Assembly: GCF_963921235.1 (NCBI RefSeq)
Contig: NC_086097.1
Span: 16,802,001 to 16,866,000 of the forward strand
Reading direction: 5' to 3'
Source of the DNA: Mobula hypostoma
Lineage: Eukaryota
Length of the DNA stretch: 64,000 bases
Shown: piece by piece, positions 1-64,000 of the stretch
Numbering within the stretch: the first letter of the stretch is position 1
How the letters are laid out: every line of letters begins with the position of its first letter
Notes under the pieces: generated by a model
Database searches by the model: none
Told to the model about the DNA's origin: nothing
What the model saw: only the letters and a program-made list of their open reading frames with translations
Program-made: the position numbers and the translations under genes

Positions 1-65
1 TGCACGGCTTGAAGAGTCGGAAGGGCCTGTTCTGCACTGTATCTCTAAATAAAATAAAATAAATA
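1..65 (+). mobile_element. 3' tail of HE1-like SINE, cut by window edge
   Basis: ggcttgaagagtcggaagggcctgttctgcactgtatctct plus (aaata)n matches the tails of the SINEs at 51536-51853 and 56736-57011. Confidence 0.7.
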
Positions 66-544
66 TTATACTACCTGCAAAGCTCTAATATTTATTGCTC
101 CTCAGTTGGTACAGAGGTGATATTGGAGAATATATGAAATAAATGGAAGAACCAGAACTTTGCTTACACTGGATCACGTATTGCCCCCTTTTAGTATATT
201 GATGAATGTTCTCACCATAACATTAGTACTGGCATACCAGGACGATTTTAATATTGTAACATTACATAGTGTTTGATTGTGATCTGAATGTTATTTATTT
301 ATAAAAGATAAGTACAAATACTTTTATATTCTGACAAAAGTGCTTGATGCTATGGATACACGAGTTTTTTTCTGAATATTTATACTGTTTATGATTAAAA
401 TGGGTGAATGAATATGTTATTTCTTATTGTTGGAGTCTTTCTAGAGATCGAAACTTAGTAACTGAAGAAAGTATCCCTTATCTCTTAATTCAAAACAGTT
501 TGAGACTTCAGGGGCACTCATAACTTAATATTCAAATATATACA

Positions 545-772
545 TGTGTTACATCGTTATACAGACTGAAGCCACTTGGCCCATTGAAATGAGACTGGTC
601 AAAAATGGAGTTACTTGGGTTATTCCTATTTCCCAGATCCCAGTAAGTAGCTCTGTGGGTCTTGATTCTTCAAATCATCTAGGTCTGTTTTTCATGTGAT
701 GAAGGTTTCTACCTCATCACCCTTTCAGGCAAGAGGTTCCAGACCCTTGTAACTTTTTGGGTGAAATTTCAT
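545..772 (-). mobile_element. Ancient CR1 LINE 3' remnant
   Basis: gccacttggcccattg and caccctttcaggcaagaggttccagacc resemble the reverse-strand CR1 3' ends elsewhere in the window; heavily decayed. Confidence 0.45.
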
Positions 773-1329
773 CAGCTGAATAGAGAGGATTTATGGATAT
801 GTTTTTTTTCCCTAAGGCTGAGAGGAATGAACACCAGAAAAAACTATCAAGGATTATAAAAGGAGCAAATAAGAAGCAATATTTCAAGCTTAGTTGGTTG
901 ACGTTTTGTTGTCTGTAATGGTACCAAAAGACAGAACTTTTTATATCAATTAATGATTATAAAGTTTATGATTGAGTGCAAACCCTGAACATATAATGGA
1001 GCCTTGGATAACTGCAGTAAAATTCCTGTAATAGGGCAACTGTTTGTTCAGATATTCGGATTTTTGTACCATCTTGCTCACTTGTTGGTCCAGAATATGA
1101 GCTGGATCCACAGCACAAATAAGGAGTGCAGCCAGGACTGAAGTCTGGATGCTGGGCTGGGCCTCGGGGTCCTGAACACAAAAGGATCAGGAACACAAAT
1201 AAGTTTGCAACCAGTGTCTAAAGTGCTTTATACTGTATTTACTGCTGTTTTCTGTCTGTAAAATTTATTTGTTTCCAGAATTTGGGTAATGCCAGATAGT
1301 GATTATTTCCCAATCTCGATTGTTTCTGA

Positions 1330-1620
1330 AATGAGTGGCTCTTCAGACTATTTAAGAAATCAATCAAGATTTAATCAGAGGTCATGGGCCAGATACAGGT
1401 AAATTGCAAATTTCCTTCCCTAAAGAACATAAATGAACTCAATAGTTTCTTTTTTATTGTGGGTTAGTAGTTTCTTGCTCATTATAATAGCTTCTTGTTC
1501 CAAAATTGTTTAGTTAATTGAATTTAAATTGACCAGCTGTAATGTATCTCTTACTCAAAGTCTTATTTCCAGCACAATCATGTTGGACTCTGAATACTAG
1601 CCTAGTAACTTAACCAGAAT
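1330..1620 (-). mobile_element. Old tRNA-derived SINE remnant
   Basis: atttccttccctaaagaacataaatgaac...ttgaatttaaattgaccagctg...gaatactagcctagtaacttaacca resembles a common elasmobranch SINE body (recognition from memory). Confidence 0.4.
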
Positions 1621-2564
1621 ATTTCTGTACACCCCATTTACAGCTAATGGAGAGATATAACATTGGTTAATTCATAGCATTACAATGCAACACCATTTGA
1701 GTTAAGCTCCTTTTTAAAGAAGGAAAACTTTGATTAAAAACTTGGTGGTTTTCTTTTTTCAGCATGCATGTTGAGTTATATCCAAAATTACCTTGGGATA
1801 TAATGGGGTTAATATAGTTTCTGTCACTTGGTTCCTCAAAAATAGAAAGCTAATTTAACTTCATAATGTTTTTTGGAGCTTTTTTCCCCCCTGAAGATTT
1901 ATATGTTGGTAGATGTCAAGCATTAAATGAAGTGTTAAAGGAGGCTATTCAGTTTTATTGGAAGAACCATCCATTTCTCAGTTGCAGCATTCCCTGTTGC
2001 CCTCCAAGTTCTTCCCATTACGCTGTTGTTAAATCTTGAGGCAACCCAATGTAACTTGAAGTGAACTGCAGAATTTACTCTTGTATTAATAAGCCCAAAC
2101 ATCCATAAAAAAAAACTAGAAAAAAAGTAATGAATAACTACTTACACTTTATCATTGCTACAATTGTCATTATGAAAAACATTTACGATAGACTCCTTTC
2201 AGAAGCTGATGAGTAGAGAGTGTATGCTGAATAATATTAAGTGGACTGATATTTTAAGAAAAAATACTGTTTTTACAAAAACTTGTTGTTAATTATGTTG
2301 CAAGAATGATGAGTAAATTTTAATAAAGGGATTTGTTGTCATCATTTTTGATCAATTACGCCTTAATTATCATATTCATAACATGCTTTGTGAAGTAATG
2401 GTTGTTCAGTTGCTGCATTCACATGAGTACAACTATTCTAAATTGCTGCCATCTGTGATGCACTTTTTCTGGTGACCTTGGGAACTGACCCTTTGGACTG
2501 TTAGTGATTTTACTTTATTTTCTCATCTTTCCCCTGTTACACGTTAGCAAGCTAAGCAATGTTC

Positions 2565-2859
2565 ATTTTATTTATTTAGTGATACAGTGTGGAGTAGGCC
2601 CTTCTGACCCTTTGAGCCACACTGCCCCAGCAACCCCCGTCAAATCTGATTGAACTCTAACCTAATCTCGGGAAAATTTGCAGTGACCTATCAACCTACC
2701 TGCTATGTCTTTGGACTGTGGGAGGAAATGGGAGAAAATCCATGCATTCCACGGGAAGAGTGTATAGAGACTCCTTTCAAAATGGCACCAGGATTGTACT
2801 CTGAACTCCGGAACGCCTTGCATTGTAATAGTCAAGCTAACCGCTATGCTATAGTGGCA
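2565..2859 (-). mobile_element. HE1-like tRNA-derived SINE
   Basis: (ttta)n tail, CR1-like 3' end, core tctttggactgtgggaggaaa, tRNA-like head at the right end; homologous to 62334-62620. Confidence 0.8.
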
Positions 2860-2871
2860 CACAGTGTTGTC

Positions 2872-3035
2872 ACCATGGTCACCCAATAGTTAGTGTTGCT
2901 GCCTCAGTTCCAAGGATTTGTTTGATCCTGAACTTGTGGAGATTGCACAGACTCTCCTTGACTGTATTGGTTTCCTCTGGAAGCTCTAGATTCTTCCTAC
3001 CTCTCAAAGATATCCTGGTTGTAAATTCCCTCTTG
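2872..3035 (+). mobile_element. Older HE1/V-SINE-like 5' fragment
   Basis: gttagtgttgctgcctcag head and ggtttcctctggaagctctagattcttcctacctctcaaaga core; lies head-to-head with the previous SINE. Confidence 0.55.
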
Positions 3036-3367
3036 GCTGCTATATTACTCATTATATTCCTAAGCTGGGTAGTCTGAGGACAGGTCAAGGACTGGTGCAA
3101 AACTGGCATGGAAAATAAAGAAAGGGGGAATGGGACTGATGGTTTTGCCTCACCAGGATTTATTAAAAGTGAATAATTTTCACTCACTTGTGGGGATATG
3201 TCAACAGAGTGCAAAACAGAAATTTTTAATGTCTTTCCTTTGGCCAAGTCTGAACATGGCATTCAGGACATGGATCACAACAATATTTCCTTCAATTTTA
3301 TTTCTAGCAATTCCTCCTTGGAAACCAACTTCTGCAACTCTGAATCTGATGTCAAACTAAGTAAAAT

Positions 3368-3490
3368 TGATTCAAAGTATATTTATTATCAAAGTACATA
3401 TGTATTATATACTACTGTGAGATTAATTTTCATGTGGGTATTTACAGTACATCCAAAGAAACACAATAGAATCATTGATGATAAGAGTTA
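3368..3490 (-). mobile_element. Rex1/Babar-type 3' terminal fragment
   Basis: ttcaaagtatatttattatcaaagtacatatg matches the terminus at 11685, which is linked to Rex1 coding sequence. Confidence 0.65.
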
Positions 3491-3559
3491 CAACGAAAAC
3501 ATCTATTATCAGAGTTCAAGAAAACCCAGAGAATTCCACAAGATCACCATAAGCATTGG

Positions 3560-4700
3560 ATAAGGCAGTGAGAAGCATAGACTCCTCGTATCAGCTATAA
3601 GGCTTGGAGGCTCTGTGTCCAGTTTCTTAGAGAGGCTCAGCCACTGAAAACGGATCCTTCCTGAGTCAATGCAATTTCAGTTGTTTTCCATTTTCACTTG
3701 GTATTTAAAATAGTGAAGAAATAAAAGCTCAGTTTAACAGAGAATACCAAAATCTGTGCAAAGGCTTCTGGATTTAGACCTCTCCCTGCATCGGTAGATG
3801 AAATGGATGTTATTTTTGCAGTGATGCCAAACAAAAAGCCACTGGGTTAGATGAGATTTACCCAGAGTTCTTGAAGTATCTTGTGGACAAGAAGATTCAC
3901 TTAGCTTGTTGATCTTTTCACAGCACCAAGTTGGGGGTGTGGTGGAGGAGACACACCAAAGGAATGGAAACAGACCATTTTTGCTGTCTGTAATGGGAGC
4001 TGATACTTAATGTTTCATACATCATTTGATCTCAGCAATGAATTCTGCCTGCTAATTTTGTGTCCACCTTATAGAACAGTTAAGTCTGACCCATGTGCTT
4101 TACAGTGGGACTCCCATAATGATTAGTCCTGATAATATCACTTTTCAGCATCTACATTAGTGACCCTTCATATGATCAGTCAAGTTCACACATGCATATG
4201 GTTAGTTGAACGGACACACATAACTACATCAGCCAGTACTAAGACATCAAGGAACTGAATGAAACTCACGTCAGTGGAAATTGCATCCAAACGTCAGCAT
4301 TACCCTTCCACCTGGAAGGCAAATCTGGCATTCAGAAGCTGGACGTCAAGTTCTGCATGAAGATAGTGGAACATGCATATTCCACCAATAACTAGGAAGA
4401 TGACAGGATCATTACCTCAGATTTAAATAATAATGATCAAAGATCAGGTGATGGCCCAAACAAGATTTCTGCAGAAGCACATGGGAGCCACAAGGTCTTC
4501 GGATGACTACCTATAGAGACCGTGTTGGTGCTTGAGTTTGGTTTTCTCCACTATGGAATATTAGTTTTCCTGGAATGAAAAATTAAGATGCTGAATTTGT
4601 AACTAAAGACAGTTATGCACATTGTTACTGGAATATTGACATCATCAAACTTCACTCTCCTGGTTTTAAGAGGAATTGATCTGTCATTGGCTTCTTATTG
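3560..4700 (+). mobile_element. Highly decayed Ingi/Vingi-like non-LTR retrotransposon (RT region pseudogene)
   Basis: Manual translation gives collinear peptides KAWRL, KATGLDEIYPEFLKYL, GLP**LVLIISLFSIYISD, QWKLHPN, FHLEGK..QKLDVKFC, LSLVFSTMEY, VMHIVTG, with stops and frameshifts. Confidence 0.6.
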
Positions 4701-4856
4701 GATTGTTGCAAGCTTGTATATTTCACTCACCTGCAGGAGGAAAGTTGTAGTAAAATAGGAGCTCAAGTCAAGGAACCACTCTGGGAAGAGACTTGAGCGA
4801 TCCACCTTGATTACCAGCTAAGCACAATAGACACCCACAATGGAATGGCAAGAATA

Positions 4857-5525
4857 AACAGAGATTCTGTATATGCTGGAAATCCTGAACAACATGCACA
4901 CGAAGTGCAAAAGGAACTCAGCAGGTCAATCAACATCTATAGAGGGGAATAAACAGTTGATGTTTTGGGCCAAGACTCTTCATCAGGACTGGAAAGGAAG
5001 GGAGAAAAAGCCAGAATAAGAATGTGGAAGAGTGGAAGGAATACGAACTGGGTGATTGGTGAAACCAGATGAGGGGAATGAATTAAGAAGCTGGGTGGTG
5101 ATAGGTGGAAGAGGCAAAGGGACAAAGGAGGAGGAATGGAATGGGAGAAGACAATGGACCATGAGAAAGGGAAGGAAGAGAGGGAGCAGAGGGAGGTAAT
5201 GGGCAGGTAAGGAGAAGAGAAGGGGTGAGAGGGAAATTGGAATGGAAAAAGAGAAAAGGAGTGGAAGGACAAATTACTGGAAGTTTGATAAATCAGTCTT
5301 GTCACCATCAGATTGTAGTCTACCAGAAGGAATATTAAATGTCCCACTCTCCAACTTCTCCCTCACCTGGTTACACCTATCACATGCCAGCTTGTACTCC
5401 TTCCCCTTTCCTCCCTTTATCTTCCTCCCCTTCCTTCCAGTACTGATGAAGGGTCTCAGCTTAGAACGTTGACTGTTTATTCCCCTCCCTAGATGGTGGC
5501 TGACCTGCTGAGTTCCTCCTGCATT
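4857..5525. mobile_element. Old PLE fold-back insertion (minus 3' end plus inverted plus-strand partial copy)
   Basis: Minus arm 4857-~5345 includes the GIY-YIG C-terminal remnant; plus arm ~5352-5525; degenerate hammerheads at ~4955-4990 and ~5439-5475; degenerate TSD tggaatggcaagaata/tgaaatgacaacaata (13/16). Confidence 0.75.
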
Positions 5526-5763
5526 TGAAATGACAACAATACTTTGATCTATTTCAATAAGTTTTTGTACTAAGTATATGGACAATCTTGAATCAGCTAT
5601 GAGCTGGATAGTGTAAGGTGGATATCTTTCACAATGATGGAGAGTGAAATCAAGTCTTACTTACCCTGGCAACATTAAAAGTTGAACAAAATAACATACT
5701 GTCAAAAACTGCTCCTACAGAAGTTTTCTGCATCTCTTGACTAAAGCTCACATGGCCACAGTA

Positions 5764-6070
5764 ATTCAACGTTCAAATAAAATCTATTATCAAAGTATGA
5801 GATTTATTTTCTTGTAGGCATTCAGAGTGGAACAAAGAAATATAACAGAATCAATGAGAAGCTACACTCAAACAAAAACTGCCAAGCAACCAATGTCCAA
5901 AAGAAGACAAACTGCAAATACAAAGAAAAAGCAAATAATAATAACAATATACATATAAATAAGTAACACTGGAACATGAGTTGTAGAGTCTTGAAAGTGA
6001 GCCTGTAGATAGTGGAATCAGTTCATTGTTCAGGTGAGTGAAGGAACTTGATAATTGAAGGGTATAAGCA
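5764..6070 (-). mobile_element. Rex1/Babar-type 3' UTR fragment
   Basis: Collinear with 11685-12030. Confidence 0.65.
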
Positions 6071-6261
6071 GAATAACAGTAGTTGCTGTTTCCTTGCTAT
6101 AAAACTTAAATATTAATATATTGGTACAACTATCATTTGACTAAAAGGACCTTTAAACCTCAGGGAAATTATGAATAGTCAATAAATATGTCTTTACTGG
6201 GAATTACAGATTAATTTTCAGGATTCATTGAACATATCAAGGGATTATCAATGTAGAAACT

Positions 6262-6343
6262 CCCTATAAACAGCACTGGAATTGAATCAAGGTCGCTGGT
6301 GGTGTAACATTATTACTGTAACTACTACGCTACAGTGCCACCC
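6262..6343 (-). mobile_element. SINE tRNA-like head fragment
   Basis: ggaattgaatc (reverse B-box-like) and ctacgctacagtgccacc head, as in the HE1-like copies. Confidence 0.5.
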
Positions 6344-7137
6344 TTACTGAACGGTATGTCTTCATCCTGCCAAACTGGTGCATGAATTCTATTTCCTATG
6401 AATATTCCAAAATGAATTGCACATGTAGACTTTGGCTCCTTAAGCAGCAGGTTCAGTTTAAATGATGTCATTTGGTGGCACCTTGTGTTCAGATAACTGA
6501 AGCTTCTCTGCAGGTGCATCTTAAATTCCAAACTTCATTTCCACTGACCGTACTGCAAGACATTTAGGAACTACAGGCCTTGCAGTGAGTTATTTATAAT
6601 TTATTACAGACATTAGACGTATTAATTTATTGCAGTGGTGGCTAACATGGTTTTCATAAGGAGAGGTTGTCCAAAGAAAACCTAGTGATGGGGAACTATT
6701 AATTAGTTTAAAAGGATGAGATGGCATTAATCACTAAGAGTGGGATTAAATTTAACATCTGGTGGCAATCACAATGGTGCTGTTGTTCGGGAGAGTGTGA
6801 CCCATATTACTAAACACACAAAAGAGCATCATTGCATTGAACAAGTCAATCACCCTTTCTCTGGGTACCCTAAGAAAATAAAAGTAGAGGTGTGCGCAGG
6901 GGTGTGACATGGTCTAGCCATTTAGTCGGGGAATTTACTAACTAAAAGACTTATTGATCTTTTGAAATTCTAAATCCTGGAGCACAAGAAATACTTGAAT
7001 AATTTTGTGGACATTTATAGAATGATATAATTATGAAGTTGAAGAGGGGAGAAACAGCTGAGGTAACATTTCCATATCTTGTTTTCTGATGTGGCCCTGT
7101 GAATGATAACACAAACCCACTGCTTGGAGGTGTTAGC

Positions 7138-7295
7138 AGGCCAGGCAGCATCCATGGAAAAAAAGTACAGTGGATGTTTCGTCCCGAAAAGTCGACTGTA
7201 CTTTTTTCCATAGATGCTGCCTGACCAGCTGAGTTCCTCCAGCATTTTGTGTGTGTTGCTCGGATTTCCAGCATCTGCAGATTTTCTTTTGTTTG
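7138..7295. mobile_element. 158-bp PLE-derived fold-back mini-insertion
   Basis: Inverted arms meet at gtttcg/tcccgaaaa, downstream of the CTGANGA core; perfect 17-bp TSD tgcttggaggtgttagc at 7121-7137 and 7296-7312. Confidence 0.9.
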
Positions 7296-7350
7296 TGCTT
7301 GGAGGTGTTAGCTTTGTTAAATATACTGAAATTACATTATGATAGCTATA

Positions 7351-7615
7351 TCCCTGTAGTTCAAAGGACAATTTATTCAGAAAGTACACAACTATGAAAT
7401 TCTTCTTCTCCAGATAGCCACAAAACCAAGAAAGAAAAGAATAGCAGTATGATCATCAAGCCCCAAATCTCTCCTCCCCACACAAACAAAAATGGACAAA
7501 AGCACAACAGGCACATCAACTCCCAAATCCCCCTCCCCTGCACACAGGAAAAACAAGAAAGATTGGGCGAAAAACATAGAATATAAAAAACTAAACGTAG
7601 TTTATGAATTTTACC
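7351..7615 (-). mobile_element. Non-coding element with Rex1-type 3' tail (3' part)
   Basis: Tail resembles 23200-23285 and 40361-40458. Confidence 0.55.
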
Positions 7616-7619
7616 TCCA

Positions 7620-7827
7620 AAGTCGGCTGTGAAAGGAGGAGGGTTCACCATGGGGTTAGCAACCCCATCCCGTAGATACCCAGAGCTACAGGAACGCTAA
7701 AAGAAGCTCCAAAGATCTCATCCTTGGGAGAGGAAGGATATTTTCCTAGAAAATGTATAAGGTGGGCTATAGCTCGGGACTACTTGAAAACTGCCCCAGG
7801 ACAGAAGACTTTGGTGTGCTACTGTTA
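7620..7827 (+). mobile_element. RTE-derived short non-autonomous element, split by CR1; its last ~30 nt are at 9323-9352
   Basis: RTE-like 5' motif ggggttagcaaccccatcccgta joined to RTE-like 3' motif gccccaggacagaagactttgg; tail cctgcccagtagagatgatgggcttaag resumes after the CR1. Confidence 0.55.
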
Positions 7828-7834
7828 CCCTAGG

Positions 7835-9322
7835 CACTAGACACTAGAATACTACAGCACAGTACAGGCCCTTCGGCCCTCGATGTTGTGTCAGTCCATA
7901 TATTCCTTAAAAAAATGTACTAAACCCACACTACCCCGTATCCCTCTATTTTTCTTTCATCTATATGCCTGTCTGAGAGGCTCTTAAATACCCCTAATGT
8001 TTTAGCCTCCACCACCATCCCTGGCAAGTCATTCCAGGCAGCTACAACCCCCCATGTAAAAAAACGTATCCCGATGTCTCCCCTAAACTTCCCTCCATTA
8101 ACTTTGTACATAAATCTAATGTTTGCTATTCCTGCCCTGGGAAACAGGTACTAGCTATCCACCCTATCTATGCCTCTCATAATCTTTTAGACCTCTCATC
8201 CTTCTACACTCCAAAGAGAAAAGTCCCAGCTCTGCTAACCTTGCCTCATAAGGCTTGTTTTCCAATCCAGGCAACATGCTGGTAAATCTCCTCTGCACCC
8301 TCTCCATAGCTTCCACATCCTTCCTATAATGAGGTGAGCAGAACCGCACACAATACTCTACGTGTGGTCTCACCAGAGATTTGTAGAGTTGCAACATGCC
8401 GTCTCTACCCTTGAACTCAATCCCCCCATTAATGAAGCCTAGCATCCCATAAGGCTTCTTAACTATCCTATCAACCTGTGCGGCGATCTTGAGGGATGTA
8501 TGGATTTGAACCCCAAGGTCCCTCTGTCATTCCACACTCTTAAGTAACCTACCACTAACCCTGTACTCAGCCTTTTGGTTTGCCCTTCCAAAATTCATCA
8601 CCTCACACTTATCCGGATTGAACTTCATCTGCGGCTTTTTTGCCCAACTCATCATCCTGTCTATATCCTCTTGTAACCTTCAACAACCTACAACTCAATC
8701 CACCACTACTCCAATCTTCATGTCATCTGCAAACTTACCCATCCTTCTGCCTCTTCATCCAGGTAATTTATAAAAATCATAAAGAGCAGGAGTCCCAGGA
8801 CAGATCCTTGCGGCACTCCACTAGTCACCGACCTCCAGGCAGAATACTTTCCTTCCACTACTACCCTCTGCTTTCTTCCTTTAAGCCAATTTTTTATCCA
8901 AACAGCCAAGGTTCCACTGATCCCATACCTCATGACTTTCTGGATGAGTCTCTCGTGGAGGACCTTGTCAAATGCCTTACTAAAATCCATGTAGACCACA
9001 TCTACTGCCCTACCCTCATTAATTCCTTTTGTTACCTCTTCAAAACACTCAGTTAGGCTCATGAGACACGACCTTCCCTTCACAAAGTCATGTTGACTAT
9101 CCTTGAGTAGATTGTACTTCTCCAAGTGCGTGAAGATCCTATTCTTAAGAATCCTTTCCAATAGTTTGCATACTACCGACATAAGACTCACTGGTCTGTA
9201 GTTCCCAGGATTCTCCCTATTACATTTTTTAAATAAGGGAACCACATTTGCCATTCTCCAGTCCTCCAGCACCTCCCCTGCAGCCAAAGAGGATTCCAAG
9301 ATCATAGCTACTGCTCCAGTAT
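7835..9322 (-). mobile_element. 5'-truncated CR1 LINE, frameshifted RT
   Basis: ORF pieces 8718-9320 ([28 protein letters not shown]), 8164-8445 (LVRPHVEYC) and 7920-8111; CR1 3' UTR. Confidence 0.95.
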
Positions 9323-9681
9323 CCCTGCCCAGTAGAGATGATGGGCTTAAGAGTGAGAAGAGTAATTTATAAAATAGAAGATGTGTGGAGAGAAGAAAGC
9401 CCTTTGATGGGGTGGAAGTAGCTCTTGTATTTCGGCAAAAAAACTTTGATCTTGGACTCCTGTATCTTCTCCCCTGTGGTTTGATGCCAAAGGCAATCAT
9501 GAACATTCCCTTTTCCTTATTGACTCTGTTGATCAGTGTCAAATATTAAAGGCAATTTTTAATGTCATGAGTCTGCAGCAGAGAGAGCTCTGTTAGTGAT
9601 TACACTCTGTCTCACTTCATCATCGATTTTATTATTCATTTTACAGCACCTACTTTGGACCTATAACCTTTCCTCCAACAA

Positions 9682-10797
9682 TATTGGGGGTAAGGTATTG
9701 GTGTGGGTGGAGAATTGGTTAGCAGACAGGAAGCAAAGAGTGGGAATAAACGGGACCTTTTCAGAATGGCAGGCGGTGACTAGTGGGGTACCGCAAGGCT
9801 CAGTGCTGGGACCCCAGTTGTTTACAATATATATTAATGACTTGGATGAGGGAATTAAATGCAGCATCTCCAAGTTTGCGGATGACACGAAGCTGGGTGG
9901 CAGTGTTAGCAGTGAGGAGGATGCTAAGAGGATGCAGGGTGACTTGGATAGGTTGGGTGAGTGGGCAAACTCATGGCAGATGCAATTTAATGTGGATAAA
10001 TGTGAAGTTATCCACTTTGGTGGCAAAAATAGGAAAACAGATTATTATCTGAATGGTGGCCGATTAGGAAAAGGGGAGGTGCAACGAGACCTGGGTGTCA
10101 TTATACACCAGTCATTGAAAGTGGGCATGCAGGTACAGCAGGCGGTGAAAAAGGCGAACGGTATGCTGGCATTTATAGCGAGAGGATTCGAGTACAGGAG
10201 CAGGGAGGTACTACTGCAGTTGTACAAGGCCGTGGTGAGACCACACCTGGAGTATTGTGTGCAGTTTGGGTCCCCTAATCTGAGGAAAGACATCTTTGCC
10301 ATAGAGGGAGTACAAAGAAGGTTCACCAGATTGATTCCTGGGATGGCAGGTCTTTCATATGAAGAAAGACTGGATGAACTGGGCTTGTACTCGTTGGAAT
10401 TTAGAAGATTGAGGGGGGATCTGATTGAAACGTATAAGATCCTAAAGGGATTGGACAGGCTAGATGCGGGAAGATTGTTCCCGATGTTGGGGAGGTCTAG
10501 AACGAGGGGTCACAGTTTGAGGATAGAGGGGAAGCCTTTTAGGACCGAGGTTAGGAAAAACTTCTTCACACAGAGAGTGGTGAATCTGTGGAATTCTCTG
10601 CCACAGCAAACTGTTGAGGCCAGTTCATTAGCTATGTTTAAAAGGAAGTTAGATATGGCCCTTGTGGCTACAGGGGTCAGGGGGTATGGAGGGAAGGCTG
10701 GGTTCTGAGTTGGATGATCAGCCATGATCATAATAAATGGCGGTGCAGGCTCGAAGGGCCGAATGGCCTACTCCTGCACCTATTTTCTATGTTTCTA
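9682..10797 (+). mobile_element. Very young 5'-truncated CR1 LINE
   Basis: Open frame to the stop at 10708 ([28 protein letters not shown]); (tctatgtt)n tail. Confidence 0.97.
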
Positions 10798-11485
10798 ATA
10801 TATATGCCACAAGTGACAGTAGCTCATTCTTGGAAATGCCAGCTACAGGAGAAACCGATTTCTTAAGTGCACTCCTTTCCCTCACCATGCATTGCGTCTA
10901 TAGAAAGATTATCCTTTCCCCAGATCGGGTCTTGCATTGAAAAGACTATTCCACGTTAGCATCCCTTCCACACACCATGCATTGCATATGTTTCAGATAT
11001 GAAGAAATTCCTCGAGGTTTCGTGGAATCTTTGAGTTTTGAAGCTGTCCAATATTTTACTGGGCATTAGCTTGTTGACAGTTAGGAACCTGTCTCCATCC
11101 TTGACCTTAGAGAGAATTCTGAGCAATTCTAGAATAAGTTGGGTGGGTGAAAACATTGTGAATGTGGGGTGTTTATATTGCCTCTTGCGTGTTTAAAAAG
11201 GTCTAATTATTTTTACATTAATACAAAATGAGTCCCAGGACGTACACTAACAAATTTACTGATTTGCTTTTCTTCTTTTACTCACTCAACTTTCAACTGT
11301 ATTTCTTTTCCTGCTTTTAAAATAACTTATATAAGATTTTTTAATACTGTATTTAAAGTTTAACTCTTTTATCTTATTATATTTCTATCTTATCTTCTCG
11401 GGGTTGTTCTGAGAACATTTCCACCTTTTGCTTTCCCGATTATTTGACAATACTTGGTTACACCGATAGGATTATTGTGTTTGGT

Positions 11486-11678
11486 ACAGCATAGAAAGTA
11501 CCCTATCTGGATGCACAACAGCTTGGTATGGGCAACAGCCCATGACCGTAAGAAGCTGCAGCGAGTTGTGGACACAGCTCAGCATATCATGTAAACAAGC
11601 CTCCCCGGCGGACTCTGTATATTTCCCACTGGTTCAGTAAAGCAACCAGTGTAAGCAATGTCCACAACCATCCCAGAA
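11486..11678 (+). mobile_element. Old Rex1/Babar fragment, left part (continues at 14352)
   Basis: IESTLSGCTTAWYG..DRKKLQRVVDTAQHI-like sequence. Confidence 0.75.
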
Positions 11679-11684
11679 ATTGTG

Positions 11685-14350
11685 TCAAAGTTCAAAATAA
11701 ACTTTATTATCAAAGTACATATATATCACCATATACAACCCTGAGATTCATTTTCTTGTCAGCATACTCAACAAATTTATAGAATAATAACTATAACAGA
11801 ATCTATGAAAGACTGCCCAATTAGGGTGTTCAATCACAATGCAGAAAACAATAAACTATGCAAATACAAAGAGAAAAAACAATAATAAAAAAAACAATGA
11901 CTATCAAGGTCATGATACGAAAATTCCTTGAAAGTGAGTTAATTAGTTGTGGGGACATTTCAATGATGGGGAAAGTGAAGCTGAGTGAAGTTATCCCTTT
12001 TGGTTTGAGAGCCTGATGGTTGAGAGGTACCAACTGATCCTGAACTTGGTGGTGTGAGTCCTGAGGCTTCCCGTACCTTCTTCCTGATGGCAGCAGCAAG
12101 AAGAGAGCATGTCCTCGGTGGTGTGGGTCCCTGTGACAGTGCTTCATATAGAAACATAGAAACATAGAAACATAGAAAATAGGTGCAGGAGTAGGCCATT
12201 CGGCCCTTCGAGCCTGCACCGCCATTTATTATGATCATGGCTGATCATCCAACTCAGAACCCAGCCTTCCCTCCATACCCCCTGACCCCTGTAGCCACAA
12301 GGGCCATATCTAACTTCCTTTTAAACATAGCTAATGAACTGGCCTCAACAGTTTGCTGTGGCAGAGAATTCCACAGATTCACCACTCTCTGTGTGAAGAA
12401 GTTTTTCCTAACCTCGGTCCTAAAAGGCTTCCCCTCTATCCTCAAACTGTGACCCCTCGTTCTAGACCTCCCCAACATCGGGAACAATCTTCCCGCATCT
12501 AGCCTGTCCAATCCCTTTAGGATCTTATACGTTTCAATCAGATCCCCCCTCAATCTTCTAAATTCCAACGAGTACAAGCCCAGTTCATCCAGTCTTTCTT
12601 CATATGAAAGACCTGCCATCCCAGGAATCAATCTGGTGAACCTTCTTTGTACTCCCTCTATGGCAAAGATGTCTTTCCTCAGATTAGGGGACCAAAACTG
12701 CACACAATACTCCAGGTGTGGTCTCACCAAGGCCTTGTACAACTGCAGTAGTACCTCCCTGCTCCTGTACTCGAATCCTCTCGCTATAAATGCCAGCATA
12801 CCGTTCGCCTTTTTCACCGCCTGCTGTACCTGCATGCCCACTTTCAATGACTGGTGTATAATGACACCCAGGTCTCGTTGCACCTCCCCTTTTCCTAATC
12901 GGCCACCATTCAGATAATAATCTGTTTTCCTATTTTTGCCACCAAAGTGGATAACTTCACATTTATCCACATTAAATTGCATCTGCCATGAGTTTGCCCA
13001 CTCACCCAACCTATCCAAGTCACCCTGCATCCTCTTAGCATCCTCCTCACTGCTAACACTGCCACCCAGCTTCGTGTCATCCGCAAACTTGGAGATGCTG
13101 CATTTAATTCCCTCATCCAAGTCATTAATATATATTGTAAACAACTGGGGTCCCAGCACTGAGCCTTGCGGTACCCCACTAGTCACCGCCTGCCATTCTG
13201 AAAAGGTCCCGTTTATTCCCACTCTTTGCTTCCTGTCTGCTAACCAATTCTCCACCCACACCAATACCTTACCCCCAATACCGTGTGCTTTAAGTTTGCA
13301 CACTAATCTCCTATGTGGGACCTTGTCAAAAGCCTTTTGAAAATCCAAATATACCACATCCACTGGTTCTCCCCTATCCACTCTACTAGTTACATCCTCA
13401 AAAAATTCTATGAGATTCGTCAGACATGATTTTCCTTTCACAAATCCATGCTGACTTTGTCCGATCATTTCACCGCTTTCCAAATGTGCTGTTATCACAT
13501 CTTTGATAACTGACTCCAGCAGTTTCCCCACCACCGACGTTAGGCTAACCGGCCTATAATTCCCCGGTTTCTCTCTCCCTCCTTTTTTAAAAAGTGGGGT
13601 TACATTAGCCACCCTCCAATCCTCAGGAACTAGTCCAGAATCTAACGAGTTTTGAAAAATTATCACTAATGCATCCACTATTTCTTGGGCCACATATACA
13701 GTAGATGTGCTCAATGGAGGGGAGGGCTTTACCTATGATGGACCTGGGCTGTATCCGTTACTTTTTGTAAGATTTTCCATTCAAGGGCGTCGGTGTTTCT
13801 ATATCAGGCTGTAATGCAACCAGTCAATATACTCTCAACTACACATCTATGGAAGTTTGTCAAAGTTTTGGATGTCGTGCCAAATCTTCGCGAAATCCTG
13901 CTGTGCTTTCTTTATAATCGCACTTACAAGCTGGGCCCAGGACAGGCCTCTGAAATAACACAGAGGCATTCACAGTTGCTGTCCCTCTCTGTCTCCGATC
14001 CTCCAATGAGGACTGGCTCATTGAACTCTGGTATCCTCCTCCTGAAGTCTAAAATCACCTCTTTGCTCTTGCTGACAATGAGTGAGAGGTGGTTGTCGTG
14101 GCACTACTCGGCCACGTTTCCAATCTCCCTCCTAAATGCTGATTCATCAGCACCCTTAATTCAGCCTCTGACAGTGGTGCCATCAGCAAACATCAGCATT
14201 GGAGCTGCTGCTGACCACACAGTCACCAAGTGTAAAGTGAGCAGAGCAGAGCAGCGGGGTAAGCACACAACCTAGTGGTGCACCTGTGCTGAGCGAGATT
14301 GAGGAGAAGATGGTTTTGCTAATTCAAAATAACTGGGGTCTGCAAGTGAA
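11685..14350 (-). mobile_element. Rex1/Babar 3' portion interrupted by CR1 (12149-13690)
   Basis: HPGHALF..LPSGRRY-like motif, 3' UTR ending in ttgaactttga, FADGTTV motif near 14170-14190; host reads cagtgcttcat|gtagatgtgctc across the insertion. Confidence 0.85.
12149..13690 (-). mobile_element. Very young 5'-truncated CR1 LINE with a complete open RT domain
   Basis: ORF 12254-13690 without stops; (tagaaaca)n tail; almost identical to 9682-10797. Confidence 0.97.
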
Positions 14351-14351
14351 T

Positions 14352-14675
14352 CCAATTTTATCTTCTCTCTTCTCACATTGCTAGATGATACGACAGCCTG
14401 AACGCACATACCACCAGCTTCAAGGACAGCTTCTATCTTGCTCTCAAAAGACTATTGAATGGTTCCCTAGAACAACCCTTGACCTCATTATGAATTTGCA
14501 CCTTATTAGTTACCTGCACTGCACTTTCTCTGTTGAGGTTCCACTTTACGCTGCGTGTTATTCTATTTTCTAGATACCTCAACACACTGTGTAATGATTT
14601 GATCTGTATGCACAATATACAAGACAAGCTTTTCACTGCATGACAGTAAGAAACAAATTCCTGTTCCAATTCCAA
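14352..14675 (+). mobile_element. Old Rex1/Babar fragment, right part with 3' UTR
   Basis: accaccagcttcaaggacagcttctat (TTSFKDSFY) and a 3' UTR homologous to 58013-58300 on the minus strand. Confidence 0.75.
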
Positions 14676-15473
14676 TATTGTGAAAATATCAGATATTAGT
14701 GATACTGTTGACAACACTTCCTCGCAAATCTTTCTTCCCATGTTTAATAGCTGCATTCTTCAAAGGAATTGAATAAGAACTGCAAGATGGTGCTGCAATC
14801 TACTGATGGCCAGATCAGAGGCATTTTAGTCTGGTGACCAAGAGTTTTCAGTACCATCTTCAGAAAGCCGTCTCACAGGAGAGGTGGCCGTTCTGGACTA
14901 AACCTGAATCAGTGAAGGATGCAATACAATTGTGGCAGGGTTTAAATACTAACACCTCTTATAAAGTTAAATCAAGTGACATAGGCAACTATAGGCTTCA
15001 CTTAATGAGCACAATACATTCTATACTTGTTGACCATAAATTCATTGTGGAATCATTACAAACCCCCACAGCCCACGAAACGTATCCAGCCCAGACAGGT
15101 GCGGCACTGGGCTGTGTGCTTAGCCCCCTGCTCTACACACTTTATATGTATGACTGTGTGGCTAAACACAGCTCCAATGTCATATTCAGGTATGCTGATG
15201 ACACCACTGTTGTAGGCTAAATCAAAGGTAATGATAAATCAGCATATAGGAGGGAGATTGAAAATCTGGCTGAGTGGTGCCATAACAACAACCTCTTACT
15301 CAATGTTAGCAAGACCAAGCAGTAGGTTATTGACTCCAGGAGAAGGAAACTAGAGGTCCATGAGCCAATCCTCGTTGGAGGGTCAGAAGTGGAGAGGGTC
15401 AAAAACTTTAAATTCCTTGGTGTTATTATTTCAGATCATCTGTCCAAGGCCCAGCACATAAGTGCAATTATGA

Positions 15474-18400
15474 GTTGGCTGACTGTTAGTCAGGAGAAGG
15501 AATGAGAAGGTGAGTAGGCAGTTAGAGCAGAGCACCCCTCTGGCCGTTCCCCTCAATAATAGGTATACCATTTCAGATACTGCTGTTGGGGGATGACCTC
15601 CCAGGGGAATGTCTTGGAGATCAGGCTACTGGCACTGAGCGTGGGTCTGTGGTGCAGAAAGGAAAGTGGGAGAAGTGTGGAGCAGTAACGATAGGGGACT
15701 CAATAGTCAGGGGAACAGAAAGGAGGTTCTGTGGACATGAACAGGACACCGGATGGTATGCTGCCTCTCAGGTGCCGGGATCAGGGATGTCTTGGACTGC
15801 ATTTTGGAGGAGGAGGGAGAACAGTGAGATGTCTTGGTACACATTGGTGCCAATGACATAGGAAGGAAAAGCCAAAAAGTCCTGAAGAGAGAATTTCGGG
15901 AGCTCAGCAGAAAGCTGAGAAGCAGTACCTCCAGGGTGGTAATTTCTAGATTGCTACCTGTGTCGTGCACCAGTGAGGTTAGAAACAGGATGATTTGGCA
16001 GATAAATCCACGGCTGAGAAGCTGGTGCAGGGGACAAGGGTTCAGGTTCTTGGATCATTGGGAGCTCTTCTGGGGGACGAATGACCTGTACAAAAGAGAC
16101 GGGTTGTACCTAAACCCAAGGGCACCAATATTCTCGCGGGCATGTTTGTTAGAGCTTTTGGGGAGGGTTTAAGCTAATTTGGCAAGGGGATAGGACCTGA
16201 GTGAAAGGACTCAGGATAGGACGGATGGTTAAAAAGCAAAGATCGCATGTAGTCAGACTGTCAGGAAGAGCAAGCAGATGATGGGACAATATTACAGCCA
16301 GTTGGGTAAGTAACAGTGCATTAGGGATGTAGAATCAAAAGGGGTAGCAAATACAGTTCTCGAAGTGTTATATCTCAATGCACGGAGTACAAGATATAAA
16401 GTGGATGATCATGTTGCACTTTTACAGATTGTCAGGTATGATGTTGTGGCAGTCACTGAATCGTGGTTAAAGGATGGTTGTAGTTGAGAGATTAATGTCC
16501 AAGTTTAGACATTGTATTGCAGGGATAGGAAGACAGGCAGAGGGTATGGTGTGGTTCTGCTGGTAAAGAATGGCATCATAGGATTGGAAGATGTTGAATA
16601 CTTGTGGGTTGAGTTAAAAAAGTGCAAAGGTAAAGGAACCCTGATGGCAGTTATATACAGGCCACCAAATGGTAGCTGCGATGTGGACCACAGATTACAA
16701 CGGGAAATAGAAAAGGCATGTCAAAAGGGCAATGTTATGATGGTCATGGGAGATTTTAACATGCAGGTAGATTGGGAAAATCAGGTTGGTAATGGATCTC
16801 AAGAGAGTGAATTTGTTGAATGCCTATGAGATGGCTTTTTAGAGCACTTGTCATTGAACCTACTGGGGGGATCAGCTCTATTGGATTGGGTGCTATGTAG
16901 TGAACCGGAGGCGATTAGGCAGCTTGAGAGAAAGGAGGCAGTGATCACAATATGTTTGAGTTCAACTTGAAATTTGATAGGCGGAAAGTAAATTGGAGAT
17001 GCTGGCGGGGATGACAGCGGAGCAGCAATGGTGTGATTTTCTGGGAAAATGAGGAAGGTACAGGATAGATGTATTTTAAAAACAAAGAAATACTCAAATA
17101 GCAAAATAGTATAATCATGGCTGAGAAAGGGAAATTAAAGCTAATGTCAAAGCAAAAGAGAGGGAATACAACAAAAGCAAAATTAGTGGGAAGATAGAGG
17201 ACTGGGAAGCCTTTAAAAACCTTAAGAAAGCAACTAAAAGGAGGGAAAAGATAAAACATAGAAACATAGAAAACCTACAGCACAATACAGGCCTTTCGGC
17301 CCACAAAGCTGTGCTGAACATGTCCTTACCTTAGAACTACCTAGGCTTACCCATAGCCCTCTATTTTTCTAAGCTCCACGTATCCAGCCAGGAGTCTTTT
17401 AAAAGTCCCTATTGTTTCCGCCTCCACCACCGTCACCGGCAGCCCATTCCATGCACTCACCACTCTCTGTGTAAAAAACTTACCCCTGGCATCTCTTCTG
17501 TACCTACTTCCAAGTACCCTAAAACTATTCCCTCTTGTGCTAGCTATTTCAGCCCTGGGAAAAAGCCTCTGACTATCCACATGATCAATGCCTCTCATCA
17601 TCTTGTACACCTCTATCAGGTCACCTCTCATTCTCCATCGCTCCAAGGAGAAAAGGCCGAGTTCACTCAACCTATTCTCATAAAGCATGCTCCCCAATCC
17701 AGGCAACATCCTTGTAAATCTCCTATGCACCCTTTCTATGATTTCCACATCCTTCCTGTAGTGAGGCGACCAGAACTGAGCACAGTACTCCAAGTGGGGT
17801 CTGACCAGGGTCCCATATAGCTGCAACATTACCTCTCAGCTCTTAAACTCAATCCCACGATTGATGAAGGCCAATGTACCATATGCCTTCTTAACCACAC
17901 AGTCAACCTGCTTAGCAGCTTTGAGTGTCCTATGGACTTGGACCCCAAGATCCCTCTTATCCTCCACACTGCCAAGAATCTTACCATTAATGCTATATTC
18001 TGCCATCATATTTGACCTACCAAAATGAACCACCTCACACTTATCTGGGTTGAACTCCATCTGCTGCTTCTCAGCCCAGTTTTGCATCCTATCAATGTCC
18101 CGCTGTAACATCTGACAGCCCTCCACACTATCCACAACACCTCCAACCTTTGTGCCATCAGCAAATTTACTAGCCCATCCCTCCACTCCTCATCTAGGTC
18201 ATTGATAAAAACCACAAAGAGTCAGGGGCCCCAGAACAGATCCCTGAGACACTCCACTGGTCACTGGCTTCCATGCAGAATATGACCTGTCTACAACCAC
18301 TCTTTGCCTTCTGTGGTCAAGCCAGTTCTAGACCCACAAAGCAATGCCCCCTTGGATCCCATGCCTCTTTACTTTCTCATTAAGCCTTGCATGGGGTACC

Positions 18401-20876
18401 TTATCAAATGCCTTGCTGAAATCCATTTACACTACATCTACTGCTCTACCTTCATGAATGTGTTTAGTCACATCCTCAAAAAATTCAGTCAGGCTCATAA
18501 GGCACGACTTGCCTTTGACAAAGCCATGCTGACTATTCCGAATCATATTATGCCTCTCCAAATGTGCATAAATCCTGCCTCTCAGGATCTTTTCCATCAA
18601 CCTACCAACCACTGAATTAAGACTCAATGGTCTATAATTTCCTGGGCTATCCCTATTCCCTTTCTTGAATAAGGGAACAACATCCACAAACCTCCAATCC
18701 TCTGGAACCTCTCCCGTCCTCATTGATGATGCAAGGATCATTCTCAGAGGCTCAGCAATCTCCCCCCTCGCTTCCCACAGTAGCCTATGGTACCTCCCGT
18801 CCAGTCCCGGAGACTTATCCAACTTGATGCTTTCAAAAAGCTCCAGCACATCCTCTTTCTTAATATCTACATGCTCAAGCTTTTCAGTTGCTGCAAGTCA
18901 TCAACAAGATCATTTTCCGCAGTGAACACTGAAGCAAAGTATTCATTAAGTACCTCTGCCATCTCCTCTGGTTCCATACACACTTTTCTACTGTCACACT
19001 TGATTGGTCCTATTCTCTCATGTCTTATCCTCTTGCTCGTCACATGTAGAAAATATGAAAGCAAGTTAGCAAGCAATATCAAGGTGGATAAGAAAAGGCT
19101 TTTATCAAGTATATAAAAAATAAAAGAGAGATCAGAGTGGATATGGGACCACTAGAACATGCGACTGGAGAAATAATAACAGGGGACAAGGAGATGGCAG
19201 ATGAACTAAATGAGTATTTTGCATCAGTCTTCACTATGGAAGACACTAGCAGTGTGTCTGATGTTGAAAGATGTGAGGGAACAGAAGTGAGGGAGTTACT
19301 ATTACAAAAGTGAAGGTACTCAAAAAGCTGAAAGATCGAAAGGTGCATAAGTCACCGGGATCAGATGAACTGCACCCCAGGATTCTGAGAGAAGTAATAG
19401 TAGAGATTGCGGAGGTACTAGTAATGATCTTTCAAGAATTATTGGACTCTGGCACGGTTCTGGAGGTCTGGAAAATTGCAAATGTTACTCCACTCTTTAA
19501 GAAAGGGGAGAGGCAGCACAAAGGAAATTATAGACCAGTTAGCCTGACCTCAGTTGTTGGGAAGATGTTGGAGTCAATTGTTGAGGATGAGGTTATGGAG
19601 TAGTTGGTGACATAGGACAAGATAGTCCGGATGGTTTCCTTAAGATAAGATCTCGCCTGACAAATCTCTTGGAATTCTTTGAGGAGATTATAAGTAGGAT
19701 AGATAAAAGGGGTGCAGTGAATATTGTATATCTGGATTTTCAGAAGGCCATTGACAAGGTGCCACACGTGAGGCTGCTTACCAAGTTAAGAGCCCATGGT
19801 ATTGCAGGAATGTAAATAACTTGGTTTGAGAAATGGTAGGAGGCAGTGACTGGGAATAAAATGATCCTTTTCTGGTTGGCTGCTAGTAACTAGTGGTGTT
19901 CTGCAGGGGTCAGTGTTGGGATCGTTTCTTTTTATGCTGTATATCAATGATTTAGATGATGGAATAGATGGCTTTGTTGCCAAGTTTGCAGATGATACAA
20001 AGATTGGCGGAGAGGCAAGTAGTGTTGAGGAAACAGGTAGGATGCAGAAGGATTTAGATTAGGAGAATGGGCAAGAAAGTGGCAAATGAAATATAATGTT
20101 GGAAGATGCATGGTCATGCACTTTGGTAGAAAAAATAAATATGCAAACTATTTTCTAAACGGTGAGAAAATCCACATGGACTTGGAACACAGTAAAGGTT
20201 AACTTGCAGGTTGAGACGTTGGTGAGGAACACAAATGCAATGTTAGCATTAACTTCAAGAGGTCTAGAATATAAGAACGGGGATGTGATGCTGAGTCTTC
20301 CTAAGGCACTGATGAGATCTCACCTAGAGTATTGTGAACAGTTTTGGGCTTCTTATCTAAGAAAAGATGAGCTGGCATTGGAGAGGGTTCAAAGGAGATT
20401 TACAAGGATGATTCGACAAATGAAAGGGTTATCATACGAGGAACGTTTGATGGCTCTGAGCCTATACTCATTAGAATTTAGAAGGACAAGGGGGGATCTC
20501 ATTCAAAGCTTTCGATTGCTGTAAGGCTTAGACAGAGTGGATGTGGTAAGGATGTTTCCCATGATGGGGGAGACTCTAACAAGAGGGCATAGCCTCGGGA
20601 TGGAGGTCTGTCTATATAAAACAGAGCTGCGGAAAAATTTCTTTCGCCAGAAGGTGGTGAATTTGTGGAATTTGTATCAGCAGCAGCTGTGGAGACCAGC
20701 TCCAGAGTATTTAAGGCCGAGAATGATAGGTTCTTGATTGGCTATGACATCAATGGTTAGGGAGAGAAGACTGGGGAGTGAGGCTGAGGAAGGGGTAAAA
20801 TGGATCAGCCATGATTGAATGGCGGAGCAGACTCGATGGGCCAAATGGCCCAATTCAGCTCCTATGCCTTACGGTC
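15474..20876 (+). mobile_element. Near full-length decayed CR1 (ORF1 SGNH esterase-like; ORF2 APE plus RT)
   Basis: GDSIVRG, VHIGANDIG, DHW..LYKRDGLYLN; YRPPN, MGDFN; NYRPVSLTS, FADDTK; ttatga duplicated at 15468-15473 and 20877-20882; multiple stops. Confidence 0.93.
17254..19047 (-). mobile_element. 5'-truncated CR1 nested antisense within CR1
   Basis: ORF pieces 18427-18849, 17836-18186 and 17347-17829; aaacatagaaacatag tail. Confidence 0.95.
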
Positions 20877-21395
20877 TTATGAAGAAAGCACGGTGGCACC
20901 TCTGCTTTCTTAGGAGTTTGTGAAAATTTGGCATGACATCTGCAACTTTGACAGACTTCTATAGACGTGTAGTGGAGAGTATATCGACTGGCTGCATCAC
21001 AGTCTGGTATGGAAACACCAGTCCCCTTGAATGGAATGTCTTATAAAAAGCAATGGATATGGCCCACTGCATCACGAGTAAACCCCGTCCACCATTGAGC
21101 ACATCTACATGAAATGCTGTTGCAAGAAAGCACCATCAATGATCAGAAACCCCCATCAACCAGAACATGTTCTCTTTTCACTGTTGTCATCAGGAAGAAG
21201 TAACAGGAACCTTACAACTCACATCACCACATTCAGGAAAAATTATTACCCCTCAAGCTGCAGGCTCTGGAACCAAAAAGGATAATTTCACTTCACATGC
21301 CCTATCATTCAAATGTTTCCACAATCTGTGGATTCACTTTCAAGAACTCTTCACCTGATAGTCTCGATACTTATTGCTATTTATTATTATTATTA

Positions 21396-22499
21396 TTTTT
21401 GATTTTTTTTCAGCTCAAGCTGGCAAAACCTGAGGTATAGGCACAACCAAGCACACTCTCTTGTCCATTGCTAGGAACTTTCAGATGATTCTAGTTGTGT
21501 TCAGTATTGTGGCTTCCTGAACATTTACATCGATATTGCTGTGTAGCCCTAATTGTATAGTGATTTTGGAATGATACTAGCTGTAGATGTTACTGTTAGA
21601 ACAATGTATATGCTGTTCATCTTCCTTAATCTTTCAATCTCCTTTTAAATCAGTATATTTCTGGTGTTTTTCACTTATTGATGTTATATGTGTTTGGAAT
21701 GGCTAGATCTATTAAATAAGTCGTTCTTGCTGATTTTTCTTGTATTGTATCTGGATGGTTATTATGGATTGTCCTATCTGTAATAATGGATTGGTTGTAA
21801 TATAATTTGTGGGACTCTGACTCTAAAATTGAATCAGGCTTGTATTTATAGTAAGTTATAGTATCTTTTATGTGTTTGTATTTTAAAGCAAAATTTTGGT
21901 GAATGATTTTTGCTAATTGATTGAGATTGTGTAAGTAATCAGATTGAGTTGAACTTCTGCAGGATCCTGTAATGTGTTGGATTGTTTCTGGTTTCTCTTG
22001 GCATTTTCTACATTTATCATCTTGAATTTGTTGGTCTTTTATTATGTATTTTTGATATTTTTTTTCCGATAACCACATGGTCCTGTATTGCTACAAGGAA
22101 CCCTTCTGTTTCTGTGAAGAGGTCTCCAACTCTGAGCCAATGCTTCCTTGTCAACATCTAGCCCGCTCAGATCGTGGGGATGTTTTCTGTGGAGGGACAT
22201 GCTCTTCTGTTGGCTCACTTTTTATTCAATAGTGATAATTTCTTCATTTTTCTGAAGAAATTATGCTCACAGTTATGTTTGTTAGTGTGCACTTCTTATC
22301 AGAATTGCTCACCTGGAGTACTGAATCCTGTTTTCATTGATGAAAATATATCCTTAGAAGTTTTACCTGACCGTTATGTAAATTTTTAATGTCTGTTATT
22401 CCACTTCCTCCATCTAAGCAGTGTTTGAGTGTACATAATGTTTTCTGAAATTTGTCATTTCAGTTCTTATTTTTCTTTGGATGTTTTCCAGATATTACA

Positions 22500-22500
<1 letters not shown>
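21396..22500 (-). mobile_element. Dong/R4-clade non-LTR retrotransposon 3' fragment (zinc knuckle plus restriction-like endonuclease)
   Basis: ETEGFLVAIQDHV, CRKC...ETIQHITGSC, TDRTIHNNHPD, YLIDLAIP; flanked by (TAA)n on both sides. Confidence 0.88.

Positions 22501-22536
<36 letters not shown>
22501..22536. repeat. (TTA)12 microsatellite
   Basis: Read directly. Confidence 0.98.
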
Positions 22537-22537
<1 letters not shown>

Positions 22538-22575
22538 CATTTCTTTCTTCTTGTATTTGCACCACTTGTTGTCTT

Positions 22576-23285
22576 CTGGTTTAAGATGGCGCTACTTGTT
22601 GTTTTAAGCGACTGCTCGCTGATGGTCAATGAAACAGAAAGCAACTAAATACTTTGTTATGCACACTTTTTCTGGTAAATGATCACTGCAAACAGTGGCC
22701 TGTGGTTCCCCTGTCAGAGTTGAGCCAAATTGCCTGTACAATCTGGCATTTTTGCGATGTGGCTGGGCCAGGACAGTTGATGCATGTCCAGACTGGAGCT
22801 GCTGGAGCTGTGTTGGAGGCAATTTGATGTGGCGGAGCCAAGGTGAGGGAAGATCCGAGGTTTGATTTAAAAACTGAGCCAAATGGGGAAGGTCGGGTAC
22901 TGACCGAATTGAGGCAGCGGAGCCCAAGCCCAAGGGCGAGGAATGACTCAAGTGCTGGCCCAGATTGAAATGGTTGGTGTGTCGTGGTTGGAGGCGAGAG
23001 ATCGGCCAGTTTGGCTCACTGCTCTGTGGGGTTTGCTCATTTCCGAGCTGGACTGAAGCTGTGGCCTGCAACTGGTGGACTTCTGGATTGGCTGCAGTTA
23101 TGTCTGGCGTTCTGAATGCTGTTTGCTTGCATGATTTGTTTTTTGTTCTCTCTCTGCACACTGGGTGTTCACTGTCTTCTTTTGTTTTTAATGAATCTTT
23201 TGGGTTTCTTTGTTTCAAGGCTGCTTGTGAGGAGACAAATTTCAAAGTTGTATAAAGTATAATAAATGTACTTCGAACTTTGAAA
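22576..23285 (+). mobile_element. ~710-bp non-coding retroposon with AAGATGGCG head and Rex1-type tail
   Basis: Interrupts host ttgttgtctt|ttgcacactgg; ends in aataaatgtacttcgaactttgaa; no RT similarity seen. Confidence 0.7.
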
Positions 23286-23547
23286 TTTTGCACACTGGTT
23301 GAATGCCCAAGTTGGTGAGGTCTCTCATTGATTCTGTTATGGTTATTATTCTATTATAGATTTATTGAGTATGCCCTCAAAATGAATCTCTGTGTTGTTT
23401 ATGGTGACACATATTAACTTTGATAATAAATTTACTTTGAATTTTGAATCCTAGATGGTGGTATGAATAGTTTACTTTATTACTTTATTGTCACCAAACA
23501 ACTGATACTAGAGCATACAATACTGAGTCCATGGTGGCCATCGGCAC

Positions 23548-23765
23548 ACATTTACACTAATCCTACACTGGTATCATTTTATTGTAGCCACATTCTCTTG
23601 AAGTACCCTTGGATTCTGCCTCTCACTCACGCTGGGAGCTGTGATCAGCTAACCTGCCATCCTGCACATCTTTGGGATGTGGAATGAATCCAGAGCATGC
23701 AGGGGAAATCTACACAGCTGGAAGAAGAACATGCGAACTCTGCACAGCTAGCATGAGAGGTGCAG
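23548..23765 (-). mobile_element. Old SINE fragment with V-SINE-like core
   Basis: catttacactaatccta...cacatctttgggatgtgg...gaacatgcgaactctgcacag. Confidence 0.55.
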
Positions 23766-24038
23766 ACAGAAAAAGTGTTGCTGGGTGTTACGTTACACCA
23801 AAAAGTTCTTGAATTCTGCTCAGATAGGCAGAGAGACACAAACACCAATTATCTACCTAATAGGCTAGAACGGAACAAGCATTAAAATACTTACTAGGTA
23901 TGCACGGGCCCCTCTCTCTGCAGCACACTTCCTGATGGGCTGATCTACGGCGCATTCGCAACCTGCGAGACCTTGAAGCTCTATTACACCCTTTCCACTG
24001 CTATGAAATACTGCAATGTGGACTAATACATTAGCATC

Positions 24039-24071
<33 letters not shown>

Positions 24072-24770
24072 TACTTTATTAATCCTGAGGGAGATTTAGT
24101 TTCATTACAGTCGCACCAACCAAGAATAGAGCGTAAATATAGCAATAGAAAAACCCCAACAATCAAACACCAAAATGCAAACTATGCCAGATGGAAAATA
24201 AGTCCAGGACCAGTCTATTGGCTCAGGGTGTCTGACCCTCCACGGGAGGAGCTGCACGTTCGATGGCCACAGGCAGGAACGACCTCCCGTGCCGCCAAGT
24301 GTTGTATCACGGTGGAATGTGGCCGAAGTCCAACAGTGAAAAGTTCAATATCCAGTCTGCAAACACGTTCCTCGATCGTAATATGCCCCGGATTGCACCA
24401 TCCATTGTTAGCCAGAACAGTAAGCACCCAACTCCTTTACGCTTACCGCTCTCAGTGCACTTCCGGTCAGCCAGAATGGTATTACCCATCGAACTCCTCT
24501 TCTCCAAAAGTCTCTGTTGTTTCGACCCGGTCCTCTTTCCTCGGCTTTGTGATCCCCCTCTGTGTGTTTTCCTCCGGATTTCAGCAGGGGTGTCCACCGC
24601 TCTGTTCGCTGAGTCGGCCAGTATTTGCTGGTCCGTGGAATACACGATGAGACCTTGCTTCTGTCCCACGTGTCGGGATGTAACCATTTCCAGCGCTAAA
24701 GAAAACCCAAATAAAACTCTCTCTACCAGCATGTTAGAGAGGGTGCAGCTTCAAACTACCAAACTATAAC
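24039..24770 (-). mobile_element. Internally deleted Rex1/Babar-type element with (ATCT)n tail
   Basis: 5' ORF start RRKTHRG..SMGN, APE fragment NNGWCNPGHITIEERVC..DIELFTVGLRP joined to the 3' end; (GATA)n at 24039-24071. Confidence 0.75.
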
Positions 24771-24844
24771 CAATCACCACTTGCCACCACTCTTCGTGAA
24801 CCCCACCCCTGTGTTCACCTAACTTTCATGTTCCCATGGCTGTA

Positions 24845-25127
24845 TTCACACAGGTCACCCTTGGACAAGGTGTGGCACCTGCTTAGCCTCTCAATTAGGG
24901 TCACATGAAACCGTGGGAGCCAGTGGACAATGGCCTTTGAGCATATCACAAGTTCTGATTACGCGACCACTGATGCCATAATGTCTGGAGTCACCCATTT
25001 TGCAAAGACACAGCCCAGATGAAAGCAATGGCAAACCGCATCTATAGAAAAATTTGACGAGAACAATCGTAGCCAAGATCATGGTCGCTCACGTCATACC
25101 ACATGGCACATCATAATGACGATGATG
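24845..25127 (+). mobile_element. Short non-autonomous Vingi/RTE-related element
   Basis: gaaagcaatggcaaacc motif (Bov-A/RTE/Vingi 5'UTR-like) and 3' end cacgtcatacca..cataatgacgatgatg. Confidence 0.5.
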
Positions 25128-25812
25128 TATTTGCTTATACTAAATTTAAAGCTCTCTTAAGTTTTTGTCTGCGATCCCAGTCTGACAAGTGTTATGTAAC
25201 TTCAGATATTCATAACTTTGAATCAGCAAAAATCCCCCGACCTTCAAGAGGATCAGCCTCATCCATTTTCATCATCATCATTGTGGAGGAGAGCACTCAA
25301 CAGAAAATAGCATGGAGCACCTGTACTAATATTGGCTATAAAGGCTGGCTGCTCTGTCACAGAAGGCTCAGTGAATGATCAAAGTCTCCCTAAATCTAAA
25401 AGCATTATAATAAACATACGTTCATGAGAGAGAATGAAGCCACAAAAAACAATCAAGAATCAAAATCATTCAGGAGAGAACAGTCTACTTGATCAATGGC
25501 CCCACGATTATATTCAGTGTAGACTCCCACATCTACTGATGCAGTGCTGCATTAGTAATGATGTGCAAAGGAGCTATTTACCGAGTTACTTTGGCAGAAC
25601 TTCTTCTGTTATCATCTCTGCAACTAAAAGAGACTAAACTAAGATTTGATCACCCAGAAGTTTCATTCCAGCCTATTCACTCTCCTGACCTACATCTCCA
25701 CTTCACTGGAAAAATATCTTGGACTTCTCCGCTAAACCATGTGTGGTGATGGCCAGCAGAATTAGGACAGAGGTGATTCAAGGAGAACAGTTATCACCAC
25801 CTTCTCATGGCG

Positions 25813-27030
25813 AGTATCTGCTCTCAGGATGAGGCTTTTCAATCTAGGATGAGGGAGATGTCTTCTTTTTTTAAAGAAAGGGGCTTCCCTTCCTCCACTA
25901 TCAACTCTGCTCTTAAACGCATCTCCCCCATTTCACGTACATCTGCTCTCACTCCATCCTCCTGCCACCCCACTAGGAATAGGGTTCCCCTGGTCCTCAC
26001 CTACCATCCCACCAGCCTCCGGGTCCAACATATTATTCTCCGTAACTTCCGCCACCTCCAACGGGATCCCACCACTAAGCACATCTTTCCCTCCCCACCT
26101 GTCTCTGCATTCTGCAGGGATCACTCCCTACGCAACTCCCTTGTCCATTCGTCCCCCCCCATCCCTCCCCATTGATCTCTCTCCTGGCACTTATCCGTGT
26201 AAGCGGGACAAGTGCTACACATGCCCTTACACTTCCTCCCTTACCATCATTCAGGGCCCCAAACAGTCCTTCCAGGTGAGGCAACACTTCACCTGTGAGT
26301 CGACTGGGGTGATATACTGCATCCGGTGCTCCTGATGTGGCCTTTTATATATTGGCGAGACCCGACGCAGACTGGGAGACTGCTTTGCTGAACACCTACG
26401 CTCTGTCCGCCAGAGAAAGCAGGATCTCCCAGTGGCCACACATTTTAATTCCACATCTCATTCCCATTCTGACATGTCTATCTATGGCCTCCTCTACTGT
26501 AAAGATGAAGCCACACTCAGGTTGGAGGAACAACACCTTATATTCCGTCTGCGTAGCCTCCAACCTGATGGCATGAACATCGACTTCTCTAACTTCCGCT
26601 AATGCCTCACCTCCCCCTCGTACCCCATCTGTTACTTATTTTTATACACACATTCTTTCTCTCACTCTCCTTTTTCTCCTTCTGTCCCTCTGAATATACC
26701 CCTTGCCCATCCTCTGGGTCCCCCCCACCTTGTCTTTCTTCCTGGACCTCCTGTCCCATGATCCTCTTGTATCCCTTTTGCCTATCACCTGTCCAGCTCT
26801 TGACTCCATCCCTCCCCGTCCTGTCTTCTCCTATCATTTTGGATCTCCCCATCCCCCTCCAACTTTCAAATCCCTTACTCACTCTTCCTTCAGTTAGTCC
26901 TGATGAAGGGTCTCGGCCTGAAACGTCGACTGCACCTCTTCCTAGAGATGCCGCCTGGCCTGCTGCGTTCACCAGCAACTTTGATGTGTGTTGCTTGAAT
27001 TTCCAGCATCTGCAGAATTCCTGTTGTTTG
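25813..27030 (+). mobile_element. Young 5'-truncated Penelope-like element (RT C-terminus, GIY-YIG endonuclease, 3' pLTR with hammerhead)
   Basis: ICSQDEAF..RVPLVLTYHP..GTYPCKRDKCYTC..FTCESTGVIYCIRCS*CGLLYIGET..HFN..LQPDGMNIDFSNFR, stop at 26600-26602; one frameshift and one internal stop seen. Confidence 0.95.
26896..26931 (+). ncRNA. Minimal type I hammerhead ribozyme motif, intact
   Basis: AGTC/GACT stem I, CTGATGA, AGG-gtctcgg-CCT stem II, GAAA, palindromic ACGT stem III, GTC cleavage triplet (predicted cut after 26927). Confidence 0.85.
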
Positions 27031-28139
27031 ACTAGAGAATGGTGTTATATATGACTTTTTTGAATGTCATCCCAAGAGCAAATGAATTTGAGGATTCATC
27101 TGACTTCTTGACTGTGGACCTTTCATTAGTTTAACATGTAATTTGCATTTCATATAATTAATTGTATCTACAATTGTACTTGCCTGTATTTATTTAAGGA
27201 TATATTACTTTTGGTAGTGAATGTGTTAATCTTTTTCGGTCATAAAATTCACAAGCCAGGCTCACAAGTTTGCGCACAGATGGTTATACAAAGCAGGAAA
27301 TCCTGATTAGGTTGTCAGGATATTTCATATTCCTTAAAACAATGGGATTAATGGTTTTGGTGGAGTTTTCTGACAGTTTTTCTGTTGTAGGATCTTGCTG
27401 ATATAATTAAATCATACTCTGATACAATAGGTGCATCAATCATACTCGAGAGGGAGGGGAGGCAGTAGCCACAGGTGGCAGAAGGTTTCATCTTAATTAC
27501 AAATGTTTCCTTCCCTTTGTTACAATTTTCTGCAGGAAAGTGGGTAGCAGTCATCCAGAAGAAGAAAAACACATTTTCACATTTAACTCAGAGTGGGGAT
27601 TTCACCATGATAATTATAAATAATGCGACACCAATCAAAATGGAACAAGTGTCTTCTTCCCATTGTTGTTTATCTCTCATAATGTTAATGAAAGCCTCAA
27701 TATAAGTGTAAGAACTTCTTCATGCTTCCAGGGTGACCGCTCTGTCAGCATTACAGCATGTTTATGTAATAAAAAAAACTATTTTTGAATCATTTCCACA
27801 TACTACATATCAACCTTTCAGCAAGATGAGATCTGTGTCCAATTAAAGATCTCTTCCAACAATGTGTATGATTGGAATATGGTTGTTTTCTTTTTCTGCC
27901 TTTGAATCCTTGTACAAAAATTATTCACCTCCGATCTCACTACTAGTATCGTGAGATGGCCAAGATTTAGGAACTTTTATGGCATCTTGGGTTTCCAATG
28001 CTTTTTGTTTTCAGTGCTTGTGCTGATATTTCTGTTGACTTAGGATATAGCTAGGACATCTGGTTTTCTAATTGTTTCAATATCAGCTATACACATCTTT
28101 TTAAAAAAATCATTTGCAATGCATAACGATCACTATATA

Positions 28140-29713
28140 CAGTGGCATGCAAAAGTTTGGGCACCCCTGGTCAAAATTTCTGTTACTGTGAATAGTTAAA
28201 CAAGTAGAAGATGGACTGATCTCCAAAAGTCATAAAGTTAACGATGAAACGTTCTTTTCAACATTTTAAGCAAGATTAGTGTATTATTTTTGTTTTGTAC
28301 AATTTTAGAGTAAAAAAAAAGGAAAGGAGCACCATGCAAAAGTTTGAGCACTCCAAGAGATTTGAGCTCTCAGATAACTTTTACCAAGGTGTCAGACCTT
28401 AATTAGCTTGTTAGGGCTATGGCTTGTTCACAGTCATCATTAGGAAAGGCCAGGTGATGCAAATTTCAAAGCTTTATAAATACCCTGACTCCTCAAACCT
28501 TGTCCCAACAATCAGCAGCCATGGGCTCCTCTAAGCAGCTGCCTGGCACACTGAAAATTAAAATAAATGATGCCCACAAAGCAGGAGAAGTCTACAAGAA
28601 GATAGCAAAGTGTTTTCAGGTAGCCGTTTCCTCAGTTTGTAATGTAATTAAGAAATGGCAGTTAACAGGAATGGTGGAGGTCTGGAAGACCAAGAGAATT
28701 TTCCCAGAGAACTGCTCGTAGGATTGCTAAAAAGGCAAATCAAACCCCCCATTTGACTGCAAAAGACCTTCAGGAAGATTTAGTAGACTCTGGAGTGGTG
28801 GTGCACTGTTCTACTGTGCAGCAACACCTACACAAATATGACCTTCATTGAAGAGTCATCAGAAGAAAACCTTTCCTGCATCCTCACCACAAAATTCAGC
28901 ATCAGAAATTTGCAAAGGAACATCTAAACAAACCTGATGCATTTTGTAAGCAAGTCCTGTGAACTGATGAAGTTAAAATAGAACTTTTTGGCCTCAATGA
29001 GCAAAGGTATGTTTGGAGAAAAAAGAATGCAGAATTTCACAAAAAGATTAAGCACGTGGTGGATCGATCATGCTTTGGGCTTGTGTTGCAGCCAGTGACA
29101 TGGGGAACATTTCACTGGTAGAGGGAAGAACGAATACAGTTAAATACCAGCAAATTCTGGAAGCAAACATCACACCGTCTGTAAGAGAGCTGAAGATGAA
29201 AAGTGGATGGCTTCTACAACAGGATAATGATCCTAAACACGCCTCAAAATCCACAATGGACTACCTCAAGAGGCGCAAGCTGAAGATTTTGCCATGGCCC
29301 TCATAGTCCCTTAACCTAAACATCACTGAAAATCTATCAATAGACCTCAAAAGAGTAGTGTATGCAAGATGGTCCAAGAATCTCACAGAACTAGAAGCCT
29401 TTTGCAAGGAAGAATGGGTGAAAATCCCCCAAGCAAGAATTGAAAGACTCTTAGCTGGCTACAGAAAGCGTTTACAAGCTGTGATACAAGTCAAAGGGGG
29501 TGGTACTAAGTCCTTTTGCTTCGGGCCCTTTTCCTTTTTTGTTATTTTGAAACTGTAAACGATGGAAATAAAAAAATAATCTTGCTTAAAATATTAAAGA
29601 AATGTGTCATCTTTAACTTTATGCATTTTGGAAATCAGGTCATCTTTTACTTGCTCAGCTATTCATAGTAACAGAAATTTTGACCGGGGTGCCCAAACTT
29701 TTGCATACCACTG
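28140..29713 (+). mobile_element. Tc1-family DNA transposon, IR/DR type, defective DD34E transposase (~28521-29510)
   Basis: TA|cagtggcatgcaaaagtttgggcacccc ... ggggtgcccaaacttttgcataccactg; TIRs of at least ~150 bp; inner DR at ~28333; MGSSKQLP, TDEVKIELFG, QQDNDPKH; D at 29223 to E at 29328 gives 34-aa spacing; stops and deletions. Confidence 0.95.
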
Positions 29714-30223
29714 TTTATCCCTGTGTCCATTAACGGCCATGTTTGTTGTGATGCTAGAATTAGAGATAGGCTACACAAGGAAAGGGTAACAGATTTCACT
29801 CCATTTACAGATCAAATATGTTCTTAAGAGCAATCCGATAGTTTTATGATCACTTTTACTGAAAACAGCATTTTGTTTTAGATTTACTGTATTTCTTTCA
29901 CTCAAATTTGAACTGAAGGAACGTGGCAGGCAGATGACAAAAGTGAGAATTTCTTTCCCCTCTTTCTTGAAGGACTGTGGTGAACCAATTGGGCTTTTCG
30001 GTGGTTTTGTCGGTATGACGTTGTTTTCCTGGTATGTACCCACCACTTACAGTTCACACTTTCCTCAGCCTGCCTACACCCTTTGGTCTGAAGCCGTCCC
30101 GGGTGCGAAGGCAATAAAGGGCCCTGAGCAAGACAATGGAGAAGTCCTTTACCTGAAAGACTGTGCAAGCCTAGCCCCCTAGTCTGTCATTCTGAAACTT
30201 TAAACTAAACTATAAAATACAAA

Positions 30224-30444
30224 CGCAAACAGGAATTCTGCAGATGCTGGAAATTCAAGCAACACACATCAAAGTTGCTGGTGAACGCAGCAGGCCAGGC
30301 AGCATCTGTAGGAAGAGGTGCAGTCGATGTTCCAGGCCGAGACCCTTCGTCAGGACTGACGAAGGGTCTCGGCCTGAAACGTCGACTGCCCCTCTTCCTA
30401 CAGATGCTGCCTGGCCTGCTGCGTTCACCAGCAACTTTGATGTT
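30224..30444. mobile_element. 221-bp PLE-derived fold-back mini-insertion with the junction inside the hammerhead
   Basis: Inverted arms pivot at caggactgacgaag; 13-bp TSD tataaaatacaaa at 30211-30223 and 30445-30457. Confidence 0.92.
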
Positions 30445-30489
30445 TATAAAATACAAAATCATTTAAAAGTTTATTTCAAAAAAACAAAT

Positions 30490-32005
30490 CAACTATTACT
30501 CCTCAACCAGTGGGGATAACTTCATTCACCTTTACTTACCCCATCACTGACCCTTGAAACAGAACTTATGGACTCACTTTCAAGGACTCCATCCCATGTT
30601 CTTAATATTTATTTCTTATTTGTTTATTATTATTATTTCTCCTTTCTTTTGTATTTGCTGTCTTTTGCACGTTGGTTGTTTGTCCACCCTGTTGGGTGCA
30701 GTCTTTCCATTCCAGAGCTAATAAGATGTCCTCCTTCTTCAAAGAAAGGGGCTTTCTTTCCTCCACCATCAATGCTGCCCTCACCCACATCTTTTCCATT
30801 TCACGCACGCCTGCCCACACCTCATCCTCCTGCCACCCCACCAGTGATAGGTTTCTTCTTGTCTTCACCTACCACACCTTTAGCCTCTGTATTCAGCACA
30901 TAATTCACCATAACTGCTGCTATCTCCAACGGGATCTCACCACCAAGCACTCTTTCTCTCCCCCCCCCCCCAACTTTCTGCTTTCCGCAGGGATCGCTCC
31001 CTATGTGACTCCCTTGTCCGTCTTTCCTTCCCCACTGATCTCCCTCCTGGTACTTACCCTTGCAAGCAGAACAAGTGCCACACCAGCCCCTACACCTCCT
31101 CCCTCACCACCATTCAGGGCCCCAAACAGTCCTTCCAGGTGAGACAACACTTCACCCATGAGTCTGTTGGGGTCATATATTGTGTCTGGTGCTCCTGGCA
31201 TGGCTTCCTGTATTGGTGAGATCTGACGTAGATTGGGAGACTGCTTCGGAGAGCACCAATGCTCCATCCACCAGAAAAATTGTGATCTCCCAGTGACCAC
31301 CCATTTCAATTCTACTTCCCATTTCCATTCCAGCATGTAAATCCATAGCCTCCTCTACTTCTGGGATGAGGCAACACTCAGGCTGGAGGAGCAACACCTT
31401 ATATTCTGTCTCGATAGCTTTCAACCTGATGGCATGAATATTGATTTCTCAAACTTCTGGTAATTGCCACCCCCCCTCACCATTCACTATTGTACATTCC
31501 CGTTTCCCTCTCTCACCTCATCTCCTTACCTGCTCATTACCTTCCTCTGTTGCTCCTCCCTCTTCCCTTTCTTCCATCATCTTCTACCCTCTCCTATCAG
31601 ATTCCCCGTTCTCTAGTCCTTTATTTCTTTCACCAAAGAACTTCCCAGCTGTTTACTTCTCCCCTCCCCTCTGCCAGTTTCACTTGTCACATACCACCTT
31701 GTAACTCGTCCTCCCCTCCCTCCATCTTCTTACTCTGACTTCTCATCTTTTATTCCATTCCTAATGAAGGGTCTCAACCTGAAGCCTCCATTATTTACCC
31801 TTTTCAATAGATGCTGCCTGAACTGTGAAGTTCCTCCTGCATTTTGTGTGTGTTGCTTTGGATTTCCTGCATCTGCAGATTTTCTCATGTTTATGGGTGC
31901 AGTCTTTCATTGATTCTATTATGGTTCTTGGATTTAATGAGTATGCCCCGAAGAAAGTTAATCTCAGGGTTTTATGTGGTGACATATATGTACTTTGAAC
32001 TTTGA
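30490..32005 (+). mobile_element. Rex1/Babar 3' UTR fragment split by a Penelope insertion
   Basis: 30490-30707 and 31894-32005 are collinear with 21240-23448. Confidence 0.75.
30708..31893 (+). mobile_element. Older 5'-truncated Penelope-like element
   Basis: Homologous to 25813-27030 (GIY-YIG region); 15-bp TSD tgggtgcagtctttc at 30693-30707 and 31894-31908; degenerate hammerhead at ~31756-31790. Confidence 0.92.
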
Positions 32006-32124
32006 AAACATCTAAATAATTTAATACATTGAACAATTTTCATTTGGACAAGAAATTGACAACTGGAGTGCCCTGTAAGAAAATCTGAGGCTATTTACTT
32101 TTGAAGGAAAAATGGAAAAACGGC

Positions 32125-32935
32125 AAGATGGTGGCTCATTCGAATGCAGGGGCCTTTCTGGGGCCAACCAAAGGTGCACTTTTCTTTTTAAAACATATTT
32201 TTTATGATCGTAAGTTGACACTGTTCTCCAAGAACAATGGGTACAGCAAGTCGACTGCATTAGTGATCTGTTCGTTTGTTGGAGCCGCCGGCTGGGGCAT
32301 AGAAGGAGCCAGCGGATGAGTCAAAAAAGGAGAAGCTGGCGCTTGGCCAGGAGAAGGAGAAGCCAGTGGAGGGGCTGGAGCAGGTTTGGAAGAGCTGACC
32401 TGAGTACAGACTGTGTTGCTGCCAGCTACTCAAACGCATCAGAGTTGGTGTGCAAAAAAGCATGCGATGTAACCATCACTGTCTTGGACATTTCTCTTGT
32501 GATCGCAAGACCCTGTTGGACATTGATAATGTGAGATGCTGCAGGCCTGTTTCCCTTGTCTGGTGGTCAGACAGGCGACGAGGCAGCAGCGTGGCCTTGG
32601 TTGTAGTGAGGACAAGGCCTCAAATGGGCTTGCCTGCTGCTGCAGTAGTCAAGGTGAGATGACACAGGAGGTGGTGTAGCGTGGTGTCCGTGCTTAGTTG
32701 GGAGCTGGCCTCTCCCATCAGTGTTAACTGGCGGAAGCCCAGGTTGGATTGCCAGGAGCTGCACCATCAATTTGCATCTCGCTCAGGGACTTGGACTATG
32801 CATGTGTTTTCTTGCATTACATTGCATATATTTTTTTGCTATGTTGAATGTATGTTATGCACATGGGTCTCAGAGGAATGATGTCTCGTTCGACTGTATC
32901 CACATATGGTCTGAATGATAATTAAACTTGATTTA
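32125..32935 (+). mobile_element. Probable non-coding retroposon (aagatggtg head, Rex1-like tail)
   Basis: GC-richer body; ends in gaatgataattaaacttgattt. Confidence 0.45.
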
Positions 32936-33029
32936 AGATGATTTGAAAATCAAATTATTATGGAAGTGGAGCAAGACTATGAAAGACTCAGCAGACTGAT
33001 TCCGTGGATGGTAGCACTGAGGAGGGATT

Positions 33030-33395
33030 GGGTCAAATAGTCATATTTGCGCTGGAATTTAGAAGTTTCATTGACATATATAAAATTCTGAGAGGGTTCA
33101 AGAGACAGGATGTTCTTCCTCAGTGGTGGAGGGGAGTGGGAGGGAGCAGCTGGTGTCCAGAATCTGGGGTCACATACACAGACATTTTGAACATGAGCCT
33201 GTCAAGCTCTTTAACATACAGTGCATGTCAAATCTCTGAATACTGTATTTACAGATTTTGAGACATGGAAGGCCTCAGTGGGTACATGGAGAGAGCGGAA
33301 GTGTCACATTGAGGCAGATAGTCAGCTGTGGCCACACTAAATGATGGAGAAATGGTGAAGGCCTGACTAACCAATACCTGTTTCTAGTTTTCTCT
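33030..33395 (+). mobile_element. Ancient CR1 3' remnant
   Basis: FALEFRS..IDIYKILRG and a CR1-like 3' UTR. Confidence 0.6.
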
Positions 33396-33405
33396 GCTTC
33401 TCCCT

Positions 33406-33650
33406 CAAGATGAAGATTCAAGTTTATTTATCATGTGTTCATAGATACATACGGTGAAATGTGTCATTTGGCTTAACAACCAGCACACCCAAGGGTATTC
33501 TGGGGGCAGCCTGCAAGTGCTGCCACACTTTTCAGCACCAACATAGCATTCCCACAATGCACAGCAAAAGAACATAATAACGACACAAAACAGAGCAAGC
33601 AACAAAACAAGCTCCCATTCCTCCTCTTCACATTCATTCCATATGGTCCT
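33406..33650 (-). mobile_element. Non-coding repeat with LINE-like tail, same family as 60828-60990
   Basis: Shared catacggtgaaatgtgtcatttg..gcagcctgcaagtgctgcc..ccaacatagc. Confidence 0.55.
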
Positions 33651-33847
33651 CAAAATCAGAATCAGGCTTAAAACCTCTGCTTATGTTGTGAAATTAGTTT
33701 CACGACATCACATTCTTCATGGTTCATAATCGCCTTGAAATCAATTGCTCGTGGATCCTATGCTAGAGCCTAAAGCAGGTTCTCCAGCAGACACTTCAAA
33801 GAATCTCAGTAAGATTCAGCTCCCCTACTCAATTTTTTCTGCACTTA

Positions 33848-34085
33848 CATTCAGGGGCCACATTATTAAGTAGACCTGTACATCTGCTCACTCATGCAAA
33901 TGTCTAATCAGCCAATCACGTGGCAGCAACTCCAGACATAAAAGCATGCAGATATGGTCAAGCGTTTCAGCTGTCGTTTAGCCCAAATAACAGACAGGGG
34001 AAGAAATGTGATCTAAGTAACTTTGCCTTGGAACGCCTATTGTTACTAGATGGTGTGTTTCAGTTGCCAATCAGACCAAACATTA
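33848..34085 (+). mobile_element. Tc1-like transposon left-end fragment
   Basis: TA|cattcaggggccacattattaagta TIR-like start, ctaatcagccaatcacgtggcagca, GKKCDLSNF transposase N-terminus. Confidence 0.7.
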
Positions 34086-34104
34086 GTATTAGACTATAAG
34101 ACAT

Positions 34105-34815
34105 AGGACTTCAGGAGGAGCCCCCAAATACTCCCCCCACTCACTATACTCAACAGTATTGTGTCTGTTGTGGAGACCTTCAGGTTTCTGGGTGTCACAA
34201 TCTCCCAGGACTTGAAGTGGACACCCAATGCGGACACTCTTATCAAAAAGGCTCAGCAGAGGTTGTATTTCCTACGTCAACTCAGGAAGTACAACCTGCC
34301 TCAGGAGCTGCTGATTCAATTCTATTCAGGAATAATCCAGTCTGTTCTCTGTTCATCCATCACTGTCTGGTTTCGATCAGCTACCAAACAAGACAAGAAT
34401 AGACTCCAAAGAACCGTCAGGGCTGTGGAAAGGATTATTGGTGTGAAGCTGCCCTCGATCCAGGACTTATATGCATCTAGAGTCAGGAAGCGAGCAAGCA
34501 GCATCATTGCAGACCCATCACACCCTGGACATCACCTGTTCCAACTCCTTCCTTCTGGTAGGCACTTTAGATCACTGTATGCCAGGACAAATAGGTACAA
34601 GAACAGTTTCTTTCCATATACCATCAGTCTTATGAACACTTGAATTTTAGTCTATTATAAACCAAGTCCACCTGTACATACACTGGTATACCTTATTATT
34701 CGCACTATTGTTTTGTTTGCTTTTTGATTCTGTACAGCGAGAGCTCAGGGAAACCGGCATCAAATTCCCTGTATGTGTCCACATACAAGGATTCTGACTC
34801 TGATTCTGATTCTGA
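34105..34815 (+). mobile_element. Rex1/Babar 3' fragment with open frame to 34643
   Basis: FRFLG..KKAQQRLYFLR..HPGHHLF.LLPSGR..NSFFP; (gattct)n tail. Confidence 0.92.
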
Positions 34816-36302
34816 ATAGAATTAGGCCATTCAGCCCATCCAGTCTGCTCTGCCATTTGATTATGGTTGATCCAATTCACTGACAACCCTATTCTCATGC
34901 CTTCTCCTCATAACCTTTCACGCGCTGACTTATCAAGAATCTATCAACCTCCACCTTAAATGTACCCAATGACCCGGCCTCCCGAGCCCCCTGTTGCAGC
35001 AAGTTCTACAGATTCACCAGCCTCCGGCTAAAGGAATTCTTCTTCATCTCCATTCGGAATGGATGTCTCTCTATTTGGAGGTTGTGCGCTCTGATCCTAG
35101 ACTCCCCAACAGGAAACATTCTGTCAACATCCATTCTATCCAGGCTTTTCAACCTTCGATTGGCTTCATTGAGATCCTCCCCTCATTCTTCTAAATTCCA
35201 GTATGTATAGGCACAGAGCCATCAAACGCTCTTCATGTGATAATTCTTTCATTCCCAGAACCTCATTTGAACCCTCACAACGTTATCACATCCTTCCTCA
35301 GATAAGGATCCCAAAACTGTTCACTCTCCAAGTGAAGCCTCACTAGTGCTTTATAAAGTCTCAACATTACATCCTTTCTTTTATATGCTAGTCCTCTTGA
35401 AATGCTAACATCGCATTTGCCTTCCTTACCACCAACTCAACCTGCAAATGAAACTTTAGGGAATCCTGCATGAGGACTACCAAGTCCTTTTTCACCTCGG
35501 ATTTTTGAACTTTCTCCTCATTCAGAAAACAGTCTATGTTCTTGTTTCTTCTATCAAAGTGCATGACCATGCACTTCCCAACATTGTATTCCATCTGCCA
35601 TGTCTTGGCCCATTGTCCTAATCTGTCTAAGTCCTTCTGCAGCCTGTCTGTTTTCTCAACACTACCTGTCCCTCCACCCATCTTCGTATCATCAGCAATC
35701 TTGGCCACAAAGCCACCAATATCATCATCCAAATCATTGACGTACAATGCAAAAAGAAGTGGTCCCAACACTGACCCCTATGGAACACCACTAGTGACTG
35801 GCATCCCATTAGAAAAGGCTCCCTTAATTCACACTCTTTGCTTTCTGCCAACCAGCCAATGCTTTATCCATGCTAGTAGCTTCCCTGTAATACCATGGGA
35901 TCTTATCTTGCTCAGCAGCCTTATGTGTGGCCCCTTGTCAAAGGCCTTCTGAAAATACAAGTGCACAACATTTACCAATTCTCCTTTGTCTATCCTGATT
36001 GTTATTTCCTCAAAGAATTCCAACAGATTTGTCCGGCAAGATTTTCCCTTGAGGAAGCCATGCTGACTTTGACCTGTTTTATCATGTGCCTCCAAGTACC
36101 CTGAAACCTCATCCTTAATAACATCTGCAACATCTTCGTAACTACTGAGGTCAGGTTAAGTGGCCTATAATTTCCATTCTTCTGTCTTCCTCTCTTCTTG
36201 AAGAGCGGAGTTGCATTGAGAATTTCACAGTCCTCCGGAACAACGGCAGAATTTAATGAATCTTGGAAGTTTATTACTAATGCCTCCACAATCTCCTCAG
36301 TA
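34816..36302 (-). mobile_element. Decayed 5'-truncated CR1
   Basis: NYRPLNLTS, QHGFLKGKSC, KIADDTK pieces. Confidence 0.92.
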
Positions 36303-36451
36303 GTATTCCATAAATCATTTTCAAAGACTCTACTAATCATGTGCTGGACATTATTTATTTTTTATTTGCACAATTTGTCTTCTTTTACACATTGGTTGTT
36401 TGTCAATCTTTACTCATGTAAATTTTGTTAATTTGTTTTTCTTTCCTATAA

Positions 36452-36830
36452 ATCAAAGTTTCAATGTGCATTTATTACCAAAGTATGTATACCGTATACA
36501 ATCCCGAGATTTGTCTTCCCACAAACAGCCATAAATCAAAAAAACACAACCAAAACCATCAAACAGCCAAAATGTGAAAAAATAACAAATCATGCAAAAA
36601 CAAGAAGCGAGCAAATAGCACACGAAACATTAAACGCCAAACCGCAGACTCCCACAGACTCCCTGAAAGTGGCTGCAGGATCAGCTTTGCACTCAAGTGC
36701 CTTGATCAAATTGTGCAAGAAGTATAAAAGAGTAAACAACAGCAAGGTCTTCAAAAACGAGTCTACAGCTGTGCTTAGCACTGAGGACATTAGACATTAA
36801 ACCGCAGAGTCCCCCAAAAATGAGTCCACA
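36452..36830 (-). mobile_element. Non-coding element with Rex1-type tail (right boundary uncertain)
   Basis: Tail homologous to 40361-40458 and 50945. Confidence 0.55.
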
Positions 36831-37105
36831 GCCACAAGCTGCTGAGGTGATTGAACCTTGTAGCATGGGATCTAAGGCTCCTGTACCTTACACTGGCAGC
36901 AGTGAGAGGGAGATTGGTCAAAATTACATCTTCCTTTTCTTTCAGCTGTGGTTCTGCCACTGTTGGAGCCTGTGATCTACATTCGGTGGTGTATTTTTGG
37001 GCTGATTGAGCGATCTGGCACTCACTCTGAGAGGGTTCCATGAGCTTCGAGTGAAGTGTGTGTCTTCAGGCCAAGAAGCCTGGAAATAGGACACCATTTC
37101 TTGCT

Positions 37106-37480
37106 ACACACATCAAAGTTGCTGGTGAATGCAGCAGGCCAGGCAGCATCTCGAGGAAGACGTACAGTTGACGTGTCAGGACTAACTGAAGGAAGAGTTA
37201 GTAAGAGATTTGAAAGTGGGAGGGGGAGGGGAAGATCCAAAATGATAGAAGACAGGAGGGGGAGGGATGGAGCCAAGAGCTGGACAGGTGATTGGCAAAA
37301 GGGGTATGACAGGATCATGGGACAGGAGGCCCAGGGAGAAGGAAAAGGGGGAGGGGGGGAAAAACCCAGAGGATGGGCAAGGGGTATAGACAGAGGGACA
37401 GAGGGAGAAAAAGGAGAGAGAGAGAAAGAATGTGTGTATAAAAATAAATAGCGGATGGGGTACGAGGGGGAGGTGGGGCA
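37106..37480 (-). mobile_element. Solo PLE 3' UTR/pLTR with hammerhead core deletion
   Basis: Matches 26603-26990; 8-bp TSD ttcttgct at 37098-37105 and 37481-37488. Confidence 0.9.
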
Positions 37481-37984
37481 TTCTTGCTGATCTTGCTGAT
37501 TAAGGTGCTGAGGAAGACTGAAATCATCAAAGCGAGTGGGTGCTTAGCATTGTCTACCAGGCTGTCGCTGCTCCCGAAGGAAGGTGTCTGTGTGTGATGG
37601 TTTCTTTCTCCCTGTTGCTCGCTGCTCCTAAAGGGTGCCTGTGCTCAAATGGGCTCTCTCTCGCTCAATGCTTTTGGAGGATTGTGCTGAAGTCCTGGAT
37701 CTTGGGCAAGGTTTAATCAATGCGGTTTGTGAATTGGACTCTGTAGATCAGGTTATGATGAGTTTCCGGTTTCTGGTCGCTCCTTTTTTTTGCTATTTTG
37801 TCCGACTTTGATCGGGGTGGTCTGCAGATAACCAACGACACAGACCTGAATATACCTGGACTCTTTTGATTTTCTGCTTTATATTCTGTGTTGTTTGCTT
37901 GTTTTTTTTGTTGCCGTTTGTGCGACTTGTTTTTTTTCTTTTGCGTGCGAAGGAGTTTTTCTTTGAACGAGGTTTGATAGTTTT

Positions 37985-40359
37985 AGAAACATAGAAACAT
38001 AGAAAATAGGTGCAGGAGTAGGCCATTCGTCCCTTCAAGCCTGCACCGCTATTTATTATGATCATGGCTGAGCATCCAACTCAGAACCCCGCCCCAGCCT
38101 TCCCTCCATACTCCCTGATCCCCGTAGCCACAAGGGCCATATCTAACTCCCTCTTAAATATAGCCAATGAACTGGCCTCAACTGTTTCCTGTGGCAGAGA
38201 ATTCCACAGATTCACCACTCTCTGTGTGAAGAAGTTTTTCCTAATCTCGGTCCTAAAAGGCTTCCCCTCTATCCTCAAACTGTGGCCCCTCGTTCTGGAC
38301 TTCCCCAACATCGGGAACAATCTTCCTGCATCTAGCCTGTCCAATCCCTTTAGGATTTTATACGTTTCAATCAGATCCCCCCTCAATCTTCTAAATTCCA
38401 ACGAGTACAAACCCAGTTCATCCAGTCTTTCTTCATATGCAAGTCCTGCCATCCCAGGAATCAATCTGGTGAACCTTCTTTGTACTCCCTCTATGGCAAG
38501 GATGTCTTTCCTCAGATTAGGGGACCAAAACTGCACACAATACTCCAGGTGTGGTCTCACCAAGGCCTTGTACAACTGCAGTAGTACCTCCCTGCTCCTG
38601 TACTCGAATCCTCTCACTATAAATGCCAGGATACCATTCGCCTTTTTCACTGCCTGCTGTACCTGCATGCCCACTTTCAATGACTGGTGTATAATGACAC
38701 CCAGGTCTTGTTGCACCTCCCCTTTTCCTAATCGGCCACCATTCAGATAATAATCTGTTTTCCTATTTTTGCCACCAAAGTGGATAACTTCACATTTATC
38801 CACATTAAATTGCATCTGCCATGAATTTGCCCACTCACCCAACCTATCCAAGTCACCCTGCATCCTCTTAGCATCCTCCTCACAGCTAACACTGCCACCC
38901 AGCTTCGTGTCATCCGCAAACTTGGAGATGCTGCATTCAATTCCCTCATCCAAGTTATTAATATATATTGTAAACAACTGGGGTCCCAGCACTGAGCCTT
39001 GCGGTATCCCACTAGTCACCGCCTGCCATTCTGAAAAGGTCCCGTTTATTCCCACTCTTTGCTTCCTGTCTGCTAACCAATTCTCTATCCACATCAGTAC
39101 CTTACCCCCAATACCGTGTGCTTTAAGTTTGCACACTAATCTCCTGTGTGGGACCTTGTCAAAAGCCTTTTGAAAATCCAAATATACCACATCCACTGGT
39201 TCTCCCCTATCCACTCTACTAGTTACATCCTCAAAAAATTCTATGAGATTCGTCAGACATGATTTTCCTTTCACAAATCCATGCTGACTTTGTCTGATGA
39301 TTTCACCGCTTTCCAAATGTGCTGTTATCACATCCTTGATAACTGACTCCAGCAGTTTCCCCACCACCGACGTTAGGCTAACCGGTCTATAATTCCCCGG
39401 TTTCTCTCTCCCTCCTTTTTTAAAAAGTGGGGTTACATTAGCCACCCTCCAATCCTCAGGAACTAGTCCAGAATCTAACGAGTTTTGAAAAATTATCACT
39501 AATGCATCCACTATTTCTTGGGCTACTTCCTTAAGCACTCTAGGATGCAGACCATCTGGCCCTGGGGATTTATCTGCCTTCAATCCCTTCAATTTACCTA
39601 ACACCACTTCCCTACTAACATGTATTTCACTCAGTTCCTCCATCTCACTGGACCCTCTGTCCCCTACTATTTCTGGAAGATTATTTATGTCCTCAGTGAA
39701 GACAGAACCAAAGTAATTATTCAATTGGTCTGCCATGTCCTTGCTCCCCATAATCAATTCACCTGTTTCTGTCTGCAGGGGACCTACATTTGTCTTTACC
39801 AGTCTTTTCCTTTTTACATATCTATAAAAGCTTTTACAGTCAGTTTTTATGTTCCCTGCCAGTTTTCTCTCATAATCTTTTTTCCCCTTCCTAATTAAGC
39901 CCTTTGTCCTCCTCTGCTGAACTCTGAATTTCTCCCAGTCCTCAGGTGAGCCACTTTCTCTGGCTAATTTGTATGCTTCTTCTTTGGAATTGATACTATC
40001 CCTAATTTCTCTTGTCAGCCACGGGTGCACTAGCTTCCCTGATTTATTCTTTTGCCAAACTGGGATGAACAATTGTTGTAGTTCATCCATGCAACCTTTA
40101 AATGCTTGCCATTGCATATCCACCGTCAACCCTTTAAGTGTCATTTGCCAGTCTATCTTAGCTAATTCACGTCTCATACCTTCAAAGTTACCCCGCTTTA
40201 AGTTCAGAACCTTTGTTTCTGAATTAACTATATCACTCTCCATCTTAATGAAGAATTCCATCATATTATGGTCACTCTTACCCAAGAGGCCTCTCACGAC
40301 AAGATCGCTAATTAACCCTTCCTCATTGCTCAAAACCCAGTCCAGAATAGCCTGCTCTC
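37985..40359 (-). mobile_element. Young 5'-truncated CR1 LINE
   Basis: tagtttt duplicated at 37978-37984 and 40360-40366; same subfamily as the 9682 and 12149 copies. Confidence 0.97.
38081..40359 (-). CDS. CR1 ORF2 fragment (end of APE through RT to C-terminus), ~760 codons without a stop, lacking its native start
   Basis: ILDWVL..GKSDHN, KSPGPDGLHPRVLKE, YLDFQKAFDKV, QGSVLGP, FADDTK; the first ~22 aa of the track ORF come from flanking DNA. Confidence 0.85.
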
Positions 40360-40903
40360 TAGTTTTCTTTGTTTCATGACTGTCAGTGGGGAAGACAAAT
40401 TTCAGGGTTGCATACTGCATACACACTTTGAAAATAAACGTATTTTGAATCTTTGAAACTCAGGCAGGTGGTGCAAAAAACGCACTTGCTTTCCGCTCTC
40501 ATCCTTGTCAATTTTCATCCTGCTCGATGCTTTAATCAGCGCAGAGTAACGGAGCTGATCCTGGGTTTGCCCTCAGTCATTAGGGATCGATGACTACATC
40601 TGCACGCTTTGCTCTCAACCTTGCCGAATCCCCCAGGAGATCAAAAAGCACCAATCATTTAGTCAATGCAGAAACATATCCGCAAAATAGAAATTACACT
40701 CTGCAATCAATTGCAGTTCAGAAGAAGTATATTTAAAAGAAGAAGTGTATCTAATAGTTTGATAAGCTGTCTGCAGGATGTTGCATTGGTCATTGACATC
40801 ACCTTGCCTTCAAGAAAATGAATCTCAAGGTAGTATATGATGACGTATATGTACATTGATAATAAATTTACTTTGACTTTGACTATTTGACATTTCTAAG
40901 GCA

Positions 40904-41200
40904 CTACTACTACTTCGTCAACTCAGGCCGAGGGGGCCGGCGTCGGGCACGATGACGGACTCTCCACTTCTCCCTCTCCCTCATCAGTGTGTTCAGTTCA
41001 TCTACATAGCCGCACCGCTGTCTTCTAGGAGCGTGTTGTCCATAGTCTTGGGAGGGTGCCCAGGGTTCATCCTCCCATGCTTGGGCTCCCATATGATGAC
41101 TAGGCTGGCAGGTAGCTCGGGGTGGCGTAGACAGTGCCCCACTAGTTGCAGTCTTCTCGCCTCGATTTTAGTGGTGAGCATCGGTAGGTCATCATAGAGC
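40904..41200 (-). mobile_element. RTE-clade LINE 3' fragment
   Basis: KIEARRLQLVGHCLRHPELPAS..WEPKHG; (tag)n tail; 8-bp TSD ctaaggca at 40896-40903 and 41201-41208. Confidence 0.85.
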
Positions 41201-42106
41201 CTAAGGCAAATCTGCTCTAAATCCATTCAGAAATTTGTGTTAAACTGCCAACCACGTTTCTATATTTTTAAATTTATTCCCAGAATTAGCTATTTGAATT
41301 ACATTTGTTGGAAAACTGTTAAATGCTTGAACTTGTTTTTCTGATGGCTCAGTTTCATTTTTTGTGCAGAAAGTAATTAGGTCAATGAAATGCTTTTAAA
41401 GCATCTCATCTGTCCCAATTAAACTGCCTTAATAATCATACAGATAGAGCATATGGTAATAATTGCCAGCTGACTTAGAATGATGGACTGAGCTGTCTGG
41501 GCTTTGCATATATTTATGCAAGTACGTTACCATAATCGGTGCTGAAACATTAAGTGCAAACACCCCTCCAGGTCAGATGAATGCCAAGTCCTAATTGATA
41601 AACTATGAGAGCTGCATTCTACGGAGGAGCAGCAGAGAATTATTGCTTGGGTAAAGTTTGTTACAAGAGCTGCAACTGGACCAGAGTAAAATGGCTGTAG
41701 GAAACAAGCGATGAAAAATTGTACTTGGATGGAAAATCCTCCTTTTATTAATTGTGATCCAGCAAATCAACTTGAATGTTAATTCCCATGACCTCAGATG
41801 TGGTGGGTGGAGATTTGGAATTTTTCAGCCATATGAAACGTCTATTGGTCAAGGCATGGGATAACAGAGTTACATCAGATTGAGTGATGTAATGGAGGAA
41901 AGAGATTCAGAGTAATATCCAAGTACTTAGATCCTGGACAAGCAAAAGTATTGGTACCAATAGAATTAAAGTCAACGATGAGTTCAGTGCCAAAACTGAG
42001 AATAATATATATTACAGTAAAGAAGTCTTGAAGCATTAATTGCACGGAGTATACTTCTGTTTGTGGACACCACTTTCTCAGATATAGCTTTTGCTATGTA
42101 TAGTAT

Positions 42107-42444
42107 CCTCCAAGAGGACCAAAGCCTTGATGTAGGGTTTGGAGGCTTGCGTGCCTCAATGAGCCAGAGAGCTATGTTGGCTTGAGACGGGGTCTTGTGC
42201 TTTGGCTCTTGGTAGGGTCACCCATACCAAACAGGGCAAAGGGTAGAGACCAGATTAGGAGTGGTCCACTAGTCCTCCAGGTCTGGGGGTCAGCTCAGAG
42301 CTAACAACCCTGAATGGTCAAAAGAAATTGTTACGGACACATCAATGAAGCATTCTTCTTTATCTGTGTGCAACGGTATGGATAGACACAGATGGAGGAC
42401 CTTCCTTGCTGCCGTAAATGCCAGCGGTGTAATGGGCAATAAAG
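42107..42444 (+). mobile_element. 338-bp bipartite RTE-derived non-autonomous element
   Basis: RTE/Expander-like 5'UTR (gtgcctcaatga..gagctatgttg..ggtagggtcacccat) fused to an RTE-like 3' end; 11-bp TSD atgtatagtat at 42096-42106 and 42445-42455. Confidence 0.75.
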
Positions 42445-42567
42445 ATGTATAGTATGTACCGTATAAAACATCTTAACTCCATCACAATTTCCTATGTCCC
42501 CATCTAAGATGGAATCTTGTCAAACTTTACTAATGCTCTCTCAGCAGAGCTGCAACATCCACACGCA

Positions 42568-42910
42568 GCGAGGTTGGTGCACCAGATGTTGGAGATGGAG
42601 ATCTATTCTCCCAGTGCCACTCTGTGGATAATCAGCTGCCTCTCTGCACTTTTCTTTCCCGTTGCTTGACGCATGCAGAGTGTAACTATGGTGTCAGGAA
42701 TTGAGAACAACTAACTGTCAAGGAGGCCCTGGAAACATGGTGACACTGGCTAGAGAGGGCAGAGCACCCCTTTCTGGTGTGGACAGATCACAAGAACCTT
42801 CCATATATCTGTGACGCCAAGAGTCTCAACTCGCGTGAAGCCCATTGGGCTCTCTTCTTCATCCAGTTTAATTTCACCCTCACCTTCCATCCTGGCAGCA
42901 GAGATAGTAA
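42568..42910 (+). pseudogene. Ty3/Gypsy pol RNase H remnant
   Basis: [76 protein letters not shown]. Confidence 0.88.
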
Positions 42911-43299
42911 CCCTTGGGAGGGGGCCCTGCCATGGAGTTTGGGTGCTCTCACAGACAGGCAGCTGAATGGGGTCGTCTATTATGCTCGTGACTAAGCACG
43001 TTCCAGCCAATTAGTGTTTCATTGTGGTTGTATTTAATTCCCTTCTTTTCTTTTCAGTCTTATTGAATCTTCACTGAATCATAGTGACAGCAACACCCCC
43101 TGCTTCCTTAATGCACGTTCCAGGAAAGAAGATTGCAATTTAGATTAATGTTGCAAAGGAGCGGTATTAGTTTAGTATTAAGTTACTGCTTCCAAGCCAC
43201 AGTGACGATGTTAGATTTTAGTTTGAGAATTTGAGTTTGTGGCCCTGTTGACCTAGTGTTTATTTTTTTCCTTTGGTTCTGTGCAGTTCTTGTTAAACC

Positions 43300-43682
43300 C
43301 CAGTGAACTGCCCTTTCTACCACAGTGTCTCTTCCTTGTCACCTGGGCTATCACTAAACTCCTCTCCTTTATTTGTTCATCCTTCATTGGCCGACTCCAT
43401 CTCCCTCACTTGGTTCCACACTCCACCTATCAGGTTCCATCATCTGCAGCCCTTTATTGCTTCCACATCGATTTTTCCACTCATCCCTTCTCTATCTGCT
43501 TACCATGCCTACCTACGTGGATCTACCCCTCACTCACATTTTCTTGCTCCGCTCCTTCCTCTCTCCTCTGAGCACTTGGCTATCTCCTGCTCCACCCTTC
43601 AGTCCAAATCAAGGGTTTTGATAGAGACCTTGACTGTCCATTTCCCTTCACAGATGCTGCCTGACCCATTGACTTCCTCCAG
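43300..43682 (+). mobile_element. Ancient PLE 3' UTR remnant
   Basis: Pyrimidine-rich body ending in ttgactgtccatttcccttcacagatgctgcctgaccc. Confidence 0.6.
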
Positions 43683-46332
43683 ACTCTCCATCAATGGCTC
43701 TATAACTCAAGTTCTCAGTATTATTTATTTTATTTGCACATTTATCTTTGTTTGCACATGATCAATCTTTATCTATGTGTAGTTTTTCACAATTTCTATT
43801 CTGCAAGACGTGCATCCAGCTGCAGCATCTAATAAACTGCGGTAAGGAGTTGGAGCTGGAACTGGATGAGCTCTGGATCGTTTGGAAGGCTGAGGGGGTG
43901 ACAGATAGGACATATACAGAGGTGGTTACACCCAAAGTGCAGGACACAGGAAACTGGGTGACAGTTAGGAAGGGGAAAGGGGTTAAGGAGCCAGTCCAGA
44001 GTACCCCGTGACTATCCCCTCAACAACAGGTATATCACTTTGAATACTTCTGGGGAGGATGACCTAACAGTGGAAAGTCACAGTGGTCAGATCTCTGGCA
44101 TTGAATCTGCCTCTGTGACTTAGAAAGGAAGGAGGAGAAGAGGAATGCTGTGTTAACAGGGGATTCGTTAGTTAGGGGAATGAACAGGAGGTTCTGTGAG
44201 CGAGAATGAGATACCCGGATGGCATGTTGCCTCCCAGGTGCTAGGGTCCGGGATATCTCAGATCGAGTCCTCAGCATTCTTAAGAGGGAGGGTGAACAGC
44301 CAGAAGTTGTGGTCCATGGTCAATGACATGGGTAGGACAAGTGACGAGGTTCCGCATAGGGAGTTCAGGGAGTTAGGTGCTAAGTTAAAGGGCTGGAACT
44401 CCAAAGTTATGATCTTAGGATTGTTACCTGTGCCACATGCTAGTGAAACCAGAACTGGGAAGATTATACCTTTTAATATTTGGCTAAGGAATTGGTGTAG
44501 GAGGGAGGGCATAAGATTTTTGGATTATTGGGCTCTCTTCCAAGGAAGGTGGGAACTGTATAGAAGAAGTGGTTTGCATCTGAACTGGAGGGGGACTAAT
44601 ATCATAGTGGGAAGGTTTCTGAATGCTGCACGGTGGGGTTTAAACTAGAGTTGCTGGAGAATGGGAACCAGAGGGCCAGAACAGTTCATGGAGAGTTTGT
44701 GGAGGCAGACGTTGGTAAGACCTCAGACAAAGTTAGGAATCAAAAGGTTGAGCATGGTGTGACTAGTTTCCTGAGCTGCCTATATTGCAACGTAGGAAGT
44801 ATTGTTGGAAAGGTGGATAATAGTGTTGAAGATGAGGTAGCTGGTTTACAAATAGAGGCAATGTGTAGTGAGGAGAGGCGGTTGATAGGGCAAAATTGCA
44901 GTCAACAGGATGAGCTGCAATGTAAAATGTGGACAAAATTGCAAAGAGTGAACACAGGACTGAAGGTACAGTGTTTGAATGTGCCAGTATACAGAATAAG
45001 AAAGATGAACTTGCAGCACAATTGCAGACTGGGAGGTGTGATGTTGTAGAGATTATTGAATCTTGGCTGAAAGAAGATTATAGCTTAACATCCAAGGATA
45101 CGCATTCTATCAAAAGGACAGGCTGGATGGCAGAGGGACTGGTGTTCTCTGTTGGTAAAAAATGAAATCAAATCATTAGAAAGAGGTGACATAGGGTTGG
45201 AAGATATTGAATCATTTTCGATAGATCTAAAGAACTGCAAGGGTAAAAAGACCCTGACCTCCAAACAATAGTAAGGGTGTGGCCTACAAATGACAATGGA
45301 AGATAGAAAATGCATGCCAAAAGGGCAATGTTACTATAGTCATGGGGGACTTCAATATGCAGCTAGAATGGGAAAAATCAGGTTGGTGATAGATTCCAGC
45401 AGGGGGAATTTCTAGAGTGGCTTTTTAGAGAAGCTCGAGGCTGAGCCCACTAGGGGATTAGCTATTCAGGATTTGGTGCTGTGCAATGGACCGGAATTGA
45501 TTATAGAGCTTAAGGCAAAGGAACCCTTAGGAGACAGTGATCATAATGCGATAGAATTCACCCAGAAATTTGAGAAGGAGAAGCTAAAGTCCAATGTATC
45601 AGTATTATAGCTGGAGTAAAGGGAATTACAGAAGCATGAGAGAGGATTTGACCGGAGTTGATTGGAAAAGAACACTGGCAGGGATGTCGACAGAGTAGCA
45701 AAGGCTGGAATTTTGGAAGCTATTTGAAAAGAACAGGAGAAATACATCCCAAAAAGGAAGAAGTATTCTAAAGGAAAGATTACATAACTGTGGATATCAA
45801 GAGCAGTCAAAGCTAACAAAAAAGCCAATAAAACGGCATATAATAGAGCAAAAATTAGAGGAAAGTTAGAGGATTGGGAAGCTTTAAAAACCAACAGAAG
45901 GCAACTGAAAAAAGTAATTAAGAAGGTAATGATGGAATATGGAAGTAAGCTAGACAATAATATTAAAGAGGATATCAAGAGTTTCTTCAGATACATAAAA
46001 TGTAAAAGAGAGGCGAGAGGGGATATCAGACTGCTGGAAAATGATGCTGGAGAGGTAGTAATGCAGGATAATGTAATGGCAGATGTACTGAATAAGTATT
46101 TTGCGTCATTCTTCACTGTGGAAGGCACTAGCAGTATGGTGGAAGTTCCAGGTGTCAGGGGTCACGAAGTGTGTGAAGTTACCATAGCTAGGGAGAAGGT
46201 TCTTGGGAAACATAAAGGTCTGAAAGTAGGTAAGTCATCTGGAACAGATGGTGTACACTCCAAAGTTCTGAAAGAGGTGGCTGAAGAGATTGTGGAGACA
46301 TTAGTGATGATCTTTCAAGAATCACTAGATTC

Positions 46333-47466
46333 TAGAAACATAGAAATGAAGAAAACCTACACAATACAGGCCCTTCGGCCCACAAAGCTGTGCGGAACAT
46401 GTCCTTACCTGAGAAATTACTTAGGGTTACCCATAGCCCTCTGTTTTTCTGAGCTCTATGTACCTGTCCAGGAGTCTCTTAAAAGACCCTATCATATCTA
46501 CCTCCACCACCATCGCCGGTAGCCCATTCCACGCATTCACCACTCTCTGTGTAAAAAAACTTACCTCTGATATCTCCTCTGTACCTACTTCCAAGCACCT
46601 TAAAACTGTGCCCTCTCGTGCTAGCCAATTCAGCCCTGGGAAAAAGCCTCTGACTATCTACATGATCAATGCCTCTCATTATCTTGTACACCTCTATCAG
46701 GTCACCTCTCATCCTCCATCGCTCCATGGAGAAAAAGCTGAGTTCACTCAACCTACTCTCATAAGGCATGCTCCCCATACCCAGGCAACATCCCTGTAAA
46801 TCTCCTCTGCACCTTTTCTATGGTTTCCACATCCTTCCTGTAGTGAGGCGAACAGAACTGAGCACAGTACTCCAAGTGGGGTCTGACCAGGGTCCTATAT
46901 AACTGCAACCTTACCTCTCGGCTCCTAAACTCAATCCCACGATTGATGAAAACCAATGCACCGTATGCCTTCTTAACCACAGAATCAATCTGCGCAGCAG
47001 CCTTGACTGTCCTATGGACTCGGACCCCAAGATCCCTCTGATCCTCCACACTGCCAAGAGTCTTACCGTTAATACTATATTCTGTCATCATATTTGACCT
47101 ACCAAAATGAACCACCTCACACTTATCTGGTTTGAACTTTATCTGCCACTTCTCAGCCTATTTTTGCATCCTGTCAATGTCCCGCTGTAACCTCTGACAG
47201 CCCTCCACACTATCCACAACACCTCCATTCTTTGTGTCATCAGCAAATTTACTAATTAATCGCTCCACTTCTTCATCCAGGTTACTTATAAAAATCATGA
47301 AGAATAGGGGTCCCAAAACAGATCCCTGAGGCACACCACTGATGACCGGCCTCCATGCAGGATATGACTCGTCTACAACCACTCTTTGCCTTCTGTGGAC
47401 AACCCAGTTCTGGATCCACAAAGCAACTTCCCCTTGGATCCCATGCCTCCTTACTTTCTCAATAAG
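46333..47466 (-). mobile_element. CR1 3' fragment nested antisense; same subfamily as 17254-19047
   Basis: ORF pieces 47158-47421, 46759-47115 and 46479-46778. Confidence 0.93.
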
Positions 47467-47611
47467 AAGGGAGAAATGCAGAAGAAAGGAAACTATAGGC
47501 CAGTTAGTCTAACCTCAGTGGTTGGGAAGATGTTGGAGTTGATTAGGGTGATGTCTTAGGGTACTTGGAGGCACATGTTGAAATAAGGGGTAGTCAGCAT
47601 GGTTTCCTCAA

Positions 47612-48336
47612 AAAATATTGAACAATTTCAAGTTCCTTGGTGTCAACATCTCTGAGGACCTAATCTACTCGCAACATATCGACGCAGCTATAAAGAAGTC
47701 AAGACAGCTGCTATATTGCATTAGGATTTTGAAGAGATTTGGTTTGTCACATAAAACACTCAAAAACGTCTATAGATGTACCATGGACAGCATTCTGACA
47801 GGCTGCATCACTGTCTGGTTTTGGGGGGTGGGTGGGTGGAGGGGCTACTTCAAAGGAGTAAAAGAAGATACAGTTAAAGATAAACTTAAAGAAGATAAAA
47901 TTAGTCAGCTCTATTTTTGGTATTAGCTTCTGTAGTAACCAAGCCATCTTCAAGGAGCAGTGCCTCAGAAAGCCGATGTCCATTATTAAGGACCGCCATC
48001 ACCCAGGCCATGCTCTTTTCTCATGGTTAACATCAGGATGGAGATACAGAAGCTTGAAGGCACAAATTCTTCAGGAACAACTTCTTCCCCTCTTCTGTAT
48101 AATACCTAAATGGACATTGAACCCATGAACACAACTTCACTTTTCAAATATATTTTCTGTTTATGCACTATTTTTAATCTATTTAATATGTATATACAAA
48201 CGTATATATACCTACTGTAATTGATCTACTTTTTAAAAATATATTATCATGTATTGCATTGAACTGCTGCTGCTAAGTTAACAAATTTCATGACATATAC
48301 CGATGATAATAAACTTGATTCTGATTCTGATTCTGA
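47612..48336 (+). mobile_element. Rex1/Babar 3' fragment
   Basis: FKFLGVNISEDL..SILTGCITVW; (gattct)n tail; ctcaa duplicated at 47607-47611 and 48337-48341. Confidence 0.88.
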
Positions 48337-48744
48337 CTCAAGGAAAAACCTTGCCTGTCAAATCTGCTGGAATTCTTTGAAGAAGTAACAAACAGGATAG
48401 ACCGAGGAGGATTGGTTGATGATGTCCACTTGGATTTTCAGAAGGCCTTTGACAAGATGCCTCACATGAGGCTGCTTAACAAGATACAAGCCCAGGGCAT
48501 TAAAGGAAAAATTCTAGCATGGATAAAGCAGTGGCTGATTGGCAAGAGGCAAAGAATGGGAATAAAGAAAGCCTTTCCTGGTTGGCTCCCAGTGACAAGT
48601 AATGTTCCACAGGGATCTGTCTTGGGACCGATTCTTTTTATGTTGTATGTCAATGATTTGGATGATGGAATTAATGGGTTTGTTGCAAAGTTTGCAGATG
48701 ATATAAAGATAGTCGGAGGGGCAGTTAGTTCTGAGGAAGTAGAA

Positions 48745-49868
48745 ACAGAGAGAGATATAGATACTTCATTGATCCCAAAGAAAATTACAGTGTCACAGTA
48801 GCATTATGCGTGCACAAATATTAGAAGAGAAGTAAGAAAGAATAAAAATTAAAATATCTCAAGCAGTCTAACTGGAGGGGGTAATCACTTCTCTGGCTAT
48901 AGGTTGACTCATTATAGAGCCTAATGGTCGAGGGTAAGAATGATTCCATATAGCGCTCTTTGGAGCAGCAGAGTTGTCTTGGTCTATTACTAAAAGCGCT
49001 CTCCTGTTCAGCCAAGGAGGCATGCAGAGGGTGAGAAACATTGTCCAGAATTGCCAGGATTTTCTGTAGAGTCCTTTGTTCTACCACAGCCTCCAGTGGG
49101 TCCAGTTTGACTCCTACAACAGCGCCAGCCTTTCTAATCAGTTTATTGTGCCTGTTGGCATCAGCCATGTTGATGCCATTGCCCTAGTACACCACATACA
49201 AGATTGTACTGGCAACAACAAACTGGTAGAACATGTGAAGGAGAGGCCCGCATACTCCAAAGGACCTCACTCTCCTCAGGAAGTAAAAGCGACTTTGGCC
49301 CTTCTTGTACATAGCCTCTGTGTTGGTGCTCCACTCAAATCTGTCATCCAGGTTCACTCCCAGGTACTTGTAGGTCCTCACCACATCCACGCCCTCACCA
49401 TCAATAGTAACAGGGAGCAGTGCAGGCTTAGTCTTCCTAAAGTCCATCTCCATCTCCTTTGTCTTACTGATGTTGAACTGCGGATGATTCATCTTGTACC
49501 ATTTGACAAAGTCCTCCACCAGGGCCCTGTATTCATCCTCCCGTCCTCCCTTTATACACCCAATTATTGCTGAGTCATCAGAGAATTTCTGCAGATGGCA
49601 TAACTCAGTGTTGTATCTGAAGTCCAAGGTATACAGGAAGGGTAAACAGGAAGGGAGCTAATACAGTCCCCCGTGGGGCCCCAATACTGCTGATAGCCAT
49701 GTCTGACACACAGCTCTGAAGCTGCACAAACTGTGGTCTGCCACTCAGGTCGTCCGTTATCCAAAATACAATGGAAGTGCCAACTTGCATTGAAGGGAGC
49801 TTTTCCCCCAGCAATAAGGGCTGTATGATATTGAAGGCACTTGAGAAATCAAAAACCATGATCCTCAC
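48745..49868 (-). mobile_element. Rex1/Babar RT 3' fragment
   Basis: VRIMVFDFSSAFN, GAPRGTVLAPFLF, KFSDDSAI, YKYLG, SHPLH; (atct)-type tail. Confidence 0.92.
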
Positions 49869-50944
49869 TTGAAGTATTGTGAGCTGGTTTGGGCCCCTTA
49901 CCTTGGAAAGGATGTGCTGAAAGGGGAGGGAGTTCAAAGGATGTTCACAAAAATGAATCCAGGATTGAATGCCATGTCATATGAAGAGTGTCTGATGGCT
50001 CTGGGCCTGTATTCACCAGAATTCAGATGACTGAGGGGTGACTTCATTGAAATCTATCGAATGGTGAAAGGCTTTGATAGAGTGGATATGGAGAGGATGT
50101 TTCCTATTATGGGGGAGTCTAAGACCAGATGACACAGCCTCAGAATAGAAGGGTGTCCTTTTTGAATGGAGATGAGGAGGAATTATTTTAGCCACAGAAT
50201 GGTCAATCTGTGAAATTCTTTGCCACAGGCAGCTGTGGAGGCCAAGTCTTTATGTATATTTAAGGGAGAGGTTGATTGCTTCTTGATTGGTCAGGGCATG
50301 AAGAGATACAGGCAGGAGATTGGGGCTGAGAGGAAAATTGCATCAGTCATGATGAAATGGCAGAGCAGACTTGATGGGCCAAATGGCCCAATTCTGCTCC
50401 TATATCTTACGGTCTTATAGTCAGTCTTTAAGGATCCCGGTAAAGACTTGATTTAGGACTGAGACTTACCTTTTCAAATTAGGATGCTCAAAAGGGCCCA
50501 ATAACACACTTCCACTGATTAATTTGTCCTAGGAACTTATTAAGTTTGAAATATGTTAATAGTTTCCCTCTAAATCATTCTCATCTTGGTTTATAATTTG
50601 ATTTTAAATTACTTTTGCTCTCTTCTTGGAAATTTCTGCTGTTCTTTCTCTGTCCTTGGTAAAATGACTGGTTCAGAAATTGGAGTCATAGAGTTGTAGA
50701 TGCTGAAGCTCAGGAGGTTCTATTGATTTCTTTACCAACCCATAAATGGCAGCATAAAAAGTACACACTCAATTAGAGTAGAAAAAATATAGTGATTTCT
50801 CCACTGCTTAACTGATACACCTTATTGCTGCTTTAGGAAATGCTACAGCTCGATATGATACTTTATTTGTCTGTACAAACTTTCTTGGAACCAAGCAAAG
50901 TTGGCGTTTTGGGCTGTTACCAGTTTTGTGTTGTAAAACAAAGT

Positions 50945-51290
50945 TTCAAAGTGTTCAAAGTACATTTATTATCCAAGTGTGTATACTGTGTATGACCTTG
51001 AGATTCATCTCCTTACAGGCAGCCAGAAAACAAAGAAACCCAATGGAACCCATTAAAAAAGAAGACTGTGCAGAGTAAAAAACAAATCGTGCAAAGAATA
51101 AAAATAAGCAAATAACATTCAGAACCGAAGTTCATGAAAGTGAGTGTACAGCCACGAGGCCAGTCACAGCCGACCCAGGAGCACATTAGTTGCAGGCCAT
51201 TGCCTCAGTTCAATGCAGATTTGAAGTGAGCTGAACACCAACCCATCTATTACTTCTGGCCCCAACACCCTGACTTTTAATTTTAGTAAA
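50945..51290 (-). mobile_element. Non-coding element with Rex1-type tail
   Basis: Collinear with 22960-23285. Confidence 0.7.
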
Positions 51291-51535
51291 TTAAAAGTTG
51301 GGCACAACATCATGAGCTGAAGGGATTGTACTGTGATGTAGTGTTCTACGTTCTAAGTTCAAATCAAACTAAAGTCAGTCTCTTCTACCAGAAATAAGGC
51401 CCTAGTTACACTCTGCTCCCCAATAATGTCCTTTTTGATGAATTTTCCAGCATTTGTTTACGTTCCAGATTCTAGCATCTGCCCTCTCTTCTGCTACACT
51501 CAGACGGATGACCATGTTGTCCACATGTGCGAGTA

Positions 51536-51853
51536 TCTCAGTAGCACAGCGGTTAGCACAACGCTGATACAGCCTGGGACATTGGAGTTTGGAGCTCAGT
51601 TTTGACGTCATCTCGAAGGAATCTGTACATCTTTCCCATGGAATGTGTGGGTTTCCTCCGGGTGCTCTCGTTTCCTCCCACAGCCCTAAGATGTTCTGGT
51701 TGGGAGGTTAATTGGTCATTGTAAATTGTCCCACAATTATGCTAGGGTTAAATCGAGGGATTGCTAGGTAGCGTGGCTCAAAGGGCTAGAAGGCTCTGTT
51801 CCATGCTGTATCCCAATCAATAAATAAACAAACGATCAAATAAATAAATAAAA
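51536..51853 (+). mobile_element. HE1-like SINE
   Basis: tRNA-like head, gggtttcctccgggtgctc core, CR1-like tail, (aaat)n. Confidence 0.85.
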
Positions 51854-52034
51854 GTTCAACAACAAATTCCTAAAGCAGACTTTTCTGAGTGCTGTCATGG
51901 GAAAAGATTTCTGATTGGTTGCCATCAGATTGTTTAATGGTCCATGAACCCATGAACACACCTCGTTATTCATACTGCTGCGGCAAAACAACACATTTCG
52001 CAACATATGTCAGTGATATTAAACCCGATTCTGA

Positions 52035-52295
52035 AGGCCAAGTGGACAAAGGGAATGATTCCAAGATGTGCACATTGCCTTCTTTCAGAAATGAAGCATC
52101 CTCACCGAATCCTGGCACTGTCATGCTCCAATCACTCAAAGCAGAAAAAAAATGCTTTGGATGTTTGAACCTCAGGAGCAGAAAACCACAGTGTGTAAGG
52201 ATCAAAAGCTACCTCGGAAACTATCTGGCTCCATCAGGCAGCTCCTGTCCCATCTGTGCAAGAGTTTGTACACTGGCCGAATCAACCAACTTGGG
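52035..52295 (+). mobile_element. Decayed RTE (BovB-like) 3' remnant
   Basis: GQRE*FQDV-like motif and a terminal CPICARVC zinc-finger-like remnant. Confidence 0.5.
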
Positions 52296-52737
52296 ACCCT
52301 CATTGCTAGAGTAGAGGCAAGTCATCCTTGATTTTGAGAGGCAGAAGGGGAAAAGGAGAAATGGGAAGAGCAAAGAGAGCTGGAAAAAGAGAAAGGGGTG
52401 GAAGTAGAGGACAAGGAAGAGCAAGATGAGGAGGCGGATGAGGTAAAGAAGAAAGGCAATCGGATGCTTCTTTTATTGATTTAAATGCTTCTGATATTAG
52501 AGACACTTCAGTAATTTGAATACTTTAAGTATGAATATCATAATATTTGATAATAGGTCAAAATAAAAAATAAATTGACTTAAAACATATAGCAATACTG
52601 TTCAGTCCCCTCTCATTCTATCGCGTTGGTAGCTTCCAGTGCATCGAAGTCCAGGATCTAGAGCCAACATTTGGAAAGGTCAAGTGAGCATTGGCTGTGT
52701 GCCTTGGAAAAGATTAGCACATGTAATTTTTGACAAT

Positions 52738-53836
52738 AATGGATTCAGCAGTGGCTGGATGGGAGACGCCAGAGAGTAGTGGTGGATAATTGTTTGTCAG
52801 ATTGGAGGCCGGTGACTAGTGGTGTGCCTCAGGAATCTGTACCGGGTTCAATGTTGTTTGTCATATATATTAATGATCTGGATGATGGGGTGGTAAATTG
52901 GATTAGTAAGTATGCAGATGATACTAAGATAGGTGGAGTTGTGGATAATGAAGTAGGTTTTCAAAACTTGCAGAGAGATTTAGGCCAGTTAGAAGAGTGG
53001 GCTGAAAGATGGCAGATGGAGTTTAATGCTGATAAATGTGAGGTGCTACATTTTGGTAGGACTAATCAAAATAGGACATACATGGTAAATGGTAGGGCAT
53101 TGAAGAATGCAATAGAACAGAGGGATCTAGGAATTATGGTGCATAGTTCCCTGAAGGTGGAATCTCATGTGGATAGGATGGTGAAGAAAGCTTTTGGTAT
53201 GCTGGCCTTTATAAGTCTGAGCATTGAGTATAGGAGTTGGGATGTAATGTTGAAATTGTACAAGGCATTGGTAAGGCCAAGTTTGGAGTATTATATACAG
53301 TTCTGGTCACCGAATTATAGGAAGGATGTCAACAAAATTGAGAGAGTACAGAGAAGATTTACTAAAATGTTACCTGGGTTTCATCTCCTAAGTTACAGAG
53401 AAAGGTTGAACAAGTTGGGTCTTTATTCTTTGGAACGTAGAAGGTTGAGGGGGGAATTGATAGAGGTATTTAAAATTATGAGGGGGATAGATAGAGTTGA
53501 CATGGATAGGCTTTTTCCATTGAGAGTGGAGGAGATTCAAACAAGAGGACATGAGTTAAGAGTTAAAGGGCAAAAGTTTAGGGGTAACATGAGGGGGAAC
53601 TTCTTTACTCAGAGAGTGGTAGCTGTGTGGAACGAGCTTCCAGCAGAAGTGGTTGAGGCAGGTTTGATGTTGTCATTTAAAGTTAAATTGGATAGCTATA
53701 TGGACAGGAAAGGAATGGAGGGTTATGGGCTGAGTGCAGGTCAGTGGGACTAGGAAAGAGTAAGAGTTCAGCATGGACTAGAAAGGCCGAGATGGCCTGT
53801 TTCCGTGCTGTAATTGTTATATGGTTATGGTTCTAT
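52738..53836 (+). mobile_element. 5'-truncated CR1 with open frame to 53753
   Basis: SGVPQESVPG, KYADDTK, VRPSLEY; (tatggt)n tail. Confidence 0.95.
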
Positions 53837-54282
53837 ATTCTATTGTTGTTAGAGTTGTGTCTGGGACTAAATGGGAATTTTCTTCAGTGTGGAAATCAGT
53901 TCCATCTTCCTCATCTGGTTTAAGGTTGTCTATACATCAGATAGAAGGTCCAGTCCTAGGAATGGTTTCCATAGCATTACTGATGATCTCCTTGTTCATC
54001 ATAAAGTTGTTTATTGTCACCTCTGTTATTTCTTGCTGTTAACAATGTGCAGTTTGAATTCTCTTTCACGGAGCTTTCATGATTTAGATTTGCCTTTCAC
54101 TTCAAAATGTTACCCCTATAGCTGTAATATCTTCTGCAATATCCCTTAATGAGGCGTCTTACCAAGAATTCTCCGGAGATTCAAGGGTAGTGCATTCTTT
54201 GGATCACCTTTTAACCAAATGCACGTTACTTCTTCGAAGACCTCCAAGTGATCAACCATGATTTCCCTTACCAAGCTATGAG

Positions 54283-54895
54283 TGACACACACAAAATGCT
54301 GGAGGAGCTCAGCAGATCAGGTGACATCAATGGAAAGGAATAAAGAGTCAACATCTGCGGACCAATGCCCTTCATCAGGACTGGGAAGGAAGGTGGAAGA
54401 AGCCAGAATAAGGAGGGTGGAGGGGAAGGAGTGCAAGGTGGAAGGTGATAGCTGAAGCCAGGTGAGGGGGAGGTAGCTGGGTCTGAGAGTGGGGATAAGG
54501 TGAGAAGCTGGGAGGTGATAGGTATAAAAGGTAAAGGGATGGTGAAGAAGGAATCTAAAAGGAGAAGAGAGTGGACCATGGGAGAAAGAGAAGGAGGAGG
54601 AGCATCAGAGACAGGTGAGAAAAATAGAAGGGTCTGCAATGTGCTGTACTATTCTAAGAGAAGGAGTAAGATGAGAGACAGAATGGAGAATGAAAGAAGG
54701 GAGAATTAACAGAAGTTAGCGAAATCAATGTTCATACTGTCAGGTTGAAGGCTTCCCAGATGGAATATGAAGTATTCACACTACAGCCTGAGAGTGGCCT
54801 TATTATGGCAGTAGAGGAGGCCATAGACCAACATGCTGGAATGGGAATGGGATTAGAATTGAAATGATTGGCCACTGGGAAATTCTGCTTGTGGC
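54283..54895 (-). mobile_element. Old PLE 3' fragment
   Basis: GIY-YIG C-terminal remnant (HFNS..LQPDSMNIDFANF) and degenerate hammerhead at ~54345-54382. Confidence 0.85.
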
Positions 54896-55106
54896 AAACT
54901 TTGCTTGATTACTTTGTCTTTTTCTAAATGCCCTGCTATTTAATAATAGCTTCAAACACTTCCCTGAATACAAGGATCTTTCACAGGAGAATATCACCAG
55001 ATTAGGTAGAATTCTATTGAATAAGCAGCATTGAGTTATATCACTTATTTGGCTGTGATAGTTTACTAGTTGTCTAGTTAACAATAGATGAGAAGGCATC
55101 ACCACT

Positions 55107-55245
55107 CACAACATGCTGGAGGAACTCAGCAGGTCGGGCAGCATCTGTAGATGGTTTTCCACGGATGCTGCCCGACCTGCTGAGTTCCTCCAGCGTGTTG
55201 CGAATGTTGCTTTGACCCTGGCATCTGCAGAGTATTTTGTGTTTA
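55107..55245. mobile_element. 139-bp PLE-derived fold-back mini-insertion without hammerhead
   Basis: Arms gctggaggaactcagcaggtcgggcagcatc / gatgctgcccgacctgctgagttcctccagc; 10-bp TSD catcaccact at 55097-55106 and 55246-55255. Confidence 0.9.
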
Positions 55246-55824
55246 CATCACCACTTGCAGCATCTGTAATTTCAGTTTGCAATTTTCTGGGTTAGCAGAA
55301 AAATCTACAGGAAAACCATTAAGGAAATATTGAGGAAAATGTGTAATCTGCAGGAAATGTCGGGTCATGACCCAGGTAAACCTGTCCAGTTAGAATTGGC
55401 AGGATGTTAGTGATAACAAGAAATCCCTTGTGCTTTTCATTTGTAGCTTTACCCAAGATAGATGGAGATACCAAGCTACACTCTCCCACAGAGTGAAAAC
55501 ATTCACCCCATTCCTGTGACTAAATTTTGTGGTAATCCTGTGAGCTAGAGGGGAGAGACTTGTACTTGTAGCGCTATGTTGTACTTCTTTCACACTTGAG
55601 TCTAGTCATATACAATATATCTAGTTCTACTCCAAGCCAGCTATAAGGGGAAATGCAAGAAAAGTCCTTGCTTTATTTCATTAAAATTTTACTGCTCCCT
55701 TTGTCAAAAACATCTGGTAGTTTTACAAAATAAAAATTGTAGGACTTTGTACAGTGAGGAAAATTGGTGACCTGAATGAACATTTTATGGCATACGATGT
55801 TTGAAAAAGGAAGCCTGCATGCGT

Positions 55825-56115
55825 ACTTCTTCAGCCCTTTACCTCTTCCACTTTTTACACCCCCCAGCTTCTCATGTCGTTCCTCCTCCCCCCACCCACA
55901 CACCTTCCCCTCACCTGGTCTCACCAGTCAACTGCCAGCTTGTACTCCTCTCACTCACTCCACTCTCTTATTCTGGCTTCTTCCCCTTCCTCTCCAGTGC
56001 TGATGAATGGTTCATTTGACCTCCATTGACGCTGCCTGACTTGCTGAGTTCCTCCAATACTTTGTGTGTGTGTGTGTTGCCCAAGATTTCCAGCATCTGT
56101 AGAATCTCTCATGTT
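55825..56115 (+). mobile_element. Old PLE 3' UTR
   Basis: Homologous to 31600-31893; hammerhead partly deleted. Confidence 0.8.
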
Positions 56116-56441
56116 CAATCTTACCACATTCTCACTTATGAGGAAGCAGAATTTAGCGATACAACCAGACATCTGGACCACCGAAATAGGGCACTAGCTT
56201 CATCTGGCAATTATGGAGCATGGAAGTCTCCTCACATTCTTTTCATCCAATCCTATTATCACGCCTGGCTCTCCCTTTATCCCCCAGGTGCCTGTCCAGC
56301 TTTCCTGTGCGTAAAGCATGTCCCACATACAAAGTGTGCAGAATTTGCAGAAGCAGAGAGAGTTGTCCTGAAAGATTAGCAACACACATAAATGTTGCTG
56401 GTGAATGCAGCAGGCCAGGCAGCATCTCTAGGAAGAGGTGC

Positions 56442-56477
56442 AGTCGACGTTTCAGGCCGAGACCCTTCGTCAGGACT
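56442..56477 (-). ncRNA. Minimal type I hammerhead motif, intact
   Basis: Reverse complement reads AGTC CTGACGA AGG gtctcgg CCT GAAA CG TC GACT. Confidence 0.82.
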
Positions 56478-56508
56478 AACTGAAGAAAGAGCGAGTAAGG
56501 GATCCCTT

Positions 56509-56544
56509 AGTCCTGACGAAGGGTCTCGGCCTGAAACGTCGACT
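56509..56544 (+). ncRNA. Minimal type I hammerhead motif, intact
   Basis: AGTC CTGACGA AGG gtctcgg CCT GAAA CG TC GACT; predicted cut after 56540. Confidence 0.82.
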
Positions 56545-56735
56545 GCACCTCTTCCTAGAGATGCTGCCTGGCCTGTTGCGTTCACCAGCAACTTTGATGT
56601 ATGTTGCTTGAATTTCCAGCATCTGCAGAATTCCTGTTGTCTCCTGAAAGAATGTCTGCTTTATCTGAGATTAAAACACAATGATCAAATTTTACATGGT
56701 CCCATCACACTTAAATACCGTAACCTTATGCCTTT

Positions 56736-57011
56736 GGCATGGTAGTGTAGCAGTTAGCACAACTCTTTACAGTACCAGCGACCGGGGTTCAATTCCCACC
56801 ACTGCCTGTAAGGAGTTTGTACATTCTCCACATGACTGCGTGTGTTTCATTAGGGTGCTCTGGGTTCCTCCCACAGACCAAAGATGTACTGGTTAGCAGG
56901 CTAATTGGTCATTGTAAATTGACCTGTGATTACGCTGGGGTTAAATTAGAGGATGCTGGGTTACACAGCTTGAGGGGCTGGAAGGGCCTACTTTGCATGG
57001 TACCTCAATAA
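56736..57011 (+). mobile_element. HE1-like tRNA SINE
   Basis: A-box-like tggtagtgtagcag, B-box ggttcaattcc, V-SINE-like core, CR1-like tail. Confidence 0.88.
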
Positions 57012-57193
57012 GTTGAAAAAAAAATACTCCTGTCCCTACACATTCCATTCCTGTTTTAAATCAACTTCTGATGAATTGCCTGTGATGTTACTAATTAAGC
57101 AAGGATCATCAGCAACACATCCACCACAATTATTCTCAACACTGGTGCTCCACAAGGTTGAGTTTACAACCCCCTCCTTTACTCCCTGTACAC

Positions 57194-57546
57194 CGGTGAT
57201 CCCCAACCTCCGGGCCGCGGGCCGATACTGGGCCACGAAGCATGCAGGGGTGCAGCGGCAGCCGGGACACACCCAGCACATCTTTAAGAAAACAGTCGAA
57301 ATAAACAAGCTAATTAATTAGGTGCCGCCCGGCACGTAAATGTCGGCCCAGATGAGAGGCGATTGCCGATTGCGTAGAGCAAGTGAGATTGGCATTCGCC
57401 TCTGATCTGGGCCGACATTTACGTGCCGGGCGGCACCTGATTAATTAGCTTGTTTATTTCAGCTTTTTTCTTAAAGATGTGCTGGGTGCATCTTGGTTAC
57501 CGCTGCACCCCTGCATGCTTCGCGGCCTGGAGGTTGGGGACCCCTG
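57194..57546. mobile_element. hAT (Charlie-like) palindromic MITE
   Basis: Ends cggtgatccccaacctcc / ggaggttggggacccctg; 8-bp TSD ctgtacac/ctgtatac; ~155-bp inverted arms; inserted in a small Rex1 RT scrap (57130-57565). Confidence 0.92.
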
Positions 57547-58012
57547 CTGTATACTCATGACTGTAGGACATCATCAAAACAATACTAATATCAATTATAT
57601 TTTATATCTGTGGCCTGTAGTTTTGGAGACCCCATAATGGGAAATGCTTTCTTTAAGTTTTCTCTTTGAAAATCTTAAGAGGCAACAGGAAATGCTTCTA
57701 ATCATCTTTAGAAAATGCTGAATCGTGACTTAAGAACAACATCCCCAGGATGCAGGTCAAATATTCCTATCCCTCCACAGATGCTGGTCATTGCTATGAG
57801 TTTCTTGAGCAGATTGTTTCTAATGCCAGTTAGAATTGGTTAACACCCCTGCTTAAAGTTGCAAGAATATTAATAAAGAACATGAAATACCTGTGTTCTC
57901 TCTTTTTTCTTCTGTATCAAGTGTTAAAGATGTTACACCCCTAACTTCTCTACTAAAAATGTATTCTTTGTATGCATAACTTCTGAGTTCTAGAATCATC
58001 TTTGGAAGTTTT

Positions 58013-60400
58013 TGGAATTGGTTTATTATTGTCACATGTACCAAGATACAGTGAAAAACTTGTCTTCCATATTGTTTATGCAGATCAGATCATTAAACAG
58101 AGCATTGAGCTAGAAAAAGGTAAACTATAACGATGCAGAATAAAGTGCAACAGCTATGGAGAGAGTACAGTGCAGGTAAACAATAAGTTGCAAGATCTTA
58201 ACAAGGAAGACTGGGAAATCAAAAGTCCAACTTATTATACTAGGGAACCATTTAATAGTCTTATAACAGTGTGGTAGAAGCTGTCCTTGAGCATGGTGGT
58301 ACATGTTTTCAGGCTTTTGGCTCTTCTGTCCGATGGAAGAGTGGAGAAAAGAAAGTGTCCAGGGTAGCTGGGGTATTTTTATATGCCGGCTTCTTTTCTG
58401 AGACAGCAAGAAGTACAGACAGAGTCCACTGAGGGGAAGCTGATTTCTGTGATGTGCTGACCTGTGCAGTTTTTTGCAGTCTCAGCAGAATAGTTCCTAT
58501 ACCAGATGGGGCGTTTTCTATGGGGCATCAATAAATATTGATGAAGATGTATGGGAACATGTCAATTTTCTTTAATCTCTTGAGGAAGTAGAAGTGTTGA
58601 TGAGCTTTCTTGGCTGTGGTTGCTGCCAGACAAGTTGTTGGTGATGATCACTCCTAGTATCTTGAAGCTTCTAAGCCTCTCAATCTCAACACCTTTGACG
58701 TAGACAGGAGCATGTGCACCATGCCCTTTCCTGAAGCCAATGACCATCCCTTCTGTCTTGCTGACATTGAGGAAAAGGTATTGTCTCGATATCACGTTAC
58801 TAAGCTCTCTATCTCCAGTTAGACTGACCTCAGTGGTTGGGAAGATGTTGGAGTCAATTGATAAGGATGTGGTTTCAGCATACTTGGAGGTGCACGATAA
58901 AATCGGCCAAAGTCAGCATGGTTTCCTTGAGGGAAAATCTTGCCTGTCAACCCTGTTGGAATTCTTTGAAGAAACAATAAACAGGATAGACAAAGGAGAA
59001 CCGATGGATGTTATGTACTTGGGTTTTCAGAAGGCGTTTGACAAGGTGCCACTCATGAGGCTGCTTAACATGTTAAGAGCCCATTCTATAACAGGAAAGA
59101 TATTAGCATGGATAGAGCATTGGCTGATTGGATGGAGGCAAAGAGTGGGAGTAAAGGGAGCCTTTTCTGGTTGGCTGCCAGTGAATCATGGTGTTCCACA
59201 GCAGTCTGTGTTGGGACCGCCTCTTTTTATCTTATGCGTCAATGATTTGGATGACCGAATTGATGGCTTTGTGGCCAAGTTTGCAGACGACACAAAGACA
59301 CTTGGAGGTGCAGGAAATGTTGAGGAAGTAGAGAGGCTACACAAGGACTTAGGCAGATAAGGGAAATGGACAAAGAAGTTGATGGAATACAGTGTCAAGA
59401 AATGTATGGTCGTGCACTTTCGCAGAAGAAATAAAAGAAATAAAAGCACAGACTATTTTCTAAATGGAGAGAAAATTCAAAAGTCTTCTGAGGTGCAAAG
59501 GAACTTGGGAGTTCTCATGCAGAATTCCTTAAAGGTTAATTTGCGGTCGAGTCAGTGGTGAGGAAGGCAAATGCAATGTTAGCATTAATTCGAGAGGACT
59601 GGAATATAAAAACAAGCATATAATGTTGAGGTTTTATAAGGCACTGGTGGGGCCTCACTTGGAGTATTGTGAGCAATTTTGGGCCCTTTATCTAAGAAAG
59701 GATGTGCTGACATTGGAGAGGAAAAGTCTTAGAACCATGAAATGAATTTGGGATTGAAAGGCTTATCATATGAGGAGCGTTTGATGCCTCTGGGCATCTA
59801 CTCACGGGAATTCAGAAGAATAAGGGAGGATCTCATTGAAATCTATTGAATGTTGAAAGGCCTCAATAGTGTGGATGTGGAGAAGATGTTTCCTGTGGTG
59901 GGGAAACCTACGACCAGACAACACAGCCTTAGAATAGAGAGACGTCCATTTACAATAGAGATGATGTGAAATTTCTTTAGCCAAAGAGTGGCAAATGTGT
60001 GGAACTCGGCTGTGGAGACCAAGCCTTTGGGTATATTTAAGGCAGAGGTTGATAGTTTCTTGATTAGTAAGGGCATGAAGGGTTATGGGGTGAAGGCAGG
60101 AAATTGGGACTGAGAGGGAAATGGATCAGTCATGATGAAATGGCCTAATTCTGTTCCTATATCTTATGGTCTTCCTGTAATTTATCATTTTTTGACATGG
60201 CTGACTATGATGGTACCATCTGCAAACTTATAGATGGAATCGGGTTATGCAGTAATGAGTACACAGGCGATAGAATATGGGGCTGAGGGCACAACTTTGT
60301 GGAGCGGCAGCGTTTAGAATAATCGTGGCAAATGTGTTGTTGGCCTGTCCTTACAGATTGCGGTCTGACAGACAGGAAGTCAAGGATCCAGTTGCATTGA
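58013..60400 (-). mobile_element. Old Rex1/Babar split by CR1 (pieces 58013-58814 and 60173-60400)
   Basis: LNVSKTEGMVIGFRK, SFKILG, KFADGT; 3' UTR like 14440-14675. Confidence 0.8.
58815..60172 (+). mobile_element. Decayed 5'-truncated CR1
   Basis: PVRLTSVVGKMLES..KFADDTK..PHLEYC; tail tcttatggtctt. Confidence 0.93.
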
Positions 60401-60827
60401 ACCCTTTCCCGTGCCTCTTTGTGCTTTTTACAAGGAGGTAACCAGAATTTATTTTACAGGATGTAGACATCACTGATAAGAGTTGTACTCTTTGTGGTGA
60501 AGTTGCACAATGCTGCTTGATAAGGGGTTCCACTGCATAGACCAACAATACTGAAGGAAACGACTTGGAAGTGAATGTGCTGCTGTGGTGTGGTTCTCGC
60601 CTGCTGTTTTGTACTTCTAGGCAGCAGGGGCGGTGGATTGGAAAGACTTGATGAAGAAACTTTGGCATGTTCTGCAGTGCATGTTTGGTACTCACAGCAG
60701 TCACTACAGCGAACGTTTGGTACTCACAGCAGGCTCTACAGTACACGTCATGGATGGTACAGGCAGCACAGTTCAAAGTTCAACACAAGTTTAACATAAT
60801 TACGTTGCTTTTCAATTCCATAATCTC

Positions 60828-60990
60828 TAAGATTAAGACTAGTTTTATTTGTCACATGTACATTGAAACATCAAAACATACAGTGAAATGCGTCATTTGC
60901 GTCAATTCTGCTGGTCAGCCCGCAAGTGTTGCCGTGCTTCTAGACCCAACATAGCTTGCTCCAACATAGCACGCTCACAAATTACTAAAA
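60828..60990 (-). mobile_element. Non-coding repeat, same family as 33406-33650
   Basis: Internal homology within the window. Confidence 0.55.
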
Positions 60991-61065
60991 CTAAATCTCA
61001 CTTTGCTTTTAAATTAATAGGCTTTTTAACTTATATTGCTACTATTGGAGCCATAAATATATGGC

Positions 61066-61470
61066 ATTCAAGACTGTTTGGTGTCATTTCCAGTACACAA
61101 GTGTAAAAGTGCACAAAAACACAATACGTTAAAGAACACAATAATAAATAAGCATAGTTGATATAAATACATAAGATAGCGTATCTACATAGATTGATTG
61201 TATGTCCATAAATTGAGCCAGGGACATAAGGTGACTGTTGGGAAATAATAAAGTAGTGGTGGTTGGGGGTGTGGAGGGGTGGGTCGGTGGGTGGAGGAGT
61301 TGATCAGCCTCACTGCTTGGGGAAAATAACTGTTTTTGAGTCTGGTGGTCCAGGTTGTGGATGCTATGTCGTCTCCTCCCTGATGGGAGTGGAATAAACC
61401 GTCTATGAACGGGATGGGTGGGATCCTTCATGATGTTACTGGCCCTTTTCCAGCACCCTTTTGTATATAC
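61066..61470 (-). mobile_element. Rex1/Babar 3' end
   Basis: RASNIMKDPTHPVH..LPSGRR. Confidence 0.85.
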
Positions 61471-61494
61471 GGGCATCCATACAAATTATTTCAT

Positions 61495-61770
61495 TACAAG
61501 ATTCAAGATTCCTGATCATTTAGTATCATTTCCCGTACACAAGTGTAAAAGAGAATGAAATAACTGTTACTCTGGATCTGATGCAGCACAGAAAAAATCG
61601 CAATAAGATAAAGAACCAATAAAAGCACAATCAATATAAATACATAGGATAGTTTATAAACATAGATTGAATGTATGTCCATAAAGTGATGTTAGGTACA
61701 GGAGTGCCTGTGTATAAGCTGACTGACTGGAATTGATAAAGTAGCAGTGGGGGGGGGGGGAGTGTTGGTG
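61495..61770 (-). mobile_element. Second, related Rex1 3' UTR in tandem
   Basis: Collinear with 61066-61290. Confidence 0.75.
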
Positions 61771-61908
61771 AGTTCCTTTTTTGTCTTTTGAGCTCGTTCA
61801 GACCCTTACTTTCAACACAATATGTGGCCTCATCATTCACTACCTTAACTGGATAGAAACTTTTTTACCAATCACACCCTATCGTATTTTTTGTATTTTT
61901 ATATATTA

Positions 61909-62297
61909 CAGTCATAGAGTCATAGATTCTTATGGTATGGACCCAGACCTCTTGGCATAACTGCCCATGCCAACCAAGAAACCTGCCCAAGGTAGTATTA
62001 GACCTCATTTGCTAGTATTGGACCCGTAGCCTTCTAAACATTTCCTACGTATGTCCCTGTCTAACTGTCTTTTAAAACTTATTTTATACTTGCCTCAGCC
62101 ACATCCCCTGTACCACCCTCTGTGTGGCCCCTTAGGTTTTTACTAAATCTTTCCCCTCTCACCTTAAACCTATGCCCACTGGCTTTTGATTCCCCAGCTC
62201 TGAATAAAAAAGTCTTGAGTGCATTCACCCTATCCATCCCTTTTACAATTTTATACACTTCTTCATGATGGTCTTTCAGTCTCCTGTGCTCCAAGGA
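61909..62297 (-). mobile_element. Old CR1 3' fragment
   Basis: LEHRRLK..EVYKIVKGMDRV..GHRFKVRG; agtcatagagtcatag tail. Confidence 0.85.
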
Positions 62298-62333
62298 TAT
62301 TCATATATTGTCTTCTAGTATTTTAAAAAAATA

Positions 62334-62620
62334 TTTAATTATTTTATTGAGATATAGCGTGGAGTAGGCCTGTCTGGCTCTTCAAGCCATGCGGCCCAGC
62401 AATCTCGTGATATAATTCTAGCCTAATCACGGGGCAATTTACAATAACCAACTAACCTGCCAACTGCTACATCTTTGGACTTTGGGAGGAAACTGGAACA
62501 CCCAAAGGAAGCCCATGTGGACACAGGGAGAATGTACAGACTCTTCATAGGCGTCGCTGGGAATTGAGGCTGGGTCGTCTGTACTGTAGAACACTGTGCT
62601 CACCACTACACTACCATGCC
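62334..62620 (-). mobile_element. HE1-like SINE
   Basis: Reverse homologue of 56736-57011. Confidence 0.85.
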
Positions 62621-62754
62621 ACATTCTTTGTGATAACTCTAAAACTTTTAATTTAGTTTTGCCTGCACATATTGAAATTGTACCTCCCTGCGGTGGTTAT
62701 TTATTGGTAAATGCTTCATTTTGTGCTATCCGAGCTTTTTTATATGAATGCTAC

Positions 62755-63160
62755 CTCATTTTCTCCATTGAGGGGTCAGTGGTGGAAAGTTTGAACAGTT
62801 TCAAGTTCCTGGACACCAGCATCCAAGAGGATTTAGCCCTGGGACCAACACAACACAATCATGACGAAGACGCACCAGCTCCTCTACCTTGTTAGGAGTT
62901 CCAGGAGATTTAGAATGTCACCAAAGACTTCCTGCAGATTTCTATAGATGTACAGTAGAGAGCTTTCTGATAGTTTGCATCACATCCTGGTCTACAGCCT
63001 CCAATGCACAGGATCACCAAAGGCTGAAGAGGGCTGTGGACTCAACCAGCTCCATCAAAGAACAGCTCTCCCCACCATCGAGAATATCTTCAAGAGGCAG
63101 TGCCTCAAGAAGGCAACACCAATCGTTCGGGACCCTCACAGTCTGAAACGTGCCCTTATT
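62755..63160 (+). mobile_element. Old Rex1/Babar fragment (further remnant at ~63385-63480)
   Basis: SFKFLD, FYRCTVESFL..CITSW..AQDHQRLKRAV. Confidence 0.8.
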
Positions 63161-63483
63161 GGATGAGGGGGGAGTTATTTTCCTTGCTTTTTGTAGTTTC
63201 ACTTTACTCTACTTGCTTGTATTTTAATATAATCACCTATATACATGCGATATTTCAGTGAATTTTCCAGTAATTACAGTACAGTTGCTTCTGTATTTTT
63301 CAAGAAACTTCTTAGTTTTCAGTAGCAGGCATCACACTACTTGGATCTGGAAATATTATGGGTTAAACTATTGTCCCACTACCATCTGGAAGGAGATGCA
63401 GAAGCATCAGGATTAGCATTGCAGAATGAGGAAGTTTCTTCCCTCAGGCTGTGAGACCAATAGATACCCTGCCACCATCGAGA

Positions 63484-64000
63484 TCATAGAAACCATAGAA
63501 ACCATAGAAACTATAGCACAGAAACAGGCCTTTTAGCCCTTCTTGGCTGTGCCGAACCATTTTCTGCCTAGTCCCACTGACCTGCACACGGACCATATCC
63601 CTCCATACACCTCCCATCCATGTATCTGTCCAATTTATTCTTAAATGTTAAAAAAGAACCCACATTTACCACCTCGTCTGGCAGCTCATTCCATACTCCC
63701 ACCACTCTCTGTGTGAAGAAGCCCCCACTAATGTTCCCTTTAAATTTTTCCCCCCTCACCCTAAACCCATGTCCTCTGGTTTTTTTCTCCCCTTGCCTCA
63801 GTGGAAAAAGTCTGCTTGCATTCACTCTATCTATACCCATCATAATTTTATATACCTCTATCAAATCTCCCCTCATTCTTCTACGCTCCAGGGAATAAAG
63901 TCCCAACCTATTCAATCTTTCTTTGTAACTGAGTTTCTCAAGTCCCGGCAACATCCTTGTAAACCTTCTCTGCACTCTTTCAACCTTATTTATATCCTTC
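63484..64000 (-). mobile_element. CR1 3' end running off the window
   Basis: VQRRFTRMLPGL..LERRRMRGDLIEVYKIM, stop at 63568; (accatagaa)n tail. Confidence 0.95.

What the first reader, a model, noticed from the sequence alone, without database searches (positions are those of the whole stretch)
56376..56641. 266-bp hairpin retro-insertion with an intact hammerhead ribozyme on both strands
Seen: two inverted copies of the PLE 3' terminus flanked by a 10-bp TSD. Each has a complete core (CTGACGA...GAAA-CG-TC, stems I and II paired) at 56442-56477(-) and 56509-56544(+). Established: Penelope-like elements carry minimal type I hammerheads in their pLTRs, and short palindromic stem III versions act as dimers. 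Inference: a transcript crossing the site in either direction carries one sense ribozyme plus its own antisense arm. The unit could be an orientation-independent cleavage cassette, a self-inhibited switch or a dsRNA source. It may also be a non-autonomous element mobilised by the young Penelope family seen at 25813.
Basis: partly seen in the sequence, partly recalled or inferred. Interest (0 to 1): 0.8.

Follow-up and report, generated by a model that had tools for sequence, protein, structure and literature searches.

The report
Head-to-head Penelope retrotransposon tail insertion
This 266-bp hairpin is an ordinary dead by-product of how Penelope-like retrotransposons integrate, one of thousands in this genome, and its two hammerhead motifs would be locked in double-stranded RNA if transcribed.

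Summary
Positions 56376-56641 hold two inverted copies of a Penelope-like element (PLE) 3' end. They are flanked by a 10-bp duplication, and each copy has a complete minimal hammerhead motif.

It is not a special device. The genome holds 42,891 exact copies of this 28-nt motif and at least 3,381 head-to-head pairs, each with its own centre. A second pair lies in this window at 30226-30443.

In 40 of 40 pairs chosen without regard to their ends, one arm carries the ~33-nt PLE "tail" and the other lacks it. 31 of 40 have a 12-17-bp target duplication.

The exact central junction is unique. Its one near-twin has unrelated flanks and the tail on the other arm.

The published properties of PLEs explain the structure: both target strands are nicked and extended, and there are two reverse-transcription start sites.

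A read-through transcript folds into a -205 kcal/mol hairpin. Forming the hammerhead costs +68 kcal/mol. Rfam's hammerhead models do not match it.

The kind is already described in print. Interest is low. The strict one-tail rule may interest PLE specialists.

The parts
56366..56375 (.). left copy of the target-site duplication TCCTGAAAGA
   Evidence: (family D5)
56378..56503 (-). left arm: PLE 3' fragment (ref 371-496) in antisense orientation. It ends at the inner reverse-transcription start site and has no tail.
   Evidence: 94.4% to the copy at 26500-27045
56441..56478 (-). minimal hammerhead motif of the left arm (helix I, CUGACGA, helix II, GAAA-CG-UC; C17 at 56446)
56480..56506 (.). 27-nt centre between the paired arms. 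It is made of the further 5' reach of the left arm (to ref 371) joined to the right arm through the 12-nt palindrome AAGGGATCCCTT. The junction is unique in the genome.
56507..56640 (+). right arm: PLE 3' fragment (ref 395-528) in sense orientation, with tail
   Evidence: 97.0%
56508..56545 (+). minimal hammerhead motif of the right arm (predicted cleavage 56540/56541)
56588..56607 (+). stem-loop (GCAAC...GUUGC) at whose 3' edge the untailed arms of this family end; taken as the inner RT start site (inference)
   Evidence: compared with PMC11167929
56609..56641 (+). 33-nt 'tail', present on this arm only
56642..56651 (.). right copy of the target-site duplication
30226..30443 (.). second, independent head-to-head pair of the same family. 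It has a 2-nt centre, the tail on the left arm and a 13-bp duplication TATAAAATACAAA.
25816..27030 (+). 5'-truncated copy of the parent PLE: end of the RT-EN reading frame (stop at 26600-26602, in-frame TGA at 26333-26335), 3' UTR, hammerhead motif at 26900, tail to about 27030

Best explanation
The locus is the scar of one integration event of a Penelope-like retrotransposon. Its RT-endonuclease nicked both strands of the target about 10 bp apart (shown only by the duplication). Each freed 3' end primed reverse transcription of the element's RNA, one at the inner start site (ref ~496, left arm) and one ~33 nt further 3' (ref ~530, right arm, hence the one-sided tail). Both cDNAs stopped shortly after copying the hammerhead region. 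Their 3' ends annealed at a short self-complementary stretch and were filled in on each other, giving a head-to-head repeat with an idiosyncratic centre. The two hammerhead motifs are passive cargo. They sit ~70-100 nt from the RT start sites, so even very short cDNAs include them. Nothing at this locus needs them to work. In a read-through transcript they would be buried in a ~100-bp duplex. Shown here: the anatomy, the family membership, the uniqueness of the centre, the genome-wide class and its regularities, and the folding energies. Inferred: the order of events, priming from both strands, and annealing of two separate cDNAs rather than fold-back of one.
For: Anatomy.

Parent is a PLE. 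[quoted passage not shown]

Size of the class. There are 42,891 exact 28-nt motifs (reversed-pattern control 0). Head-to-head pairs with both 13-nt cores exact number 1,950 (spacer 0-30), 959 (31-60, which includes this locus) and 472 (61-90), 3,381 in all, with controls 0.

Unbiased sample. I took the first 20 listed loci of each of the first two spacer classes, 40 in all. In 40 of 40, one arm ends at ref 523-546 (tail). The other ends at ref 424-509 (32 at 485-509, 8 further in). 31 of 40 have an exact 12-17-bp duplication.

Three more pairs, found among 20 motifs that had no exact partner, also have one tailed and one untailed arm. The 17 single copies split 9 tailed to 8 untailed. With independent choice at about 0.5, 43 mixed pairs out of 43 would have a chance of about 1e-13 (my arithmetic).

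Co-insertion. Arms of one locus are 97.2% alike, against 94.6% between loci. 0 of 5,000 random draws reach the within-locus mean. 33 of 41 loci were used; 8 were dropped because their short arm ends before ref 485.

Centres. 10 of 40 have 0-2 unpaired nt. That is too small for the loop of an intramolecular fold-back, which favours two cDNAs.

Literature. An inverted 5'-truncated copy and a 30-40-bp tail at one end are typical of PLEs (PMC8557442 and PMC3846280, passages read). A purified PLE protein cleaves and extends both strands, and starts RT at two adjacent internal sites whose spacing is the tail. Its hammerhead is not needed for insertion (PMC11167929, main text read).

Absence elsewhere. 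One contig in each of two runs of other coded organisms joins 56150-56323 to 56640-56794 with 10 letters between (table 8).
Against: The in vitro study saw no difference in start-site use between top and bottom strands (PMC11167929). The strict one-tail rule is therefore not predicted by it and needs an extra assumption, for example one RNA or one dimeric particle offering each site once.

Arkhipova et al. 2013 (PMC3846280) read palindromic inverted junctions as self-priming. 30 of 40 centres are 3 nt or longer and would fit that equally well.

Identical junction types recur at unrelated loci, for example the 2-nt 'GA' centre at six listed places and the twin of this locus 152 kb away. I attribute this to few possible end positions and to microhomology hot spots, but did not model it.

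The contigs lacking the hairpin also lack 52 nt to its left (56324-56375), so they are not a clean empty site.

The Pfam scores for RT and GIY-YIG are below the curated cut-offs.

9 of 40 sampled pairs show no exact duplication of 12 bp or more.
Confidence: 0.8

Rival explanations
1. The second arm arose by self-priming. A single cDNA folded back on itself and copied itself, as proposed for palindromic PLE junctions. Only one target strand primed reverse transcription.
For: PMC3846280 (passage read) infers self-priming from palindromes at inverted junctions. 30 of 40 sampled centres are 3 nt or longer and could be fold-back loops. Arms of one locus are more alike than arms of different loci, as a self-copy would be. 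The centre of this locus (27 nt) is loop-sized.
Against: 10 of 40 centres are 0-2 nt, below the minimum hairpin loop. A self-copy should reproduce the outer end of the first arm, yet 43 of 43 pairs have unequal outer ends that fall at the two known start sites. Both strands are extended in vitro (PMC11167929).
Confidence: 0.15
2. The hairpin is itself a non-autonomous element. Its transcript is recognised by the PLE enzyme and copied as a unit, giving a family of hairpins.
For: One locus 152 kb away has the same junction with 1 mismatch in 23 nt. Several other junction types recur. About 1,473 first-look candidates resemble the whole 266 bp.
Against: The exact junction is found once in the genome. 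The twin has unrelated flanks and the tail on the other arm relative to the asymmetric centre, which copying of one unit does not give. The listed junctions are mostly different from one another. Spacer counts fall smoothly (1,950, 959, 472), as expected of random truncation and not of a fixed unit.
Confidence: 0.03
3. The locus has been taken over by the host as a two-way self-cleaving cassette, a ribozyme switch, or a regulated source of double-stranded RNA.
For: All invariant core nucleotides are intact in both arms, and the arms are identical across the motif. A read-through RNA would form about 100 bp of near-perfect duplex, a plausible substrate for dsRNA pathways.
Against: The intact cores are explained by youth: 42,891 identical motifs exist. 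The hammerhead fold costs +68 kcal/mol in the whole transcript, and core nucleotides are unpaired with probability 0.0006. Single minimal PLE hammerheads showed no cleavage in vitro (PMC4209133), and the anole PLE hammerhead cleaved only with its protein (PMC11167929). Only one sense copy is present per transcript direction. Among the window's stop-to-stop ORFs of 130 aa or more that I tested, I found RT fragments and no host gene. Contigs of two other organisms lack the hairpin.
Confidence: 0.04
4. Two separate insertions: a second PLE fragment landed exactly at the 5' end of an older one.
For: PLE endonuclease can target the element's own sequence (PMC11167929, main text read). An older PLE-tail fragment lies 260 bp upstream at 56028-56114.
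Against: One duplication brackets the pair and none brackets a single arm. The arms are identical over ref 395-469. The same architecture recurs 3,381 times or more with the one-tail rule.
Confidence: 0.02

Closest known systems
Inverted pseudo-LTR / head-to-head 5'-truncated insertions of endonuclease-containing Penelope-like elements (Evgen'ev and Arkhipova 2005 and Arkhipova 2006 as cited in, and Arkhipova et al. 2013 PMC3846280; Craig et al. 2021 PMC8557442)
   Same: Inverted copy abutting the 5' end; palindromic or near-palindromic junction; one short target duplication around the whole; a 30-40-bp tail on one of the two outer ends; a hammerhead motif near the 3' end.
   Different: No internal element at all: both copies are cut down to 126 and 134 bp, so the insertion is only two facing 3' ends. 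The family is very large here (42,891 exact motifs).
Minimal hammerhead motifs of metazoan PLEs (Cervera and de la Pena 2014, PMC4209133)
   Same: Type I layout; short helix I (5 bp); an unpaired nucleotide between A9 and helix II; helix III reduced to A-U plus a palindromic CG, so activity would need a dimer; thousands of copies, mostly in truncated elements. That paper already notes pairs on opposite strands 100-700 bp apart.
   Different: Helix II is only 4 bp here (they describe 7-8 bp in Schistosoma). It closes with G-U instead of the conserved G10.1-C11.1. A 7,645-copy variant in this genome has the G-C pair. No Rfam model matches.
Two-site internal initiation and two-strand extension by the anole PLE protein PAc (Frangieh et al. 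2024, PMC11167929)
   Same: Outer ends of arms fall at two places ~33 nt apart, next to a stem-loop. The hammerhead lies ~70-100 nt upstream of them. Both target strands appear to have primed synthesis.
   Different: In vitro, start-site use did not differ between strands. In this genome each pair uses each site exactly once (43 of 43).
Twin priming of human L1 (recalled from Ostertag and Kazazian 2001; not looked up here)
   Same: The second nicked strand primes on the same RNA, giving an inverted segment inside one target duplication.
   Different: Twin priming inverts a different, adjoining part of the element. Here both arms are the same 3' part, so the product is a true palindrome.
Non-LTR retrozymes (PMC7229834, search listing only; bioRxiv 10.64898/2026.07.22.740005, abstract and passages)
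   Same: Short hammerhead-bearing non-coding derivatives of PLE pseudo-LTRs.
   Different: Retrozymes are direct tandem repeats whose two sense ribozymes excise a circular RNA. This is an inverted pair with one sense ribozyme per strand.

Membership tests
Endonuclease-containing Penelope-like element (insertion product) | single reading frame with reverse transcriptase followed by a C-terminal GIY-YIG endonuclease in the parent family | tested here: met
   Sister copies of 25816-27030: L072 672-aa frame RVT_1 19.1 bits (cut-off 29.6); L075 and L082 GIY-YIG 22.1 bits (cut-off 22.6), E 2e-4. Both are below Pfam's cut-offs but lie in the expected order in one frame. The window's own copy is split by an in-frame stop, and its pieces give no hit.
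Endonuclease-containing Penelope-like element (insertion product) | inverted 5'-truncated copy abutting the insertion, the whole bounded by one target-site duplication | tested here: met
   class-wide, 31 of 40 have an exact 12-17-bp duplication
Endonuclease-containing Penelope-like element (insertion product) | 30-40-bp tail at one end only | tested here: met
   33 nt (56609-56641) on the right arm only; 40 of 40 and 3 of 3 further pairs
Endonuclease-containing Penelope-like element (insertion product) | RT groups with telomerase RTs in phylogeny | not tested
   no tree was built
Hammerhead ribozyme, type I (PLE minimal form) | invariant core C3 U4 G5 A6 N7 G8 A9 / G12 A13 A14 / A15.1-U16.1 / H17 | tested here: met
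   read; exact on both strands
Hammerhead ribozyme, type I (PLE minimal form) | helices I and II formed by flanking sequence | tested here: met
   helix I 5 bp and helix II 4 bp appear in the fold of the isolated motif. The same fold, however, pairs GACG of the core with CGUC at the cleavage site, and it is no better than shuffles (z -0.45). My descriptor scan gave helix I 4-6 bp and helix II 4 bp in 126 instances.
Hammerhead ribozyme, type I (PLE minimal form) | G10.1-C11.1 closing pair of helix II | tested here: not met
   U at 11.1 (G-U) in this locus and in 42,891 copies; C at 11.1 in 7,645 copies elsewhere
Hammerhead ribozyme, type I (PLE minimal form) | stable helix III, or a second sense copy in cis to build it as a dimer | tested here: not met
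   helix III is A-U plus the loop CG; the other copy is on the opposite strand
Hammerhead ribozyme, type I (PLE minimal form) | match to a curated covariance model (Rfam hammerhead families) | tested here: not met
   no hammerhead hit at gathering score, nor at E<=10 on 421 nt or 76 nt
Hammerhead ribozyme, type I (PLE minimal form) | self-cleavage at C17 | not testable with these tools
   needs transcription and cleavage assays
Non-LTR retrozyme | direct tandem repeats, each with a sense hammerhead | tested here: not met
   the two copies are inverted
Replicating non-autonomous hairpin family (MITE- or SINE-like) | same internal sequence, including the centre, at many loci with different flanks | tested here: not met
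   the exact junction occurs 1 time; there is 1 near-twin with the tail swapped; listed centres mostly differ from one another
L1-type twin-priming inversion | inverted and direct segments are adjoining, non-overlapping parts of the element | tested here: not met
   both arms cover the same ref 395-496

The most novel reading that the evidence does not exclude
Every PLE integration may engage both reverse-transcription start sites once, one per target strand, on a single particle. The 'optional' tail would then be the fixed footprint of a two-primer mechanism. Single copies (half tailed, half not) would be events in which one of the two cDNAs was lost. The thousands of miniature head-to-head pairs in this genome would be a natural record of that mechanism. 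A by-product would be thousands of potential hairpin-RNA loci aimed at the element's own 3' end.
Probability: 0.3. Interest if true: 0.5.

Novelty: new member of a known kind. Interest (0 to 1): 0.22.

Why it matters
The locus itself matters little. It is a dead, non-coding scar in a repeat-rich region. Every feature of it (inverted pair, one-sided tail, duplication, minimal hammerhead) is already described for Penelope-like elements.

What could matter is the class. This genome holds at least 3,381 such pairs. In every one of the 43 I examined, the two outer ends use the two different start sites, while single copies are split about evenly. That is an in vivo regularity that the only biochemical study of a PLE enzyme does not predict. 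It could be used to test how the enzyme coordinates its two strands.

The finding is also a caution for ribozyme surveys. An intact hammerhead core inside an inverted repeat is not a candidate active ribozyme.

Tried and rejected
1. Rfam at gathering score on the whole window, and at E<=10 on 421 nt and on 76 nt, gave no hammerhead family. The strong 'MIR847' hit (57 bits, gathering 184) only reflects the long hairpin.

2. My first generic core pattern used a wrong fixed spacing and found nothing. It is not informative.

3. I first suspected a fixed RNA 5' end at ref 371, because many arms in the first 30 loci stopped there. This was a bias of searching with the whole hairpin. Pairs with spacers of 61-90 nt (472 loci) run past that point.

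4. The 792-aa frame at 38081-40459(-), next to another copy of the PLE tail, is a LINE-type RT (RVT_1 118 bits). It has an endonuclease-like N-terminus by my reading and no GIY-YIG hit. It is not the parent.

5. Pfam on the window's own PLE frame pieces gave nothing. A GIY-YIG scan of the genome mostly returned other families; 5 of 10 loci contained the motif nearby.

6. I looked for covariation in older copies. Only 8 diverged copies covering the motif were at hand, and they are decayed, so no test was possible.

7. RNA evidence: no RNA holder is listed. The four runs laid are contigs. X1 and X2 (guessed RNA) cover only the repeated parts and none of the unique flanks, so they say nothing about transcription of this locus.

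8. Earlier notes of this scan: three look-ups, nothing.

Both were resent in allowed form.

Full report
**Observation**

The sequence is as described. The repeat finder gives inverted arms 56378-56479 and 56507-56608 (102 nt, 95% complementary, 27 nt apart). It also gives the direct repeat TCCTGAAAGA at 56366-56375 and 56642-56651.

The 31-nt stretch from CTGACGA to GTCGAC is present without mismatch at 56513-56543(+) and 56443-56473(-). Three more copies lie in the window, at 26900(+), 30323(-) and 30356(+). None is expected in shuffles.

Reading in hammerhead numbering gives:
- helix I, 5 bp;
- CUGACGA;
- one extra A;
- helix II, 4 bp with a CUCG loop;
- GAAA;
- a helix III of one A-U pair around the palindromic CG;
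- C17 at 56540.

No Rfam hammerhead model matches. This holds at gathering score on the window and at E<=10 on 421 nt or 76 nt.

**What the arms are**

Both arms align to the 3' end of a longer copy at 26500-27045. The left arm covers ref 371-496 in antisense, and the right arm covers ref 395-528 in sense. That longer copy is a 5'-truncated element spanning 25816 to about 27030. Forty genomic copies match it at 95-97% identity from exactly its first base onward.

Its reading frame ends at 26602 and contains an in-frame stop. Sister copies keep the frame open and show an RT region followed by a GIY-YIG domain. Pfam gives E 1.2e-3 and 1.9e-4, both just under the curated cut-offs. RT followed by a C-terminal GIY-YIG is the signature of endonuclease-containing Penelope-like elements.

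The large RT frame at 38081-40459(-) is a LINE, not the parent.

**How common the structure is**

The assembly (3.48 Gb) holds 42,891 exact copies of the 28-nt motif. A variant with C instead of U before GAAA, which restores a G-C closing pair of helix II, has 7,645 copies.

Head-to-head pairs in which both 13-nt cores are exact number:
- 1,950 with 0-30 nt between the cores;
- 959 with 31-60 nt, which includes this locus;
- 472 with 61-90 nt.

Reversed-pattern controls gave 0. A second pair lies in this very window at 30226-30443.

By my reading of the first 100 exact motifs on contig 1, about 15 sit in such short pairs. Ten more sit in minus/plus pairs 349-1,227 bp apart. Of 20 that had no exact partner, 3 were pairs with a degenerate or shorter partner.

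**Is it a replicating hairpin?**

It occurs once with one mismatch, 152 kb away. That twin has unrelated flanks, and its tail is on the other arm relative to the asymmetric centre. The junctions listed are mostly different from one another, and the counts fall smoothly with spacer length.

Some junction types do recur at unrelated places. I attribute this to the small number of possible end positions and to short self-complementary words, but I did not model it.

**Regularities of the class**

I sampled the first 20 listed loci of each of the first two spacer classes. They were chosen only by their facing cores.
- 40 of 40 have one arm ending at ref 523-546 and the other at ref 424-509 (32 at 485-509, 8 further in).
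- 31 of 40 have an exact duplication of 12-17 bp.
- The three extra pairs follow the same one-tail rule.
- The 17 single copies split 9 tailed to 8 untailed.
- Arms of one locus are more alike (97.2%) than arms of different loci (94.6%). 0 of 5,000 draws reach the within-locus mean. 33 of 41 loci were used.
- Ten of 40 centres have 0-2 unpaired nucleotides.

At this locus the arms are identical from ref 395 to about 469, including the whole motif. They differ at five positions nearer the 3' end.

**Mechanism**

The literature already describes the parts.
- An inverted 5'-truncated copy next to the element, and a 30-40-bp tail at only one end, are described as typical of PLEs (PMC8557442 and PMC3846280, passages read).
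- Cervera and de la Pena noted minimal hammerheads close together on opposite strands (PMC4209133, text read).
- The purified anole PLE protein cleaves and extends both target strands. It starts reverse transcription at two adjacent internal sites whose spacing equals the tail. It does not need the hammerhead for insertion (PMC11167929, main text read).

Put together, the best account is as follows. There was one event with two staggered nicks. Two cDNAs were made, one from each start site. Both stopped early, and their ends joined at a microhomology and were filled in.

The near-zero centres argue for two cDNAs rather than a fold-back of one. The one-tail rule argues that the two primings are coordinated. 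Both points are inferences. Self-priming, as proposed in PMC3846280, remains a live rival for the step that makes the second arm.

**The ribozymes**

The motif matches the published minimal PLE hammerhead in layout. Its helix II is short and G-U-closed, and its helix III could exist only as a dimer. Each transcript direction offers one sense copy, so no dimer can form in cis.

The whole locus folds at -205.8 kcal/mol (+) and -204.4 kcal/mol (-), with z about -25. Enforcing the hammerhead costs +68 kcal/mol. The core is unpaired with probability 0.0006, against 0.60 in a single arm. Even the isolated motif prefers a fold that pairs part of the core with the cleavage site, and it is no more stable than shuffles.

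Published tests found no cleavage by single minimal motifs (PMC4209133), and cleavage only with protein for the anole element (PMC11167929). The intact cores are therefore best explained by the youth of the insertion, not by selection at this site.

**Context and age**

Among the window's stop-to-stop ORFs of 130 aa or more that I tested, I found reverse-transcriptase fragments and no host gene. One contig in each of two runs from other coded organisms joins the left and right flanks with 10 letters between them. These contigs lack the hairpin and also 52 nt to its left. That fits a lineage-specific insertion but is not a clean empty site. No RNA evidence for or against transcription could be obtained.

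**Verdict**

The functional readings are not supported. The kind is already described. The only point with some wider value is the strict one-tail rule across thousands of natural pairs.

Noticed in passing
window 30226-30443: A second head-to-head pair of the same PLE tail. The two hammerhead cores are separated by only 2 nt, the duplication is 13 bp (TATAAAATACAAA), and the tail is on the left arm. The same 2-nt junction recurs at five other listed places on contig 1.
   Followed up: partly
window 26333-26335 within 25816-27030: The window's PLE copy has an in-frame TGA inside the GIY-YIG region. Several sister copies elsewhere keep the frame open.
   Followed up: partly
window 37103-37482 (-): An older copy of the PLE 3' region (84.5% to ref 102-495). 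An 18-nt internal deletion removes helix II and GAAA of the hammerhead. It ends at the untailed site.
   Followed up: no
window 38081-40459 (-): A 792-aa open frame of a LINE-type reverse transcriptase (RVT_1 118 bits). Further RT fragments lie at 8718-9545, 9563-10708, 12254-13732, 52740-53753 and 58704-59360. The window is very repeat-rich.
   Followed up: partly
window 56028-56114: A fragment of a more distant relative of the PLE tail (70-83% to 56560-56640), 260 bp upstream of the hairpin in the same orientation as the right arm.
   Followed up: no
window 56324-56375: 52 nt left of the hairpin are also missing from the contigs of two other organisms that bridge the site. They contain a 9-nt match (TGCAGAATT) to the tail. 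Whether they came in with the insertion or were deleted elsewhere is unexplained.
   Followed up: no
window 56737-56830: A highly repeated element 90 bp downstream of the hairpin. I read it (unchecked) as a tRNA-derived SINE head. Depth in the laid runs is thousands-fold above the unique flanks.
   Followed up: no
ref 531-546 (window 27031-27045); L002, L017, L066: A few copies continue 12-15 nt past the usual tail end with the same sequence as the window copy. The template RNA therefore runs beyond both start sites, as internal initiation predicts.
   Followed up: no
genome-wide: The hammerhead exists in two abundant states at position 11.1: U in 42,891 exact copies and C in 7,645. This is a one-sided change that keeps helix II paired (G-U against G-C). 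The more prolific state has the weaker pair.
   Followed up: partly
L097 298-332: A single long copy carries a 31-nt inverted duplicate of its own 5' end (element positions 644-674 facing 676). This is a miniature fold-back at the 5' junction rather than a second full arm.
   Followed up: no
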